A stretch of 54,750 nt of DNA from the IMG/VR virus record IMGVR_UViG_3300044695_003103, positions 1 to 54,750 of that record, one strand, 5' to 3'. The notes beneath the pieces were generated by a model. It ran no database searches. It was given only the letters and a program-made list of their open reading frames with translations, and was not told the DNA's origin. Origin of the DNA: a virus (taxonomy: Duplodnaviria; Caudoviricetes). The translations under genes and the position numbers were made by a program. This document shows, one piece after another, positions 1 through 54,750 of this stretch (within the stretch, counting starts at the first letter, position 1; every line of letters starts with the position of its first letter).

Positions 1-369
1 AAACGAACGAACGAAACAAGGCACACCACACCACACCACCTTATGTAAAAATATAAGTACACACAAAAATAATTTCCATAAAAAAATATTTCGATTGTGC
101 AAATTTATTCACCTAATTCGCCCTAATTTATACTCATTCTAAATTACTCTAATCACTTGTTTTTTTCATTCAAAATTCGCATACGTTACGCGCGCACGTA
201 CATATATAAGCAAGGGGACGTTTTATTTAATTATCTGTATTTCAGTTACTTGCAATAAACAATAAAAAAGATTAATATTTTTTCAATTTTAATGCACTGA
301 TTTTCAATCACTTACAAACTAATTTATATCTTTTATGTACATTCATAATTAGTGTGTGTAAATTGTTCG

Positions 370-377
370 TACATTTG
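370..377 (+). promoter_or_regulatory. Bacteroidota sigma-70 -7 promoter element for the early transcript
   Basis: TACATTTG matches TAnnTTTG, upstream of the long leader and rightward gene run. Confidence 0.5.
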
Positions 378-759
378 TCTTGTTAATCATTCAACGATTA
401 ATTGTTCTTTAAGTAATGAATGATTTTTACGGCAAAATATGGCTGCCGTATGCCTCGCAAACGTGTACGTTCTGACAAAACACGTGTACATATATGCTAT
501 ATCCCTGTGAAATCTATGGTTTCGCATACAGGGAGAGGTATGCCTAATTCTTTGACATGTTGAAATTGTATCTGTTTAGCCAATTTAATTGAAAAAAACA
601 GACGAACGTGGCACACGTGTGTTACGTCTTGGCAGCTCATACTGGACAGGTGAGTTGCGTCCTATCGGGATTCACTTGAGAAAATAGGATAGAAAATACA
701 TTTTCGGGCTTTGTGTATGAAACGAAAAAAAATATTGACCTCCGTCTGTATTGACGGGT

Positions 760-806
760 TTCGTGTGCTTGGTGGCTTCGTTCGGGTTCGATTCCCGATA
801 CACGAA
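760..806 (+). ncRNA. tRNA-like minihelix (acceptor-like stem plus T-arm only)
   Basis: TTCGTGTG(760-767) pairs with TACACGAA(799-806); T-arm TCGGG-TTCGATT-CCCGA (782-798); no D or anticodon arm. Confidence 0.55.
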
Positions 807-839
807 CTAACTTTTTATTCACTACAAACAAACAAAACC

Positions 840-1178
840 ATGAACAAAACACAATTAAAAGCGGCCGAACTCAAGGGAATTGAAAACCGCACAGCCATGC
901 AAAGCGTTTATTTAGCGAACGCCGAATACAAAATCGAGTCGAAAACAATGAGCAAAGTGTATCGTGCCGTAACTGAATCGCCTTACGCAAATGAGATTTT
1001 AGATGGGGCGAAAATGCCTACATTCAATGAATTTTGTGAGGCGATGAAGCCTAACGAATCGCGTTTGTATAGCGTGTATCAAGGCTTCCTTACGCTTAAG
1101 AAGTTTCGTAAGGTTACGAACGTAGAGAAAGCAGCAAAGAAAGCAGCACGTCAAAACAAGGCGACTGCAAAAAAGTAA
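840..1178 (+). CDS. basic hypothetical early protein (112 aa)
   Basis: ORF; ATG 840 follows an A/C-rich leader typical of this genome; Lys/Ala-rich C-terminus. Confidence 0.75.
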   Translation: MNKTQLKAAELKGIENRTAMQSVYLANAEYKIESKTMSKVYRAVTESPYANEILDGAKMPTFNEFCEAMKPNESRLYSVYQGFLTLKKFRKVTNVEKAAKKAARQNKATAKK

Positions 1179-1181
1179 ACA

Positions 1182-1255
1182 GGTAAACTGATGAGGGTTC
1201 GTTACCCGAAACAAAACGCTCATATCGTGTATGGTATGGGCTTTTTGTATTTACC
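1182..1255 (+). ncRNA. type I hammerhead ribozyme
   Basis: GGTAAA-CTGATGA-GGGT(tcgtt)ACCC-GAAACAAAA...TTTTGTA-TTTACC: full core, stems I/II/III, GUA cleavage triplet at 1247-1249. Confidence 0.9.
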
Positions 1256-1270
1256 AAAACATACAAACAC

Positions 1271-1426
1271 ATGAAAACACTCACAAAACTCTTTTTAATC
1301 TGCGCGTTCCTCACATTGCTTTCAATGGCAACGCTTAATGCGAATGCGTTTATCGTTTTTGCTTCACTTGCCAATGTGTTTGGCATATGGGCTATTGTCA
1401 AATCATTTAAGACTGGCGAAATCTAA
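1271..1426 (+). CDS. small membrane protein (51 aa)
   Basis: MKTLTKLFLICAFLTLLSMATLNANAFIVFASLANVFGIWAIVKSFKTGEI, read by hand; two hydrophobic segments. Confidence 0.65.
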   Translation: MKTLTKLFLICAFLTLLSMATLNANAFIVFASLANVFGIWAIVKSFKTGEI

Positions 1427-1450
1427 TTAACAATACTAACAAACAACACA

Positions 1451-1657
1451 ATGAAACGGAAACGTTTAGTTCAGCGTGTATCCGAGAGGGTATGCACTGA
1501 TGCGGTAGTGTCCGCAATCGAAAACACAAAAACAAAATACAGCGAAATCTTTAACGAACTAATCATGCCCATTGCCAAAAAGTATATGGCTAATGGTGTG
1601 CCGTTTGGCACGGCTGTAAAATTCGCTAAAAAAGAACTCACATTGTTCGCGGTATGA
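1451..1657 (+). CDS. hypothetical protein
   Basis: ORF with A/C-rich leader in co-oriented run. Confidence 0.65.
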   Translation: MKRKRLVQRVSERVCTDAVVSAIENTKTKYSEIFNELIMPIAKKYMANGVPFGTAVKFAKKELTLFAV

Positions 1658-1770
1658 CACGCAAGCAAAGAGAGAGTCAAAGATCCATCGACAATGCGCT
1701 CACGTTTCTTATCGTGGGCATACTGTTTATGTGGGGCGCGTACTTAATTCTTCAACTAACAAACAACTAA
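1654..1770 (+). CDS. small membrane protein (38 aa)
   Basis: ATGA overlap with previous stop; MTRKQRESQRSIDNALTFLIVGILFMWGAYLILQLTNN. Confidence 0.55.
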   Translation: MTRKQRESQRSIDNALTFLIVGILFMWGAYLILQLTNN

Positions 1771-1781
1771 AACAAACAAAC

Positions 1782-2321
1782 ATGGCACGTTTATTTTTAA
1801 CTGACTATGCCTCGTATAACAACGGCACTCAGTTTGAGTTTGGTCATTGGGTTGACCTTGAAAACTTCGCGGATGAAAATGATTTCTGCGAGTACATTGA
1901 TAAACACTTTGCGGAGGCGGACGAAAAAAGTCCTTTGCCCTGCGGTAGTAGTCGAGAAGAGGTAATGTTTACGGACTATGAAGGCTTTCCTCGTGAGTTG
2001 TATAGCGAATCTATGGGAGGCTCTGACATGGAGCATCTATTTGCATTCTTGTCTTTATCGGATGAGGATAAAGTAAAGGCTGCGTACTTATTGTATGATG
2101 GACAGCGCATATCGGATGCACTGGATAACTACGATGATGTTTACTTGCGTGAGTATGATGGCACTAATGGAGAGAAGTATGAATTGTTTGAGGAATACTA
2201 TCCCGATGCGGAGGACATTACGAACAATCCTTACGTAACGATAGATTACGATGCGTTCATTGACGATTTCTTCGTAGAGTTTGAGTACGATGGCGTAAAC
2301 TATTTGGTTCAAAGAAATTAA
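1782..2321 (+). CDS. ardA: ArdA-family antirestriction protein (DNA mimic)
   Basis: N-terminal LTDYASYNNG..GHWVDL and EEVMFTDYEGFP motifs, very acidic, C-terminal IDYDAF. Confidence 0.85.
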   Translation: MARLFLTDYASYNNGTQFEFGHWVDLENFADENDFCEYIDKHFAEADEKSPLPCGSSREEVMFTDYEGFPRELYSESMGGSDMEHLFAFLSLSDEDKVKAAYLLYDGQRISDALDNYDDVYLREYDGTNGEKYELFEEYYPDAEDITNNPYVTIDYDAFIDDFFVEFEYDGVNYLVQRN

Positions 2322-2348
2322 CACACACACTAACACACACTAAACACA

Positions 2349-2492
2349 ATGAAACATAACTCTCTCACGCTGCTAAAGGCAGCCGCAGCCGTGCTATTGA
2401 TGTACGGCTTTCTCAGTTCATGCGCCCCATCGAAAGGATGTAGGGGCTTATCTGCTCACCCTAAATATTCTAAGTCATGGGCAAAGCGTTAA
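2349..2492 (+). CDS. small lipoprotein (47 aa)
   Basis: MKHNSLTLLKAAAAVLLMYGFLSSC-APSKGCRG...: signal peptide with lipobox. Confidence 0.6.
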   Translation: MKHNSLTLLKAAAAVLLMYGFLSSCAPSKGCRGLSAHPKYSKSWAKR

Positions 2493-2628
2493 TTAGTTTA
2501 GGCGTATGCTTTGGCTGCGCTTATTCTTTAATCACTCACGACCTCACCTCCTTTGACAGACTGTGTTTTGTAGTCGGGTTTATGGGAGGTATTGTAAACA
2601 TTTGTCGAACTAATAAACAACTAACACG

Positions 2629-2985
2629 ATGAAAACAACAATCAAAGAATTTATTGCGCCTTATATTGAAACGATAACAACGCCATGTTTAATTGGTTCG
2701 ATAACATCAAGTCGCATTAACTATAGTATAGTCCACGACATAGGCTTAATTGAAACAAATGATATTGAGTTTTATGAAAACGGATGCATTGATTTTAGCT
2801 CAGGCAGGCCTATTACTCGCCTAACCGAAACCGAAGCATGGATTAATGTTTTTTTCGGTAATGAAGAAGAAGATGTCACGTTAACAGAGAAGCACTCCAT
2901 ATACATTGAGCCACGTAACAGCGAAGAAGCGTTTGTTCTCGACTTAAAAACAATGAGTGTAAACAAATACAAGTATCATAGCTAA
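2629..2985 (+). CDS. hypothetical protein
   Basis: ORF with leader TAAACAACTAACACG-ATG. Confidence 0.65.
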   Translation: MKTTIKEFIAPYIETITTPCLIGSITSSRINYSIVHDIGLIETNDIEFYENGCIDFSSGRPITRLTETEAWINVFFGNEEEDVTLTEKHSIYIEPRNSEEAFVLDLKTMSVNKYKYHS

Positions 2986-2998
2986 ACACACTAACACG

Positions 2999-3463
2999 AT
3001 GAGCATAAAGAGTATCATTGCTAAACGCATTTTTGGAAACGTGCGTAGCACAATAGGTCAGTGCCAACATGGTAGGTCAATATGTTATTACAGACCATTA
3101 AAGCCTTACGAACCTGCAACACATTCGCTGCATCGAGAGTTCAAAGAAACGCAATCGCTTCATGTGATTGAATACTTTGGGATTGGTAAGACTAATATTA
3201 TTACTGTTGGTTTTGATACATACCAAGCTGCTATGCAAGCAATGGTTTATTTTTCAACAACCGAAAACCACGCTAAAATCCACAGACTTTGCGACAAAGA
3301 CTTTCATGCTGTTATAAAAGAAAATGGCATCCTCACAGCAATAATGTTCGGCAATCTTTACCGAAAGGTTAGTTGGCTTAACGCAAAAACAGCCACTCTA
3401 AAACACATGGAATATCTATCTTCAATAGATGGCTACGCAGGAAAATACACACTTTGGAAATAA
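2999..3463 (+). CDS. hypothetical protein
   Basis: ORF with leader CTAACACG-ATG. Confidence 0.65.
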   Translation: MSIKSIIAKRIFGNVRSTIGQCQHGRSICYYRPLKPYEPATHSLHREFKETQSLHVIEYFGIGKTNIITVGFDTYQAAMQAMVYFSTTENHAKIHRLCDKDFHAVIKENGILTAIMFGNLYRKVSWLNAKTATLKHMEYLSSIDGYAGKYTLWK

Positions 3464-3498
3464 TAAACAACTAACACACTAACAAAAACAAACAAACA

Positions 3499-4815
3499 AT
3501 GAACATTCTTATCACAGATGGCAGCCATGCGGGATGCATGGAACATCAAGACAATGTCGTGTTCTTACACGCAGACTTTTACAATTCAATCACTGACGAT
3601 GATGGCAAAGAACATGGCCCGACTGCCCACAAAGATGATGTAGTCGAGCTGTGTTATTATAGTCAGTACGAAGGCTATGTATTGTGTGAACACGCTATCG
3701 AAACGATGGACGGCTGGGTACATGAGGACGAAACTGTTATTCATGACGAATCCAAGTATCAAGAGTTACCTGTGCTTCATAACCGAAAGGGTGCTTATGA
3801 CATGGTTCGTACTCATGCCGGTGAATGGGTTTGTACACAAAGCGACTATGTACACCACGGCTATGTAGACCGCTATGGGAATGAGGATTACTTCTTTGAC
3901 CCGGATAGTGATTACTACTCTGACGGAAATGGTAACTACTATGTAAGTGCTGATGTTGTGTATGGTATGGGCATGGAGATTTGCGATGATGGCTATGTAT
4001 GCCCACCGCAAAAATATCGCGCTGACTACGGACACTTTAGTGACGTAGACAAGTCTGATGGTGCTATATGTACCTTTGGTATCGAGGTAGAGAAAGAGGA
4101 CTACGATGCAATGGAATCCGCAACTGCACAATCTTTGTATGATTCTTATGGATGGGCAAAGGAACGTGATGGCAGTTTGTGTTCTGATAAGGGCTTTGAG
4201 TTTGTATCGCCCATCTATTCACTCGATGACATCAAGAAGTTCAAAGAGGACATCGCAATACCAATAATCAAGAAGCACTTAGATGCTGACTACGATAGCG
4301 ATACTTGCGGTGGGCATATCACTGTGTCGCATAAAGACTATACCTCTGATGAACTATTCGAGGGTATGACTGGGGCATTCCCTCTGATATATGCGCTCTA
4401 TCCGTTTAGGACAAACCAAAGCTATTGTCAAGCCAAGAGCAAGCGAGATATGGGACAGAACCCTTCAAAGTATTCATCGTTCTATCGCAAGAATAGTAGG
4501 TTGCTTGAGTTCAGAATATTCCCTGCGTTTCGTAGCGCAGACAATGCACTATGGCGCATCGAGTTGATTCAGATTCTTATCAAGAACATCAACAAGTCAG
4601 AGAGCGAATGGCTGTCCATGATTGTTAATCGTAAGTCAATCATCCATCGCCACCTTGCTAAGATGTATGCTAAGTATGGCAAGAGTCCCGATACAGGTAT
4701 CATGGATTTGGTTAGTCGATTCGTTAAGTTCAGCAAAGAATACAATCACGTAAACCTCAACGCTCAGTACGCTCGTATCTTAAAGATGCAAACAGATAAG
4801 CGTAAGGCAGCATAA
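3499..4815 (+). CDS. putative amidoligase (COOH-NH2 ligase, glutamine synthetase-like fold)
   Basis: FGIEVE, ERDGSL, GFEFVSP, TCGGHITVS, LLEFRIF motifs. Confidence 0.8.
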   Translation: MNILITDGSHAGCMEHQDNVVFLHADFYNSITDDDGKEHGPTAHKDDVVELCYYSQYEGYVLCEHAIETMDGWVHEDETVIHDESKYQELPVLHNRKGAYDMVRTHAGEWVCTQSDYVHHGYVDRYGNEDYFFDPDSDYYSDGNGNYYVSADVVYGMGMEICDDGYVCPPQKYRADYGHFSDVDKSDGAICTFGIEVEKEDYDAMESATAQSLYDSYGWAKERDGSLCSDKGFEFVSPIYSLDDIKKFKEDIAIPIIKKHLDADYDSDTCGGHITVSHKDYTSDELFEGMTGAFPLIYALYPFRTNQSYCQAKSKRDMGQNPSKYSSFYRKNSRLLEFRIFPAFRSADNALWRIELIQILIKNINKSESEWLSMIVNRKSIIHRHLAKMYAKYGKSPDTGIMDLVSRFVKFSKEYNHVNLNAQYARILKMQTDKRKAA

Positions 4816-4865
4816 ACATTCACTCACTCACTCACATTCACAAACAACTAAAACAAACAGAAATC

Positions 4866-6161
4866 ATGTGTATCGCAATTCTAAACAAGGTTGGTACTTT
4901 ACCTAAAGAGTACATTCAAAATTCATGGGACAACAATTATCACGGTGCTGGCTTTGCCTATTCCGATGGTGCTAAGATCGTAGTCCATAAGCAAGACAAG
5001 GACGTTGATTCGTTCTATAAGAAGTATGTTAAGGCTCGCAAGAAGTTTCCTAATGCATCGTTCCTCATTCACTTTCGTATCTCAACGCATGGTACGATTA
5101 GCTTGGACAATCTGCATCCCTTTGTTGTAGGCGATGTGGCTGTCATTCACAATGGCATGGTAGATTTAGAGGGGCATTCAACTACTGACAAGCGTTCTGA
5201 TACTCGCTATCTATGTGAGGAGATACTTGCTAACTTGCCTTATGGTTGGCAGCACAGCGTAGGTGTTCATCGGTTCATGGAGAACATTGCAGGTTGGTCT
5301 AAGTTTGTGTTCCTCGATGTAGATAACAATGACTATATCATCAATGAGGATGAAGGTCATTGGTTCGAAGGTAATTGGTATAGCAACAATAGCTACAAGC
5401 AAGTCAATCGCTACGTTGATTATGGTGGTAAGAAAGTTGAGCGTACAAGTATGGGGTATGGTTCTTATGGTTCATCTGCTGATGCTGATTGGGATGATTA
5501 CAATAGCTACAATAAAAGTTATTCATCAACCAAATCGACTACGCCAAAGACAAGTAGTACGGTCAGCGTACCGGTTACAACTATTAAGTTGATTGAGGAC
5601 TATATACAAAAGAATAAGATTGTAGACAGATTCAACTCATGCTTCAGTGCGTATGTAGATAAGGACTTAGCCGACCAAGCTGCTGTTATTGACGAATGGT
5701 TCTACCATGATAATATGAGGTTAAACACATGGTATCACTTGGGTGATGATAAGACAGATAAGACTGAGCGCTATGAGTTATGCGTAATAGAATACAATGA
5801 TAAGATGTACACATTGATTGGTAGACCTAACTCAACCACACAGAATTATGTGTATGTATTCCCATTCGCTATTCGCCACGAAAGTTTGGTTACTGGATTG
5901 CTTACTGAGTTTGCTGTAAACAAGATGTATGAAACTGCATCACAGAAGTTTGAGCGTGTTATGGATGATAACTATGTACTCATTCAAGAGGCAATGGGAG
6001 TAATGTATGACTACCATATGGACGACGAAGCTGTATATGGAACTTGTGATTCTTGTATGGACCAAGTAAATATAAAGGAGTTGAGTCCTATTGAGATTGC
6101 TCCCGAATACTACGCTTGTAAGTCTTGTAAGAAAGAATCATTTGAGCCAGCACCTTTTTAA
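4866..6161 (+). CDS. class II (Ntn) glutamine amidotransferase with C-terminal Cys-motif extension
   Basis: MC N-terminus, HGAG, HFRISTHG, NLHPF, HNG, SDT motifs; C-terminal CxxC...CxxC. Confidence 0.85.
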   Translation: MCIAILNKVGTLPKEYIQNSWDNNYHGAGFAYSDGAKIVVHKQDKDVDSFYKKYVKARKKFPNASFLIHFRISTHGTISLDNLHPFVVGDVAVIHNGMVDLEGHSTTDKRSDTRYLCEEILANLPYGWQHSVGVHRFMENIAGWSKFVFLDVDNNDYIINEDEGHWFEGNWYSNNSYKQVNRYVDYGGKKVERTSMGYGSYGSSADADWDDYNSYNKSYSSTKSTTPKTSSTVSVPVTTIKLIEDYIQKNKIVDRFNSCFSAYVDKDLADQAAVIDEWFYHDNMRLNTWYHLGDDKTDKTERYELCVIEYNDKMYTLIGRPNSTTQNYVYVFPFAIRHESLVTGLLTEFAVNKMYETASQKFERVMDDNYVLIQEAMGVMYDYHMDDEAVYGTCDSCMDQVNIKELSPIEIAPEYYACKSCKKESFEPAPF

Positions 6162-6187
6162 TTAGTAATGTTTGTTTGTTTAGTGGG

Positions 6188-6216
6188 AAGCCCTGCCTAT
6201 ATGGTGGGGCTTTTTT
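6188..6216 (+). terminator. intrinsic terminator
   Basis: AAGCCCTGCC/GGTGGGGCTT stem followed by T-tract. Confidence 0.7.
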
Positions 6217-6248
6217 ATTGAACGCTTAACCTTTTAATATTTTTCACA

Positions 6249-6638
6249 ATGAAGAAATCAACCAAAGTAAAATTGAGTATCGCTGACTTTCGTGTTAGCA
6301 AGCAATCACAACTACGCGACAACTTGATTCGCAAGTATCCTCGCATCAGCAAGTTCACTTGCTATAACGATTCAACAACTTATCAGGAGGTTCCTATTAT
6401 CACAGCGCAAGTATTGATTGACAGACTTGCTCCTTTGTTTTGTACTGAGAAGATAAGAGAGAGAGTAATGTTATTCGCTGTTGAGTATGTAGAAACGCAC
6501 GGCATCGAGCAATACGATAACGATGTGTTTCTTTATCGTGACTTTCTTATGAATGTTATCAGTGCGCAGCTTCATATCTTTTGTGAACGCGACTATGTTT
6601 TCATTAAGCAAAATGTTCATCTATCATCAACTTTGTAA
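6249..6638 (+). CDS. hypothetical protein
   Basis: ORF in co-oriented run. Confidence 0.65.
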   Translation: MKKSTKVKLSIADFRVSKQSQLRDNLIRKYPRISKFTCYNDSTTYQEVPIITAQVLIDRLAPLFCTEKIRERVMLFAVEYVETHGIEQYDNDVFLYRDFLMNVISAQLHIFCERDYVFIKQNVHLSSTL

Positions 6639-6651
6639 ACTTTTTTCAATC

Positions 6652-6900
6652 ATGCAAAATACTAAAACACCAGCTGCCTTAAAAGAAAGGTACGACAAAG
6701 CTATTGCCGACTTACAAATGAACGAGTGGAACTCTTCATGGTGTGAGATAATAGACGAATGCAATGGTAACTATTTCCGCGCAATGAAAGTCTTGCAGAA
6801 CGACTTGGAGAGTGCCATAAGCCAAAACTGGTTTGTTTGCCGTCCAGCATCTAACTTCTACAAATCAATTCTTGAAACACTAACAACTAAACAACAATAA
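6652..6900 (+). CDS. hypothetical protein
   Basis: ORF; likely start MQNTK at 6652. Confidence 0.6.
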   Translation: MQNTKTPAALKERYDKAIADLQMNEWNSSWCEIIDECNGNYFRAMKVLQNDLESAISQNWFVCRPASNFYKSILETLTTKQQ

Positions 6901-6901
6901 C

Positions 6902-7120
6902 ATGGAAAAACAATTCTTAATGAAAGATATTTCCGGACGTGGTTACACACGCTGCCTCTCTGAAGATGAAATAAAAGAAACATTCAAAGATGCTGAAGGT
7001 GTTGATGATGTAAATATAATCGATGAACTTCTAACACTTGGTGTTGGAGATGAATACGACTTGGATGAATGGTGCATGAATTCTATGTGGAACGCAACAA
7101 TAATAATTCGAACTAAATAA
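6902..7120 (+). CDS. small acidic hypothetical protein
   Basis: tightly packed ORF. Confidence 0.65.
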   Translation: MEKQFLMKDISGRGYTRCLSEDEIKETFKDAEGVDDVNIIDELLTLGVGDEYDLDEWCMNSMWNATIIIRTK

Positions 7121-7127
7121 CAATAAC

Positions 7128-7457
7128 ATGGAAAAACTAAATCAGATTATTGAGTCAATGGCTTTGGCTCAATTCAAGGCAGACACACAAGGAACCGAAA
7201 AGCGAAATGCATTTATGCTGAAACACGCAGAACTTGGTGAGTTTATGAAATTCTTTAATACAAGGGAGGCTGGAAACGGAGAAGTTTATGCAATTCAATA
7301 CCATGATATTAAACTTGGAAGTATGCAAGGACTTACTGAAACATTCATCCGTGAAGTTTTATGGCCTAAAATGAAGGATTCGTATATCGAAACCGTAGTA
7401 AAAGGATTAGAGAACAAGTTGGAATCTACTTACAAAATAACAATTGAGCAACTATGA
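7128..7457 (+). CDS. hypothetical protein
   Basis: tightly packed ORF. Confidence 0.65.
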   Translation: MEKLNQIIESMALAQFKADTQGTEKRNAFMLKHAELGEFMKFFNTREAGNGEVYAIQYHDIKLGSMQGLTETFIREVLWPKMKDSYIETVVKGLENKLESTYKITIEQL

Positions 7458-7675
7458 GCAAAATAGAAGAAGCAAAAGCAATCCTGCGAGATGCAGGTTA
7501 CTTTGTCGATAACCTATGGATGACAATAGATGTAACAGATCGGTACGAATGTGATGCCGAAACTGCACAAGAGATTCTTGACAGCGCTCTAACACACCCA
7601 TACATTGTAGAAAGAATATTTGAGGTGATTAATGAAAGGGCAGAAGAACTTGAACTAAAAGAAAAGGAGGACTAA
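7454..7675 (+). CDS. small acidic hypothetical protein
   Basis: ATGA overlap with previous stop. Confidence 0.65.
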   Translation: MSKIEEAKAILRDAGYFVDNLWMTIDVTDRYECDAETAQEILDSALTHPYIVERIFEVINERAEELELKEKED

Positions 7676-7677
7676 CT

Positions 7678-7899
7678 ATGCCACGCTCAAAAGAAAATCC
7701 AAATGAGTTTGTAGCAGGGATGCTGCCAACTATAAGTATTGCTGACAAGACTTACTATGTTGATGGTAGGTTGCAGCAACTGAGAAACGTAAATGACTTC
7801 ATGGATAGCATTGACTGTGTTGATGATGATATGTGGAATATGCTTTCTGATTCCGACAAGTCTGTTTTCATATACGAATTTATGGGGGAGGAGATATAA
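7678..7899 (+). CDS. small acidic hypothetical protein
   Basis: tightly packed ORF. Confidence 0.65.
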   Translation: MPRSKENPNEFVAGMLPTISIADKTYYVDGRLQQLRNVNDFMDSIDCVDDDMWNMLSDSDKSVFIYEFMGEEI

Positions 7900-7901
7900 C
7901 T

Positions 7902-8201
7902 ATGGGACACTACGAAGAACAAATAACGGTACGTTGCAGCATCAAGTTTAAGATACCCGATGGCTTTGATGTTGAAAATGCGAAAATACTTCCTGAAGGA
8001 GTAGAGTATTGGGATGATTATGTATACGATGAGAATGCTAATACCATATACGGGGAGTTCACCTATAAGACTTATGCAGACTGTTGGTATGATGCCGGTG
8101 ATTACTGGACACCACCTACTGATGTCATACAAGACTTCGAGCAAAAGAAGATAGGACTGCGACAAGACTTAATCATTTCAGAAACACATCACATTCAATA
8201 A
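7902..8201 (+). CDS. acidic hypothetical protein
   Basis: tightly packed ORF; C-terminal GDYWTPP. Confidence 0.65.
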   Translation: MGHYEEQITVRCSIKFKIPDGFDVENAKILPEGVEYWDDYVYDENANTIYGEFTYKTYADCWYDAGDYWTPPTDVIQDFEQKKIGLRQDLIISETHHIQ

Positions 8202-8203
8202 CT

Positions 8204-8440
8204 ATGGAAGAACAAACAATTTACTTACTTACTGGTGAGATACCGGTAAAAGAATACTTTGATGGAGGCGTTGATGCTGTCCTACAAAATTGCGAAGGCG
8301 AATATTGGATTGATGCAATATGGATACATCCCAATACAAACAATCAAATGATTGTTCAATTGACAATCAACGTAATGAGAGGATGTTTTGATGCTTGCGT
8401 AATAACAGAAGAAGAGTTTAACCAATTAAAACAACAATAA
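8204..8440 (+). CDS. hypothetical protein
   Basis: tightly packed ORF. Confidence 0.6.
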   Translation: MEEQTIYLLTGEIPVKEYFDGGVDAVLQNCEGEYWIDAIWIHPNTNNQMIVQLTINVMRGCFDACVITEEEFNQLKQQ

Positions 8441-8445
8441 ACACT

Positions 8446-8925
8446 ATGGCAAATCACTGTTACAACTCAATTATCTTTCATGGAAAAGACTTGGGTAAAA
8501 TTAAGCAAATGATTGCAGAGGCAATCGAAGTAAACGAAACTGAAGGTTGGCTTCCCGAATCGTTAGACAAGGACAAGTTGGATTACGTCCACTACCTGTT
8601 CGATGTTGAGATAATATCGGAAGCAGAGGATGAAATTCAAATCCAATGTTGGACCAAATGGGCGCCACCTATTCTTGAGTTGGAACAAATAGGTAGGGAG
8701 GCAGGTGTGTCGATCACTTGCTGGTACGAAGAGCTTGGAATGGGATTGTTTGGCAAGTCATTCTATGATGTAGAGTCAAACTATACAACCGATATCTTCT
8801 TGGACTATGCAGAGATAAATCGTGTTCAGTACGATGAAGAGAATGATTGCTACATATTGGACGGAGAGGTTATAGAGTCTGATTCAGAGGCTTATCACAT
8901 AATGCTCGAAGAAAAACTTGGTTAA
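8446..8925 (+). CDS. DUF1281/YubB-like ferredoxin-fold protein
   Basis: MANHCYN N-terminus, WTKWAPP, WYEELGMGLFG motifs. Confidence 0.65.
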   Translation: MANHCYNSIIFHGKDLGKIKQMIAEAIEVNETEGWLPESLDKDKLDYVHYLFDVEIISEAEDEIQIQCWTKWAPPILELEQIGREAGVSITCWYEELGMGLFGKSFYDVESNYTTDIFLDYAEINRVQYDEENDCYILDGEVIESDSEAYHIMLEEKLG

Positions 8926-8967
8926 TAAACAATCATTACTATTTTTGCAAACATAAACAAACACAAT

Positions 8968-9171
8968 ATGAACAATACTGTAGCAACAATGCTCTTGAAT
9001 GAGCAATCAAAACAACTACTCTCATTAAGAGGTAGACTGGAAGAGAAAGAAGTAAGGGTTTCGGCTGATGCTGGTTATCAATTTGAACGTGCCAAGATGA
9101 TTGGTATGTTAGATATGGCTCGTGCTTTTGATGTAAACATTGACGAATACCGTTGGGTATATGCTTGCTGA
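8968..9171 (+). CDS. hypothetical protein
   Basis: ORF downstream of TATTTTTG (8940-8947) promoter-like element. Confidence 0.6.
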   Translation: MNNTVATMLLNEQSKQLLSLRGRLEEKEVRVSADAGYQFERAKMIGMLDMARAFDVNIDEYRWVYAC

Positions 9172-9173
9172 GT

Positions 9174-9383
9174 ATGTATGTAGTATCTAAGGTGGAGATG
9201 GCGGAGTTGATACTTCGCCACCCACAATACGTTTCAGATTTAATGCAGCTTCCGTTGGATATGGTTAATAAGAATCTTCCGGTCTATGTTAAAAACTCCG
9301 ATTCAGATACGCTGCGTTGGCTTTACCAAGAAATTCAAGAACTAATTCAAATAACAAACAACTATGAAACACCTCGCGTTTAA
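9174..9383 (+). CDS. hypothetical protein
   Basis: ORF; likely start MYVVSK. Confidence 0.5.
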   Translation: MYVVSKVEMAELILRHPQYVSDLMQLPLDMVNKNLPVYVKNSDSDTLRWLYQEIQELIQITNNYETPRV

Positions 9384-9861
9384 TTTGCTGATGGCTATCG
9401 GGATGGTAGGCACAGCGCAAAGCACAATCGACTTCGAAACAAAGAAGTGTACACTACAAACTAATAACGGATACGGAGCTAAACGAGAGCTTGTATTTAA
9501 GTTAATATGTACGAAAGAAGAAATCATGAACTGCAAAGACTATTGGGAGTTCATCAAGAAGTACCAAGAAGAAGGATACAGAACCGACACCATCTCAGAT
9601 CAACAGATGTGCGAACTATTCGTAATGAACTTTGTTGGTGTTGGCATTATCAATGGCAAGTATAAGCTAAAGAATCCAAACTCATTAGACTTTATGACCG
9701 ATGTTGAGGGTATGCTCTATGTAATAGAGGATAAAGAAGAGAACAAGTCTTTAAGCAATCGCTTCAATGCATCATTAGTAATCAAGGCTCAAAACGGATA
9801 CGGAAACTACATCACAGGTAAGTTCATTATCGTTGAGAAGAAAGCTGAAATATTCTTTTAG
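9364..9861 (+). CDS. putative secreted/periplasmic protein
   Basis: signal peptide MKHLAFNLLMAIGMVGTA-Q. Confidence 0.6.
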   Translation: MKHLAFNLLMAIGMVGTAQSTIDFETKKCTLQTNNGYGAKRELVFKLICTKEEIMNCKDYWEFIKKYQEEGYRTDTISDQQMCELFVMNFVGVGIINGKYKLKNPNSLDFMTDVEGMLYVIEDKEENKSLSNRFNASLVIKAQNGYGNYITGKFIIVEKKAEIFF

Positions 9862-10056
9862 ATGGAACGGATGCATTTAATTAGGATTCACGTTGACCGA
9901 GAAACCAAGTCGAAGTTAAACATGATGAAGTTTGAGCATGGGTTTGAATCTATGCAAGAACTATATGATAATGTATTTTGGCGTGGTATGGTTCAATTGA
10001 AACAGATGAAGAAGAACAAAGAAGTTCGTCAACAAATTAGAAAGAATAAGACATGA
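9862..10056 (+). CDS. small DNA-binding protein, ribbon-helix-helix-like
   Basis: LIRIHVDRETKSKL strand-helix pattern, basic. Confidence 0.4.
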   Translation: MERMHLIRIHVDRETKSKLNMMKFEHGFESMQELYDNVFWRGMVQLKQMKKNKEVRQQIRKNKT

Positions 10057-10295
10057 GAGAGATAAGAAGAAAGTGTTACCGTATTTGGATAGACTTCTTC
10101 GCTACTCCTTTATTTGTTATTTGCTTTATGATTCCTGGAAAGATTTACCTAAACATAGTGTACAATAGCATTACAGACCTCGTAAGTGCTGTTTTAATAG
10201 AATTGATGTACATACTTGTCTATGTGATAAGATGGCGTATGCTATATAAAAACAGCTTTTTCGGACATGGTATCTATTCATTATCAAGAAGATAG
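10053..10295 (+). CDS. membrane protein
   Basis: two hydrophobic segments. Confidence 0.5.
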   Translation: MREIRRKCYRIWIDFFATPLFVICFMIPGKIYLNIVYNSITDLVSAVLIELMYILVYVIRWRMLYKNSFFGHGIYSLSRR

Positions 10296-10346
10296 CAATG
10301 TTTAATGAAAGCAAATGTTTATATGTAGGATATAGTAGTTAGTTTT

Positions 10347-10748
10347 GTGGCTATGAAAGATGATTCAATTCAACAAGTCCCAAATTGTATAATACCGCGC
10401 CCCGAATTTACATATCTAAATGCTTCAGATGTGGGTAGGTGTATCGGAAAACTATATCTTGGGACCAAAAAAAGCGATAAAAAAAACAGACCAAAGCTAC
10501 TTGCCTCATTTATTCATTTGCTTTCTTATATAAAAGATTGGGAAAGCGAATACTCTAATAGGTACATTGCTGCTTGTTGCGACTTAAGGTTCACATCACA
10601 GGTTTCCTTTTACAAAAAGAAACACGATATATTTTGGAGTACCAATCCACGATATAGGATTCGCATCCAATTAGCTATTGAATCTATGATAAAGATTGAA
10701 CAACGTAAACATAAACGATTCACAAATAAAGAACATGGCGAAGATTGA
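10347..10748 (+). CDS. DnaA domain-IV-like HTH protein (tentative)
   Basis: SNRYIAACCDLRFTSQVSFYKKKH pattern resembles Bac_DnaA_C helices. Confidence 0.35.
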   Translation: MAMKDDSIQQVPNCIIPRPEFTYLNASDVGRCIGKLYLGTKKSDKKNRPKLLASFIHLLSYIKDWESEYSNRYIAACCDLRFTSQVSFYKKKHDIFWSTNPRYRIRIQLAIESMIKIEQRKHKRFTNKEHGED

Positions 10749-11247
10749 TTTAGAAACAATGTCAGACAACATATTCCTAAACGCTGATGAGCGCAAGGAG
10801 ATTGAGTCAGCATTACAGAAAAAAGGTAATGCATCTTTAGTTAAACTATTGGCGATCCATGATGCGATTGTAAGTGCTGCGTTTGGTGATGCTATTCGTA
10901 CATCATCACAATACTTACGAGCCGTTCAGAATAACATGGAGAAAGCCAGGGACTACATATCCGAAGATAGATATGAGGATGTTGTTATAGTACCGGCTGA
11001 TGAGTTCAATGAGGGAAAGACTGAAAGGATGCACCACTCGGTAGCTGTGATGTATAACAAGCACAATGCTGTACCGGAACGAATGAGTAATATGCAAAAG
11101 ACTCTATTCGATACCTCAGAGGAATTGGTTACTTACTTCTTCCTGCACAAGAAATACTCTTCAGAACAAGACCATTCAGAAATCGAGGACATAACTAAGT
11201 TTAGCTATGCAGATATCTCCGGTTCACGCAAAAGAAAAAGAGTATAA
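10735..11247 (+). CDS. hypothetical protein
   Basis: ORF; likely start MAKIDLE. Confidence 0.6.
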   Translation: MAKIDLETMSDNIFLNADERKEIESALQKKGNASLVKLLAIHDAIVSAAFGDAIRTSSQYLRAVQNNMEKARDYISEDRYEDVVIVPADEFNEGKTERMHHSVAVMYNKHNAVPERMSNMQKTLFDTSEELVTYFFLHKKYSSEQDHSEIEDITKFSYADISGSRKRKRV

Positions 11248-11288
11248 AAACTTTTTTTACACAATTAATGTTCTTATATTTGCAAACA

Positions 11289-11624
11289 ATGTTAAACAAG
11301 TTTCACAAATACCCTTGTGTTGCATTCGTAACAGAGCCAAAGGGTTGCAAGTTAAAGTATGGTCAAAGGGTAGAGGTATTATACCTATCGGGAAATGGTC
11401 GGTATGCTATTACTAAACATGGCAGATACGAAACGATAAGGTTTAGTAAAGAGCCACCATCTGAGTTCTTGATTAACCCTCAACCCTACATACCGGAAAA
11501 GCGACAAGGCTTCTTCATTAAGAGTTACAAGCAATTGTACTATGAGTTATTGGAGAGAGCAAAGGAATCGGTTATCAATGGAACAGAGAAACAATTTTGT
11601 CAGAACCTTCTAAAAACAAATTAA
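11289..11624 (+). CDS. hypothetical protein
   Basis: ATG 6 nt downstream of TATATTTG (11275-11282). Confidence 0.55.
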   Translation: MLNKFHKYPCVAFVTEPKGCKLKYGQRVEVLYLSGNGRYAITKHGRYETIRFSKEPPSEFLINPQPYIPEKRQGFFIKSYKQLYYELLERAKESVINGTEKQFCQNLLKTN

Positions 11625-11625
11625 T

Positions 11626-12753
11626 ATGTCAAACAATGTAGCTGTACAACAGCAAAGCAACAAGCCTTCGGTTAAGGCTTTATTTGAAAGACCCGATGTG
11701 GGTAAACGATTTGCAGAGGTGCTTGGTAAACGTGCGCCACAATTCGTAACAAGTATATTACAGTTGGCAGCAAGCGATAAGATATTGGCTGTCGCTGATC
11801 CATACACCGTGTATAACGCAGCAATGACTGCTGCATCGTTAGACCTTCCGGTAAATAAGAATCTTGGGTTCGCTTGGATTATTGGATACAAGAATAACTT
11901 TAAGCAAACTACTGAGGCGCAGTTTCAATTGGGGTACAAAGGATACATTCAGTTGGCTCAACGTACAGGTCAGTACTCAAAGATTAACTGCGTTGAGGTA
12001 TATGAGAATCAGTTCAAGAGTTGGAACGCATTGACCGAAGAGTTAGATGCTGACTTTAGTTCTGAGGGTACTGGTAGGGTAGTTGGTTACTGCGGTTTCT
12101 TTAGACTACTTAATGGCTATGAAAAGACTGTGTATTGGTCCAGTGAGAAAGTTAAGGCACACGCCACACGATTCAGCAAGAACTTTAAGTTTAATGACAG
12201 CACTTGGAAAACAGACTTCGATGCGATGGCTAAGAAAACTGTGCTGAAGAATATGTTATCTACTTGGGGTATCCTATCTGTTGAATTACAGAACGCGCTC
12301 AAGGTTGACCAAGCGGTAATTAAGAATGAAGAAGAGGTTGAGTATCCTGACTACCAAGATGCCAACGTAATTAGCAAGGAAGAAGAAAGGATGATGCAGA
12401 TGATTGATGCTGCTCAGACAGAGGAGGAGTTGAATGCTTTGGTTCCTCATATGATGGAGTCAATGGGTGAGCGATTCAGAAATAAGATGGAGCAGATTCA
12501 AGCAGCAAAGCCAGTTGTTGTTGAGCCGGTGAAGGAAGAGAAGAAGGCTACCAAGAAGCAACAAGACCATCCGATTGAATACTTCAAAAGCTTGGTAGAT
12601 AATTGTAAGTCTTATAAAGACTATGAGAGCCTACAAGAACAAGCGAACTCTCAAGAGAAAGTTGATTACCTCAACGCCAAGATTGATGAATTTGTAAATG
12701 CCGAAATGGAAAAACAAACTAAATCAACAACTGCTGATGGAGAACTTTTCTAA
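11626..12753 (+). CDS. recT: RecT-family single-strand annealing recombinase
   Basis: LGFAWII, AQFQLGYKGYIQLAQRTGQY, WKTDFDAMAKKTVL motifs. Confidence 0.9.
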   Translation: MSNNVAVQQQSNKPSVKALFERPDVGKRFAEVLGKRAPQFVTSILQLAASDKILAVADPYTVYNAAMTAASLDLPVNKNLGFAWIIGYKNNFKQTTEAQFQLGYKGYIQLAQRTGQYSKINCVEVYENQFKSWNALTEELDADFSSEGTGRVVGYCGFFRLLNGYEKTVYWSSEKVKAHATRFSKNFKFNDSTWKTDFDAMAKKTVLKNMLSTWGILSVELQNALKVDQAVIKNEEEVEYPDYQDANVISKEEERMMQMIDAAQTEEELNALVPHMMESMGERFRNKMEQIQAAKPVVVEPVKEEKKATKKQQDHPIEYFKSLVDNCKSYKDYESLQEQANSQEKVDYLNAKIDEFVNAEMEKQTKSTTADGELF

Positions 12754-13609
12754 TTTCTTATTTAGATGTAGTTCTTTGGGAAAGATAATGACCAATCCCC
12801 AAGGCAAAGGTGTCCGTGATAAAATCGCGGATGCCGAAGCTTTGGTCTTGAAACTGCGTTCTGAATTAGAATCTGCAAAGCCAGGTCTAAAGACAACGGA
12901 AGCGAAGAAGGATAAGTTGAGATTGTTATTGTCTGATTTAGAGAATCTTTACACACGCAAAGATGAAGTAAACCTTTCACTAACTTGCCGTAACTATTTG
13001 ATTGACTTATATGTTGAGTCTAAATATGGTAGGTCTAAGAACATTTCGAATAAGTACATTGAGAAAGGATTGCAGGTCGAAGAAGATTCGATTACTCTAT
13101 TATCATTGACTGAGAAGAAGTTTCTTACTAAGAATACGCTTCGCCTTAACAACGATTACGTTTCCGGTGAACCCGATGCTTTCTTTGGCGAGGATATCTT
13201 TAGGGCTGAATGCATTTATGATACAAAGAGTTCTTGGGATTTGTTCACGTTCAGCCACAGCAAGTATGGTCAAGACATAAATCAAGATTACTATTGGCAG
13301 TTACAGGGATACTCTGATCTAACCGGTTGCTCCAGTCTTGCATTGGTTTATTGCTTGGTTAATACTCCAATGCCGTTGATTAATTCAGAGATACAAAGCA
13401 CATGGTATAAGATGGGATGTCCTGCTGAAGATAGCGGTATCTATATTGAAACCTGTGCTGCCATCGAGAAGTCTATGACTTACGATGATATACCAAAAGA
13501 GGAACGCATCAAGATATTCCCAATAGAAAGAGATACTGATGCAATAGACAAGATGCATGAACGCATTTTAGAATGCAGACATTACATGAATCAAACATTT
13601 AACCAATGA
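12737..13609 (+). CDS. YqaJ/lambda-type PD-(D/E)xK exonuclease
   Basis: FRCSSLG, KGLQVEE, SGEPD, YDTKSSW, YYWQLQGY; adjacent to RecT. Confidence 0.8.
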   Translation: MENFSNFLFRCSSLGKIMTNPQGKGVRDKIADAEALVLKLRSELESAKPGLKTTEAKKDKLRLLLSDLENLYTRKDEVNLSLTCRNYLIDLYVESKYGRSKNISNKYIEKGLQVEEDSITLLSLTEKKFLTKNTLRLNNDYVSGEPDAFFGEDIFRAECIYDTKSSWDLFTFSHSKYGQDINQDYYWQLQGYSDLTGCSSLALVYCLVNTPMPLINSEIQSTWYKMGCPAEDSGIYIETCAAIEKSMTYDDIPKEERIKIFPIERDTDAIDKMHERILECRHYMNQTFNQ

Positions 13610-13986
13610 AAACAAACGAGAAAATTTCAATCGTAGCCAAAGAGTTTCTAAAAGCATTTGATGCTGAAGAATTGGTAGGCAGAAAGAAGAATCTAATTAG
13701 GGCTGTTGATGCATTCTGCTTCGTAATAAAGAATGTTATGTACAAGCAGACAACGCTCAAGGATGCAGCTTCTTTTGTTAATAGAGAGTTCGAGAAGAAC
13801 AAGAAGTCTTTTCTTCATTCAGATGTAATTAGTGCTATACGTAGACATAATACACGGATGGATAAGGGGTTCACTTGCGATGTCTATTATCAAGATGTGT
13901 ACAATGAGGTAATTGAAAAGCTCATTAACAAGGAAGTAATTAATTCAGATAAGCACCATGAGGAAGTCGAAACAAAAGAAGGATGA
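13606..13986 (+). CDS. DnaA domain-IV-like HTH protein
   Basis: TTLKDAASFV...HSDVISAIRRH resembles SLxEIG...DHTTVxHA. Confidence 0.5.
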   Translation: MKTNEKISIVAKEFLKAFDAEELVGRKKNLIRAVDAFCFVIKNVMYKQTTLKDAASFVNREFEKNKKSFLHSDVISAIRRHNTRMDKGFTCDVYYQDVYNEVIEKLINKEVINSDKHHEEVETKEG

Positions 13987-14320
13987 TGTTCCGTTTGAAA
14001 CAACTCCTGAAGGGGCAAGCTATGAAATGTTTGAGCAGTCTTGGTATTCGCTTCCATTTGGAAAAGAAACAGGATCAATCGACACGAAGAAGCTTTGGTG
14101 GAATCTATTGTCTTGGAGCGAACAAGGCAATACCTATAAGAATTGGATGGCAGCAGCCAGGACTTTCTATTTAAAATCACCTCATCAATATAGGATACAT
14201 GGAACAGCAGCAACACAACAAGCAATTGAGTTCAACCTCACAAATCAGCAAGTATCAGAAGCCAGAGGAGCAGACTATTTCATTCCCGAACATCTCCGCA
14301 ACAACGATAGGGGTAATTAA
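13958..14320 (+). CDS. replication-associated protein (tentative)
   Basis: WS..G..YKNWMAAARTF resembles phage replisome-organiser C-termini. Confidence 0.4.
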   Translation: MRKSKQKKDDVPFETTPEGASYEMFEQSWYSLPFGKETGSIDTKKLWWNLLSWSEQGNTYKNWMAAARTFYLKSPHQYRIHGTAATQQAIEFNLTNQQVSEARGADYFIPEHLRNNDRGN

Positions 14321-15068
14321 GAATGCAATAGATATTCCCATTCGGGATGAGTTGCGTAAGTTCCCTGAGAAACTAATACGAGATGCCACTACAATTATTG
14401 GCGAGGTGTTAGTTGCTTACTGCGGTGCGACATCCGATGGTACACATTCCGGTGTAGTATCTGAATGCGTAGCGTTAATGACACATAAGTTTTCTCATCT
14501 GTCAATCTATGAGATACGTGAAGCGTTTAGATTGGCTGCGGTAAATCAGATTGATGTTAATCTAACTGCATACAAGGGTGTTGCTACCGTTTATGTATTC
14601 GGTCAAGTAATGAGTGCGTATGATGAATTGCGTAGACCAGTTGCCCACAAACTTAAAGTCGTTCCGGTAGATACGGAAGAAGATGAGAAAGAGGTTGAGC
14701 GTAAACGTAATGAGTACAATCAAATGGTTGTTGATTGGTACAACAAATCAATCGAAACAAAAGGTGCTTCAATCAGGTCAATTGATGATATACCATTTTA
14801 CTACTACGATACATTGTCTGAACTTGGCTTACTGCAAATTGATATTGACACCAAGAAGATGTACATGGAGAAGGCAATCATCCTATTGAAGAATAAGTTT
14901 CAGTCCTCCAATTCTAACTTGGATAAAGAGGATAGGCAGTTCGTTCGTTCTGTATCAGAGATTGGTCCAGTGCAAGCTTACTTCGCTTCAACCAAATCAC
15001 AGCAATCAGAAACAATATCGCTTGCGAAGAAGCTATATCTGTTCGACACAATAAAAGCAATTAACTAA
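14199..15068 (+). CDS. hypothetical replication-region protein (helicase-loader-like, tentative)
   Basis: position; LSIYEIREAFRL...FGQVMSAY pattern. Confidence 0.4.
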   Translation: MEQQQHNKQLSSTSQISKYQKPEEQTISFPNISATTIGVIKNAIDIPIRDELRKFPEKLIRDATTIIGEVLVAYCGATSDGTHSGVVSECVALMTHKFSHLSIYEIREAFRLAAVNQIDVNLTAYKGVATVYVFGQVMSAYDELRRPVAHKLKVVPVDTEEDEKEVERKRNEYNQMVVDWYNKSIETKGASIRSIDDIPFYYYDTLSELGLLQIDIDTKKMYMEKAIILLKNKFQSSNSNLDKEDRQFVRSVSEIGPVQAYFASTKSQQSETISLAKKLYLFDTIKAIN

Positions 15069-15081
15069 AACAACAATAACT

Positions 15082-15270
15082 ATGAGAACTAAAATCTATT
15101 TGATGGCGATTGTATTCGCCCTAACATCTTGCTCTAAAGAAGAATCTGACTCTACCTATTCAGGATGTCCAACCACATCTGCTTGCGGATGCTCCGGTAA
15201 AACTAAATCCGAGTGTGAATCAAGCCCCTGCTGCAAATGGACAGTTGGTCAAGGATGCGGTTGCCGCTAA
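15082..15270 (+). CDS. Cys-rich small lipoprotein
   Basis: lipobox ALTSC; 8 further Cys in 45 residues. Confidence 0.7.
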   Translation: MRTKIYLMAIVFALTSCSKEESDSTYSGCPTTSACGCSGKTKSECESSPCCKWTVGQGCGCR

Positions 15271-15393
15271 CGTTCCCACGCTTGGCGAAGAAGCGGACTT
15301 GGAAGCACAGACTTTCAGTTTAGCACGAACACAAATAGAAAGCACGAATGTTAAATTTAGCACTAAACCCGCTTTTTTGCCAAACGTGTGTTA
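15268..15393. repeat. attC-like hairpin site 1
   Basis: TAAC-GTTCC-CACG-C-TTGGCGAAG-AAGCGG...CCGCTT-TTTTGCCAA-A-CGTG-T-GTTA. Confidence 0.8.
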
Positions 15394-15494
15394 TGTGTAG
15401 TTGCGGTTTAATAGCAGAAAGTTAAATTTGAAACGAGATACTTTTTCTTTTCTTTTTTGAGCGATGGCAAAAATAAATTTAAAAAATTAAAAAT

Positions 15495-16073
15495 ATGAGT
15501 TTACAGACAGTAACAGAACAAGGAGATGAATATTACACTCCAAAATACATAGTAGAAATACTTGTGCCTTTTATGAAAAATAAGGGGTTTAAAACGATAT
15601 GGTGTCCTTGCGACAAGGAATGGAGTGAATATGTAAAAGTATTTAAACTTGAAGGGTTTAATGTAATATACTCACATATTGATAATGGGCAAGATTTTTT
15701 AAATTACGAACCCACAGAACAATATGATGCCATAATTACAAACCCACCATTTAGTATTAAAAACAAAATATTTGAAAGATGTATAGAATTGAATAAGCCA
15801 TTTTGTCTGTTGATGTCGGCTACTTCAATTCAAAGTGCAAGTTTTGTAAAGATAATTTCAAAGGCAAAAGATTTTAATGTAATGATGTTTGATAAGCGAA
15901 TATCATATAGCGGAGATAGACCACCATTCCCAAGTTGGTATTATGCAAGTGGCTTATTTGACAAAACAGAATTTTATATTTACAAACAAGACCCAAAACT
16001 CCTTTTTAAAGCGTGGGAAGAAAAAAGAAAAGAAAAAGAATTACGGGCAGGAACTTTATTTGAAACGGAATGA
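15495..16073 (+). CDS. DNA amino-methyltransferase (probably N6-adenine), cassette 1
   Basis: DEYYTP, IWCPCD, GQDF, ITNPPFS motifs. Confidence 0.85.
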   Translation: MSLQTVTEQGDEYYTPKYIVEILVPFMKNKGFKTIWCPCDKEWSEYVKVFKLEGFNVIYSHIDNGQDFLNYEPTEQYDAIITNPPFSIKNKIFERCIELNKPFCLLMSATSIQSASFVKIISKAKDFNVMMFDKRISYSGDRPPFPSWYYASGLFDKTEFYIYKQDPKLLFKAWEEKRKEKELRAGTLFETE

Positions 16074-16086
16074 TAGCAATTACACA

Positions 16087-16164
16087 TAACGTTTTCGGGC
16101 TTGGCGAAGTGGCTTTTGTGCGTTGGCTTGTGTGTCGGGAAGCCATTTTGCCAAACCCGTGTTA
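16087..16164. repeat. attC-like hairpin site 2
   Basis: TAAC-GTTTT-CGGG-C-TTGGCGAAG-TGGCTT...AAGCCA-TTTTGCCAA-A-CCCG-T-GTTA. Confidence 0.8.
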
Positions 16165-16210
16165 TATGCCGTTGCGGATTTTGAAACGAAAACTTAAATA
16201 AATAATAAAT

Positions 16211-16738
16211 ATGGGAAATGTAACTTACAAAAATCAACCTGCTATTGACAAGACAAAAGGAAGTGTGCCGTTGGCAGGAACGAGCCACATTTACAGAGTT
16301 AAAAAGAAACTTTGGAACGATAGCATTGAAGATGTTTTGCAGGGATTGTTTATTGGTAGAACATTGCACGTTTGTAGTGGTAAATCAATGCTTGGTGATG
16401 TTCGGTTAGATGCAGATGCTGAAAATAATCCTGATATAATTTGCGATGCTTCAAATATGAAAGACTTTGTAAAGGATAACGAATTTGAAACGGTTATTTG
16501 CGACCCGCCATACAACGGAAAGTTTCAATGGAATCACGATTTACTAACTGAACTTTCAAGGGTAGCAAGTAAAAGGATTATTTTTCAGCATTGGTTTATA
16601 CCTGCAAATCCATCAGGGACATACAAAAAGGCACAAGAGAAGTTTCTTTTGTCTGATGTATTAGTGTGGCAACCTAAAACTTACTTTGGTCGGGTGCAGG
16701 TTGTTTCAGTTTTCGATGTCGTTAGCAATGGCATATAA
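16211..16738 (+). CDS. DNA amino-methyltransferase, cassette 2
   Basis: LHVCSG motif I, PDIICDA, VICDPPY motif IV. Confidence 0.8.
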   Translation: MGNVTYKNQPAIDKTKGSVPLAGTSHIYRVKKKLWNDSIEDVLQGLFIGRTLHVCSGKSMLGDVRLDADAENNPDIICDASNMKDFVKDNEFETVICDPPYNGKFQWNHDLLTELSRVASKRIIFQHWFIPANPSGTYKKAQEKFLLSDVLVWQPKTYFGRVQVVSVFDVVSNGI

Positions 16739-16752
16739 CTCTCTTATACACG

Positions 16753-17397
16753 CTAATTCGTAGCGCGTACTACTCCAGCACCAACAATAATACCTAACCC
16801 GAACTTGAAAGCGGTGGTTTCATACCATCGCTTTTTTTCTTTTATGACTATGTTTGACATCCCATCAAGCTGCATAGTAGGGTTGTCTATCTTCAGGAAT
16901 AGCACCTTATCCTTCTTACCAAGAACTTTATTGAAGAAGCCGGAACGTAATGTATCCCCAATGGCGTATGTTAATGATGCGTGGCTAACTAACGAATCAA
17001 TTTGTAGTTTACCAAATCGACTTATCGTACCTCCCATCTCAAACCACTTGTCCTTCACATAGAATGTACGAGGCAGCTTTACGTAAGGCTGCTTATCAAT
17101 CATTACCGTATCTAACTGCACCTGTGTTTTTATAATTGTTTTGGTTTGAGTCTTAATAACCACTTCTGGATTTTTAATCCCAAGACTCTTTAACTCTGCA
17201 ATTTGCTTTTTCTGATTGATGATAGTAAGAGATTGAGAGTAAATCACTGACGAATCTTTAAGCGTTTTGCTTTTAAACTCCTGCTCTTTCAAAATAGCAT
17301 TTTCTTCTACGGCTAATTTAGTTCCGCACGTTGAAACAAGTGCTAACAGAAGTGCAAATATTACAAGGAAGTAGGTTATTCTTTCAGTGCTTTTCAT
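16753..17397 (-). CDS. spanin-like lysis protein (possibly unimolecular)
   Basis: N-terminal hydrophobic segment ending LVSTC, coiled coil, C-terminal TM FGLGIIVGAGVV. Confidence 0.55.
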   Translation of the reverse strand: MKSTERITYFLVIFALLLALVSTCGTKLAVEENAILKEQEFKSKTLKDSSVIYSQSLTIINQKKQIAELKSLGIKNPEVVIKTQTKTIIKTQVQLDTVMIDKQPYVKLPRTFYVKDKWFEMGGTISRFGKLQIDSLVSHASLTYAIGDTLRSGFFNKVLGKKDKVLFLKIDNPTMQLDGMSNIVIKEKKRWYETTAFKFGLGIIVGAGVVRATN

Positions 17398-17410
17398 AAG
17401 TAAATATACG

Positions 17411-17439
17411 AAATAAAGAGGGGGCTTGTTACAGCCCCC
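17411..17439 (-). terminator. intrinsic terminator
   Basis: GGGGCT/AGCCCC stem then T-rich tract on minus strand. Confidence 0.5.
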
Positions 17440-17473
17440 AACCGTGAAGTTTGCCTAAACCACAGTGTTATTT

Positions 17474-17710
17474 TTATTCGTTTAATGAAAGCATAGTCAA
17501 AAACAATGGCCATGTTTTCTCTTCGAAGTTGTTAAGGTTTCTTAGTTGTGTAAGCATCATTCTCTTCACAACGCATAGCGACCACCCCTTTTCTTCTACC
17601 GCAATCTTCAGTACGTTTAGTAGTCGCTGATCCGCTTCCTCCTCTGTTTTTGGAAGATATTTAGCGAGGTCTTTTTCGTACGACAGCATAAGCAAATATA
17701 AAAAAATCAA
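17474..17710 (-). CDS. hypothetical protein
   Basis: ORF abutting the PAS-HisKA gene. Confidence 0.45.
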   Translation of the reverse strand: MIFLYLLMLSYEKDLAKYLPKTEEEADQRLLNVLKIAVEEKGWSLCVVKRMMLTQLRNLNNFEEKTWPLFLTMLSLNE

Positions 17711-17711
17711 T

Positions 17712-18284
17712 TTACAATTTACGATTAGCCATTTTGTTGATTTTGCTTATAACATAATCTACTTTCTCAAGGCTATCTTTCTGCATTTGAATCAAGCTTT
17801 CCATCTCAGAATCTTCATCTTTAGATTTTATATGGTTTTCGATTATATTGTTGATGCCCAGTATAGACATCAATGGCTGGCGTAGTTCGTGTTCTTGTAC
17901 GAACTTAATTTCTTCCAATAGTTCTTTCTGCCTCTCATACTCATACGATACAACAGATACAACATCAAGTATGTCGTGTCCACAGAAATGTAGTTTATTG
18001 TTCATACAGAATACTTCCCATATAAACCATCTCAATGCTCCGTTCTTCTGCTTTGTTTTAGCATGGAATGAACGTGGATCAGGAAACCTTTCTTTGGCTT
18101 TATCAATAGCTGTTTTTACTTCGGGAAAATCAGACTCATCTGTAATGATGTCAAGAAAGTTGTCCGGTCTGATATGAGAAAGAGATGTTTCGAAGTGGTC
18201 GTTCTGATAAGAAATTTCACCATCTAAATCAGTGATTGCGTATAAGTTCAGTAGTGAATTTTGCAGTATATACTTAACCGACAT
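17712..18284 (-). CDS. PAS domain plus HisKA (DHp) protein lacking HATPase
   Basis: ITDLDGEISYQN, KNGALRW, CGHDI (PAS/PAC); QEHELRQPLMSILG H-box; ends after DHp helices. Confidence 0.75.
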   Translation of the reverse strand: MSVKYILQNSLLNLYAITDLDGEISYQNDHFETSLSHIRPDNFLDIITDESDFPEVKTAIDKAKERFPDPRSFHAKTKQKNGALRWFIWEVFCMNNKLHFCGHDILDVVSVVSYEYERQKELLEEIKFVQEHELRQPLMSILGINNIIENHIKSKDEDSEMESLIQMQKDSLEKVDYVISKINKMANRKL

Positions 18285-18321
18285 CTCATTTTTTTCTTAC
18301 TCCAAAAATAATAATTTAAAA

Positions 18322-18783
18322 TTAAATAACGAGATATTGAATTGTAGCAACGAACACGCTAACATCGCTTATCCCTGTATTCCCTTCCACCTCAACTGCA
18401 CATTTATTGCTTGCAGTATCGGCAGAAATAATATAGTAAGTCATGTTATTAATTGAGTTGGTCATTAAATTGGCAGTACCATAGCAATCCCTCGCTGTTT
18501 CGAATGTAGATGCAACTGGAAGATCAACATTGAATTGACCAACACCTCCAGCAATGTCCAAAGCTATGCTCATGTAAATCGTCATTGTCACAACATTATT
18601 AACCCGACTATAAATACCACGCAATGGTGTTACATCGCAATCCACTCGGTCAGAGATTACAGGCGTAAATGCCCCACTCTCCAACATCGACATAGGACTA
18701 ATACCTTCCTCCAATTCAATGAATGAGTTAGAAACCTTTGAAACCTTTAAGAAAACATCAGGTGCTGGTCGTAAAATTTTCAT
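18322..18783 (-). CDS. beta-rich protein resembling tail-fibre C-terminal domain
   Basis: FTPV...GIYSRVNNVVTM...DLPVAS pattern. Confidence 0.45.
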   Translation of the reverse strand: MKILRPAPDVFLKVSKVSNSFIELEEGISPMSMLESGAFTPVISDRVDCDVTPLRGIYSRVNNVVTMTIYMSIALDIAGGVGQFNVDLPVASTFETARDCYGTANLMTNSINNMTYYIISADTASNKCAVEVEGNTGISDVSVFVATIQYLVI

Positions 18784-18811
18784 CGTACCTTTTTTTTGTA
18801 AAGATACAAAA

Positions 18812-19219
18812 TTACGCTATGTTTCTGAGGTCACTAATCAACGACTTCCATGCCGGCACACATCCAAGTGCATACTTAATGGTTAGCAACAAGGTAAATG
18901 TCAGCACTATGCCATTTGCGAGTATATCATAGTTCATAGGCGATTCTGTTTCTTCTTTTCTTACGGGTAAAGGCTTGGGTACGTAATACGTGCCTACCGT
19001 AAACAAAGATACATCACAAGGCTGAATTGTGTCGAATGCGGTTAAAACTTTTAAGGGCTTTGGATGCACGTAGCTTCCACTCATTACAGCCTCAAAGGAT
19101 TCCTTGTTCGCTATAATAAGCTGGCTATCCAAATCAACCTTTGGATGATATGCCATCGTATCAAGATTAATCTTGTTACGCCTAACAGTCTTTATTGTAT
19201 CTCGCCTAATCTGCTGCAT
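18812..19219 (-). CDS. C-terminally anchored membrane protein (lysis region)
   Basis: C-terminal TM ILANGIVLTFTLLLTI. Confidence 0.55.
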   Translation of the reverse strand: MQQIRRDTIKTVRRNKINLDTMAYHPKVDLDSQLIIANKESFEAVMSGSYVHPKPLKVLTAFDTIQPCDVSLFTVGTYYVPKPLPVRKEETESPMNYDILANGIVLTFTLLLTIKYALGCVPAWKSLISDLRNIA

Positions 19220-19409
19220 CGCTCTTTGCCTTTGGTATGTATCCTGCTGCGATTAGTGCAGCAATGATGGCTGTTAATGTTTCTGCGGTTATCACTTTGA
19301 ATATGAGTAAGAATATAGATGCTAAAATCATGAGCGAGCCTATTGTTGAACGCCAATGCTTGACGATTACATCAAGTACTTTACGTGATTTAGTAACCCT
19401 TCTCCTCAT
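19206..19409 (-). CDS. holin
   Basis: 67 aa, basic N-terminus, WRSTIG, two TM segments, next to lysozyme. Confidence 0.7.
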   Translation of the reverse strand: MRRRVTKSRKVLDVIVKHWRSTIGSLMILASIFLLIFKVITAETLTAIIAALIAAGYIPKAKSDAAD

Positions 19410-19458
19410 AGGCTAATTTACGTTTAGCCTTCATTTGCGTTTGTACGAAATGACTGTA

Positions 19459-19914
19459 TTAGTTACAAGGTGAGAAATAGAGTTTCGCCTCTTCTCTTCG
19501 TCTGTTTGTGAGTCCTGTCAAAACCTTGCCACCTGCCTTGTTCCATCTCAAAAACTCATCATATATTGATGGGTCGTTAGGGTTTGCCTTAGCTTTCTTT
19601 AACAGCGTAGACTTGATAAAAGCACTTGTTCCTACATTGTAACAGAAAGAAACCAACGCATCAAATTGGCATTGGTTAAGATTGGGTAGGTGCTTGTTTA
19701 CCGCAGCTTCGAACGATTCAAGTGTACCTAATAGCAGTTGAACAGCCTCCTTTTCACTCGATAGTTTCTCTCCGAGGATGACCTTCTTTCCGTTCGGATA
19801 GCGAGTGCTTCCGTACCCAATCGTAGGCACACCTGCACTGCACAGGTAACTGGATAGTCTTAGTCCCTCGAAGCCTTTGATTAGGTTTATGCCTGTTATG
19901 GATGTGGAGCGCAT
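19459..19914 (-). CDS. GH24 lysozyme (endolysin)
   Basis: FEGLRL..Y.CSAGVPTIGYG, QFDALVSF.YNVG, GLTNRRREE. Confidence 0.95.
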   Translation of the reverse strand: MRSTSITGINLIKGFEGLRLSSYLCSAGVPTIGYGSTRYPNGKKVILGEKLSSEKEAVQLLLGTLESFEAAVNKHLPNLNQCQFDALVSFCYNVGTSAFIKSTLLKKAKANPNDPSIYDEFLRWNKAGGKVLTGLTNRRREEAKLYFSPCN

Positions 19915-19925
19915 ATGCAAAGATA

Positions 19926-21551
19926 CTAATTAAGAAATGTGTATGCAAAAGTACCTGGAGGTGAGCCTGGATTCCAGTTAAGAGTTTCTGCTCCAACAGG
20001 AGTTGTGCTAATTAAACCTCCAAATGTCCATACAGTTTGACCTTGTGAAGAATCTATCCTTGTTCCATTGACATATATCAATGATTGAGATGCCCCTTGG
20101 TCTAATGTCCATATAGCCCTTGTTGATGCCCCTGATGAAATTATTGTAGTTCTTGCAGCACCGCTTACACCACCTGTAATAAATGCTTGTAGCCTTGTTC
20201 TGTATGTAACAGCTTGCTGTAGTGTTACAGTAAATGTACCTGCTGCCGTAGAGATTAAGTTTGCACAAACCCATCCAGCAGTTCCTGCAAATGTTGCAGA
20301 GCCATTCAGAGTTAGGTTATTATTTATTGTATTTAATACGTTTTGGGTTACAGTATGACCTGTTGTTACAGTAAGATTATTTAATGTCATATTATTTATA
20401 ATACAACTTGAATTAGTAGTAATAGTAAAAGCACCTGGATTTACAATACCAGCAGTTAATTGAAGAATACTATTTGAAGAAGTGGCATCACCAAAAAAAA
20501 AATTTGAGAGAAACGTAACTGTTGCTCCTGCTGATTTATTTATTATCAAATTTGTTCCTATAAGAGGAGGAGAAGCAGTTGTTTGAACTGTTGAAGATGT
20601 TGGACCATCTAATTCAAGAGTAGTCTTTGTTAAAGATGGATTAAATATAAATCCAAAACTTGATAAATTTCCTGCAATAAAAATAGTAAATCCACCTGCA
20701 AATGTGACATTAACATTGTTTGTGTAATTATTAGTTACTGTAAGATTTGATAATAAGGTCACTGTTCCAGACTGAAATCCTGTTAGATTAAAAAAGTTAA
20801 TCTTAGAACCTCCTGTTGATGTCCTATCTGTAAGATGGCTTGAGCCACCTGCCATAATATAGGTATGTCCAGGATTAACTATAACACTTCCAGTTATATA
20901 ATTAAGTGTTATAGGTCTCAAACTGGTTGTTAATGTTATAACACCAGATGTATTTATGATAATAAGCATACCAAAATTTCCATTAAGTGTTCCTGTTCCA
21001 TTTAAAACATAGGTTGCAGTAGAACTTGGACTCGCAGAAACACCACCTGCATTAGTAAGACTTCCTCCAATTGTAATAGTAGCAGTTCCAGCAACAGGAG
21101 CAAATCCACCAAATGAAAAATTTCCTAAAATTGTCCAATTGTCTGCCCATGACATTCCTGTTGCATTTATATCAAAAGTAACATTACCAGGCCATACTAC
21201 TCCATTGGATGTCATAGTCATTGTTCCAGCCGCATTAGTATTTCTGATAAATGTACCATTACCAGTAACAGTCATTCCTGCCCCAAGTCTAAAAATACCA
21301 GTTCCAACATTAATACTATTACTATTTAATGACCATGTTTTAGCTCCATAAGTATTTGCATCAAAAGATAAACAAGTTCCATTCCCATTTAAGTTGCAGT
21401 TTGGACTTGAAGCATCGAATATAACATCATCAGCACTTGTAGGTACAGAAGCTCCACCTGCTCCACCTGGAGCTGTACTCCAATTAGATTGCGCACCAGT
21501 TTGAGTCCAGTTATTATTTAATCCTCCATTTACAAAATATCTTAGCGCCAT
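19926..21551 (-). CDS. beta-helical tail adhesin/spike, paralog B
   Basis: NWS...VPTSADDVIFD N-terminus, G/T/N-rich. Confidence 0.65.
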   Translation of the reverse strand: MALRYFVNGGLNNNWTQTGAQSNWSTAPGGAGGASVPTSADDVIFDASSPNCNLNGNGTCLSFDANTYGAKTWSLNSNSINVGTGIFRLGAGMTVTGNGTFIRNTNAAGTMTMTSNGVVWPGNVTFDINATGMSWADNWTILGNFSFGGFAPVAGTATITIGGSLTNAGGVSASPSSTATYVLNGTGTLNGNFGMLIIINTSGVITLTTSLRPITLNYITGSVIVNPGHTYIMAGGSSHLTDRTSTGGSKINFFNLTGFQSGTVTLLSNLTVTNNYTNNVNVTFAGGFTIFIAGNLSSFGFIFNPSLTKTTLELDGPTSSTVQTTASPPLIGTNLIINKSAGATVTFLSNFFFGDATSSNSILQLTAGIVNPGAFTITTNSSCIINNMTLNNLTVTTGHTVTQNVLNTINNNLTLNGSATFAGTAGWVCANLISTAAGTFTVTLQQAVTYRTRLQAFITGGVSGAARTTIISSGASTRAIWTLDQGASQSLIYVNGTRIDSSQGQTVWTFGGLISTTPVGAETLNWNPGSPPGTFAYTFLN

Positions 21552-21554
21552 ATC

Positions 21555-23165
21555 TTAATTAACAAATGTTATCCCCTGTGTTTCAGGTTTTGTTCCTGGA
21601 TTCCAATTCCGTGTTGAAGGGTCAATACCATTAGTTGTTCCTTGAAAACTCCATATTGTTTGACCAAAATCACTATCTATTGCTGTTGCACTTACATATA
21701 CCATAGATTGAGTTGCACCATTAACTAAAGTCCAAATAGCCAAGTCATAAGGTATTGTTAAATCACTTGACCTCATAAGTATTCTTTGAGCATTACTACC
21801 TAACATATTCACAGATGTAGTTGTGGTATATGTAATTAGGCTTTGTAGTGTTATTGTTCTACCTGCTGTTGAGCATATTAAATTTGCACAAGTCCAACCT
21901 GCTGTTCCTGCAAATACAACACTTCCCAAAGCTCCAAAAGTTAGATTACTCTGTATTGTATTAAGTACATTTTGGGTTATAGTTGGTAAATTAACAGGAC
22001 CGCAAGGAATAGTTAAGTTCCAAAATGTCATGTCATTAATTGTAACAGAAGAAGCATCTGCAAGTGTTATTGTTGATGTGCCTGGATTTATATTACCTGA
22101 TGTTCTTTGTAGTGTCCTGCCTGTTCCACCCCATGTAAAAGAGTTTAATGTAAGAGTAGCAATACCTGTTTTATTAATAGTTAAATTATTTTGAATACTA
22201 TTAATGGTAATAGAGGCGTTTGTAGAACCTTCCATTTGTATTGTTGCAGTACCACCTAATGTATTACCTGCTCCTGAAATATTTCCATAAAGAAATACTG
22301 TTCTTCCTACTCCATTAAAATTTCCAGGACCAGCACTAAAAGTCAAATTAGTGGTAATATATATATCTGAGTTTAGAGTTACAGATTGACCTCCGAGATT
22401 AACATTCCAATCAAATGCAAAAAAAGCTCTACTAATATTCCCCCAATTATTAAATACAGAAGTATTGGCTCCACAGGCTAATGTAGCTGTTGAATTGAAT
22501 GTACCATTTATATATGTAAAAATTATCCCGTTAAGTGAGAATGTTCCATTATGAGATATTGTACCTGCTGTATCAATTTCAATAGAACCACCACCTCCAC
22601 TTCCTGCACCTCCTGATAAATTTCCAGTGCCAGTCATTCTTATAGTTATGTTAGTAATAGTCAAACCACCAGTAAAGCTTCCCTGAACAGTTATAGTTCT
22701 AACTCCACCACTTCCTGTAATTGTATATGTATTTCCTCCTGTTCTTGATAGAGAGCCTACAATAGTCCAATTATCTGCGAAATTAGAACCAAAGCTAAAT
22801 GAACTTGGCGTAAATGTTATTCCTCCTGTATATGTCTTTCCATTCGATGTCCAAGTTCCTCCATTACCAGTTTTTATAATATTACCAGTTCCTGTAATAG
22901 TCATAGTACTTGAAAAGGTAAGACTACCTAAAACAGTCCAATTTGTAGCAGCATTTAATGTTCCTGTAAATAAAGCAAAATTAGCAGATAAACAAGTAGC
23001 ACCAGCTGTTGTTGTAACAGTTCCACTACCAGAACCTGCATCAAAAAACACATCATCTGCTGCTGTAGGAACACTAGTAGGATTTACTACTCCAGAACTT
23101 AATGACCAGTTAGCAGCAGTACTCCAATTGTTTCCAGTCCCTCCTATCCAATATTTATTAGGCAT
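21555..23165 (-). CDS. beta-helical tail adhesin/spike, paralog A
   Basis: NWS...VPTAADDVFFD N-terminus; C-terminus shared with paralog B. Confidence 0.65.
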   Translation of the reverse strand: MPNKYWIGGTGNNWSTAANWSLSSGVVNPTSVPTAADDVFFDAGSGSGTVTTTAGATCLSANFALFTGTLNAATNWTVLGSLTFSSTMTITGTGNIIKTGNGGTWTSNGKTYTGGITFTPSSFSFGSNFADNWTIVGSLSRTGGNTYTITGSGGVRTITVQGSFTGGLTITNITIRMTGTGNLSGGAGSGGGGSIEIDTAGTISHNGTFSLNGIIFTYINGTFNSTATLACGANTSVFNNWGNISRAFFAFDWNVNLGGQSVTLNSDIYITTNLTFSAGPGNFNGVGRTVFLYGNISGAGNTLGGTATIQMEGSTNASITINSIQNNLTINKTGIATLTLNSFTWGGTGRTLQRTSGNINPGTSTITLADASSVTINDMTFWNLTIPCGPVNLPTITQNVLNTIQSNLTFGALGSVVFAGTAGWTCANLICSTAGRTITLQSLITYTTTTSVNMLGSNAQRILMRSSDLTIPYDLAIWTLVNGATQSMVYVSATAIDSDFGQTIWSFQGTTNGIDPSTRNWNPGTKPETQGITFVN

Positions 23166-23407
23166 TACTCAATAGGCTTTTCCTCGTTAATAGGAAGTGA
23201 TGGTATTAGGTTAGCAATCTCTTGTTCTGCTTGTAGCCTTGCCACTTCAGAAGATGCTCTGTTGATGATGTTCTGCTCAATCTCCTCTTGAGATTTAGGC
23301 ATGAAATGAGGCACTTCTGTGGTAACAATAGTACCATCTAAGTTATACTCTACTGTAGTAATAAGAGTAATATCTGCCTGTCTTGAAGAAAGTATTTTAT
23401 ACGTCAT
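23165..23407 (-). CDS. small tail-fibre-associated protein/chaperone
   Basis: 80 aa, translationally coupled between fibre genes. Confidence 0.45.
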   Translation of the reverse strand: MTYKILSSRQADITLITTVEYNLDGTIVTTEVPHFMPKSQEEIEQNIINRASSEVARLQAEQEIANLIPSLPINEEKPIE

Positions 23408-25692
23408 GTTTTATTGATTGTCAATGTTAAGTTCACCCAACTAACTGTAAGCACACCTGATATAGTGAATCCTATGTAATCTCCTGCTGTGACTGCTACA
23501 GATAATCCAGTTGCATTTAGTTTATTTACGCCCGATAAAGCAGGTTGTGTAACAAATATGTTATCTGTTGGTGATGTAGGTGGGTAGTTGGCATAAGTAT
23601 CTTTAAACACAGTTACAGTACAATTTCCTGCCACATTAGCAACCAATGTCCATCCTGTTATTGTACCTGCATATGGCACTTGCACATAAGCAGTTTTACC
23701 ATTGCTGATTGTTCCTCCTTGACCATCAAATGTAACACCGCATGATCCTGTTTTTAATGAGGCAGGGGCAATGTCTATGACGTTCTTGTTCTTCCATAGA
23801 TTTGGTGTTCCTGTTTGGTATGATAATACTTGATTATTAGTGGGCAAGCTTGTAATCAAGTCTACGTCATGAAGCTCATTCAACTCATACCCATTCTGAG
23901 GCTTGACATATATCTGACCATTACCTGCATTAGCCCTTTCTACAATCCCTATATATACAAGATGGTTTGGAGCGTATGGCTTTGTTGATGTCAGTGTACC
24001 AGCCGTTGCTCCAAGATATAATTGCGCACCTGGACTATATGCTGCTGTGTTTACGCCCGATATAACTCCTTGCGTAATTATAAATCCCTTTTGATTTGGA
24101 GCTATACTTGAACTAAAAACAACGCCTACAGTCTGTGCGGAGGTGCTATCTGATGTATTGTTAGCCAACTTAACACTCATCCTATTCCCTGCTGCACCAA
24201 AGGCATATACAGGTTGTCCTTTATTAATGGTTACTGAATCATCGTTTGTAACATATGCAAACAATTGATTCGGAGCAACCCCTAAAGTTTGGAAGTGAGT
24301 GCCATCATAAATGATGATTAATTCTTGACCAGAAACAATATCTCCACCTGTTACCCTTATATTAGCCTGTTTTTCAAGATTCTTAGCACCAAGACCATTT
24401 ATATTTATAGATGAATCATCATCATTTCCATTAGTGAACTTAATTACATAAGTATCGCCATCTGTATATGATGTAACGCCTGTTATTGTTACGGCATATG
24501 TATTCGTTCCTGATGCTGTGCCTGACTTCAATCCACCACCTGTAGCATTTAATGTAGTGCCTGAAAGAGATAGATTAGTTCCTAACGTAATCTCCTCCAT
24601 AACCCCTACACCTGCCGTACCTCTACCAATTAGCTTATTGGTATTCATAGATGTAGAGATATCAGGTGTGGCTCCTCCCGATGAAGTTAATGGAGCTGTT
24701 GCAGTTACAGATGTAACGCCTCCACCTCCACCTGCTCCAACAAACAGCCTTCCTGTGTTATCTACGTTCAATACACCTACGGAAGAACCCGATGAGCCTT
24801 GAAATGCTGTAGCGGTATTATACAGATTAAGCTGCAATTGACCGCTATTTAGCATCCTCAATATCTCAGTAGATGATGCATTCGATATAATCATCGGAAT
24901 AGCACCCGAACTCGTAGACTGAATGAAGATACCAGTCCCGTTTGTTCCAGCAGCGATAATGTATGCGCTTATTGCTCCACTTGCTTCGAATCGTACTAAC
25001 TTATCTGTTGGAGAATATGTACCTGTAGTAGCCGTAAACTTAACCTTACCAGAGCCTCCTAATGGACCATTAGAATCAAACTGAAGATCGTGTGCCGAAT
25101 TAGATGGTCCAACATCTATGAACGTACTTTTTATTATACTGCCCCCTAATTCGAAGTTGGTTGGATTCCCAGACTCTGGCTGTACACCATTATTTGCAGT
25201 GTATGTTGGTATACTTATAGTCCAAGTCCTGTTCGCACTTAAATTCTGTGTAAGTCCGTTTATGGTTATTGTACGAGTGTTTGGTACGTAATTCAATAAA
25301 GCAGTAGCTATCTGAGATGCTATATAGGAAACCAAATCCGTTTGATTGGTTATAGTTCCGGTAATAAAACCCCAAACAGAACTTCCTCCACCACCACCTG
25401 GAATAGTTACATCTACACCATTTCCGTTCTGCGTAACATTTACACCTGCTCCTATAAAGTTTAAGAACTGAGCAGTAGTATCTATTATAACTCCCTCGTC
25501 CTGTACCTCAATAGTTGAACCACCTGAAATGATATTTAATTGGTCCTGTATCTGCCGTAAAAGCTGAGGCCAAGTAATAACTAAAGGCTTTGATAAATTG
25601 CTGTTCTGAACTACGATGAAAGTATGCTGACTGCCTAAAGCAATCCTAATGAAATCAGTAGTTTCTAATCCAGGACCAAGCGATTTTATCAT
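23404..25692 (-). CDS. modular tail fibre protein
   Basis: Gly linkers, WGFITGTITNQTDL, GVTSVTATAPL, ELNELHDV fibre motifs. Confidence 0.75.
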   Translation of the reverse strand: MIKSLGPGLETTDFIRIALGSQHTFIVVQNSNLSKPLVITWPQLLRQIQDQLNIISGGSTIEVQDEGVIIDTTAQFLNFIGAGVNVTQNGNGVDVTIPGGGGGSSVWGFITGTITNQTDLVSYIASQIATALLNYVPNTRTITINGLTQNLSANRTWTISIPTYTANNGVQPESGNPTNFELGGSIIKSTFIDVGPSNSAHDLQFDSNGPLGGSGKVKFTATTGTYSPTDKLVRFEASGAISAYIIAAGTNGTGIFIQSTSSGAIPMIISNASSTEILRMLNSGQLQLNLYNTATAFQGSSGSSVGVLNVDNTGRLFVGAGGGGGVTSVTATAPLTSSGGATPDISTSMNTNKLIGRGTAGVGVMEEITLGTNLSLSGTTLNATGGGLKSGTASGTNTYAVTITGVTSYTDGDTYVIKFTNGNDDDSSININGLGAKNLEKQANIRVTGGDIVSGQELIIIYDGTHFQTLGVAPNQLFAYVTNDDSVTINKGQPVYAFGAAGNRMSVKLANNTSDSTSAQTVGVVFSSSIAPNQKGFIITQGVISGVNTAAYSPGAQLYLGATAGTLTSTKPYAPNHLVYIGIVERANAGNGQIYVKPQNGYELNELHDVDLITSLPTNNQVLSYQTGTPNLWKNKNVIDIAPASLKTGSCGVTFDGQGGTISNGKTAYVQVPYAGTITGWTLVANVAGNCTVTVFKDTYANYPPTSPTDNIFVTQPALSGVNKLNATGLSVAVTAGDYIGFTISGVLTVSWVNLTLTINKT

Positions 25693-25988
25693 TAACCATT
25701 AAGTGTTGTAGAATCAAGCTGTGAAATAGGCTCTGTGAAGAACGATAGATTATTAGTTAACCAACTACAAATAGATATGATATCATTCTCTGTCGCTGCT
25801 GTATACGATAACTCATCTGCTGAATAGTAAAGCACTATGTCAATCATATAACGAGCAATGAACAATAGCCGAGTCTCATCAGATACGTTTTCACCATTGT
25901 CACGCAGACAACACATCTTGTCGTTCTGAATCCTTAATGCATCATAAGCAATAAGGGCAAAAGATTGGTATTGTCCGAGTGATGCCAT
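25692..25988 (-). CDS. small tail hub/structural protein
   Basis: coupled ORF in tail module. Confidence 0.45.
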   Translation of the reverse strand: MASLGQYQSFALIAYDALRIQNDKMCCLRDNGENVSDETRLLFIARYMIDIVLYYSADELSYTAATENDIISICSWLTNNLSFFTEPISQLDSTTLNG

Positions 25989-27160
25989 TACAAATTCAAC
26001 GTAGTAGAGATTGTGTAGATAACAATTGAACTATTTCCTGTAGTTGGATTACCGACATTTGTTTTATATACAAGCGGATAATTAGCAGCTAATAATCTTT
26101 CTACGGAAGAATTGTAGTTAGTTGGATACACAACATCAACTCCTGATGATGTAAAACCAAGCATACCTGTTTTTCCTGCATATTTATTTGTTATACCAGG
26201 AGCTGAGTACTCAAATACACCATCAAGATTTGCAGCATAAGTTGTTGATCCGTAAACGTATCGAACAACAAACAATAACGGAACCTCAACAATAGATACA
26301 GAGCCTGAAGCAGCTATCAAAGTAATCGGAGTTGTATTCGAAGTAAGCAACTGACCTGATGCAATCGTGGTTGTAGTTACGTTTATTCCCTTAAACGTGG
26401 AAGGAAGATTCGCAGCACTTAAAAACGAAGCAACAAAAGAATTTGTAGCAAAGTCATAGCTAACCAACTTTCCATTATCACCCGAACCAAGTCCTGTAGT
26501 GAGTAGTTTCGCTAAAGGAATATTGCGATTAACATATGTTGCTACGTATGTTGAAGTAGCTGCATTAAATTCTGCGTATACTTCAGCACCGCCAATTAAA
26601 CAATCGTAAGAAGAAATGCTTTGTCCAAATATCGTAACGGTGTTCGCACCAATTGTAATACCACCTGCTAAAACAACACGCACCGCAGAACCATCTGTTA
26701 CTCCTGATGTATTACCTGCTACTGTATAGTTTGAAGATAATGTCGTAGTTCCTTGAAGCAAATATGTTTTCTTATCTGAACCTGGGTCAATAATCAACGT
26801 ACCTCCTGCGTTTGGAACAGTAATGGTTGTTACACCATAGTTCTCTTGTGGTCTTGATGTAAAGTCAGGGAAGTATTGCAAAGTATATCCCGAACCGGTA
26901 TAAACCAATTCAAAAGTACCTGCTTGATTTACTTGGTCCTGAACAAGACCAATACCTGCTATCGTAACTGAATATGAATTCAGATTTACCGAAGCATCCC
27001 AACGGAATGTCATTGGTGTATCAACGGCAGGATTTGTTATTACTATCGAGAATGATGCAGAAAGAGTAACTGTTCCCGATGTTCTTATGATGTAGGAAGA
27101 GTTTGATAATATCGAAAGCGTACCTCCCGAAGATGTTAGATTGTATACCGGTAGTGCCAT
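25988..27160 (-). CDS. virion structural protein (beta-rich, internal duplication)
   Basis: repeated GGTL.I....Y...GT.TLS..F/Y.. unit. Confidence 0.55.
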   Translation of the reverse strand: MALPVYNLTSSGGTLSILSNSSYIIRTSGTVTLSASFSIVITNPAVDTPMTFRWDASVNLNSYSVTIAGIGLVQDQVNQAGTFELVYTGSGYTLQYFPDFTSRPQENYGVTTITVPNAGGTLIIDPGSDKKTYLLQGTTTLSSNYTVAGNTSGVTDGSAVRVVLAGGITIGANTVTIFGQSISSYDCLIGGAEVYAEFNAATSTYVATYVNRNIPLAKLLTTGLGSGDNGKLVSYDFATNSFVASFLSAANLPSTFKGINVTTTTIASGQLLTSNTTPITLIAASGSVSIVEVPLLFVVRYVYGSTTYAANLDGVFEYSAPGITNKYAGKTGMLGFTSSGVDVVYPTNYNSSVERLLAANYPLVYKTNVGNPTTGNSSIVIYTISTTLNL

Positions 27161-27161
27161 G

Positions 27162-28250
27162 TTACAAGATTGATTTTTCTACGATGTGGTAAATTGGGTC
27201 AATAACAATAGGGTTATTGGCAGGAACAGTTACTGTTGCTTGAACATTAAATGCAATTCCTCCAGATGCGCTAAAATCCAAAGTATTTGTAAATGAAGGA
27301 GCATAAAATCCTGTATATGTACCATACCTTGTTGTTGTTGTCCAATCTACGGATACAATAACAGATGTTGCAGAAACCCTTATTGCGGTTAAAACATATT
27401 TAGTATGAGCAAAAGGAAATATATTAAACCCACCTCCTGATATAAAAACATTTGGCAAACCTGAATTAGCGTATTCAAAACCACTTCCTGCTGTAGCCGT
27501 ATATCCATGAGTAGAGTTGCTATCTACAGCATTAATACCAAGCATTCGCTTTGCTGTATTAAGAGGAGATGTAGTATTTGAATCAATACTATCTACAGCA
27601 ACATCATATATTGCACTTGTATTTTGATTGATTATTCGTGGACTAAAATAAATTTCCCCACCTGTGGCTCCACCAAGCGCAGCTAAACTATAATTAGACT
27701 TAAAAACACCGGTTACTTTTACAACACTTCCTAATGTTGGAAATGCTTGAAGTCCATTTACCGCTATTTCAAAACCTGCGAATACAACATTTCCTGATGT
27801 TGACTGTGTTACGGATGCTATTGAATAAGCACTCCCCAATAGCCCTGTACCATTAACGCCAGGCAAACCATTTTGTCCTTTGATGTTTAATTGTAAAACC
27901 CAACTAACTCCAATAAGTTTATATATATTACCTAATACTGTATCTAAGAAGAAGTCATTAACAACAGCACCTGCAACGGTAATTGTATTAGGATTTACTA
28001 CACCAGTAAACCACACATTTCCGTTTGTGCCTTTTATTGTTGTTATAACCGATACCCAAGGAAGCGATCCATTCCATTCGAAAATCTGCCCACTTGTAGT
28101 GTTCAAGTAATATTTAATATCAGCAGCTGGCGCACTTATTGGATTTCCTGCACCTGATGTCCAACCTGCTCCATTACTACCTGCTGGACCTTGTGTACCT
28201 TGTAATCCCGTTGGTATGTTTAATTGTCCTATTCTGTCTAAGAAGTCCAT
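27162..28250 (-). CDS. collagen-motif tail/fibre protein
   Basis: GLQGTQGPAG, W.SG.G.P / YLNT.SG.I repeats. Confidence 0.6.
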   Translation of the reverse strand: MDFLDRIGQLNIPTGLQGTQGPAGSNGAGWTSGAGNPISAPAADIKYYLNTTSGQIFEWNGSLPWVSVITTIKGTNGNVWFTGVVNPNTITVAGAVVNDFFLDTVLGNIYKLIGVSWVLQLNIKGQNGLPGVNGTGLLGSAYSIASVTQSTSGNVVFAGFEIAVNGLQAFPTLGSVVKVTGVFKSNYSLAALGGATGGEIYFSPRIINQNTSAIYDVAVDSIDSNTTSPLNTAKRMLGINAVDSNSTHGYTATAGSGFEYANSGLPNVFISGGGFNIFPFAHTKYVLTAIRVSATSVIVSVDWTTTTRYGTYTGFYAPSFTNTLDFSASGGIAFNVQATVTVPANNPIVIDPIYHIVEKSIL

Positions 28251-28263
28251 AGTTCTTATATTT

Positions 28264-28893
28264 TTATGAGCAACAACCGCACTCCGTACAGAGCTGATTT
28301 AATGCATCAATTTGTAATTGGGCTGATGATACATTCTGCAAACCAACATTTAAGAACAACATCTCAAAAGCTAATAGAATCTCCTCAAACTTTGATGTTG
28401 GCAATTGCTTATTGGCGTACTTAATTCCTGCTTCCTGAACACAAGAGGCAAATTGGCAAACAAAGAAAATCCACTTCTCTACAGAATACGTTGTTGTTCC
28501 GTTTGATACGTTGTATGTTACGAAGTATGTACCAACCTCTAAATCATCTTGCTGTGTTGTATCGTAAAGAAATTCTGAATCAATAGATTGATTTACAAAA
28601 GGGAATGTCGGATTAGTAATTTGACTAAACACATTTCTTGGACTTCCAAATTGGTCAACCACTACAGCATTCGTTATTACGTTCGCAGCAATCGTATAGT
28701 TTACATATATAGGGTTATCCCATGTAGACTTCTTTATCTCTAACTGAGCAAATGTAACGGCTGATGATGCGATGTTCGGTGCGCCATATCCACCTGTGTT
28801 TCCAGGAGTTGAATATACCCCTGTAGTATCGTTGAACAGCACTTCTTTGCAGTTGCTCTGCTGTTCAAATGTGAAATTCGGTTGAAGTGCCAT
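28264..28893 (-). CDS. tail hub-like structural protein
   Basis: DTTGVY...NTGGYGAPN; C-terminal CTECGCC. Confidence 0.5.
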   Translation of the reverse strand: MALQPNFTFEQQSNCKEVLFNDTTGVYSTPGNTGGYGAPNIASSAVTFAQLEIKKSTWDNPIYVNYTIAANVITNAVVVDQFGSPRNVFSQITNPTFPFVNQSIDSEFLYDTTQQDDLEVGTYFVTYNVSNGTTTYSVEKWIFFVCQFASCVQEAGIKYANKQLPTSKFEEILLAFEMLFLNVGLQNVSSAQLQIDALNQLCTECGCCS

Positions 28894-28917
28894 TTCAAAT
28901 TTTGTTGGTCAAAGTTA

Positions 28918-31900
28918 CTAATTTTTCAGTTTGTTTTCGGGTTTTATTTTTGAGTTAGCATCTAACCCCAATAAAAGAGTAGCATCAAATTCATCTGGCC
29001 ATATTAGATTAGCCTTTTCCTTTTGAGTATATGACTTTTTAAATCCTTCAATCATATCAGAAACATAATTGTACATATCTTGCTTATCTGCTTCGTATGG
29101 TATCTCTCCGCTTTGATAAAGGTTTTGATATATGGCTACTTGTCTACCAATGCGATAAAGAGAATCCATTGCTTTAGTAAAGGTTTTTTTGTCCATAGAT
29201 TCAAGTCTATCAATATTCATATCAACAAACTTACCTGCGAACTTAACAGTCATTTGATTTATCATTGTAACAGTTTCCTTATCCAACTGATAGTCATATA
29301 TCTGCTTGTCTTTTGCAGGATCAAACAAATCTGCATCTAAAGGCCTGAAACTAAGTTTATCCTTTCCTGTAGCTAACATATCTTGTTTAACCTCATTCTG
29401 GAGTTTTTCAAGTTCATCAGCACCACCCATTAGTTCGCTTCTACTAATATGAATTGGCAAGGCTTCGTTCGTGTTTAGTACAGGATTATAATTATTTTTT
29501 AGATATAAGCTTCTGTATCTGTCTTGTGGATATGGTTCGCCTATCGTAACTGAACCTGCAACCGGAAGAACCAATGTGAACTTATCCTTTACAGGTCTGC
29601 CCCAATAGTCTAATCCGTCTGTCTTTATAAATACATCTTCAGCCATTGTTCCTAAAGCAATCGTTGTATATAAATCGGTTGCAAGTTTTTTATTTTCACC
29701 TGTAAACGAATCATAAATTGCTTTGATTTCGGCTTGCGCTCTTTGATATGGAATAAGGTTCTTCAAAAAGCCACCGAGTTTTTTAGTACCATACTTTTGT
29801 AAAACTCCTTCATGCCTTTTTTCATCTTGCTCAGTTGTTTTAGGTTGAAGCACGTCTATAAGGTCATTAACAGATTTTGTCATATCTCTTATAGTACTTT
29901 GTTCTCCTGCCGTTGTTAAAACAAAAAGGAGATAGTTTCCTATTATTTCCTTAAACGACTCGTTTTCGCCTTCTTTCAAAGATTCAAGTGTTACATACTC
30001 TCCTTCTTTATCATAGAATGGCTTATTGTCCCTATAACCAAAATTCCAAATTTTATAGTTTTTACAGAACGCAACAGCAGAAAGTATTGGACCGAAAGCA
30101 AAGTCTTTGTAATCAAACCATTCTACTCCATTTATATATATTGTAGCTGGTCTATAACCAAGTTCTTCCTGTGCTTTTGTGATTCTAATGTTTGTTATTC
30201 CAGTCCACTTGAACGTAGCAGCAGCCTCCTTTTCTTCTTCATCGTCTTTATAAAGACCTTCTAATGCAGCATATAAACCTGCTGCTATAATGTTTGTAGT
30301 GGCAACGGTGGCAATCATCTGTTGCTTATCCAACTTAACAGCAGCCGGTATTTCAAATTCTCTCTCTGATGTTTTCCAATACTTGCCTCTGCTTCCTGTT
30401 AAAAGATACTTTGCTAATTGAGCAGCGTTTACAATAGGAAGTACCCTAATCATCATGCCTATGCCATTAAATGCTGCATTTACAAACAATGGCATCAATC
30501 CAACATACTTAGAGCCTTTTGTAACGGCATTAGTATTTATAAAATTATTTATAGATGTTGCGATTGCGCCCATTGAACCTCTTGGTGTAGCTAAAAATAC
30601 CATCTCTGAAGCGATTCTTGAAACGTAGTAGTCTACGTTTTTAGATACTTGTACAGCATCAAAAGGCATATTAGTCATCCAACCATTACGAGAAGCAATA
30701 TCTTGAAGTCTAACACTTTCTTGTGTATCTAAAATCTCTCTTACACGATATAGCCATTCGTTGTAAATCTTAGCATTTTTACTTGTTAATGAAGAAATTG
30801 TTTCTCCTGGTTTTAATAGAGATACTACCCTTGGGTCAAAAATTGGAAACTCATCAGGCTTCGTAAATCCTAATTGAGCATATAGCTGACCATTAATAAC
30901 GTCCTCTCTTGCTTGAGTCATTGCAGCAGAAACGCTATTTCCTGTTGGCTCAACAATTTGATTTACTAAATCAACTAATTGAATTTTGTTTAAAGACTTT
31001 AGACTCGGAGTTGTTTTTTGAAGTTCTTTTAAGAACTCGTAATAAACCTGCCTTTTCGTTATTGTTTGATTTAATGGAGTAGTCAAGGCATCAAATGCAG
31101 ACATCAATCTTCCGGCAGGAACTAAGAATGTACGCATAGCCATTCTCTCTCCTTTTGAGTTTGACTCACGAATCATTAACTCAACCGAATTAAGTCCTGA
31201 ACGCTTTACTTCTGATAAACGTGGCAGTCCTCTCAACGAACTATATACGTTATCAAAAACCTCATTCATTCTGTTTTCTAATATAAGTGTCTGTTGAACA
31301 CCGCTTGAATCTACATATGTAAATTCATTCATATAATCTTGAGGCATAAAGGCTGTGGCAGAAGATTGTTTTATAATCTCCATATCACCTCTTATTGCAG
31401 AAAAAAGAAGCCTTCCGCTTGTTCGTTGAATGTTTCCTGCTATTGCCCTATCAAAAGTGTTTAAAGAAAACAATATTCCATTATAAAAATACGATTCGAA
31501 TAACGCTGTTAAGTGCTTTAGCTTTTTTAAGAATCTTTGAAACCCTTTAGAGTTTTGATATTGTATATAAGCAGCTTGCTGATTAAACCTAAACAACGCT
31601 TGTTGTTTAGCTAAAGCACCTTGAGCGTTTGTATAACCTTGAGCTGCTGTTAAAAGAGTTTGCTGCTGTTGTGGTGTTAATTGGGTTGGTAAGTTAAAAC
31701 GCTGTGCTAATTTCATCATTGCATTGGCATTATTCAATGCACCATATGATATAGCCTTGATTAGTTTTAAGTTTTCTTTGTTTGTGCTTTTTGAAGGATT
31801 CTGTTGGAATATCAATTGCATCTCCTTGTTTAATCGTTGAAACGCAAGTCCTTCGTAGAAGTCTAATAATGATTCAGCAAACTCATTTACCTGTGCTTCG

Positions 31901-34900
31901 CTTAAAGGTATTTTAAGCTTTCCGTTTAGGTCATTTATTTGCGCAACAAGGATAGGCTTAACATCTTCTCTTGTTTCAGCCATTCCAAAGATTCCTTTTT
32001 CTTTTACACCTTTAAGAAGTTGTGATAATGCTTCTTTGTCAAAGTTCTGTCCATAGTTAAGTAATACCTTGATAGCATTTTTAACTTTGTTATCAAACTT
32101 AGAATCATCTCCAACTAACTGTTCGTATGTTTTAGTACCTGCATAAAAGTCTGCAATATCATCAAAGAATGTATTTCTGAAAGCTCTTGCTTTATTAGCT
32201 ACTTGAACAATCTGATTCGATTGAGTTCCTACAATATCTGGATTACCAAGAACATCTGTTATATGACTTATTGTTGCCTGTATTTTAGACTGAAGGAATA
32301 ATTCAGGTATCTGTTCATATATATACTGATATGCATTAACACCCTGTCCTAAATCAGTTCCATGTATAGCAAGGTCATAAAGAGCATCCTCTAATGCAAC
32401 CCTTGAATCTACAGATGGATTGGTCTTTTCAGTAGCAAGTCTTTCTTTTACTGCTTCTGCAATAATCATTGTCTTTATATCAGAGTTTATTGGATTGTTC
32501 ATTACAAACTCATAGGCTTGTTCTGCACCACCAAAATGCTCTAATAGGTCTTTTACATCTGCTTCTAATATCTCTCTCGTTCTCTTTTCGTACTGACCGA
32601 TAGTTCTAATCCTTGCAGCATCTTCTAAGAAACCTTCGCTCGCATACTTCTCTGCTATCCTTTCAAAAACAGCTCGTGTGTTTGATAACAATCCTGCTGT
32701 TGTATCAGGGAATAAACTTCCGATAGGAATATTAGGCAACTGCGGTAACGGTAATCCTTTAGCTTCATTAATCTGCTCTTGAGTAAATCCTTGTTGCAAT
32801 AAACCATCGTTTATGTTTTGGTCGCTAATATCAGGATTAAAGTCCTTTATGCTTTGTATGATCTGTTGGATTTGTTCTATTTCATTTTGACCTCCAGTAG
32901 CAGCCATTGCTTGTATTTTTGGACTTTCAGGACTGAATGTTCCAATGTTTCCGGTTGCTGATTTAATTTGATTGGGACTCTCTAATACTACTACAATCTG
33001 TTTATTATCGCTATAATATAGCCCATCTGTACGATCTCCTAAAGGCTTTCTATAATAAATATCTTGGAAATACTGACCTTGAAGTTTTTTGTAATTATCT
33101 GCATATCGTAATTTTTCTCTTTGTTCTTTAGTTACTGCATCATTAAAAAACTCAGGCCTTTTTATATTTAGAAATACAGGAATTACCCTGCTTGCCGTAT
33201 TTATGTCTTGATATTTATTAGTAATGGGATTATATTTAACATTCATGCTATCGTTCTCCATAGCATATCTACTCGCCTCTTCTGAATCAGTTGTAAACCA
33301 TGTTCCATTTTTAGGAACATTAAACTTATCAAAATCCTTATCTTTTGATGTTCCAGTAAACATTACTTGTGGCTCACCATTCTCATCAACTATTTTACTT
33401 GCATTCTGTGGGTCATTCTCCCAATCTCCAAACCAATTTTTAAATGCATTGGTCCTTACTTGTGTCCATTGTTGCTCATTAAGTTTTGTTGGTTGTCCAT
33501 TTGGAGCTTTCATGAATGTACCATCAGCCTTTGCTTTTGATACAATGTCCTGCATTTCTTGGTTTATTGTAGCAGCCATTGCCTGTGGACCAACAGCCAT
33601 ATCGCTTGGCTTTTCTTGCTTTATCTTATTGTACTCTTTTATAGCATTATCAAGCGTTATTTCTTTTTCATCAAGTTTGCTTATTAAATCTTCAATATTA
33701 CTAATTTGCTCCTCCCTTGAATTTATCTTATCTATAATATCTTTTTGCTTTGGATTTAAAAGACTGTAAACATCTTCATATTTACTATACTCAACATAAT
33801 CGTCATATGACAGAAATACATCATCGCTTGGAAATGCTTTTTTTAAAGCAGGAAGTTCATAGTCGTAAAAGTCATTAACAGCATTATTCAAATCAGACAT
33901 AGTTTTGCCTAATTTAGACTGATAAGACTCTTCTATCTTTTCTGAATTTCTTAATTTTTCAAGAAGCTCAGGGGCATCCTCAAATTTTTTACTTGAATTA
34001 TTATATTTCCATACTTTAGTTACATTTGTTTTGTCAGCCTTAGAGCCTTTCGACATACTTTCTCCGCCAACTATATCTATGTTACCAAACTCAACAAGTA
34101 TTTTCCCTGCCCCACTATGCTCTGATGCTGACTCAGGATTTCCCGAAATCCAATTGCCTTGCCTTGGAGAACCTCCCTCATATGTTTTATTTCCAACAAT
34201 AAGTTCATTAAACTCGCCTTCTCCCATTGAACGCCAACCATAATTAGTATTGTTTTTCAATTCTGGCTTATTGAAAATTGTATCATATGGTCCATATCCA
34301 CTTTCTTTTATTTTAGCCATTGCCTGAGGCCCCATCATATCAGCAGCTTTTACATCAAGCTTCTTCCCTTGCTTTACAGAGTCGGTGAACTTACGAGCTA
34401 CATCAGTAATTGAATCCTTATCAGTAATGGTTACGCCAAAATCAATACCAATTCTATTAAGTAGGTTGTTGATAAAGTCAGCAATCTTCTTGAACAGAGT
34501 TGTGTTCTGTGGAGGAAGTTTGATTTGACCATCAGCAACACGCGACATGAACTCTACGATAGCTTCTTTTTTAGCTTGAGTTCCTGTGTAATTATCAGTG
34601 CCGAATTTAATAACATCATCTACCCCTATAAGGAATTCTTTTAAACCGCTTAACTCATCAAATAGCCTGTCTATTACTTCAGGATTATTTTCTGCAAGCC
34701 AATCCAAAACAGGATGCGCTCCTTCGTGGAACACAAGATTACTTGAAGTTGCCAATGGTAAGTTGATGTGTATTTGGCTGCCATCTTTAGAGATGTAGAA
34801 TCCTTGATTTAAAGAGTCCTGTGGCTTACCACCTGCATCAATCCATGCCTTTGTATAAGTGCCTTGATTGTAGTGGATTGTTATAGAAGGATTTGTTGTA

Positions 34901-37900
34901 CCTAAAGCTTTCATAACGCCTTTGGCATCTTTCAACATCTTCTCTAACTTTTTGTTGCCTTGTTTTTTAGCTGTTTCAATTCCTTTGTCAATGTTATCAA
35001 GAGTGTATACAAACTCTCTTTGATTCATCATATTAGCAATGAAATTAGAAACACTTTCAGGCGTGTTCTCAAGTACTATTTCTTCTTCGGGCTTGGCTTC
35101 GCCTTGACCTTCTTGACCTGCTTCGGCAGCGACTTGAGATTCTGCTTTGGATTCTCCTTGCGCCATCGCTTCGCTAACTTCGGCTCCTGGCTGTACAGGT
35201 ACTTGACCTGCTGTTTGCTTTTGAACGGCATCTTCTTTTGTTTTTGGTTTAGCTGTTGTTGGCGGTGCTACCTCTACCTCTCTCATCACATCTTCAAATA
35301 CTTGCTCTACAAGTTGAGGTGCTGCACCAAGTTCTTCTATCTTTTGTGTTAAAGCAAGGTCGATTCCTCCACCTGGATCTTCAACAAATAATTCATTACC
35401 ATCAGGTAGTTTAAATCCATATCCAACAATGTCATCGTTGTTATCTCTTACGATAAATACTTCTGATTCAATTGGAATAGTTGTAGTATCAATACTTGCA
35501 ACTCTTTGACTTACTTTACCTCCTCCTCGCTTGGCAGGTCGAAGGAGGACACCTTTCTTACCTCCTGCGTTTTCAATTGCGGAAGCTTGGTCTTTAACCT
35601 TTCTTGCATCCGTAACAGGACGAGTGCTTGCTTTTCTTTCGGTAACAGTAACAGTCGTGCCTTTTGCGATGTTGTCATATGATTCAAATTTCTGTATTAG
35701 TCCTTCTGTAAGCGAAATTAAATCGCCTTTCTGTTGGTCGTTTAGGTTAAGCTGCTCAATCAAATCAAGCTTATTGTATAGGTTATCTAAAACCTGCGAC
35801 ATATAATTTCCATCAATGGTTTCATTCTTTGATACCATTGTTTCAACATCAGCTATTGGTCCACTCGATAAGCCTTCAAGGAACATATCAGAAGTGTTTG
35901 TTGAAATGCCTTCGGAAATCTCTGCTGTAGCTTCTGCTGCTTGTTCGCCTATTGATGCTTTAACCTTTTCTAACTCTGCTTTATATCGCTCATCAGACAT
36001 TAATGCTTCTAACTTATTTGTTAGTGAATCGGCAACAGACTTTTGATTGCTTGTAGGCTGAGGCTGTAAAAACGATAAACTAACATTTTGAGAAGCAAAG
36101 TCTAATAGAAACTGTCTGTCATTTGAAAGCTCTTCAACCATTTCAGGCGTATAGAATGACTGTGAACCATCTGCCAGTGTTAATATCATCAAATCAGTTT
36201 TCTTTGTGATTAAGAAATCCTGTATTTGCTTCTTAACGAAATCGCTTTTCTTATTTAGGGCTTCAATTACATTTGGGTCAGATTCAGTTTCTAATTGCTG
36301 TTGAATATTGTCGAGTTGGAAGTTAAGTGTTGTAAATACTCCACGTTCAGTAAAGTTCAACCTTTGGTTATTGGCTGTTTCAAATAGCGATTCAGACTTG
36401 GCGATAGTATTTGCAAATGAGTCTTTTTGTTTTGCATCAATTTCACCTGCTGTATATAAGCCTGTAATCATTGTATTAGCAAAGTCTACTCCTTTTGCAG
36501 TTACTAATCTCATTAAAAACTGCTGTGTCTTAGTATCGTTTAATCTACCATATCTTATGTCCTGAACAAACCCTCGTCCTACATCTTCTGCATCATTTAT
36601 AACACCTTGTTCTCTAAATGAGGACATTACTTGCCCACCGGCTCCTAATAAGAATACTGGAGCCGTTTCGATTGTAACTGTCTTGAACTTTTTAAATGCA
36701 GCCTGTTCAGCAGCATTAATGTCCTCTCCTGTTATTTTTTTAGCTAAGTAAGCACCAACGCCTTGATATGCTTCGCCAACTGCTTTTAATGCATTGGCAT
36801 CTTTCATTATTGCTTCTTCTGCAATGGTTTGAGGAAACTCTTGGATAACAGATTCTGTGAACAATTCAGTTGCTCCACCAACTAAAGCCTTTCTTCCAAT
36901 TGTTTTTGTTCCTTTTGCAAAAACACTTACAAATGGTAGTGATTCAGCACCATAAGCAAATAGTATAGACTTTTGAAAATCCCACATATTATTTGCTCTT
37001 TGTTCAGCCTTTACTGCATCTCCTGTTTCTTTTAACGTATCAAGATATACTTGATTTGCCATTTGCATAGATTCAGTAGCCCAACCTGCTAATGCACCTG
37101 CTGTCATAGTAGCTGGTAGTCCAAAACCTCCTGTTAATGCCGTAGCACCGGCTGTCGCTACCATACTTGGCAACATTGAACCTGCAAGATTACCAATTGA
37201 CTTTTGAAGCGATGTCCAATCAGCTAATGAGGACCAACTAACATCTTCTTTGGGAGCTAATACATCGCTGTTATTGGCCATATCTTTTCCAAGAACACGC
37301 ATTGGTTCTATACCAAATCCATTTCCTAATGACTCAAGAGCTGTTCCGATAGAATTAGTTAGCGAAATTCCTAAAACTTCTGTGTTCACAGGAATTAAAT
37401 ATGCTAAGTCTGTAACATCAAGCACACCACCATCTGCACTAAATACTGCCTTTGCAAACTTTGTAAATTCCGGAACCTTAAAGAAGCCTTCTCCAATAGA
37501 CTTTTCGTAGTCTAATCTCTTTTGCTTTTCTACTTCAAGCGTTTCATTTACAGAAATCCTATATGCATCTTGTAGTTTTTTTGTTGTGGCTTCGTCAAGA
37601 TTATACTTCTTAACAAAATCATTAAACTCATTAGTATATGCTGATTCAGATGCACGAACTATTTCTTCTTGTTGTCTTTTGAATCGCGCTTGATATTTGC
37701 TGTTTACAACATTTAGTTTGTCAGTTACCGAATTGAATAATTGAAGCTTATCTGCTTGATTTTGCGTAACTCCTGCTTCATAATTTGCAATAAGTTCGTT
37801 TTCTTTCTGAATAGCCTCTTGTTGTGATATAGCACCAGATTCAAACATTAACTTATTAGCTTCTAAAGCCTGATTGGTGACATCATAAGCTTGTTGCAAT

Positions 37901-39306
37901 AAGTTATCAAGCTCTATTACATCAGAGTCATATGCCAGTTTAATAGGGTCTGCATCTTGCGCTACAAGTGCTTCTATTTCTTTCCTTATGTTGTCTATTT
38001 GGAATTTAGACTCTGCTATAGTTTTTGAAACTTTAGCGAAATCTTCTTGTGCTTTCTCTGAATCAACTTTAGCTTGATTAAGAATCTCTAATTCTTTTGG
38101 AGCAAAACGAGCTTGTATTTCAGGTTCTGTCTTTTTATAATTAACCTTCGCTTGTATTTGAGATTCTAAATATTTAAGAGCTGGACCATCAGCAGAGAAA
38201 CCATTCTTCAATGCAATCTCTTTTGCTACTTTGTTTATCTTGAAAGCGTCTGCAAACCCTTCTTTATTTACAAAATTCTTCCAATCATTTTCCTTCGTTA
38301 AGTCTTGAGCCAATGCGCTCATTACATTTTTAGCAGGATTTAATGACTGATTTGCAAGTCGTTTGTTTTCTTGATATGCTTTTAAAGAAGATTGATATGC
38401 GGCTTTTTCTTGACTCCTTTGTTGAGGTGTTTTGGGTTCTCCTGTTTTTGCATTGATTGGCATTTCAGACTCGGTTTTCCAAGCCATCATATTCTTTTCA
38501 GCATTTACAGCATTTTGCTGATACGTATCATAATTAACAAGAATAGAACTTTCTGTTGGTCCTGCTGAACTAATCTTTTCAATTACAGTTTGCATACCAA
38601 ACGGGTCTTTTTCTTCTTGGGTTGGAGCTAATACTTGTGGGCCTTTAGCAATAGCTTTTTCTCTTTCTATTACCTGTTGTACATTACTTGGCTTTGCTAC
38701 CCTCTCTTGTCTATTTGTAGACACAACACCTTTTACCGCATCAACCATATGTCCTAAAGACTTATAGCTTGCTTTATTTTGTATTATCTCATTAAGCTGC
38801 TCATTAGATATATCATCAGTTGAAAAGCCATTACTTGATACAACATATCTTGCTTGCGGAAGCGTAATCGTATTAGGAACCTTCTGCGTATAAAGAGAAG
38901 ATGCTGTTTTAAGACCTTGTAATACTAATTGTGTATCCGAAGATCCGATAGGTAAAGGCTTTCCTTCTTGTTGGCTTGGAGCTTGTATTAATCTCTGAAC
39001 TTCCTGTGGCCTCGCTTGTGTCGCTCCCTGTTGGCGAGGCATCTCCTTTCCCAATGGAGGCTCACCTAAAAAAGAACTGAATTCTTCGAATGTACCAAAG
39101 TATCCTTTAGGAGATACGACATCTTCAAAAAAGTCTTTAGAATTATTTTCATCTGAGATAAATGACCTAAAATCATTTTCTGTTGCAAAGTATCCTCCAG
39201 GCTTAACTACATCATTGAAAAATGAACTTACGTTATCTTCTGTAGGAGTTTGAGTTTCAACAACTGTTTCCTCTGATGCTATGGGTTGAGTATTTATTTC
39301 TTCCAT
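28918..39306 (-). CDS. giant polyvalent ejection protein with zincin metallopeptidase and ADP-ribosyltransferase-like domains
   Basis: 3462 aa; HEGAH (34714-34728); VRTNAFKNWFGDW..SKIVDENGEPQV..GT, WFT...YA, QIKSATGN.GTF (ART-PolyVal). Confidence 0.75.
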   Translation of the reverse strand: MEEINTQPIASEETVVETQTPTEDNVSSFFNDVVKPGGYFATENDFRSFISDENNSKDFFEDVVSPKGYFGTFEEFSSFLGEPPLGKEMPRQQGATQARPQEVQRLIQAPSQQEGKPLPIGSSDTQLVLQGLKTASSLYTQKVPNTITLPQARYVVSSNGFSTDDISNEQLNEIIQNKASYKSLGHMVDAVKGVVSTNRQERVAKPSNVQQVIEREKAIAKGPQVLAPTQEEKDPFGMQTVIEKISSAGPTESSILVNYDTYQQNAVNAEKNMMAWKTESEMPINAKTGEPKTPQQRSQEKAAYQSSLKAYQENKRLANQSLNPAKNVMSALAQDLTKENDWKNFVNKEGFADAFKINKVAKEIALKNGFSADGPALKYLESQIQAKVNYKKTEPEIQARFAPKELEILNQAKVDSEKAQEDFAKVSKTIAESKFQIDNIRKEIEALVAQDADPIKLAYDSDVIELDNLLQQAYDVTNQALEANKLMFESGAISQQEAIQKENELIANYEAGVTQNQADKLQLFNSVTDKLNVVNSKYQARFKRQQEEIVRASESAYTNEFNDFVKKYNLDEATTKKLQDAYRISVNETLEVEKQKRLDYEKSIGEGFFKVPEFTKFAKAVFSADGGVLDVTDLAYLIPVNTEVLGISLTNSIGTALESLGNGFGIEPMRVLGKDMANNSDVLAPKEDVSWSSLADWTSLQKSIGNLAGSMLPSMVATAGATALTGGFGLPATMTAGALAGWATESMQMANQVYLDTLKETGDAVKAEQRANNMWDFQKSILFAYGAESLPFVSVFAKGTKTIGRKALVGGATELFTESVIQEFPQTIAEEAIMKDANALKAVGEAYQGVGAYLAKKITGEDINAAEQAAFKKFKTVTIETAPVFLLGAGGQVMSSFREQGVINDAEDVGRGFVQDIRYGRLNDTKTQQFLMRLVTAKGVDFANTMITGLYTAGEIDAKQKDSFANTIAKSESLFETANNQRLNFTERGVFTTLNFQLDNIQQQLETESDPNVIEALNKKSDFVKKQIQDFLITKKTDLMILTLADGSQSFYTPEMVEELSNDRQFLLDFASQNVSLSFLQPQPTSNQKSVADSLTNKLEALMSDERYKAELEKVKASIGEQAAEATAEISEGISTNTSDMFLEGLSSGPIADVETMVSKNETIDGNYMSQVLDNLYNKLDLIEQLNLNDQQKGDLISLTEGLIQKFESYDNIAKGTTVTVTERKASTRPVTDARKVKDQASAIENAGGKKGVLLRPAKRGGGKVSQRVASIDTTTIPIESEVFIVRDNNDDIVGYGFKLPDGNELFVEDPGGGIDLALTQKIEELGAAPQLVEQVFEDVMREVEVAPPTTAKPKTKEDAVQKQTAGQVPVQPGAEVSEAMAQGESKAESQVAAEAGQEGQGEAKPEEEIVLENTPESVSNFIANMMNQREFVYTLDNIDKGIETAKKQGNKKLEKMLKDAKGVMKALGTTNPSITIHYNQGTYTKAWIDAGGKPQDSLNQGFYISKDGSQIHINLPLATSSNLVFHEGAHPVLDWLAENNPEVIDRLFDELSGLKEFLIGVDDVIKFGTDNYTGTQAKKEAIVEFMSRVADGQIKLPPQNTTLFKKIADFINNLLNRIGIDFGVTITDKDSITDVARKFTDSVKQGKKLDVKAADMMGPQAMAKIKESGYGPYDTIFNKPELKNNTNYGWRSMGEGEFNELIVGNKTYEGGSPRQGNWISGNPESASEHSGAGKILVEFGNIDIVGGESMSKGSKADKTNVTKVWKYNNSSKKFEDAPELLEKLRNSEKIEESYQSKLGKTMSDLNNAVNDFYDYELPALKKAFPSDDVFLSYDDYVEYSKYEDVYSLLNPKQKDIIDKINSREEQISNIEDLISKLDEKEITLDNAIKEYNKIKQEKPSDMAVGPQAMAATINQEMQDIVSKAKADGTFMKAPNGQPTKLNEQQWTQVRTNAFKNWFGDWENDPQNASKIVDENGEPQVMFTGTSKDKDFDKFNVPKNGTWFTTDSEEASRYAMENDSMNVKYNPITNKYQDINTASRVIPVFLNIKRPEFFNDAVTKEQREKLRYADNYKKLQGQYFQDIYYRKPLGDRTDGLYYSDNKQIVVVLESPNQIKSATGNIGTFSPESPKIQAMAATGGQNEIEQIQQIIQSIKDFNPDISDQNINDGLLQQGFTQEQINEAKGLPLPQLPNIPIGSLFPDTTAGLLSNTRAVFERIAEKYASEGFLEDAARIRTIGQYEKRTREILEADVKDLLEHFGGAEQAYEFVMNNPINSDIKTMIIAEAVKERLATEKTNPSVDSRVALEDALYDLAIHGTDLGQGVNAYQYIYEQIPELFLQSKIQATISHITDVLGNPDIVGTQSNQIVQVANKARAFRNTFFDDIADFYAGTKTYEQLVGDDSKFDNKVKNAIKVLLNYGQNFDKEALSQLLKGVKEKGIFGMAETREDVKPILVAQINDLNGKLKIPLSEAQVNEFAESLLDFYEGLAFQRLNKEMQLIFQQNPSKSTNKENLKLIKAISYGALNNANAMMKLAQRFNLPTQLTPQQQQTLLTAAQGYTNAQGALAKQQALFRFNQQAAYIQYQNSKGFQRFLKKLKHLTALFESYFYNGILFSLNTFDRAIAGNIQRTSGRLLFSAIRGDMEIIKQSSATAFMPQDYMNEFTYVDSSGVQQTLILENRMNEVFDNVYSSLRGLPRLSEVKRSGLNSVELMIRESNSKGERMAMRTFLVPAGRLMSAFDALTTPLNQTITKRQVYYEFLKELQKTTPSLKSLNKIQLVDLVNQIVEPTGNSVSAAMTQAREDVINGQLYAQLGFTKPDEFPIFDPRVVSLLKPGETISSLTSKNAKIYNEWLYRVREILDTQESVRLQDIASRNGWMTNMPFDAVQVSKNVDYYVSRIASEMVFLATPRGSMGAIATSINNFINTNAVTKGSKYVGLMPLFVNAAFNGIGMMIRVLPIVNAAQLAKYLLTGSRGKYWKTSEREFEIPAAVKLDKQQMIATVATTNIIAAGLYAALEGLYKDDEEEKEAAATFKWTGITNIRITKAQEELGYRPATIYINGVEWFDYKDFAFGPILSAVAFCKNYKIWNFGYRDNKPFYDKEGEYVTLESLKEGENESFKEIIGNYLLFVLTTAGEQSTIRDMTKSVNDLIDVLQPKTTEQDEKRHEGVLQKYGTKKLGGFLKNLIPYQRAQAEIKAIYDSFTGENKKLATDLYTTIALGTMAEDVFIKTDGLDYWGRPVKDKFTLVLPVAGSVTIGEPYPQDRYRSLYLKNNYNPVLNTNEALPIHISRSELMGGADELEKLQNEVKQDMLATGKDKLSFRPLDADLFDPAKDKQIYDYQLDKETVTMINQMTVKFAGKFVDMNIDRLESMDKKTFTKAMDSLYRIGRQVAIYQNLYQSGEIPYEADKQDMYNYVSDMIEGFKKSYTQKEKANLIWPDEFDATLLLGLDANSKIKPENKLKN

Positions 39307-39322
39307 AGCGTAAAGATATTAA

Positions 39323-40843
39323 TTATCTGCTTTGCTTTTTTGCTTCTCTTTCCAGTAACTTGTAATCGTTATAATTCTTTCCAAGGTTTTGTTTTAACCA
39401 TTCTTCCAATGGAGGCAATGTTGTTCCCTTTGGCTTTGCTGCTTCCCTTTGTTGTGTTGGAGCAGCAGGTTTGTTTAGCCTACCAATTTGGGCGTTTAAT
39501 CTACGAACCTCTCCTTCAAGTTGCGCCTTTTCAGCCTTATCAAGAGTATTGTACATCGCATTCACTGTTTGGCTTGGAGGTATTTGTACAGGAACCCCTT
39601 GTGCGCCTTGTGGTATATTAACAGTTCCCCAACCAACTTTATCATAAACTAATTTCCCATCTTTCTTTACAGTGTTTTCTATTTGTTGAGGAACTACTTG
39701 ACCCTTTTTAAAAGGTATCTTTTGCCCTTTATATTCTGCTATGTAATCTGAATTAAATACAGGTGCTACATAAACTGTAGCTGTACTAAATGTAGCAGAG
39801 TTAATTCCAGTGAAATCATCAAATGTTGTTAAATTTATTGTATTTGTTGGTACACCACTAATAGATGATGCATTGGCTACTGTATAAGAAGCCTTTGTCC
39901 TTACTGACAACCCCAAATTTGATGGTCCATAGTTAATGTCTTGGTCGCCTATAAATGCTGTTCCTGGAGCTGTTTCTTTATCGCCTCCGATGTTAATAGT
40001 AAGACCTTTACCTTCACTAACCTTATCTCTTACGTATCTATTCTTTGCATCCTCTTCAAATAAATCTCCAAGATACTTTGCTTTTGTAGCTACATATTCT
40101 TCGGAAGTTGCAGGTATAGGAAGCTTATTAGCTTTCAGATAAACATTGAAATCTCTACTTGTAGATGGCAAATCTATATTTTGACGAACCCAATTTGCTT
40201 TCGCTCCAGGGTCTACTCCGTAATAGGTTATGTTTGTTTTTGCTATTCTTTCTGCTTTTCCTACATCGGGAGTATTGTACACCATCTTATTCTTTAAGAA
40301 AGTATCTAACGATTCGGTTACTGGTTTATAATCAGATATTGGCGCAACAGAAATCCTGTTGTTTTGTGCATCATAGTTTACCAATGTACTACCATTTTGA
40401 GATAATATATTAGCGAATTTAGCAGGGTCTGTTTCTGAATCTATTGCAAATGATTCTTCTTGTGTTAATCCATATTTTGCAGCATTAGCTTTTATTGAAT
40501 CCCAAGATTTTTTAGTTGCAGCCATCTGTTTGATGTTGAATACAGCTTGTGTTGCAGCTTGTGTTACAGTATTAAAATCAGGAGAGTCCTTTTCCGTTTC
40601 AGCATCCATAACTGTTCTGAATGTATTTAGTTCATTCATAACATCTTTTTCATTGATTGGCAATACACTTGATGTTCCTACTTGTCTTATAAAATCATCG
40701 TAAGTACGCTGCAATCGTGCTGCATCTTTTGTAGCTTTATTTAGTGCTGCCTTTTGCTGCGCTGCTTGTTTTGATTTAACAAGCTCAACGTAGTCTTTAG
40801 GTGTTCCTTGAAACGCTAAACCAAGTCCGTATCCTATTGCCAT
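39323..40843 (-). CDS. internal virion/ejection protein
   Basis: position between muzzle and giant protein; helical N-terminus. Confidence 0.5.
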   Translation of the reverse strand: MAIGYGLGLAFQGTPKDYVELVKSKQAAQQKAALNKATKDAARLQRTYDDFIRQVGTSSVLPINEKDVMNELNTFRTVMDAETEKDSPDFNTVTQAATQAVFNIKQMAATKKSWDSIKANAAKYGLTQEESFAIDSETDPAKFANILSQNGSTLVNYDAQNNRISVAPISDYKPVTESLDTFLKNKMVYNTPDVGKAERIAKTNITYYGVDPGAKANWVRQNIDLPSTSRDFNVYLKANKLPIPATSEEYVATKAKYLGDLFEEDAKNRYVRDKVSEGKGLTINIGGDKETAPGTAFIGDQDINYGPSNLGLSVRTKASYTVANASSISGVPTNTINLTTFDDFTGINSATFSTATVYVAPVFNSDYIAEYKGQKIPFKKGQVVPQQIENTVKKDGKLVYDKVGWGTVNIPQGAQGVPVQIPPSQTVNAMYNTLDKAEKAQLEGEVRRLNAQIGRLNKPAAPTQQREAAKPKGTTLPPLEEWLKQNLGKNYNDYKLLEREAKKQSR

Positions 40844-40856
40844 CTTTGTTTTAGTT

Positions 40857-41705
40857 TTAAGCTGCTGGGTTATAATTCAATGCTTGATTTAGATTGAAGA
40901 AACTACCAAGATTTGTAAGTCCTGAACGCATTGCTCCTCCATATGCTTCTTGCTCTCTTGCGTAGTTCTGTTGAGCTAACTGCGTATTTGCATCTGCAAG
41001 TCTTTGGCGTGTTCCATACAATTGATTACGAATACCAACTTTCTGCTGTTGTGCTGCGAAGTCTTGTGCTGCAAGCTGATTACCTGCCATTAATCTGTTA
41101 TAAGTATTAGCACCAAAAATAGACCTTGACAAATTACCACCCGCCATAGAACGAGCATTAAATAGCTGTGTATTTTGTGCCTCTCTCGCTTGTTGATTTG
41201 CAAGTGCTATTTGCTGTGCGCCAAGACCATATTGGGCAGCTTGTTCAGCTTCTCCAATAGCCTTTGCCATTTCAGGAGTTTCCTTATATCCTTCAGGTCT
41301 TTTTGAACGAGCAAGACCAATTGCACCAACAATTGTTTGCAATCCTCCAAGAGCAAGACTACCAGCCGCTAAGTATGGGTTTGCTTTGGATGCTACATTT
41401 GTAACTGTTTTCAATAATCCACCTCCTGATGGCATTTCATCTTGATTAGCCAATGTTGCACCTTTCATAAAGTTCTCATATCCAGGTTTCATTGAAGTTC
41501 CAGACAAACTAAATTGAGATGGTATTGGTGGTAGAGTGGGGGCCGATTGCTGTATTGGATTTGGCTGAGAATAAGACTTACCATAGTTTGGATTGAATCC
41601 TGCTAAAGAGTCATTCTGAGGGAAGAACTGACTAAGATTAGGAGCATTGAAATATCCACCCTTATTCGGACCTCCTATAATTAAATTTCCAAATTCATCG
41701 TACAT
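40857..41705 (-). CDS. internal virion/ejection protein
   Basis: Gly/Ala-rich hydrophobic segment and Gln/Ala-rich helices. Confidence 0.55.
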   Translation of the reverse strand: MYDEFGNLIIGGPNKGGYFNAPNLSQFFPQNDSLAGFNPNYGKSYSQPNPIQQSAPTLPPIPSQFSLSGTSMKPGYENFMKGATLANQDEMPSGGGLLKTVTNVASKANPYLAAGSLALGGLQTIVGAIGLARSKRPEGYKETPEMAKAIGEAEQAAQYGLGAQQIALANQQAREAQNTQLFNARSMAGGNLSRSIFGANTYNRLMAGNQLAAQDFAAQQQKVGIRNQLYGTRQRLADANTQLAQQNYAREQEAYGGAMRSGLTNLGSFFNLNQALNYNPAA

Positions 41706-41708
41706 ATC

Positions 41709-44700
41709 TTATGGATTTTTTACGTTTCGTTGTCCTGTTCTTATAGGTACAAAAATATCGTTTATTTTTTGATATTCTCTCGCCTTAAAGAAGGTTTTTA
41801 GTTTGAGCCACAACCCCTTCATTGGGGCAGAACGCTTGTCAGTTTCTCCTGCTTGGTTAACAGAGTTCTTGATTGTAGAGAACGCGATGTTCTCACGCAT
41901 CCTAAATTCATCTCTGTTCAAGAAGGTATACCTATCATCAATTCCTTCTTCCGAAATGAATTGAGTACGCATCTCAACTTTGTATGGCTTGAATGTTGAA
42001 TTATAACCAAGCGCAACAAACTTCTTGAGAATTGATGGCTCTTGATTGATTACGTACTCAGTGTAACCTTCATGCTCTTCGTCATAGAAAACCAAAGGCT
42101 CTCCTTGTCGCATTAAGTAGAACTTATTAGATTCTCCATCATGCGGTTTTGGACTGAAGTATCTATCGAAGTGAGTGGCGTAAATCTTAGGGTAGAATGT
42201 TTGGAAATGCGTGAATCTGTTACGTGCCTCGTTAAATGCAATAGTGAAAACAGAGTAGTAGTTTATATCGTCAAACTCAATCTTTCTCCAAAACAATTCT
42301 GCGCCTGGCTCATCAGGAGGTATTTGTAAATCTTGAGCAAATACTATATTGGCTATGCACAGATAAAGAATCGGAACGCCATATTGCTCTTTATACCTAA
42401 CAAGAGTTCCTGTAAAATAACGGGCAGCATTAGGACTCCACTCAACACTATCCTTCCATCCCCTAACTGTTATAATAAAGTTCTTTCCTACATCATCCCA
42501 AACAGCGTGAATACCTTGTTCATCAGCAGGAGTAAACTTATCCTTCACGAATCTCATGTGATCTCTCAAATACGTATCCATGAAAGACCTTTCGGTGAGG
42601 TTTACAGTGCCATCTCTGCCAGCTCTCAATACAACAAAGAAGTCTGAATTAACCCAACAACGAACATCCGTACCGGCATCAGTAAGACCTCTTGCATAAG
42701 ACCATTTGTGTTTCGAACCTAATTGAGTTAAGCGAATACCGGGTCTGCTTAGTACAGATGAATCACCAATAATAACCTGTCCACTATCTACTGTTGCAAG
42801 CTGACCTGTTGAGTTTAAGAACTCTCTTGTGTAGCAAAGCTCCTGCAATGTAAATAGTTCGCCTTGCTTTAAGTCCATATGGACTATCGCTCCAAAGTTA
42901 TTTGGGTTATCCCTGAACTGACCAGGAGGGAAAAGGCGATAGAAGTCTTTTACAGAACTATTTGGCTTTAACTCAGAGTATATAATCCGTGTTGGGAATG
43001 TTGTTCGGGTTATAAGTTCAGGGTCAAAAGAAGGAACTAATTGTTGGTTCTTTATTTCTAAGTATCCGCTATTGTCTGTATAATATTCAGCCTCTGAAAG
43101 TGTTTTTACGGCCCAAACTGTCCAATCAGAAATTTGTTGAGGATATATTCTTGCTCCTAAACTTGGAGTCAATGTTCTTAATTGGGTGTTTATACGGTTT
43201 TGAGTTACCATTAACCATGATGCAGAACCGCCTTTTGCATTTCCGCCATTACTACCATCGTAATCTGAAAAATATTCCTTTTTAAAATAAGAGCCTTGTA
43301 CATAAACATCGCCTCCATAAACTATTTGAGATGTTTCTCCATTATTTATAACATAATTTGTGCTTAATATATTATTGCTTGAACTTCTTGTTCCATATTT
43401 ATTAAGCCTTTTTCTATACTGCAAACTAAAATAAACTCCGAAATCTACAGAATCTAAAAAATCCGCAAAAGAAGAATTACCGTCAATCCTATATCTTAAT
43501 GCTACATCTATACCATATCTTTCGTCTGTAGGATCTTCTACATAAAATATAGGAGAGCCAAGTTGTCTACCATATTGGACTGGCGCAAAATTAATAGTTG
43601 GATCATTTATTCGTTGTAGTGTGTACTGATAAGTTCCGGATGGCGGAGCTTTTTTCAAATATTCCTTGCTATTAATTGTTACATTGCTGTTTATATTTGA
43701 TGATATAGCTTCGTTTATATCATATATAAATGATTTATCAAAGGAAGAGCTTGGCCCATTTTTATATAATCTCAAATAATTATCTTCATTATTTGTGCCA
43801 GGTCCACCAGAAAAAAATCTGCCTTCAAATGTAGGTACAGAATATCCTAAAACAATCAACTTATCTCCTAATACAAATGAGTATAGGCTTGGCGTATATA
43901 GGTAATCGGGAGAATAAAACGAACAATAACTTCTGTCGTTGTATGTTTCATCAAAAGAATAAAGTTGATTTGACGAAGTTGTAGTATAAGTACCTCCATA
44001 GTTGGAGTTTTGTTTTATTGAAAAAGGATAATCAAGTATTTGAGTATCTGATATGACATTACCTACCGGAAATGGATTACTTCCCTCAAAAACGGGATTT
44101 GCCTTTTTCGCAGCCATGTTTACATACCCACTCGCCATTACCTCGTCTATCCTTTCTGCTCTGTAAACAAAGACTCTTTTTATAAGGTCTTTTACTTTAA
44201 TTCCATCTATTGAATACTCCCAATTTATATTTTTAAGTTCTATACCCCATTGATACCGAAATCTACCTCCATCAGAATCTTCTGTTAAATGATATGATGT
44301 CAATTCATCTCCACTAAAATCTCTTCGGTTATATCCATTTGTAGTTAAGAATCTAAAATCATCATCAGTTCCAAATGAATCTGAATAATCTTGTTGGGTA
44401 ACAAAACGTACATCAAAACAAAAGAATGCATCAGTAAAACCTCCTTCTATGTATTCAGCAACAATGTAAAAACGATACCACTCATAAAGCTGATAACCAA
44501 CCGGCCTGTCTATGCCACCATAATTTTGACTTGGACTTGCAAAACCTAAATAATTTTCACCTAAAGCATCAGAATAAACCCCTTGTCGCTTAATGCTATA
44601 TTTGAAGGTATCAACCCATTCAGCTATATCAACATTCTGAGTAGTTACAAAGTTTGATATAAGTAATCTGTTTTCACCTATAACATTATTGTAAGCCTTT

Positions 44701-46559
44701 AGAATTGTTTCTTTAACTGGATTGAGTTTTCCAAGTGTGAATTCTCTAATATCGCCTTCGTTTCCGCTATGCTCTAAATTTACTGTTACATCCTCTGGTC
44801 CAAGAAGAGTTCTTGAAATAGTAAGAGTCTGAGTAGATGTTAATGTCGTATTGTCTTGACCATCAATAATTACACAAATCAAATCAATATACTTAAAAAC
44901 TCCAGCAGGTATCCCATCAACTTGTATCCTGTTTATTTTATTTGTTGATGCATAAATGGAACTATTACCATATTCTCCATAAATCATAGCACCATCTTCA
45001 TAAGCAGGAGGATAAACACGAATCAATCCTGAAAGCTCGCTTATCTCTGTTTCGGTTTCTGACTCTGTAACTAATACAACACCATATCTATAACTTCCTG
45101 AATAAAGGCTTCCTCCTCCTTGAAGCTGATCTAATATTGTTATTTGAATATTGGAACTATTGTTCTGTTGAAGAATTATTTGTTGAGCAAGTATTTCATA
45201 CTCATACTGACCATTAGGATTATATGCTTGTATTGCGCTATCCGTTTCTATTGGGTCCTTAAAGTATGTTACTCTTGGTCGATTAAGAAAGTCGTTGTAG
45301 TATAAGGAATATACATTATTAAAGAACTCTATGTCAAGGTCTATTTGGTGTTTAGTAATCCAATTAAGTTGCTTTGACCTTAATGGTATTTTGTATGTGA
45401 ATTTATTTAATTGAACATCATATGTCTGTACAACAAATAATCCGACTCCATCAACATCTGTATAAATCTCTGCTGTTGCTTTTATTGGTACAGTTGGTAG
45501 ATTTAATCCAGATGGATAGTTTGATGCTGCGAGATAAAATGTGGTTTCGTCAACAACTCTGATAACCCATTGTCCATTATATGCAGAAAATGGGGCAGAC
45601 ATATTCGCCATTATCACAGATTGGTAATCAACTAATCCATGCGTAACAGGGAATGTATTAACCCAAAGTTTAAAAGCGCCATCTCCTGTAGTGTTTATAT
45701 TCACATACATTTGTAAGCCACTTCCTGTATTGATTTTGGACTTCTCTTTTGTTTTAGTTGTCCAACACATAAAGAGCTTACTATTGTTCTCTTTACTTCC
45801 AATTAGGTGTGGCTTACCTGCTGCTGATGCGGAATATGCTTCTTGAATTATTCTTGTTCTAAGAGGATCGTACTCTGTAAATGCAGCAACGATAGGCGTT
45901 CCTACTCTATTTGTATTATTTACAGCAACGACACCACCTCCGCCCGAACTAATTCTTCCAGGAGTTCCAGTGCTTGAACCTCCTCCTGTTGAGCCTCCTG
46001 TTGAGCCTCCACCGCCTACAGGTATTTTACTTAAATCTCCAAAGCCAGGTACTAATTCAAATATATATGAATCATATTCGAATGTAAATTGAACATCGAA
46101 GTACCCTTCAGGATATAAATCATCACCTAATGGGTTTCCACCAACTACGCTTCCAACAGAAAGACCTTGCCCCCAAATTGTTGATGCCAAAACAGATTGT
46201 ACGGCATTTTTGATTCCATTGAAGTTAGATATAACGTAGCTATTCTCAGTTAAATAAGAGTTTCTAATCAAGAATCCATTGTTATTATACAATGACATTC
46301 TAATAAAATTGTATTGCTGATTTTGTAAGTCAGCAAGACTATTGAAAACTCTTATCTTTTGTGCTTGCTTCTGAAGGTCAGGTAAACTATAAGCTAAAGT
46401 GTTTCCTAATGATGGGGTATCCGAACCCGTAGTTCCATCGTTGTTTCTTTCTACGTTTACGCAATCGGGATAATTTCCACCATTCAAATAGTTAACATCG
46501 GTGTCTGAATCCAAACCACCTCTCATATCTTTATTAACTCCAACGGTAATATCAGGCAT
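41709..46559 (-). CDS. tail muzzle/stabilisation protein (crAss-like, P22 gp10-like)
   Basis: GGLDSDTD N-terminus, GSYRYGV, EWYRFYIV, PTRIIYS, FGAI, FTIAFNE..RF..F. Confidence 0.75.
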   Translation of the reverse strand: MPDITVGVNKDMRGGLDSDTDVNYLNGGNYPDCVNVERNNDGTTGSDTPSLGNTLAYSLPDLQKQAQKIRVFNSLADLQNQQYNFIRMSLYNNNGFLIRNSYLTENSYVISNFNGIKNAVQSVLASTIWGQGLSVGSVVGGNPLGDDLYPEGYFDVQFTFEYDSYIFELVPGFGDLSKIPVGGGGSTGGSTGGGSSTGTPGRISSGGGGVVAVNNTNRVGTPIVAAFTEYDPLRTRIIQEAYSASAAGKPHLIGSKENNSKLFMCWTTKTKEKSKINTGSGLQMYVNINTTGDGAFKLWVNTFPVTHGLVDYQSVIMANMSAPFSAYNGQWVIRVVDETTFYLAASNYPSGLNLPTVPIKATAEIYTDVDGVGLFVVQTYDVQLNKFTYKIPLRSKQLNWITKHQIDLDIEFFNNVYSLYYNDFLNRPRVTYFKDPIETDSAIQAYNPNGQYEYEILAQQIILQQNNSSNIQITILDQLQGGGSLYSGSYRYGVVLVTESETETEISELSGLIRVYPPAYEDGAMIYGEYGNSSIYASTNKINRIQVDGIPAGVFKYIDLICVIIDGQDNTTLTSTQTLTISRTLLGPEDVTVNLEHSGNEGDIREFTLGKLNPVKETILKAYNNVIGENRLLISNFVTTQNVDIAEWVDTFKYSIKRQGVYSDALGENYLGFASPSQNYGGIDRPVGYQLYEWYRFYIVAEYIEGGFTDAFFCFDVRFVTQQDYSDSFGTDDDFRFLTTNGYNRRDFSGDELTSYHLTEDSDGGRFRYQWGIELKNINWEYSIDGIKVKDLIKRVFVYRAERIDEVMASGYVNMAAKKANPVFEGSNPFPVGNVISDTQILDYPFSIKQNSNYGGTYTTTSSNQLYSFDETYNDRSYCSFYSPDYLYTPSLYSFVLGDKLIVLGYSVPTFEGRFFSGGPGTNNEDNYLRLYKNGPSSSFDKSFIYDINEAISSNINSNVTINSKEYLKKAPPSGTYQYTLQRINDPTINFAPVQYGRQLGSPIFYVEDPTDERYGIDVALRYRIDGNSSFADFLDSVDFGVYFSLQYRKRLNKYGTRSSSNNILSTNYVINNGETSQIVYGGDVYVQGSYFKKEYFSDYDGSNGGNAKGGSASWLMVTQNRINTQLRTLTPSLGARIYPQQISDWTVWAVKTLSEAEYYTDNSGYLEIKNQQLVPSFDPELITRTTFPTRIIYSELKPNSSVKDFYRLFPPGQFRDNPNNFGAIVHMDLKQGELFTLQELCYTREFLNSTGQLATVDSGQVIIGDSSVLSRPGIRLTQLGSKHKWSYARGLTDAGTDVRCWVNSDFFVVLRAGRDGTVNLTERSFMDTYLRDHMRFVKDKFTPADEQGIHAVWDDVGKNFIITVRGWKDSVEWSPNAARYFTGTLVRYKEQYGVPILYLCIANIVFAQDLQIPPDEPGAELFWRKIEFDDINYYSVFTIAFNEARNRFTHFQTFYPKIYATHFDRYFSPKPHDGESNKFYLMRQGEPLVFYDEEHEGYTEYVINQEPSILKKFVALGYNSTFKPYKVEMRTQFISEEGIDDRYTFLNRDEFRMRENIAFSTIKNSVNQAGETDKRSAPMKGLWLKLKTFFKAREYQKINDIFVPIRTGQRNVKNP

Positions 46560-46560
46560 A

Positions 46561-47241
46561 TTAGAAAGCGATTAAAGGTGGGTGAAGCTTGTTGTAGAAT
46601 GAGCGTGATTTAGTGAAGTAATCCCTTTGGGCATCTCCGGATATAATAGCACTACGAGAACCAATCCATCCGTTTTTCCACTCTTGGTATTGCCAAGTAG
46701 CAAACTTCTTTGGGAACTTCTCTACGAACTTATGTTGAATGTAGTAACAAATAGCCTCTTCCATGTAATCACGTATCATAGGAAGGTTGTTGCCATCTTC
46801 ATCGGTCTTACGAGCCATATACGCTACCATAATTTTAACTGGAGCGTTTAGTGGATCAGACCAAATAAACTTATCGTCAGTATATGTTACAAGACCTGTG
46901 AAATCTCCTGTTTCAGAAACTGTACAATTGCAAGCGGTCAAGAAGCTTAACTCGGTCATATATGGACCATAAACAGTTCCATCTTCACGGCAATAACGCA
47001 TCGCAAGGTATGTGATACAGTTATTAGGCATTTGTGCAATTCCTTCTTCAACAACAATCTCATCATTGCGAATATGTAGCAATGACAAAGGATTCATGTT
47101 TAATACAGCCTTGTGAGCCATGTTGTAAAGGAATATATCATGCTCTGTTGTATCAGAAATATTGAGCATATCCTTTGCAGTAGTTATCGCATCACTCAAA
47201 GGGATATATCGGTAATTACCTGTTTGGGGCAAGTCTTGCAT
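46561..47241 (-). CDS. tail ring/tubular protein
   Basis: EEAICYYI motif, position before muzzle. Confidence 0.6.
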   Translation of the reverse strand: MQDLPQTGNYRYIPLSDAITTAKDMLNISDTTEHDIFLYNMAHKAVLNMNPLSLLHIRNDEIVVEEGIAQMPNNCITYLAMRYCREDGTVYGPYMTELSFLTACNCTVSETGDFTGLVTYTDDKFIWSDPLNAPVKIMVAYMARKTDEDGNNLPMIRDYMEEAICYYIQHKFVEKFPKKFATWQYQEWKNGWIGSRSAIISGDAQRDYFTKSRSFYNKLHPPLIAF

Positions 47242-47878
47242 CTTCTACGTCTGATTTAGAGTTGCTGATTTGGTCTGTAATCATCATGAACCTTCTTCCT
47301 TCATCGGAGTCAATCAGTTTTTTCATATCTGAAATGAATCCATCAGGAGCAGGATATGGGTCGTACTCCAAGTTTAAGTTCGGAACTAAATGTGGTTGGC
47401 TAAACACAGCACGTATTAAAAACTTGCTTGGCGTTTTACCTCCTTTCATTACTCCACGAAACTCGTTTCCGGTACGAACAAACACACCTTGAGAAGCTAA
47501 GTACTTCATCATGGAGTGCTGCTTATATGAACGTAATTGCTGTTCGCTTGAAACTCCTGTAAGTATGATTGAGTTATCGCAGTTTGGAAACAAACCATCA
47601 AGTCCATTCATCTTTGGTGGAGGAAGCGTTGCTATAGTTGGACACTTGAATACAAATGAACCAGGGCAATCATCAGTCCACACATCAGTTATCTCAAATC
47701 GCTGAAAGTATATTTCAGGGACTACGTTTTCTGTTTGGTAATAAATATTCAGAAGCTTTAGTCGTGAGGCATTTACAAGGCTTAAAATCTTTCCTTGTGT
47801 ATTTGCTGCATTTTCATCAGTATAGATGCCTCCGAGCTTCCATGAACCAACTTCTTGTATAATTTCTAATGTTGTCAT
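47216..47878 (-). CDS. tail ring protein
   Basis: IRAVFSQP...DPYPAP motif typical of crAss-like ring proteins. Confidence 0.6.
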   Translation of the reverse strand: MTTLEIIQEVGSWKLGGIYTDENAANTQGKILSLVNASRLKLLNIYYQTENVVPEIYFQRFEITDVWTDDCPGSFVFKCPTIATLPPPKMNGLDGLFPNCDNSIILTGVSSEQQLRSYKQHSMMKYLASQGVFVRTGNEFRGVMKGGKTPSKFLIRAVFSQPHLVPNLNLEYDPYPAPDGFISDMKKLIDSDEGRRFMMITDQISNSKSDVEDARLAPNR

Positions 47879-48966
47879 TTGTTGGTAATAACTTGATTGC
47901 TATCGAAGTTAAATGAATTCCAATCCTTTGTTTCCAAGTCAAACATCTTCGCAGCATAGTCAACAAGGTACTCAATGAGTTCCTGTGGCATATACAATAG
48001 TAAGTCAAGCGTAGTGTTTGTTGGATCAATCTCAAATGGAGGAATCCGTAGATATGAAATGTAAGCGGAATAGATATACTGAGCTGGCTGTAATAACAAA
48101 GAGCCTTCACTCATGTACCATCTTGGGAAATCGAATGATGGCTTATCTATTGCTGATATTTGGTCGGGCTTTTCTTGGAACACAGGTTCGCTTAAAACAA
48201 ATTCATAAAGCGTTCCACCTCCAATGTACTTTGCATTACCTGATACCGGTATTGTCAAAAGAGCATCTTCGAAAATCTGATACTTCTTTGGTGCTGTTTG
48301 TTTGATGTACCAATCTCCATTTGCAAAGGTTGTTCCTTGTATATCAGACAATCCAATTAAATCCCCTGAACGAAGCTTTGAGAATGTATCTACTATAAAC
48401 TCAACCTTTGTTGGCGTAACATTGAATCCTGATATCCCGATTGAACTCTTCTTCTTATAACGAACTTTGATAGAGTTAAGACGAAGATAGTCTGTGATGG
48501 ATACGTTTCTGTTTGTTATATATCCGCTAACTAAACTCCCAATACTTGTTGCATTATTTATAGTAAAAGAAGTGCTATTTACAATAGAAGCAACAGTGTA
48601 ATCTGCATTTAATGTAATTAATGAACCGATTATATTTACATATACTGAATCACCAACAACAAAATTATGAGGAAGGTTAGTTGTTATTGTAATTCCATCA
48701 GAAGAAACTACATCCAAGTTCTGTAGAAGAATTCTGTTTGTAGAAAGAGAGTTTGTTGATGTTGGAATCAATTTATCTAATACGATAAATGACCTTAACT
48801 CATCATACCTTCTTTGCTTATCTAATGAGTCATATTTTTCAATAAGACCCAAACGTAGAACTCGTTTATAGAAATCTATTGATGTATCTATATCATAGTA
48901 GTCATTAAAGACCTTATCGACCCTTCGCTCGAATGCGTTTTGGAAGTCAACTCCTGTGAAAGCCAT
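47875..48966 (-). CDS. head-tail ring/adaptor protein with inserted beta domains
   Basis: YDELRSF, ISYLRIP, ELIEYLVDYAA; internal TTNLPHNFVVGD domain. Confidence 0.6.
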   Translation of the reverse strand: MAFTGVDFQNAFERRVDKVFNDYYDIDTSIDFYKRVLRLGLIEKYDSLDKQRRYDELRSFIVLDKLIPTSTNSLSTNRILLQNLDVVSSDGITITTNLPHNFVVGDSVYVNIIGSLITLNADYTVASIVNSTSFTINNATSIGSLVSGYITNRNVSITDYLRLNSIKVRYKKKSSIGISGFNVTPTKVEFIVDTFSKLRSGDLIGLSDIQGTTFANGDWYIKQTAPKKYQIFEDALLTIPVSGNAKYIGGGTLYEFVLSEPVFQEKPDQISAIDKPSFDFPRWYMSEGSLLLQPAQYIYSAYISYLRIPPFEIDPTNTTLDLLLYMPQELIEYLVDYAAKMFDLETKDWNSFNFDSNQVITNK

Positions 48967-48980
48967 ACCCCAAAGATAAA

Positions 48981-49015
48981 CAAAAAAAGGTCTGCAAACT
49001 TAATTACAGACCTTT
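48981..49015 (-). terminator. intrinsic terminator
   Basis: AAAGGTCTG/CAGACCTTT stem with T-tract on minus strand. Confidence 0.7.
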
Positions 49016-49032
49016 CTAACCGATTGTTGGTT

Positions 49033-49908
49033 TTATGCCTCTGCGAACTTGCCTTTCGGAACTTCCGGTGCAAGTGATTTTCTTGTCTTTTTAATTTGCT
49101 CACCTTCAGATGCATCAGAAATTCCTCTGAAAACAGGAACATTCATGTGGCGCATATCATTAATCATTTGGTTGTATAAGTCTTGACGAACTCGCAATGT
49201 AGCCAAAGCCTCATTAAAGTTGTTTCCTAATACCTGACCACTGATAATGTATGCTTGTCCATCTGATTTCAATGCATTGGTTAGGATTGCTGACTTCAAA
49301 TTGATTGTGTGAGCATCGTACATCAATTCGATATGCTCTTTGAAATCTGAACGATTTTCACGGCTTGCAGTAAGTACTCCATCTTCCAATGAAATCATCT
49401 CTGTCAAAAGTTCTTTATCATCCATGTCCCAAGGTGCTACACCGAAATAAACGCTAACAGCATCCTTCTCTTGGCGTGTAAGTGATTTGAATCGAAGATA
49501 TGTTTCTACAATCTCCTCATCATCTTCTAAGCGAGAATCAATGATTTCATCTGACAGATAGTAATTATACATCGCATCTGGCTTATCATCATCGCTGCTT
49601 CTGCGACCTGTAATATCCGAAGCGTGTGGATGCTCATCAAAGAATTTGCAAATAGCGTTGTAGTCAATACCTGGACGATCTAACTCAATAGTGTACTCAA
49701 ATCCGTTTTTGAATACCATATCAACGTATAGCTTTTTTACATCCTTGTCGCGGTTAACCTCAACAACTTCAAGTGAGTCTGTAAGTACACGCTTTAGACC
49801 TGCTCCACCTTTAGGGTTAGGTATATCATATGAAGTTGATAATACCAAATTTGCTGTTGATTGTAGGTCCTCCGCTTTGGGTCTTACTGTCAGTGTTGAT
49901 TTTCTCAT
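49033..49908 (-). CDS. conserved head-module protein
   Basis: ORF downstream of capsid genes; likely start MRKSTL. Confidence 0.55.
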   Translation of the reverse strand: MRKSTLTVRPKAEDLQSTANLVLSTSYDIPNPKGGAGLKRVLTDSLEVVEVNRDKDVKKLYVDMVFKNGFEYTIELDRPGIDYNAICKFFDEHPHASDITGRRSSDDDKPDAMYNYYLSDEIIDSRLEDDEEIVETYLRFKSLTRQEKDAVSVYFGVAPWDMDDKELLTEMISLEDGVLTASRENRSDFKEHIELMYDAHTINLKSAILTNALKSDGQAYIISGQVLGNNFNEALATLRVRQDLYNQMINDMRHMNVPVFRGISDASEGEQIKKTRKSLAPEVPKGKFAEA

Positions 49909-49945
49909 AGAAATATTGTTTGTAAATGTTTGCGTAAAGGTAAAC

Positions 49946-49980
49946 AAAAAACGGGATAAGGAAACCCTCACCCCGTTTTT
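49946..49980. terminator. intrinsic terminator after capsid genes
   Basis: AAAAACGGG/CCCGTTTTT stem, tracts on both sides. Confidence 0.7.
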
Positions 49981-49996
49981 CTCAAACCACTAAAGG

Positions 49997-50947
49997 TTAT
50001 GCCACAAATGTATTCAACACATTAAATGAAGAAGAACCATTCAAGGCAGCAATTAGCGCACGGTCAAATGCTAATGCATTTGTTTCGGTTGCACTAAATA
50101 AGATTGATTGTGGAATCTGAATACCTGCATCGAGGTCAGGTGTTGATTCGAAATCAATTTCATATCCAACATACGGAGTTCCTGCAACGAAAGTACTTTC
50201 TTCTCCTACAAGTAGGTCAGAGAAAGTTTCTTTTGCAACTGGCAATACAACTAAACCTGTAATACCTGTTGTTGTAAGGGTATCGTTTGGAACACCATAA
50301 AGAACCATTGTAGTTGCAGATGCTGCACGGCCTACTAATGTTTGACCATTAACATAGTTTGCATTATTTCCTGTAGCTCCTGTTCCCATGTAAACACGGT
50401 AAACATCACCTGATACAAGACCAGTAAATCCTATTAATACGGATGTTGAACCAGTATAAGTAGAACCTGCTGCGGTCCAACTTGCTGTATAGGTTTTTGC
50501 ATTTGTCATCAAAGATGATACAGTAACAAGGGCTACAGGTGCAGCAGATGTTCCAACAAATACAATTGTATTTGTAGATGGGCTTACTGTTCCAAGGATT
50601 TGATTACCATCAATACCCTCTTGGATTTTAGCCTCTACTGCTGTTGCGATAGTAGAAGTGGTATCACCAGTTACAGCAGTATAGGTGAATGGCCATGTGT
50701 AGGTTTCTCCTTCAACCACTTGTGTAATTGAACCGCTATAAACAGCTCCAACAGTTGCAGTATTAACCGTAATGGTATTTGTTTCAACATTAGAACCTGA
50801 ATACGCTCCGATACGCTCTGCGCGAACGATTTTTCTTACGTTGAGTGTTCCAACACCTTTTACGGTAAGTTCACCACCAGCGATTGCAACATCTGCTGCT
50901 GCTACTGAAGTGATTAACGATGCTTGTGAGTTAATATTTCTTGACAT
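49997..50947 (-). CDS. auxiliary capsid/decoration protein
   Basis: directly after MCP, T/V/A/G-rich Ig-like composition. Confidence 0.6.
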   Translation of the reverse strand: MSRNINSQASLITSVAAADVAIAGGELTVKGVGTLNVRKIVRAERIGAYSGSNVETNTITVNTATVGAVYSGSITQVVEGETYTWPFTYTAVTGDTTSTIATAVEAKIQEGIDGNQILGTVSPSTNTIVFVGTSAAPVALVTVSSLMTNAKTYTASWTAAGSTYTGSTSVLIGFTGLVSGDVYRVYMGTGATGNNANYVNGQTLVGRAASATTMVLYGVPNDTLTTTGITGLVVLPVAKETFSDLLVGEESTFVAGTPYVGYEIDFESTPDLDAGIQIPQSILFSATETNALAFDRALIAALNGSSSFNVLNTFVA

Positions 50948-50995
50948 TTTTCTGTCCTCCTATTTTTTTAAGTTTTTGAAAAGATTTATGAAGGA

Positions 50996-52393
50996 TTAAA
51001 TGTTGTTTTCCAAGAAGCCTTGAGCTGTTGGATTCATCACGTTAATACCTTTCATCGTGTAAATACGGAGATTGCTGAAGTCAGCATCAGTAGAAGTCAA
51101 CTCAAGATTTTCCATTGTAAGTGGTGTAGCGTTGTTTACGATACCTTCCAATGAATCCATTGAAGAAAGACCTTTTTGGTACGAGTAGTAATACTTTGAA
51201 CCTCCGAAGAAGATGTTTTGGAATGCAGGAGCCATACGTCCTGAAGTACGCATCATTACAGGGTTAAAGTCCAATAGATAGAATGAACCTGAAGTCTTTG
51301 GCAATGATTCGAAACCAGAGATTGTGGTTTTAGAACCCATACCATTTTGGTTCAACATCTTTAAGTGAACGATGTTTACAAATTCAAATCCTGGGATGAA
51401 GATTTTAGTAGCGTTCAAACCATTGATAGAACCATCAGTGAAGCTCATTGCGATTTGTGCATCATACTTAATTTGGTCTTTGTACCACTCAGCGATTTGA
51501 GCCATACCGATAGCACCTGTAGCGATGAACTTGTTACGAAGGTCGTTACCAGGATTTGATACATACCAACGACGTACATAGTTTTCAAACTCGCTCTTAG
51601 TGATTTGTGAACCAAGCAAAGTGTAAAGACCACGCTCACGAACTTGCTGATGAATACCGCGAGTTGCAGTGTAGTTGAAGTTGTTATCTTCAGGGTTTAC
51701 ACCTTGAGATACGAACTGATTCATAGCGCAGTTACGGAAGAAACGCTCCATCATCTCTCCTACAGGAGCAACTTTAATGTAACCGTTAGCACCTTGGATA
51801 ACTACATTCTGCTTGCTATCGAAAAGGTTTTGCTGAACAGCATCATCAATGATTGAGATGTAGTTGTTCCATACTTCAGGACGGATGCTCAAACCTACAG
51901 GAGATTTAGTACCGCGAGTAGCAACCGAACGAGTGAATTGAGTTACAGTTTCTCCTACAGGGAAGTCAGCAGTAGAGATTGCATCATAACCTTTTGCAGA
52001 TTGTACGATGATGTAAGTGCTGTATGCTTCTGAAACTTCAGAAAGCTTACGACCGAATTGACGGCCTACGTAGTCATTAGCACGGAAACCTTCAGCAGAA
52101 TTAGAGAACTCAACCTTGATACGTCCACCTCCGATGTCAATTGCCGAAACAACTTGAGCTTGGATAGTAGGATCGCCAGTATAAGCTACCTCATCTTTGT
52201 AGGTGTCAAGAACCTTATTTCCGGCTCCACCATTTGATTCATAAAGGGCATTAGTTTTTTCGATAAGCATTGTCCAAGTGTAGGATGCTTGTCCTTCTTG
52301 AACTACGCCATCAACTACTTGGTTTCGCACCAAGTTAGCAATGGTCATTTCTTTCATCAACGACCCTTTGCTATAAATAGCATTTGTATTCAT
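50996..52393 (-). CDS. major capsid protein
   Basis: 465 aa after scaffold; TRGIHQQV, ATGAIGM, YLLDF patterns; followed by decoration gene and terminator. Confidence 0.75.
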   Translation of the reverse strand: MNTNAIYSKGSLMKEMTIANLVRNQVVDGVVQEGQASYTWTMLIEKTNALYESNGGAGNKVLDTYKDEVAYTGDPTIQAQVVSAIDIGGGRIKVEFSNSAEGFRANDYVGRQFGRKLSEVSEAYSTYIIVQSAKGYDAISTADFPVGETVTQFTRSVATRGTKSPVGLSIRPEVWNNYISIIDDAVQQNLFDSKQNVVIQGANGYIKVAPVGEMMERFFRNCAMNQFVSQGVNPEDNNFNYTATRGIHQQVRERGLYTLLGSQITKSEFENYVRRWYVSNPGNDLRNKFIATGAIGMAQIAEWYKDQIKYDAQIAMSFTDGSINGLNATKIFIPGFEFVNIVHLKMLNQNGMGSKTTISGFESLPKTSGSFYLLDFNPVMMRTSGRMAPAFQNIFFGGSKYYYSYQKGLSSMDSLEGIVNNATPLTMENLELTSTDADFSNLRIYTMKGINVMNPTAQGFLENNI

Positions 52394-52430
52394 GTCGAAT
52401 TACAGTTTTTAGATTAGTTAGAAAAATGTA

Positions 52431-53606
52431 TTAAACTCCAACCTTGATTCCGAAAGATTTATTTGCTTCAAGCCAATCACGGTCATACTTAGTCGCTGAA
52501 GATTCTTTTTGCAACTCTTTAGTAATACGGCCTTGTTCGGCTTTTTCAGCACGTTCATTAAGGTTCTCTGCCCTGCTACGTTTGATTTGACTTTTGTAGA
52601 ATTCTGCATTCTCCTTTCGGTATTCAATTGCATCAAGCAATTCTACCATCTCTGGGATATACATCATTTGATTACCCTTTTCGTCAGGGTCAGCCAACAC
52701 CATATAGCGTGGGTCTAAAACAGCACGGGATTCTCTGAAGGCTTCGAGGATACGTTCTCCCCATTTGCGGTCAATTGTCTTACCATTAAAACGACCTTTG
52801 CTAACGACTTTGTTAACGAAATCTTCTGCAAGGTCATAGTTGGTTTTAGCCCAAGTCATACCTTCTTGAACAAGAGCATCCGTCTGTTTTTTATAGTCCT
52901 TTTCCAAGTCCTCTACAGAACGCATCTCTAATTTAGAAAGGTGTTTCTCGGCTTCTTTAAGCAATGATTGTCTTTCCCGAATAGTCTTAGAATAAAAAGC
53001 ATCCAAGTCCTCCTGAACAGCATCTTCAAGGCGATCCTCAGACACACCTGCTTGCTTTGCTAAATCAGTATAGAACTCTTTCAGTTTCTCTTCTTCGCTT
53101 CGGCTATCGACAAATTTAATTTGTCCCATCTCTTGTAAAAAAAGTGAAGGGCTTGCTTCAGTGCCGTGCCGTTCTCTATGAGCGAACCAACTTTTAATAA
53201 TTGGGTCCTCTTGAACGCCTTGAATTTGAAGAAGCATTTGCTCCTTTTCGGAAACTTTAGCTTCCAATTCTTGAATTCTTTTTTGCAGAGTTTCAATACT
53301 CGCATCTGCTTTCTTGCCTTCAGAGCCATCACCATTTTCTGTGGGAGAGGCACTTGTTGCAGAGGCAGACCTTTTTTGAGTCCACTCAAAGGAACCATCA
53401 TCAGATTCATCTTCTGATTCGGATTGTTTTCCGTTAGAGGCTTCTACATTAGGCTTTTCATCGCCATTTTCGTTGCCTGATTCGGGTTCCGATTCAGCAG
53501 AATTAGAATTCACGAGTTGCCCTTCTTGCTTTTCATCGCTAACAGCAGCTTCGTTTTGTTGGTTCAACAATTCAGAATTTTCAGCTTGGTTTTCAGCTTG
53601 ATTCAT
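52431..53606 (-). CDS. scaffolding protein
   Basis: acidic disordered N-terminus, coiled coil, between portal and MCP. Confidence 0.7.
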   Translation of the reverse strand: MNQAENQAENSELLNQQNEAAVSDEKQEGQLVNSNSAESEPESGNENGDEKPNVEASNGKQSESEDESDDGSFEWTQKRSASATSASPTENGDGSEGKKADASIETLQKRIQELEAKVSEKEQMLLQIQGVQEDPIIKSWFAHRERHGTEASPSLFLQEMGQIKFVDSRSEEEKLKEFYTDLAKQAGVSEDRLEDAVQEDLDAFYSKTIRERQSLLKEAEKHLSKLEMRSVEDLEKDYKKQTDALVQEGMTWAKTNYDLAEDFVNKVVSKGRFNGKTIDRKWGERILEAFRESRAVLDPRYMVLADPDEKGNQMMYIPEMVELLDAIEYRKENAEFYKSQIKRSRAENLNERAEKAEQGRITKELQKESSATKYDRDWLEANKSFGIKVGV

Positions 53607-53677
53607 AGTTTACAAATTTATATGGTTTGAGAGAATTAAACAAGTAGTTTAGACAACTTTATTTACTTTATTGAAAA

Positions 53678-54750
53678 TCACATCATTTGCTCTTGTGGAG
53701 CAGTTTGCATTCCTGCTCCTTGTGCGCCTTCCAATATAGCACCTGCTGCATTCACATCTCCTGTTTCTCGGAGTGCTGTATCGGCAAGTCGTGTTGCGTT
53801 CGTTTGGTTCTGAGCTTGTAGTTTAGCATCATTATCCATAACCTTTCCTTGTAGCTGTGCATTAGCCATTGTTTCGGCTTGTTGCTGCTTGGCTTGCATT
53901 GCTTCCATCTGTTGCATTTGTTGCATATATTGTTTCTTGGCAACAGCAAAGTTCGTATAGTCTTTAAGTTGGCTAATGGTTTTAGCATCTTCAACCTCCA
54001 ACCAATCTCTCCAATCAACGGCTCCTGACTGCATAAGCATATCCATAGCCCGTAACATACGTTCTTTACGAGCCGGATCAATAACGTCTTGATGGCTAAT
54101 ATATAATAGCCACTGAGAGAAAGGAACATCTTTAGCATCAATAATCAATTGAATACCCTTTTCTCCAAGTAGATTTTGGAATATCGGATTTTCGGGGTCA
54201 TTAACAACTCTTTTACGAAGATTCTCAAGAGCAAAGCTACCGGCATCTGCCCATAGTTGTAGAGTACCAACAATGGTATACTGAATACTATTCGATGCTA
54301 ATGCTGATGAGTTCTGTTGTGTTTTCAATCCTACATATGATGTAGGTGTACCCATAGTTACATTATTTACGTTCGCTATTTCCTTTAGCTCGTTCTTAAA
54401 GGACTCCTTGATATTTATATAGCTTTGGATATCACGCATTAACGAAACATCTTCACGCTGTAATAAGGGTTCCCTATTTGTTGGGTCGTTGAGGTCTGGA
54501 CTCTTCTTGGTTACAATTACCTTATTCTTACGAAGTATATTGTAAACGCGAGATGGGGTTAATCCATTGTCGAACTTAGCACCATTCATCGCTATGATTG
54601 TACCCAAGTCCATAGAGTACATTTCAGTAATCTTATTGTCGATAGCATCCAATTGTTGCTGCTTCCACATCATTCGGTCAGCAAGACATTGGTTTATGCC
54701 CCTGTATGTATTTGGTTGGAAGCACATCAAAGGGAATAGCTTATTTCCAA
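53678..54750 (-). CDS. portal protein, C-terminal part (truncated by window edge)
   Basis: frame open to the edge; EIANVNNVTMG...VG..QQ motif, Gln-rich helical barrel C-terminus. Confidence 0.75.
   Translation of the reverse strand, partial: GNKLFPLMCFQPNTYRGINQCLADRMMWKQQQLDAIDNKITEMYSMDLGTIIAMNGAKFDNGLTPSRVYNILRKNKVIVTKKSPDLNDPTNREPLLQREDVSLMRDIQSYINIKESFKNELKEIANVNNVTMGTPTSYVGLKTQQNSSALASNSIQYTIVGTLQLWADAGSFALENLRKRVVNDPENPIFQNLLGEKGIQLIIDAKDVPFSQWLLYISHQDVIDPARKERMLRAMDMLMQSGAVDWRDWLEVEDAKTISQLKDYTNFAVAKKQYMQQMQQMEAMQAKQQQAETMANAQLQGKVMDNDAKLQAQNQTNATRLADTALRETGDVNAAGAILEGAQGAGMQTAPQEQMM

Follow-up and report, generated by a model that had tools for sequence, protein, structure and literature searches.

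Two DNA methyltransferase genes in a phage genome probably form an integrase-less cassette array of an integron-type recombination system of Bacteroidota

Why should two neighbouring genes in a phage genome each be preceded by a hairpin of the same design and enclosed by an inverted repeat of its own? The question is raised by IMG/VR virus record IMGVR_UViG_3300044695_003103 (Caudoviricetes), whose 54,750 nucleotides, the entire record and estimated to be about 40% complete, are the window analysed here. Positions 15265 to 16756 hold two methyltransferase cassettes in tandem on the + strand, without an integrase. We put at roughly three in four the probability that this two-cassette array belongs to a site-specific recombination system of the integron type that is native to Bacteroidota and to their phages. 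A first-pass annotation of the same DNA had proposed integron-like cassettes, and every test that we ran came out in favour of that proposal.

The array begins where a backbone gene ends. A 62-residue, Cys-rich, lipoprotein-like open reading frame (15082-15270, + strand), for which Pfam and PHROG searches gave no match, has as its stop codon the TAA of the first TAAC. The same letters end the left copy of a direct repeat, CGCTAA (15265-15270, + strand), which forms the left junction, with the crossover probably falling at TAA/C. Each cassette then follows one order: TAAC, a G-hairpin-T element, GTTA with 11 further nucleotides, the methyltransferase gene, and the complementary 11 nucleotides followed by TAAC. 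The first recombination site (15268-15393, + strand) opens with TAAC and a bulge of five nucleotides (GTTCC), continues with an imperfect stem, in which a C.A mismatch and G.T pairs occur, and an 84-nt loop, and closes with T and GTTA; the second (16087-16164, + strand) has the same architecture with a short loop. Both hairpins can be written TAAC-GTTNN-4 bp-C.A-TTGGCGAAG...TTTTGCCAA-...-T-GTTA (direct-repeat families D1 and D4), as the annotation had claimed, and the covariation that it noted between their stems is there to be read, CACG/CGTG against CGGG/CCCG and AAGCGG/CCGCTT against TGGCTT/AAGCCA.

The repeats that enclose the genes are equally regular. In cassette 1, the 5' flank GTTATGTGTAGTTGC (15390-15404, + strand), with G at position 11, pairs with the 3' flank GCAATTACACATAAC (16076-16090, + strand), which ends in TAAC; in cassette 2, GTTATATGCCGTTGC (16161-16175, + strand) pairs with GCAATGGCATATAAC (16725-16739, + strand). 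The 15-bp inverted repeat reported around each methyltransferase gene is thus real, and consists in both cases of 14 Watson-Crick pairs and one G.T (repeats I4 and I6). Between the flanks of cassette 1 lies a gene for a 192-residue, N6-adenine-type DNA methyltransferase (15495-16073, + strand) with an NPPF motif, which matches PHROG 799 at 7e-31, Pfam EcoRI_methylase at 26.7 bits (cut-off 26.4) and, weakly, N6_Mtase. The gene of cassette 2 encodes a 175-residue DNA methyltransferase (16211-16738, + strand) with a DPPY motif, matches PHROG 3816 at 5e-8 and PHROG 11619 at 4e-6, has no Pfam match, and takes the TAA of the closing TAAC as its stop. Both genes combine a motif IV of the form (D/N)PP(Y/F) with a family-model match, and both are classed as methyltransferases on those grounds.

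Beyond cassette 2 the array closes with a different element, the terminal motif TCTCTTATACACGCTAA (16740-16756, + strand), which has no hairpin, ends in the right-hand copy of CGCTAA and may be read as an attI-like or dif-like site. It is followed by a convergent backbone gene for a 214-residue protein (16753-17397, - strand) with weak similarity to DUF6549, which is not a recombinase. A search with PF00589 found no tyrosine recombinase anywhere in the window, as the annotation had stated. With its two sites 819 nt apart and no such enzyme, the array falls under the definition of a CALIN, a cluster of attC sites lacking an integrase, provided that these sites are counted as attC-like.

Both hairpins belong to a recognisable family. 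Exact copies of the hairpin arm number two in the window (among five matches at one mismatch or fewer, with two matches in a second search), and the flank-pairing scan recovers two cassettes on the + strand and none on the - strand. A covariance model (R1) scores site 1 at 114.2 bits (E 8e-27) and site 2 at 60.5 bits (E 7e-13), its third match in the window being 776-880 at 16 bits (E 0.23), and site 1 is 74% identical to sites in phages of Flavobacterium psychrophilum. Across 61 diverse sites, compensatory changes occur at 17 of the 22 predicted pairs, and inner-stem pairing in register reaches 77%, compared with 40-51% in shifted registers. None of 200 shuffled versions folds as well as hairpin 2 (z -3.28); for hairpin 1, 21 of 200 shuffles fold equally well (z -1.34). 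As single-stranded DNA, hairpin 2 is predicted to be more stable on the + strand (-19.3 kcal/mol) than on the - strand (-14.7 kcal/mol). Across sites in the array form this bias is modest, the sense strand being the more stable at 83 of 103 sites (-15.6 versus -14.3 kcal/mol). No extrahelical bases were seen in the site family, which has C.A and G.T at fixed positions instead.

Could such hairpins simply be RNA or regulatory elements, that is, processing sites, terminators or start-codon loops, with genes shuffled by homologous or RecT/ERF-mediated recombination between them? The wobble-rich strand in phages is the mRNA strand, and what we take to be a Bacteroidetes-type -7 box (TAnnTTTG) lies 3' of site 1. 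Hairpin loops often hold start codons and the arm sequence is highly conserved, far more so than in classical attC sites, implying that the hairpin may also serve gene expression. However, no Rfam family matches the window at the gathering score, and the flank repeats covary cassette by cassette in a way that makes sense only when the two ends are joined. Taken with the locus comparisons and gene orientations described below, this makes a purely regulatory origin improbable. The Rfam matches that appear at E of 1 or less are at chance level (MIR844 at 27.6 bits, where 70 is needed, and SNORD77) and were rejected.

The joining of ends is indeed where the flank repeats point. For 108 sites, the best closing 15-mer is paired along its full length in 46 and over at least 13 positions in 87; with flanks exchanged between sites, the numbers are none at 15, 5 at 14 and 13 at 13 (18 of 107 at 13 or more). 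A scan for the signature found 403 pairs, against 12 in reversed-sequence controls, and position 11 of the pairing is almost always G·T over 387 cassettes in 158 loci. The two ends of a cassette complete its own site, with the boundary inside the core (G/TT = AA/C). When site stability is calculated for the circle form, in which the ends are joined, 84 of 86 cassettes gain over the array form (-26.4 versus -18.0 kcal/mol), and in 83 of the 86 it is the strand bearing the G.T that is more stable. These values suggest that the sites fold as single-stranded DNA and that cassettes pass through a circular intermediate.

Strand-biased DNA hairpins also characterise single-strand transposons of the IS200/IS605 type, which an HUH Y1 transposase places on the 3' side of a fixed tetranucleotide, and tandem insertion would be a natural outcome for units that, like these, follow TAA(C) and end in TAA(C). 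We consider this origin very improbable, since each unit has one hairpin in place of one at each end, no transposase-like family is present among the 45 commonest ORF clusters of the 158 loci, and the recurrent neighbour is a tyrosine recombinase.

Comparison with relatives reveals, at the level of sequence, that the same locus exists elsewhere with a different cassette and also without any, two observations that the annotation had proposed as checks. In the relative L004, whose flanking gene shares 98% protein identity, the left-flank ORF is near-identical up to GGTTGC.G.TAAC, and directly after TAAC the two genomes diverge, L004 continuing with another hairpin and with a Mom-like gene that has a closing 15-nt repeat of its own. 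Contigs from runs X4 and X5, which derive from two other lake metagenomes and studies, lack the whole array and join 15264 to 16753 through the letters AA, so that 1488 nt are absent; over 1314 aligned bases the X4 contig, 4676 nt in length, shows 18 differences. No circle or excision junction appeared in the sequencing runs compared, all of which consist of contigs and would not reveal rare forms, and stretches of X3-X5 without cover were given no weight. The terminal motif is also missing from both contigs, so that the comparison between empty and occupied sites concerns the whole array plus terminal motif, not a one-cassette event, and would fit either an insertion or a deletion. From this single empty-site comparison at one locus, we infer that the cut falls at TAA/C. 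A further relative, L005 (flanking gene 55% identical in protein), has one different cassette and a conserved terminal motif, and phage 6H lacks two cassettes that are present in phage FPSV-D15, with breakpoints exactly at TAAC/. Breaks of this kind lie outside the hairpin homology that relatives share, and the flanks are unrelated, contrary to what shuffling between homologous hairpins would give.

A cassette of FPSV-D15 at 23079-23412 seemed at first to have no inner hairpin, but the covariance model places a complete site at 23075-23200, in the loop of which the ORF starts. No array was found by an energy-threshold hairpin scan in relatives of the right-flank gene at 30-49% protein identity (L006-L020). 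That scan missed most true sites, and was replaced by searches based on pattern, flank pairing and the covariance model. It also picked up an unrelated 51-nt TAAC..GTTA hairpin that is conserved in L006-L018. Used as nucleotide queries, the window cassettes share their hairpins and leaders with sequences elsewhere; the same methyltransferase genes were not found by this route.

The cassette system of Bacteroidota and their phages extends very widely and is for the most part undescribed. Genome stretches with the hairpin pattern number at least 120 among viruses and at least another 120 mostly from Bacteroidota, and the covariance model matches 111 of 151 sampled genomes of the family of Flavobacterium silvisoli, a species with up to 35 sites per genome. 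The 387 cassettes fall into 226 arrays of at most 10 cassettes, with a median length of 534 nt, counts that are biased towards one hairpin family because all loci were found starting from that family. The annotation had asked whether the hairpin is found beside unrelated genes elsewhere; the family contains 284 distinct cassette ORFs. About three quarters of those scanned have no Pfam family, the named ones being mostly DNA-modification enzymes, in which the cargo as a whole is rich. RecT/ERF and exonuclease genes lie beside the arrays, a neighbourhood that would suit recombination between hairpins; the ten common neighbour clusters scanned were YqaJ, NinG, ERF, gp3, DUF3127 or without a known family. 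Fifty-nine distinct array ends give the consensus TAAC/Ta.tataTAtaCGcAa.

Orientation separates the phage from the bacterial members of the family. In viral contigs the gene lies on the site strand in 244 cassettes and on the opposite strand in 3, whereas in bacterial contigs it is opposite the site in 82 and on the same strand in 11. Because gene orientation reverses in this way, site function would be a property of DNA and not of mRNA. That bacterial sites are mostly antisense to their genes counts against the regulatory explanation, as do the tyrosine recombinases that mark array ends. The annotation had held that an upstream hairpin sets these sites apart from attC. This is true of the phage arrays, in which the layout is specific, but not of the bacterial ones, which run gene-then-site in the canonical order.

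Which enzyme could recombine these sites? Of 150 array ends, 11 are followed within 1 kb by the start of a tyrosine recombinase gene, and none of the 152 array starts has such a gene ending within 1.2 kb upstream. The gap at the array end is 37-53 nt in four loci (L030, L053, L130 and L138), a recombinase lies close to only 7 of the 43 ends that are clearly terminal, and in F. silvisoli the recombinase gene is followed by at least 14 cassettes. These proteins are Xer-like, with a core of 266-294 residues. On the integron integrase model TIGR02249 they score 116-214 bits (cut-off 265), and the match falls into two parts, leaving out positions of about 180-238, where the IntI-specific insertion lies; IntI4 (2a3v) is likewise matched in two stretches. 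They fit best to NF040815, a model of the XerA/integron-integrase family, with 155-222 bits where 220 is required, a threshold that one of ten proteins passes, and the closest solved structures are XerA (4a8e, 3e-37) and XerD (1a0p). No integron integrase with the IntI-specific domain was found beside an array, either in the window or in the related arrays examined. The expectation of a co-occurring IntI-like recombinase thus held in part: a tyrosine recombinase is present at array ends, in Flavobacterium chromosomes among others, but it is Xer-like and lacks the IntI-specific insertion.

The Xer-like character of these enzymes also lends something to a different explanation, that there is no dedicated recombinase and housekeeping XerC and XerD of the host act on the sites, as in elements of the CTX-phi or IMEX kind, with dif imitated by the terminal motif and by the flanks (..CATAAC / GTTATG..). 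Flank arms and terminal motif may resemble the dif site of E. coli, CATAA-6 nt-TTATG. Among near-complete phage records with a site, 28 of 30 have no tyrosine recombinase and only two have one, which would suit housekeeping enzymes and equally fits the annotation's proposal that the array is driven in trans. Against it stand the distinct recombinase gene at array ends, in phages and chromosomes alike, and the many sites that a single genome can hold, as many as 35 in F. silvisoli, which would compete with dif. We regard this explanation as unlikely, though less so than the regulatory or the transposon one.

An integron-type system, which we favour, would work as follows. The mobile unit would extend from the C of one TAA/C to the TAA of the next, and would contain the structured site, a 15-nt flank starting with GTTA, one gene, and the complementary flank ending in TAAC. 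In an excised circle both flanks would meet, and together with the hairpin they would fold on one strand (here the + strand) to give a long, imperfectly paired stem made up of three parts: an outer helix of 15 bp with the fixed G.T at position 11, a bulge of 5 nt versus 1 nt, and an inner helix with the fixed C.A mismatch and G.T pairs. A Xer-like tyrosine recombinase would cut at TAA/C and exchange strands with another site or with the terminal motif, TAAC-N5-6-TATAnnCGC. Its gene would be the one that adjoins the array end in some phages and Flavobacteriaceae chromosomes. The enzyme acting in the present phage, missing as it is from the window, would act in trans, its source being the host, a prophage or another phage infecting the same cell. 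The phage could in this way load and swap counter-restriction genes, here the two DNA methyltransferases.

How close is this to known systems? Like integrons, these arrays hold single-gene cassettes (about 0.3-2 kb) in tandem, separated by imperfect palindromes that end in ..TAAC / GTTA.. and fit RYYYAAC / GTTRRRY at the conserved letters. An outer helix is completed by the cassette's own ends only when they are joined, an unpaired bulge lies between outer and inner helix, the loop is variable and there is a strand bias. The probable cut, AA/C = G/TT, the distinct terminal site, the recombinase gene beside some arrays, on that side only, and the gene-then-site order of the bacterial arrays complete the likeness. 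The differences lie in the Xer-like recombinase without the IntI-specific insertion, the outer helix of 15 bp with a fixed G.T instead of 7 bp, the fixed C.A and G.T positions in place of extrahelical bases, the strong sequence conservation of the hairpin arms, and the phage genes, whose orientation to the site is reversed and whose start may lie in its loop.

Two phage systems offer further parallels. In CTX-phi, XerC and XerD integrate folded single-stranded phage DNA; a Xer-family recombinase, a one-strand phage hairpin and a single strand exchange are common to both, but CTX-phi integrates its whole genome at dif, not single-gene cassettes in tandem. T4-type phages carry promoter-stem-loop (PeSL) mobile regulatory cassettes, the exchange of which has been attributed to homology between repeats. 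There too, small accessory genes lie between repeated stem-loops and gene content differs among relatives; the present arrays differ in their breaks at a fixed tetranucleotide, their cassette-specific complementary flanks and their associated tyrosine recombinase.

Surveys with IntegronFinder report almost no integrons in Bacteroidetes (10.1101/2022.02.28.482270), and of the literature searched for cassette or integron systems in Bacteroidota or Flavobacteriia, one paper proved relevant (PMC9892861). Phage attC clusters without integrase and with methyltransferases are already published there for one Polaribacter phage, P12002L, described as a CALIN with two methyltransferases (Qi et al. 2023, PMC9892861). 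According to the accessible text, one P12002L site, which may differ from the sites that we read, was recombined with attI1 by IntI1 with a preference for the bottom strand; 17 CALINs were counted in 10,705 phage genomes, the association was termed infrequent, and the sites were treated as ordinary attC (PMC9892861). The same text describes no site family, flank signature, terminal motif or cognate recombinase. The likeness to the present array is plain, in integrase-less attC-like sites, a Flavobacteriia phage and DNA methyltransferase cargo. In the intergenic DNA of P12002L we read TAAC-hairpin-GTTA sites between the methyltransferase genes, with weaker flanks and in some cases CAAC instead of TAAC; the strict flank-pairing signature was not found in its methyltransferase region.

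A bolder reading, to which we give as much credence as doubt, is that Bacteroidota possess an integron class of their own, so far unrecognised, with a Xer-like recombinase lacking the IntI insertion, a 15-bp outer helix with fixed G.T, and sites in most of the Flavobacteriaceae sampled. Phages would have adopted these sites with their genes turned round, so that the recombining strand is the coding strand and the site doubles as a leader, and would maintain a pool of counter-restriction and other counter-defence cassettes while mostly borrowing the recombinase in trans.

Integrons have been deemed near-absent in Bacteroidetes and rare in phages, and our results point to a large cassette system there, which has site rules of its own and a recombinase of a simpler, Xer-like kind, with a bearing on the origin of IntI from Xer. 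They bear also on how phages acquire single accessory genes with precision, and suggest a place in which to search for new counter-defence genes, with TAAC-hairpin-GTTA and its complementary flanks as a practical marker of accessory genes in the genomes of Bacteroidota phages.

The two intergenic hairpins of the array, at 15268-15393 and 16087-16164, share one common layout, as the first-pass annotation had described. Each begins with TAAC and five unpaired bases (GTTCC or GTTTT), followed by a stem with covariation in its first four pairs (CACG/CGTG vs CGGG/CCCG), a C.A mismatch, a conserved arm TTGGCGAAG whose pairing to TTTTGCCAA includes G.T pairs, another covarying segment and a loop of 84 or 36 nt; a single unpaired T then precedes GTTA. 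After each site comes a 15-nt flank starting at GTTA. The gene is next, and beyond it the complementary copy of that flank, which ends in TAAC. The flank at 15390-15404 pairs with 16076-16090 across gene 1 (15495-16073, + strand), and that at 16161-16175 with 16725-16739 across gene 2 (16211-16738, + strand), in each case through 14 Watson-Crick pairs and one G.T. Both genes encode DNA methyltransferases, matching PHROG 799 (7e-31, with an NPPF motif) and PHROG 3816 (5e-8, with a DPPY motif), respectively. The second closing TAAC is followed not by a hairpin but by TCTCTTATACACGCTAA and then by the end of a convergent gene. Just upstream of the array, 11626-13609 encodes a RecT-family annealing protein (4e-41) together with an exonuclease that is RecE-like or of PHROG 5715; the commonest array neighbours in other phages are YqaJ, ERF, NinG and DUF3127 genes. 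The window is an entire IMG/VR virus record with a CheckV completeness of about 40%, and within it, again as noted earlier, no tyrosine recombinase was found.

Inside the 15-nt flank pairs, both cassettes have a second long-range complementarity, between the 5' leader and the 3' end of the coding region: 15438-15458 with 16021-16041 (21 nt at 95%, in an A/T-rich low-complexity stretch) and 16187-16201 with 16701-16715 (15 nt at 87%). The motif (A/T)ATTTGAAACG has four copies in the window (15425, 16057, 16178 and 16482), one behind each opening flank, one towards the end of gene 1 and one within gene 2, and similar GAAACG(A/G)AA strings are seen at the cassette ends of phage FPSV-D15. A candidate TAAC...GTTA hairpin at 19183-19276 (-30 kcal/mol when folded as RNA) and a covariance-model match at 776-880 (16 bits, E 0.23) both lack the flank signature and are probably due to chance.

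Relatives of the window phage carry either a different cassette or an empty site at this locus, the two forms for which the first-pass annotation had proposed a search. In one viral contig (L004), whose flanking gene is 98% identical in protein to that of the window, the DNA is near-identical through GGTTGC.G.TAAC and diverges completely beyond. From there it carries a hairpin that is short and unlike that of the window, and a Mom-like gene for DNA modification (PHROG 1384, 1e-41) closed by its own flank pair, GTTACCTGCTGGTGC and GCACTTGCAGGTAAC, after which come a site-2-type hairpin and the contig end. A further locus (L005, 55% protein identity) has one unrelated cassette in the same place, ending ..CCGCTAAC TCTCTTATAGCCGCTAA. 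Contigs of four other lake and freshwater metagenome runs were also compared with window 14200-17400. Two of these runs (X4 and X5), each from a different study, have a contig in which 15264 is followed by AA alone and then by 16753, with 1488 nt missing. That of X4, 4676 nt long, shows 18 differences over 1314 aligned bases. The site is empty in the very close relative that these contigs represent. The empty form reads GGTTGC-AACTAA/TTCGTAG and the occupied form GGTTGC-CGCTAA/C-GTT..two cassettes..TAAC-TCTCTTATACACGCTAA/TTCGTAG (slashes mark the junctions), implying that the extra DNA has both its ends after TAA and that the C belongs to the inserted part; this reading comes from one locus only, where the difference comprises the cassettes plus the terminal motif, and insertion and deletion fit it alike. 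Over both hairpins (16087-16173 region), contig depth rises several-fold in runs X2-X5, and many contigs of these metagenomes diverge exactly at 15385-15388, 16086-16090 and 16164-16173, showing that the same hairpins occur in many other contexts in these lakes.

The hairpin is indeed found elsewhere, both by covariance model and by pattern scans. In a blastn comparison of the region with cultivated phages, hairpin 1 has 74% identity in the Flavobacterium psychrophilum phages 6H, 2A and FPSV-D15/D17/D35. The covariance model finds five sites in FPSV-D15, where every cassette has complementary flanks; two of its cassettes are absent from phage 6H, with breakpoints exactly after TAAC. The pattern TAACGT-N6-GCTTGGCGAAG matched at least 120 stretches in IMG/VR and at least 120 in GTDB species genomes, the GTDB matches listed being mostly from Flavobacteriales, Chitinophagales, Cytophagales, Saprospiraceae and Sphingobacteriales. 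By our estimate a few dozen chance matches are expected in the GTDB collection, and those outside Bacteroidota are probably of this kind. A matching 3' arm and GTTA are present in 114 of 130 pattern sites. Where any TAAC lies downstream (108 sites), the closing 15-mer that paired best scored 15/15 in 46, 14/15 in 26 and 13/15 in 15, compared with 0, 5 and 13, respectively, in a swapped-flank control (107). At E 1e-6 or better, the covariance model places at least one site in 111 of 151 species genomes sampled from the family of Flavobacterium silvisoli. Distant relatives of the right-flank gene (L006-L018) have a conserved 51-nt hairpin, TAAC ATCTTGCC...GGGAGGT GTTA, about 0.5 kb from the DUF6549-like gene.

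As a flank signature we took GTTA plus 11 nt pairing with 11 nt plus TAAC, with at least 14 of the 15 positions paired and a G facing T at position 11. Such pairs number 403, spread over 158 of 259 loci; reversed sequences gave 12. Without the G.T requirement the number is 712, most of the extra 309 probably being opposite-strand readings of cassettes already counted. Removal of overlaps leaves 387 cassettes in 226 arrays, of which 119 have one cassette, 71 two, 27 three and six four, with single arrays of five, six and ten. The median cassette length is 534 nt, and site lengths group near 41, 64-70, 80-86 and 111-122 nt. The 59 distinct terminal ends have the consensus TAAC followed by Ta.tataTAtaCGcAa, to which TCTCTTATACACGC of the window (terminal motif, 16740-16756) conforms. 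We infer that this motif is the counterpart of attI, a conventional double-stranded core whose left arm comes from the last cassette. In a Pfam scan of 150 ORFs drawn at random from 284 distinct same-strand cassette ORFs, DNA modification is prominent: N6_N4_Mtase (21 ORFs), MT-A70 (five), C-5 DNA methylase (four), Mom (two), Cons_hypoth95 (two) and a TET-associated glycosyltransferase (one). A few of the rest fall in other Pfam families, and the majority of the ORFs have no Pfam match. In 69 of 292 ORFs the closing TAAC supplies the TAA stop codon.

Comparison of 152 distinct inter-cassette sites defines the anatomy more closely. G follows TAAC in 145 and T precedes GTTA in 151; positions 6-25 pair with -2 to -21 in 77% of cases in register, compared with 40-51% when shifted, and at most inner-stem positions three or four kinds of Watson-Crick pair are seen. 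Non-Watson-Crick positions recur at fixed places, with C.A at 10/-6 in 84 sites, G.T at 16/-12 in 67 and G.T at 19/-15 in 112. For 61 diverse sites RNAalifold predicts a structure of 22 pairs, and compensatory changes are seen in 17. When the closing flank of each cassette is placed before its own hairpin, as would be the case in a circle, the mean folding energy computed with DNA parameters changes from -18.0 kcal/mol (array form) to -26.4 kcal/mol. For 84 of 86 cassettes the circle form gains more than 2 kcal/mol over the array form, and its more stable strand is the G.T-bearing one in 83 of 86. The long loops are also non-random, many sites having two to four copies of an AGCAC(N)AA box at about 20-nt spacing (15303-15366 in the loop of site 1), which may be an accessory-protein binding site or a promoter element.

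Could these structures act purely at the level of mRNA? In viral contigs the gene lies on the site strand in 244 cassettes and on the opposite strand in three, whereas in bacterial genome contigs the numbers are 11 and 82. The strand bias in folding thus tracks the site and not the gene, making it a property of the DNA, and this weighs against a purely mRNA-level explanation. Bacterial arrays have the canonical integron order, gene and then site, with the foldable strand non-coding; in contrast, phage cassettes have the reverse arrangement, the site preceding the gene and its loop sometimes containing the start codon. Such loop start codons are seen in many phage cassettes (L005, 3153-3587; L043; L139; L003, 23143; many methyltransferase ORFs), so that the 3' arm, GTTA and flank are translated and an N-terminal peptide like ..PFCQTRVSGS.. 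is common to unrelated enzymes.

Clustering of all ORFs of the array-bearing loci yielded, outside the cassettes, one family of tyrosine recombinases. Its genes start within 1 kb past the array at 7 of 43 clearly terminal ends and at 4 of 107 ends continuing into another hairpin; none of 152 array starts has one ending within 1.2 kb upstream. In four phage contigs (L030, L053, L130 and L138) the recombinase gene lies on the cassette strand, separated from the array by 37-53 nt, with a terminase gene next in L053 and L138. The best model for ten recombinases scanned is NF040815 (XerA/integron-integrase; 155-222 bits, cut-off 220, one passing), and they also match XerC and XerD. TIGR02249 (integron integrase) is matched in two stretches only, leaving out positions about 180-238, and the closest solved structures are XerA (4a8e, 5hxy) and XerD, with IntI4 matched in two stretches. 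From these matches we conclude that the array-end recombinases are Xer-like, without the IntI-specific insertion. Of the IntI-like partner anticipated in the first-pass annotation, the co-occurrence stands, for some array ends (11 of 150), but the IntI character does not. A PF00589 recombinase is present in 8 of 50 site-carrying records, and in 2 of 30 among near-complete virus records. In Flavobacterium silvisoli (L262) a 580-aa recombinase is followed by an ORF with a reverse-transcriptase domain, beyond which 14 or more signature cassettes extend to the contig end. This ORF (L262 6145-7674; RVT_1, 7e-13), the first after the chromosomal recombinase, may be a defence-type gene heading the array. 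In Flavobacterium denitrificans the recombinase adjoins a thiamin pyrophosphokinase gene, implying a chromosomal setting.

Qi et al. (2023, PMC9892861), screening with IntegronFinder and HattCI, report 17 CALINs (attC clusters without an integron integrase) among 10,705 phage genomes, one of them in Polaribacter phage P12002L with two methyltransferases, and recombination, carried out by IntI1, between attI1 and the bottom strand of a single P12002L site. TAAC-hairpin-GTTA sites lie between the P12002L methyltransferase genes in the sequence read here and are likely to be those of that study; a PF00589 search of this phage gave no recombinase. For Bacteroidetes, the IntegronFinder 2 preprint (10.1101/2022.02.28.482270) gives only In0 elements and, later, one complete integron, in Salinibacter ruber. 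Our full-text literature searches found no description of a Bacteroidota-specific cassette system.

The integron-like reading of the array is thus supported and the finding is real, with the window array an ordinary member of a large family. This hairpin-cassette family appears to represent a novel variation on the integron principle, distinguished by its Xer-like recombinase, its extended outer helix with a fixed G.T, its strongly conserved hairpin arms and, in phages, its inverted gene orientation.
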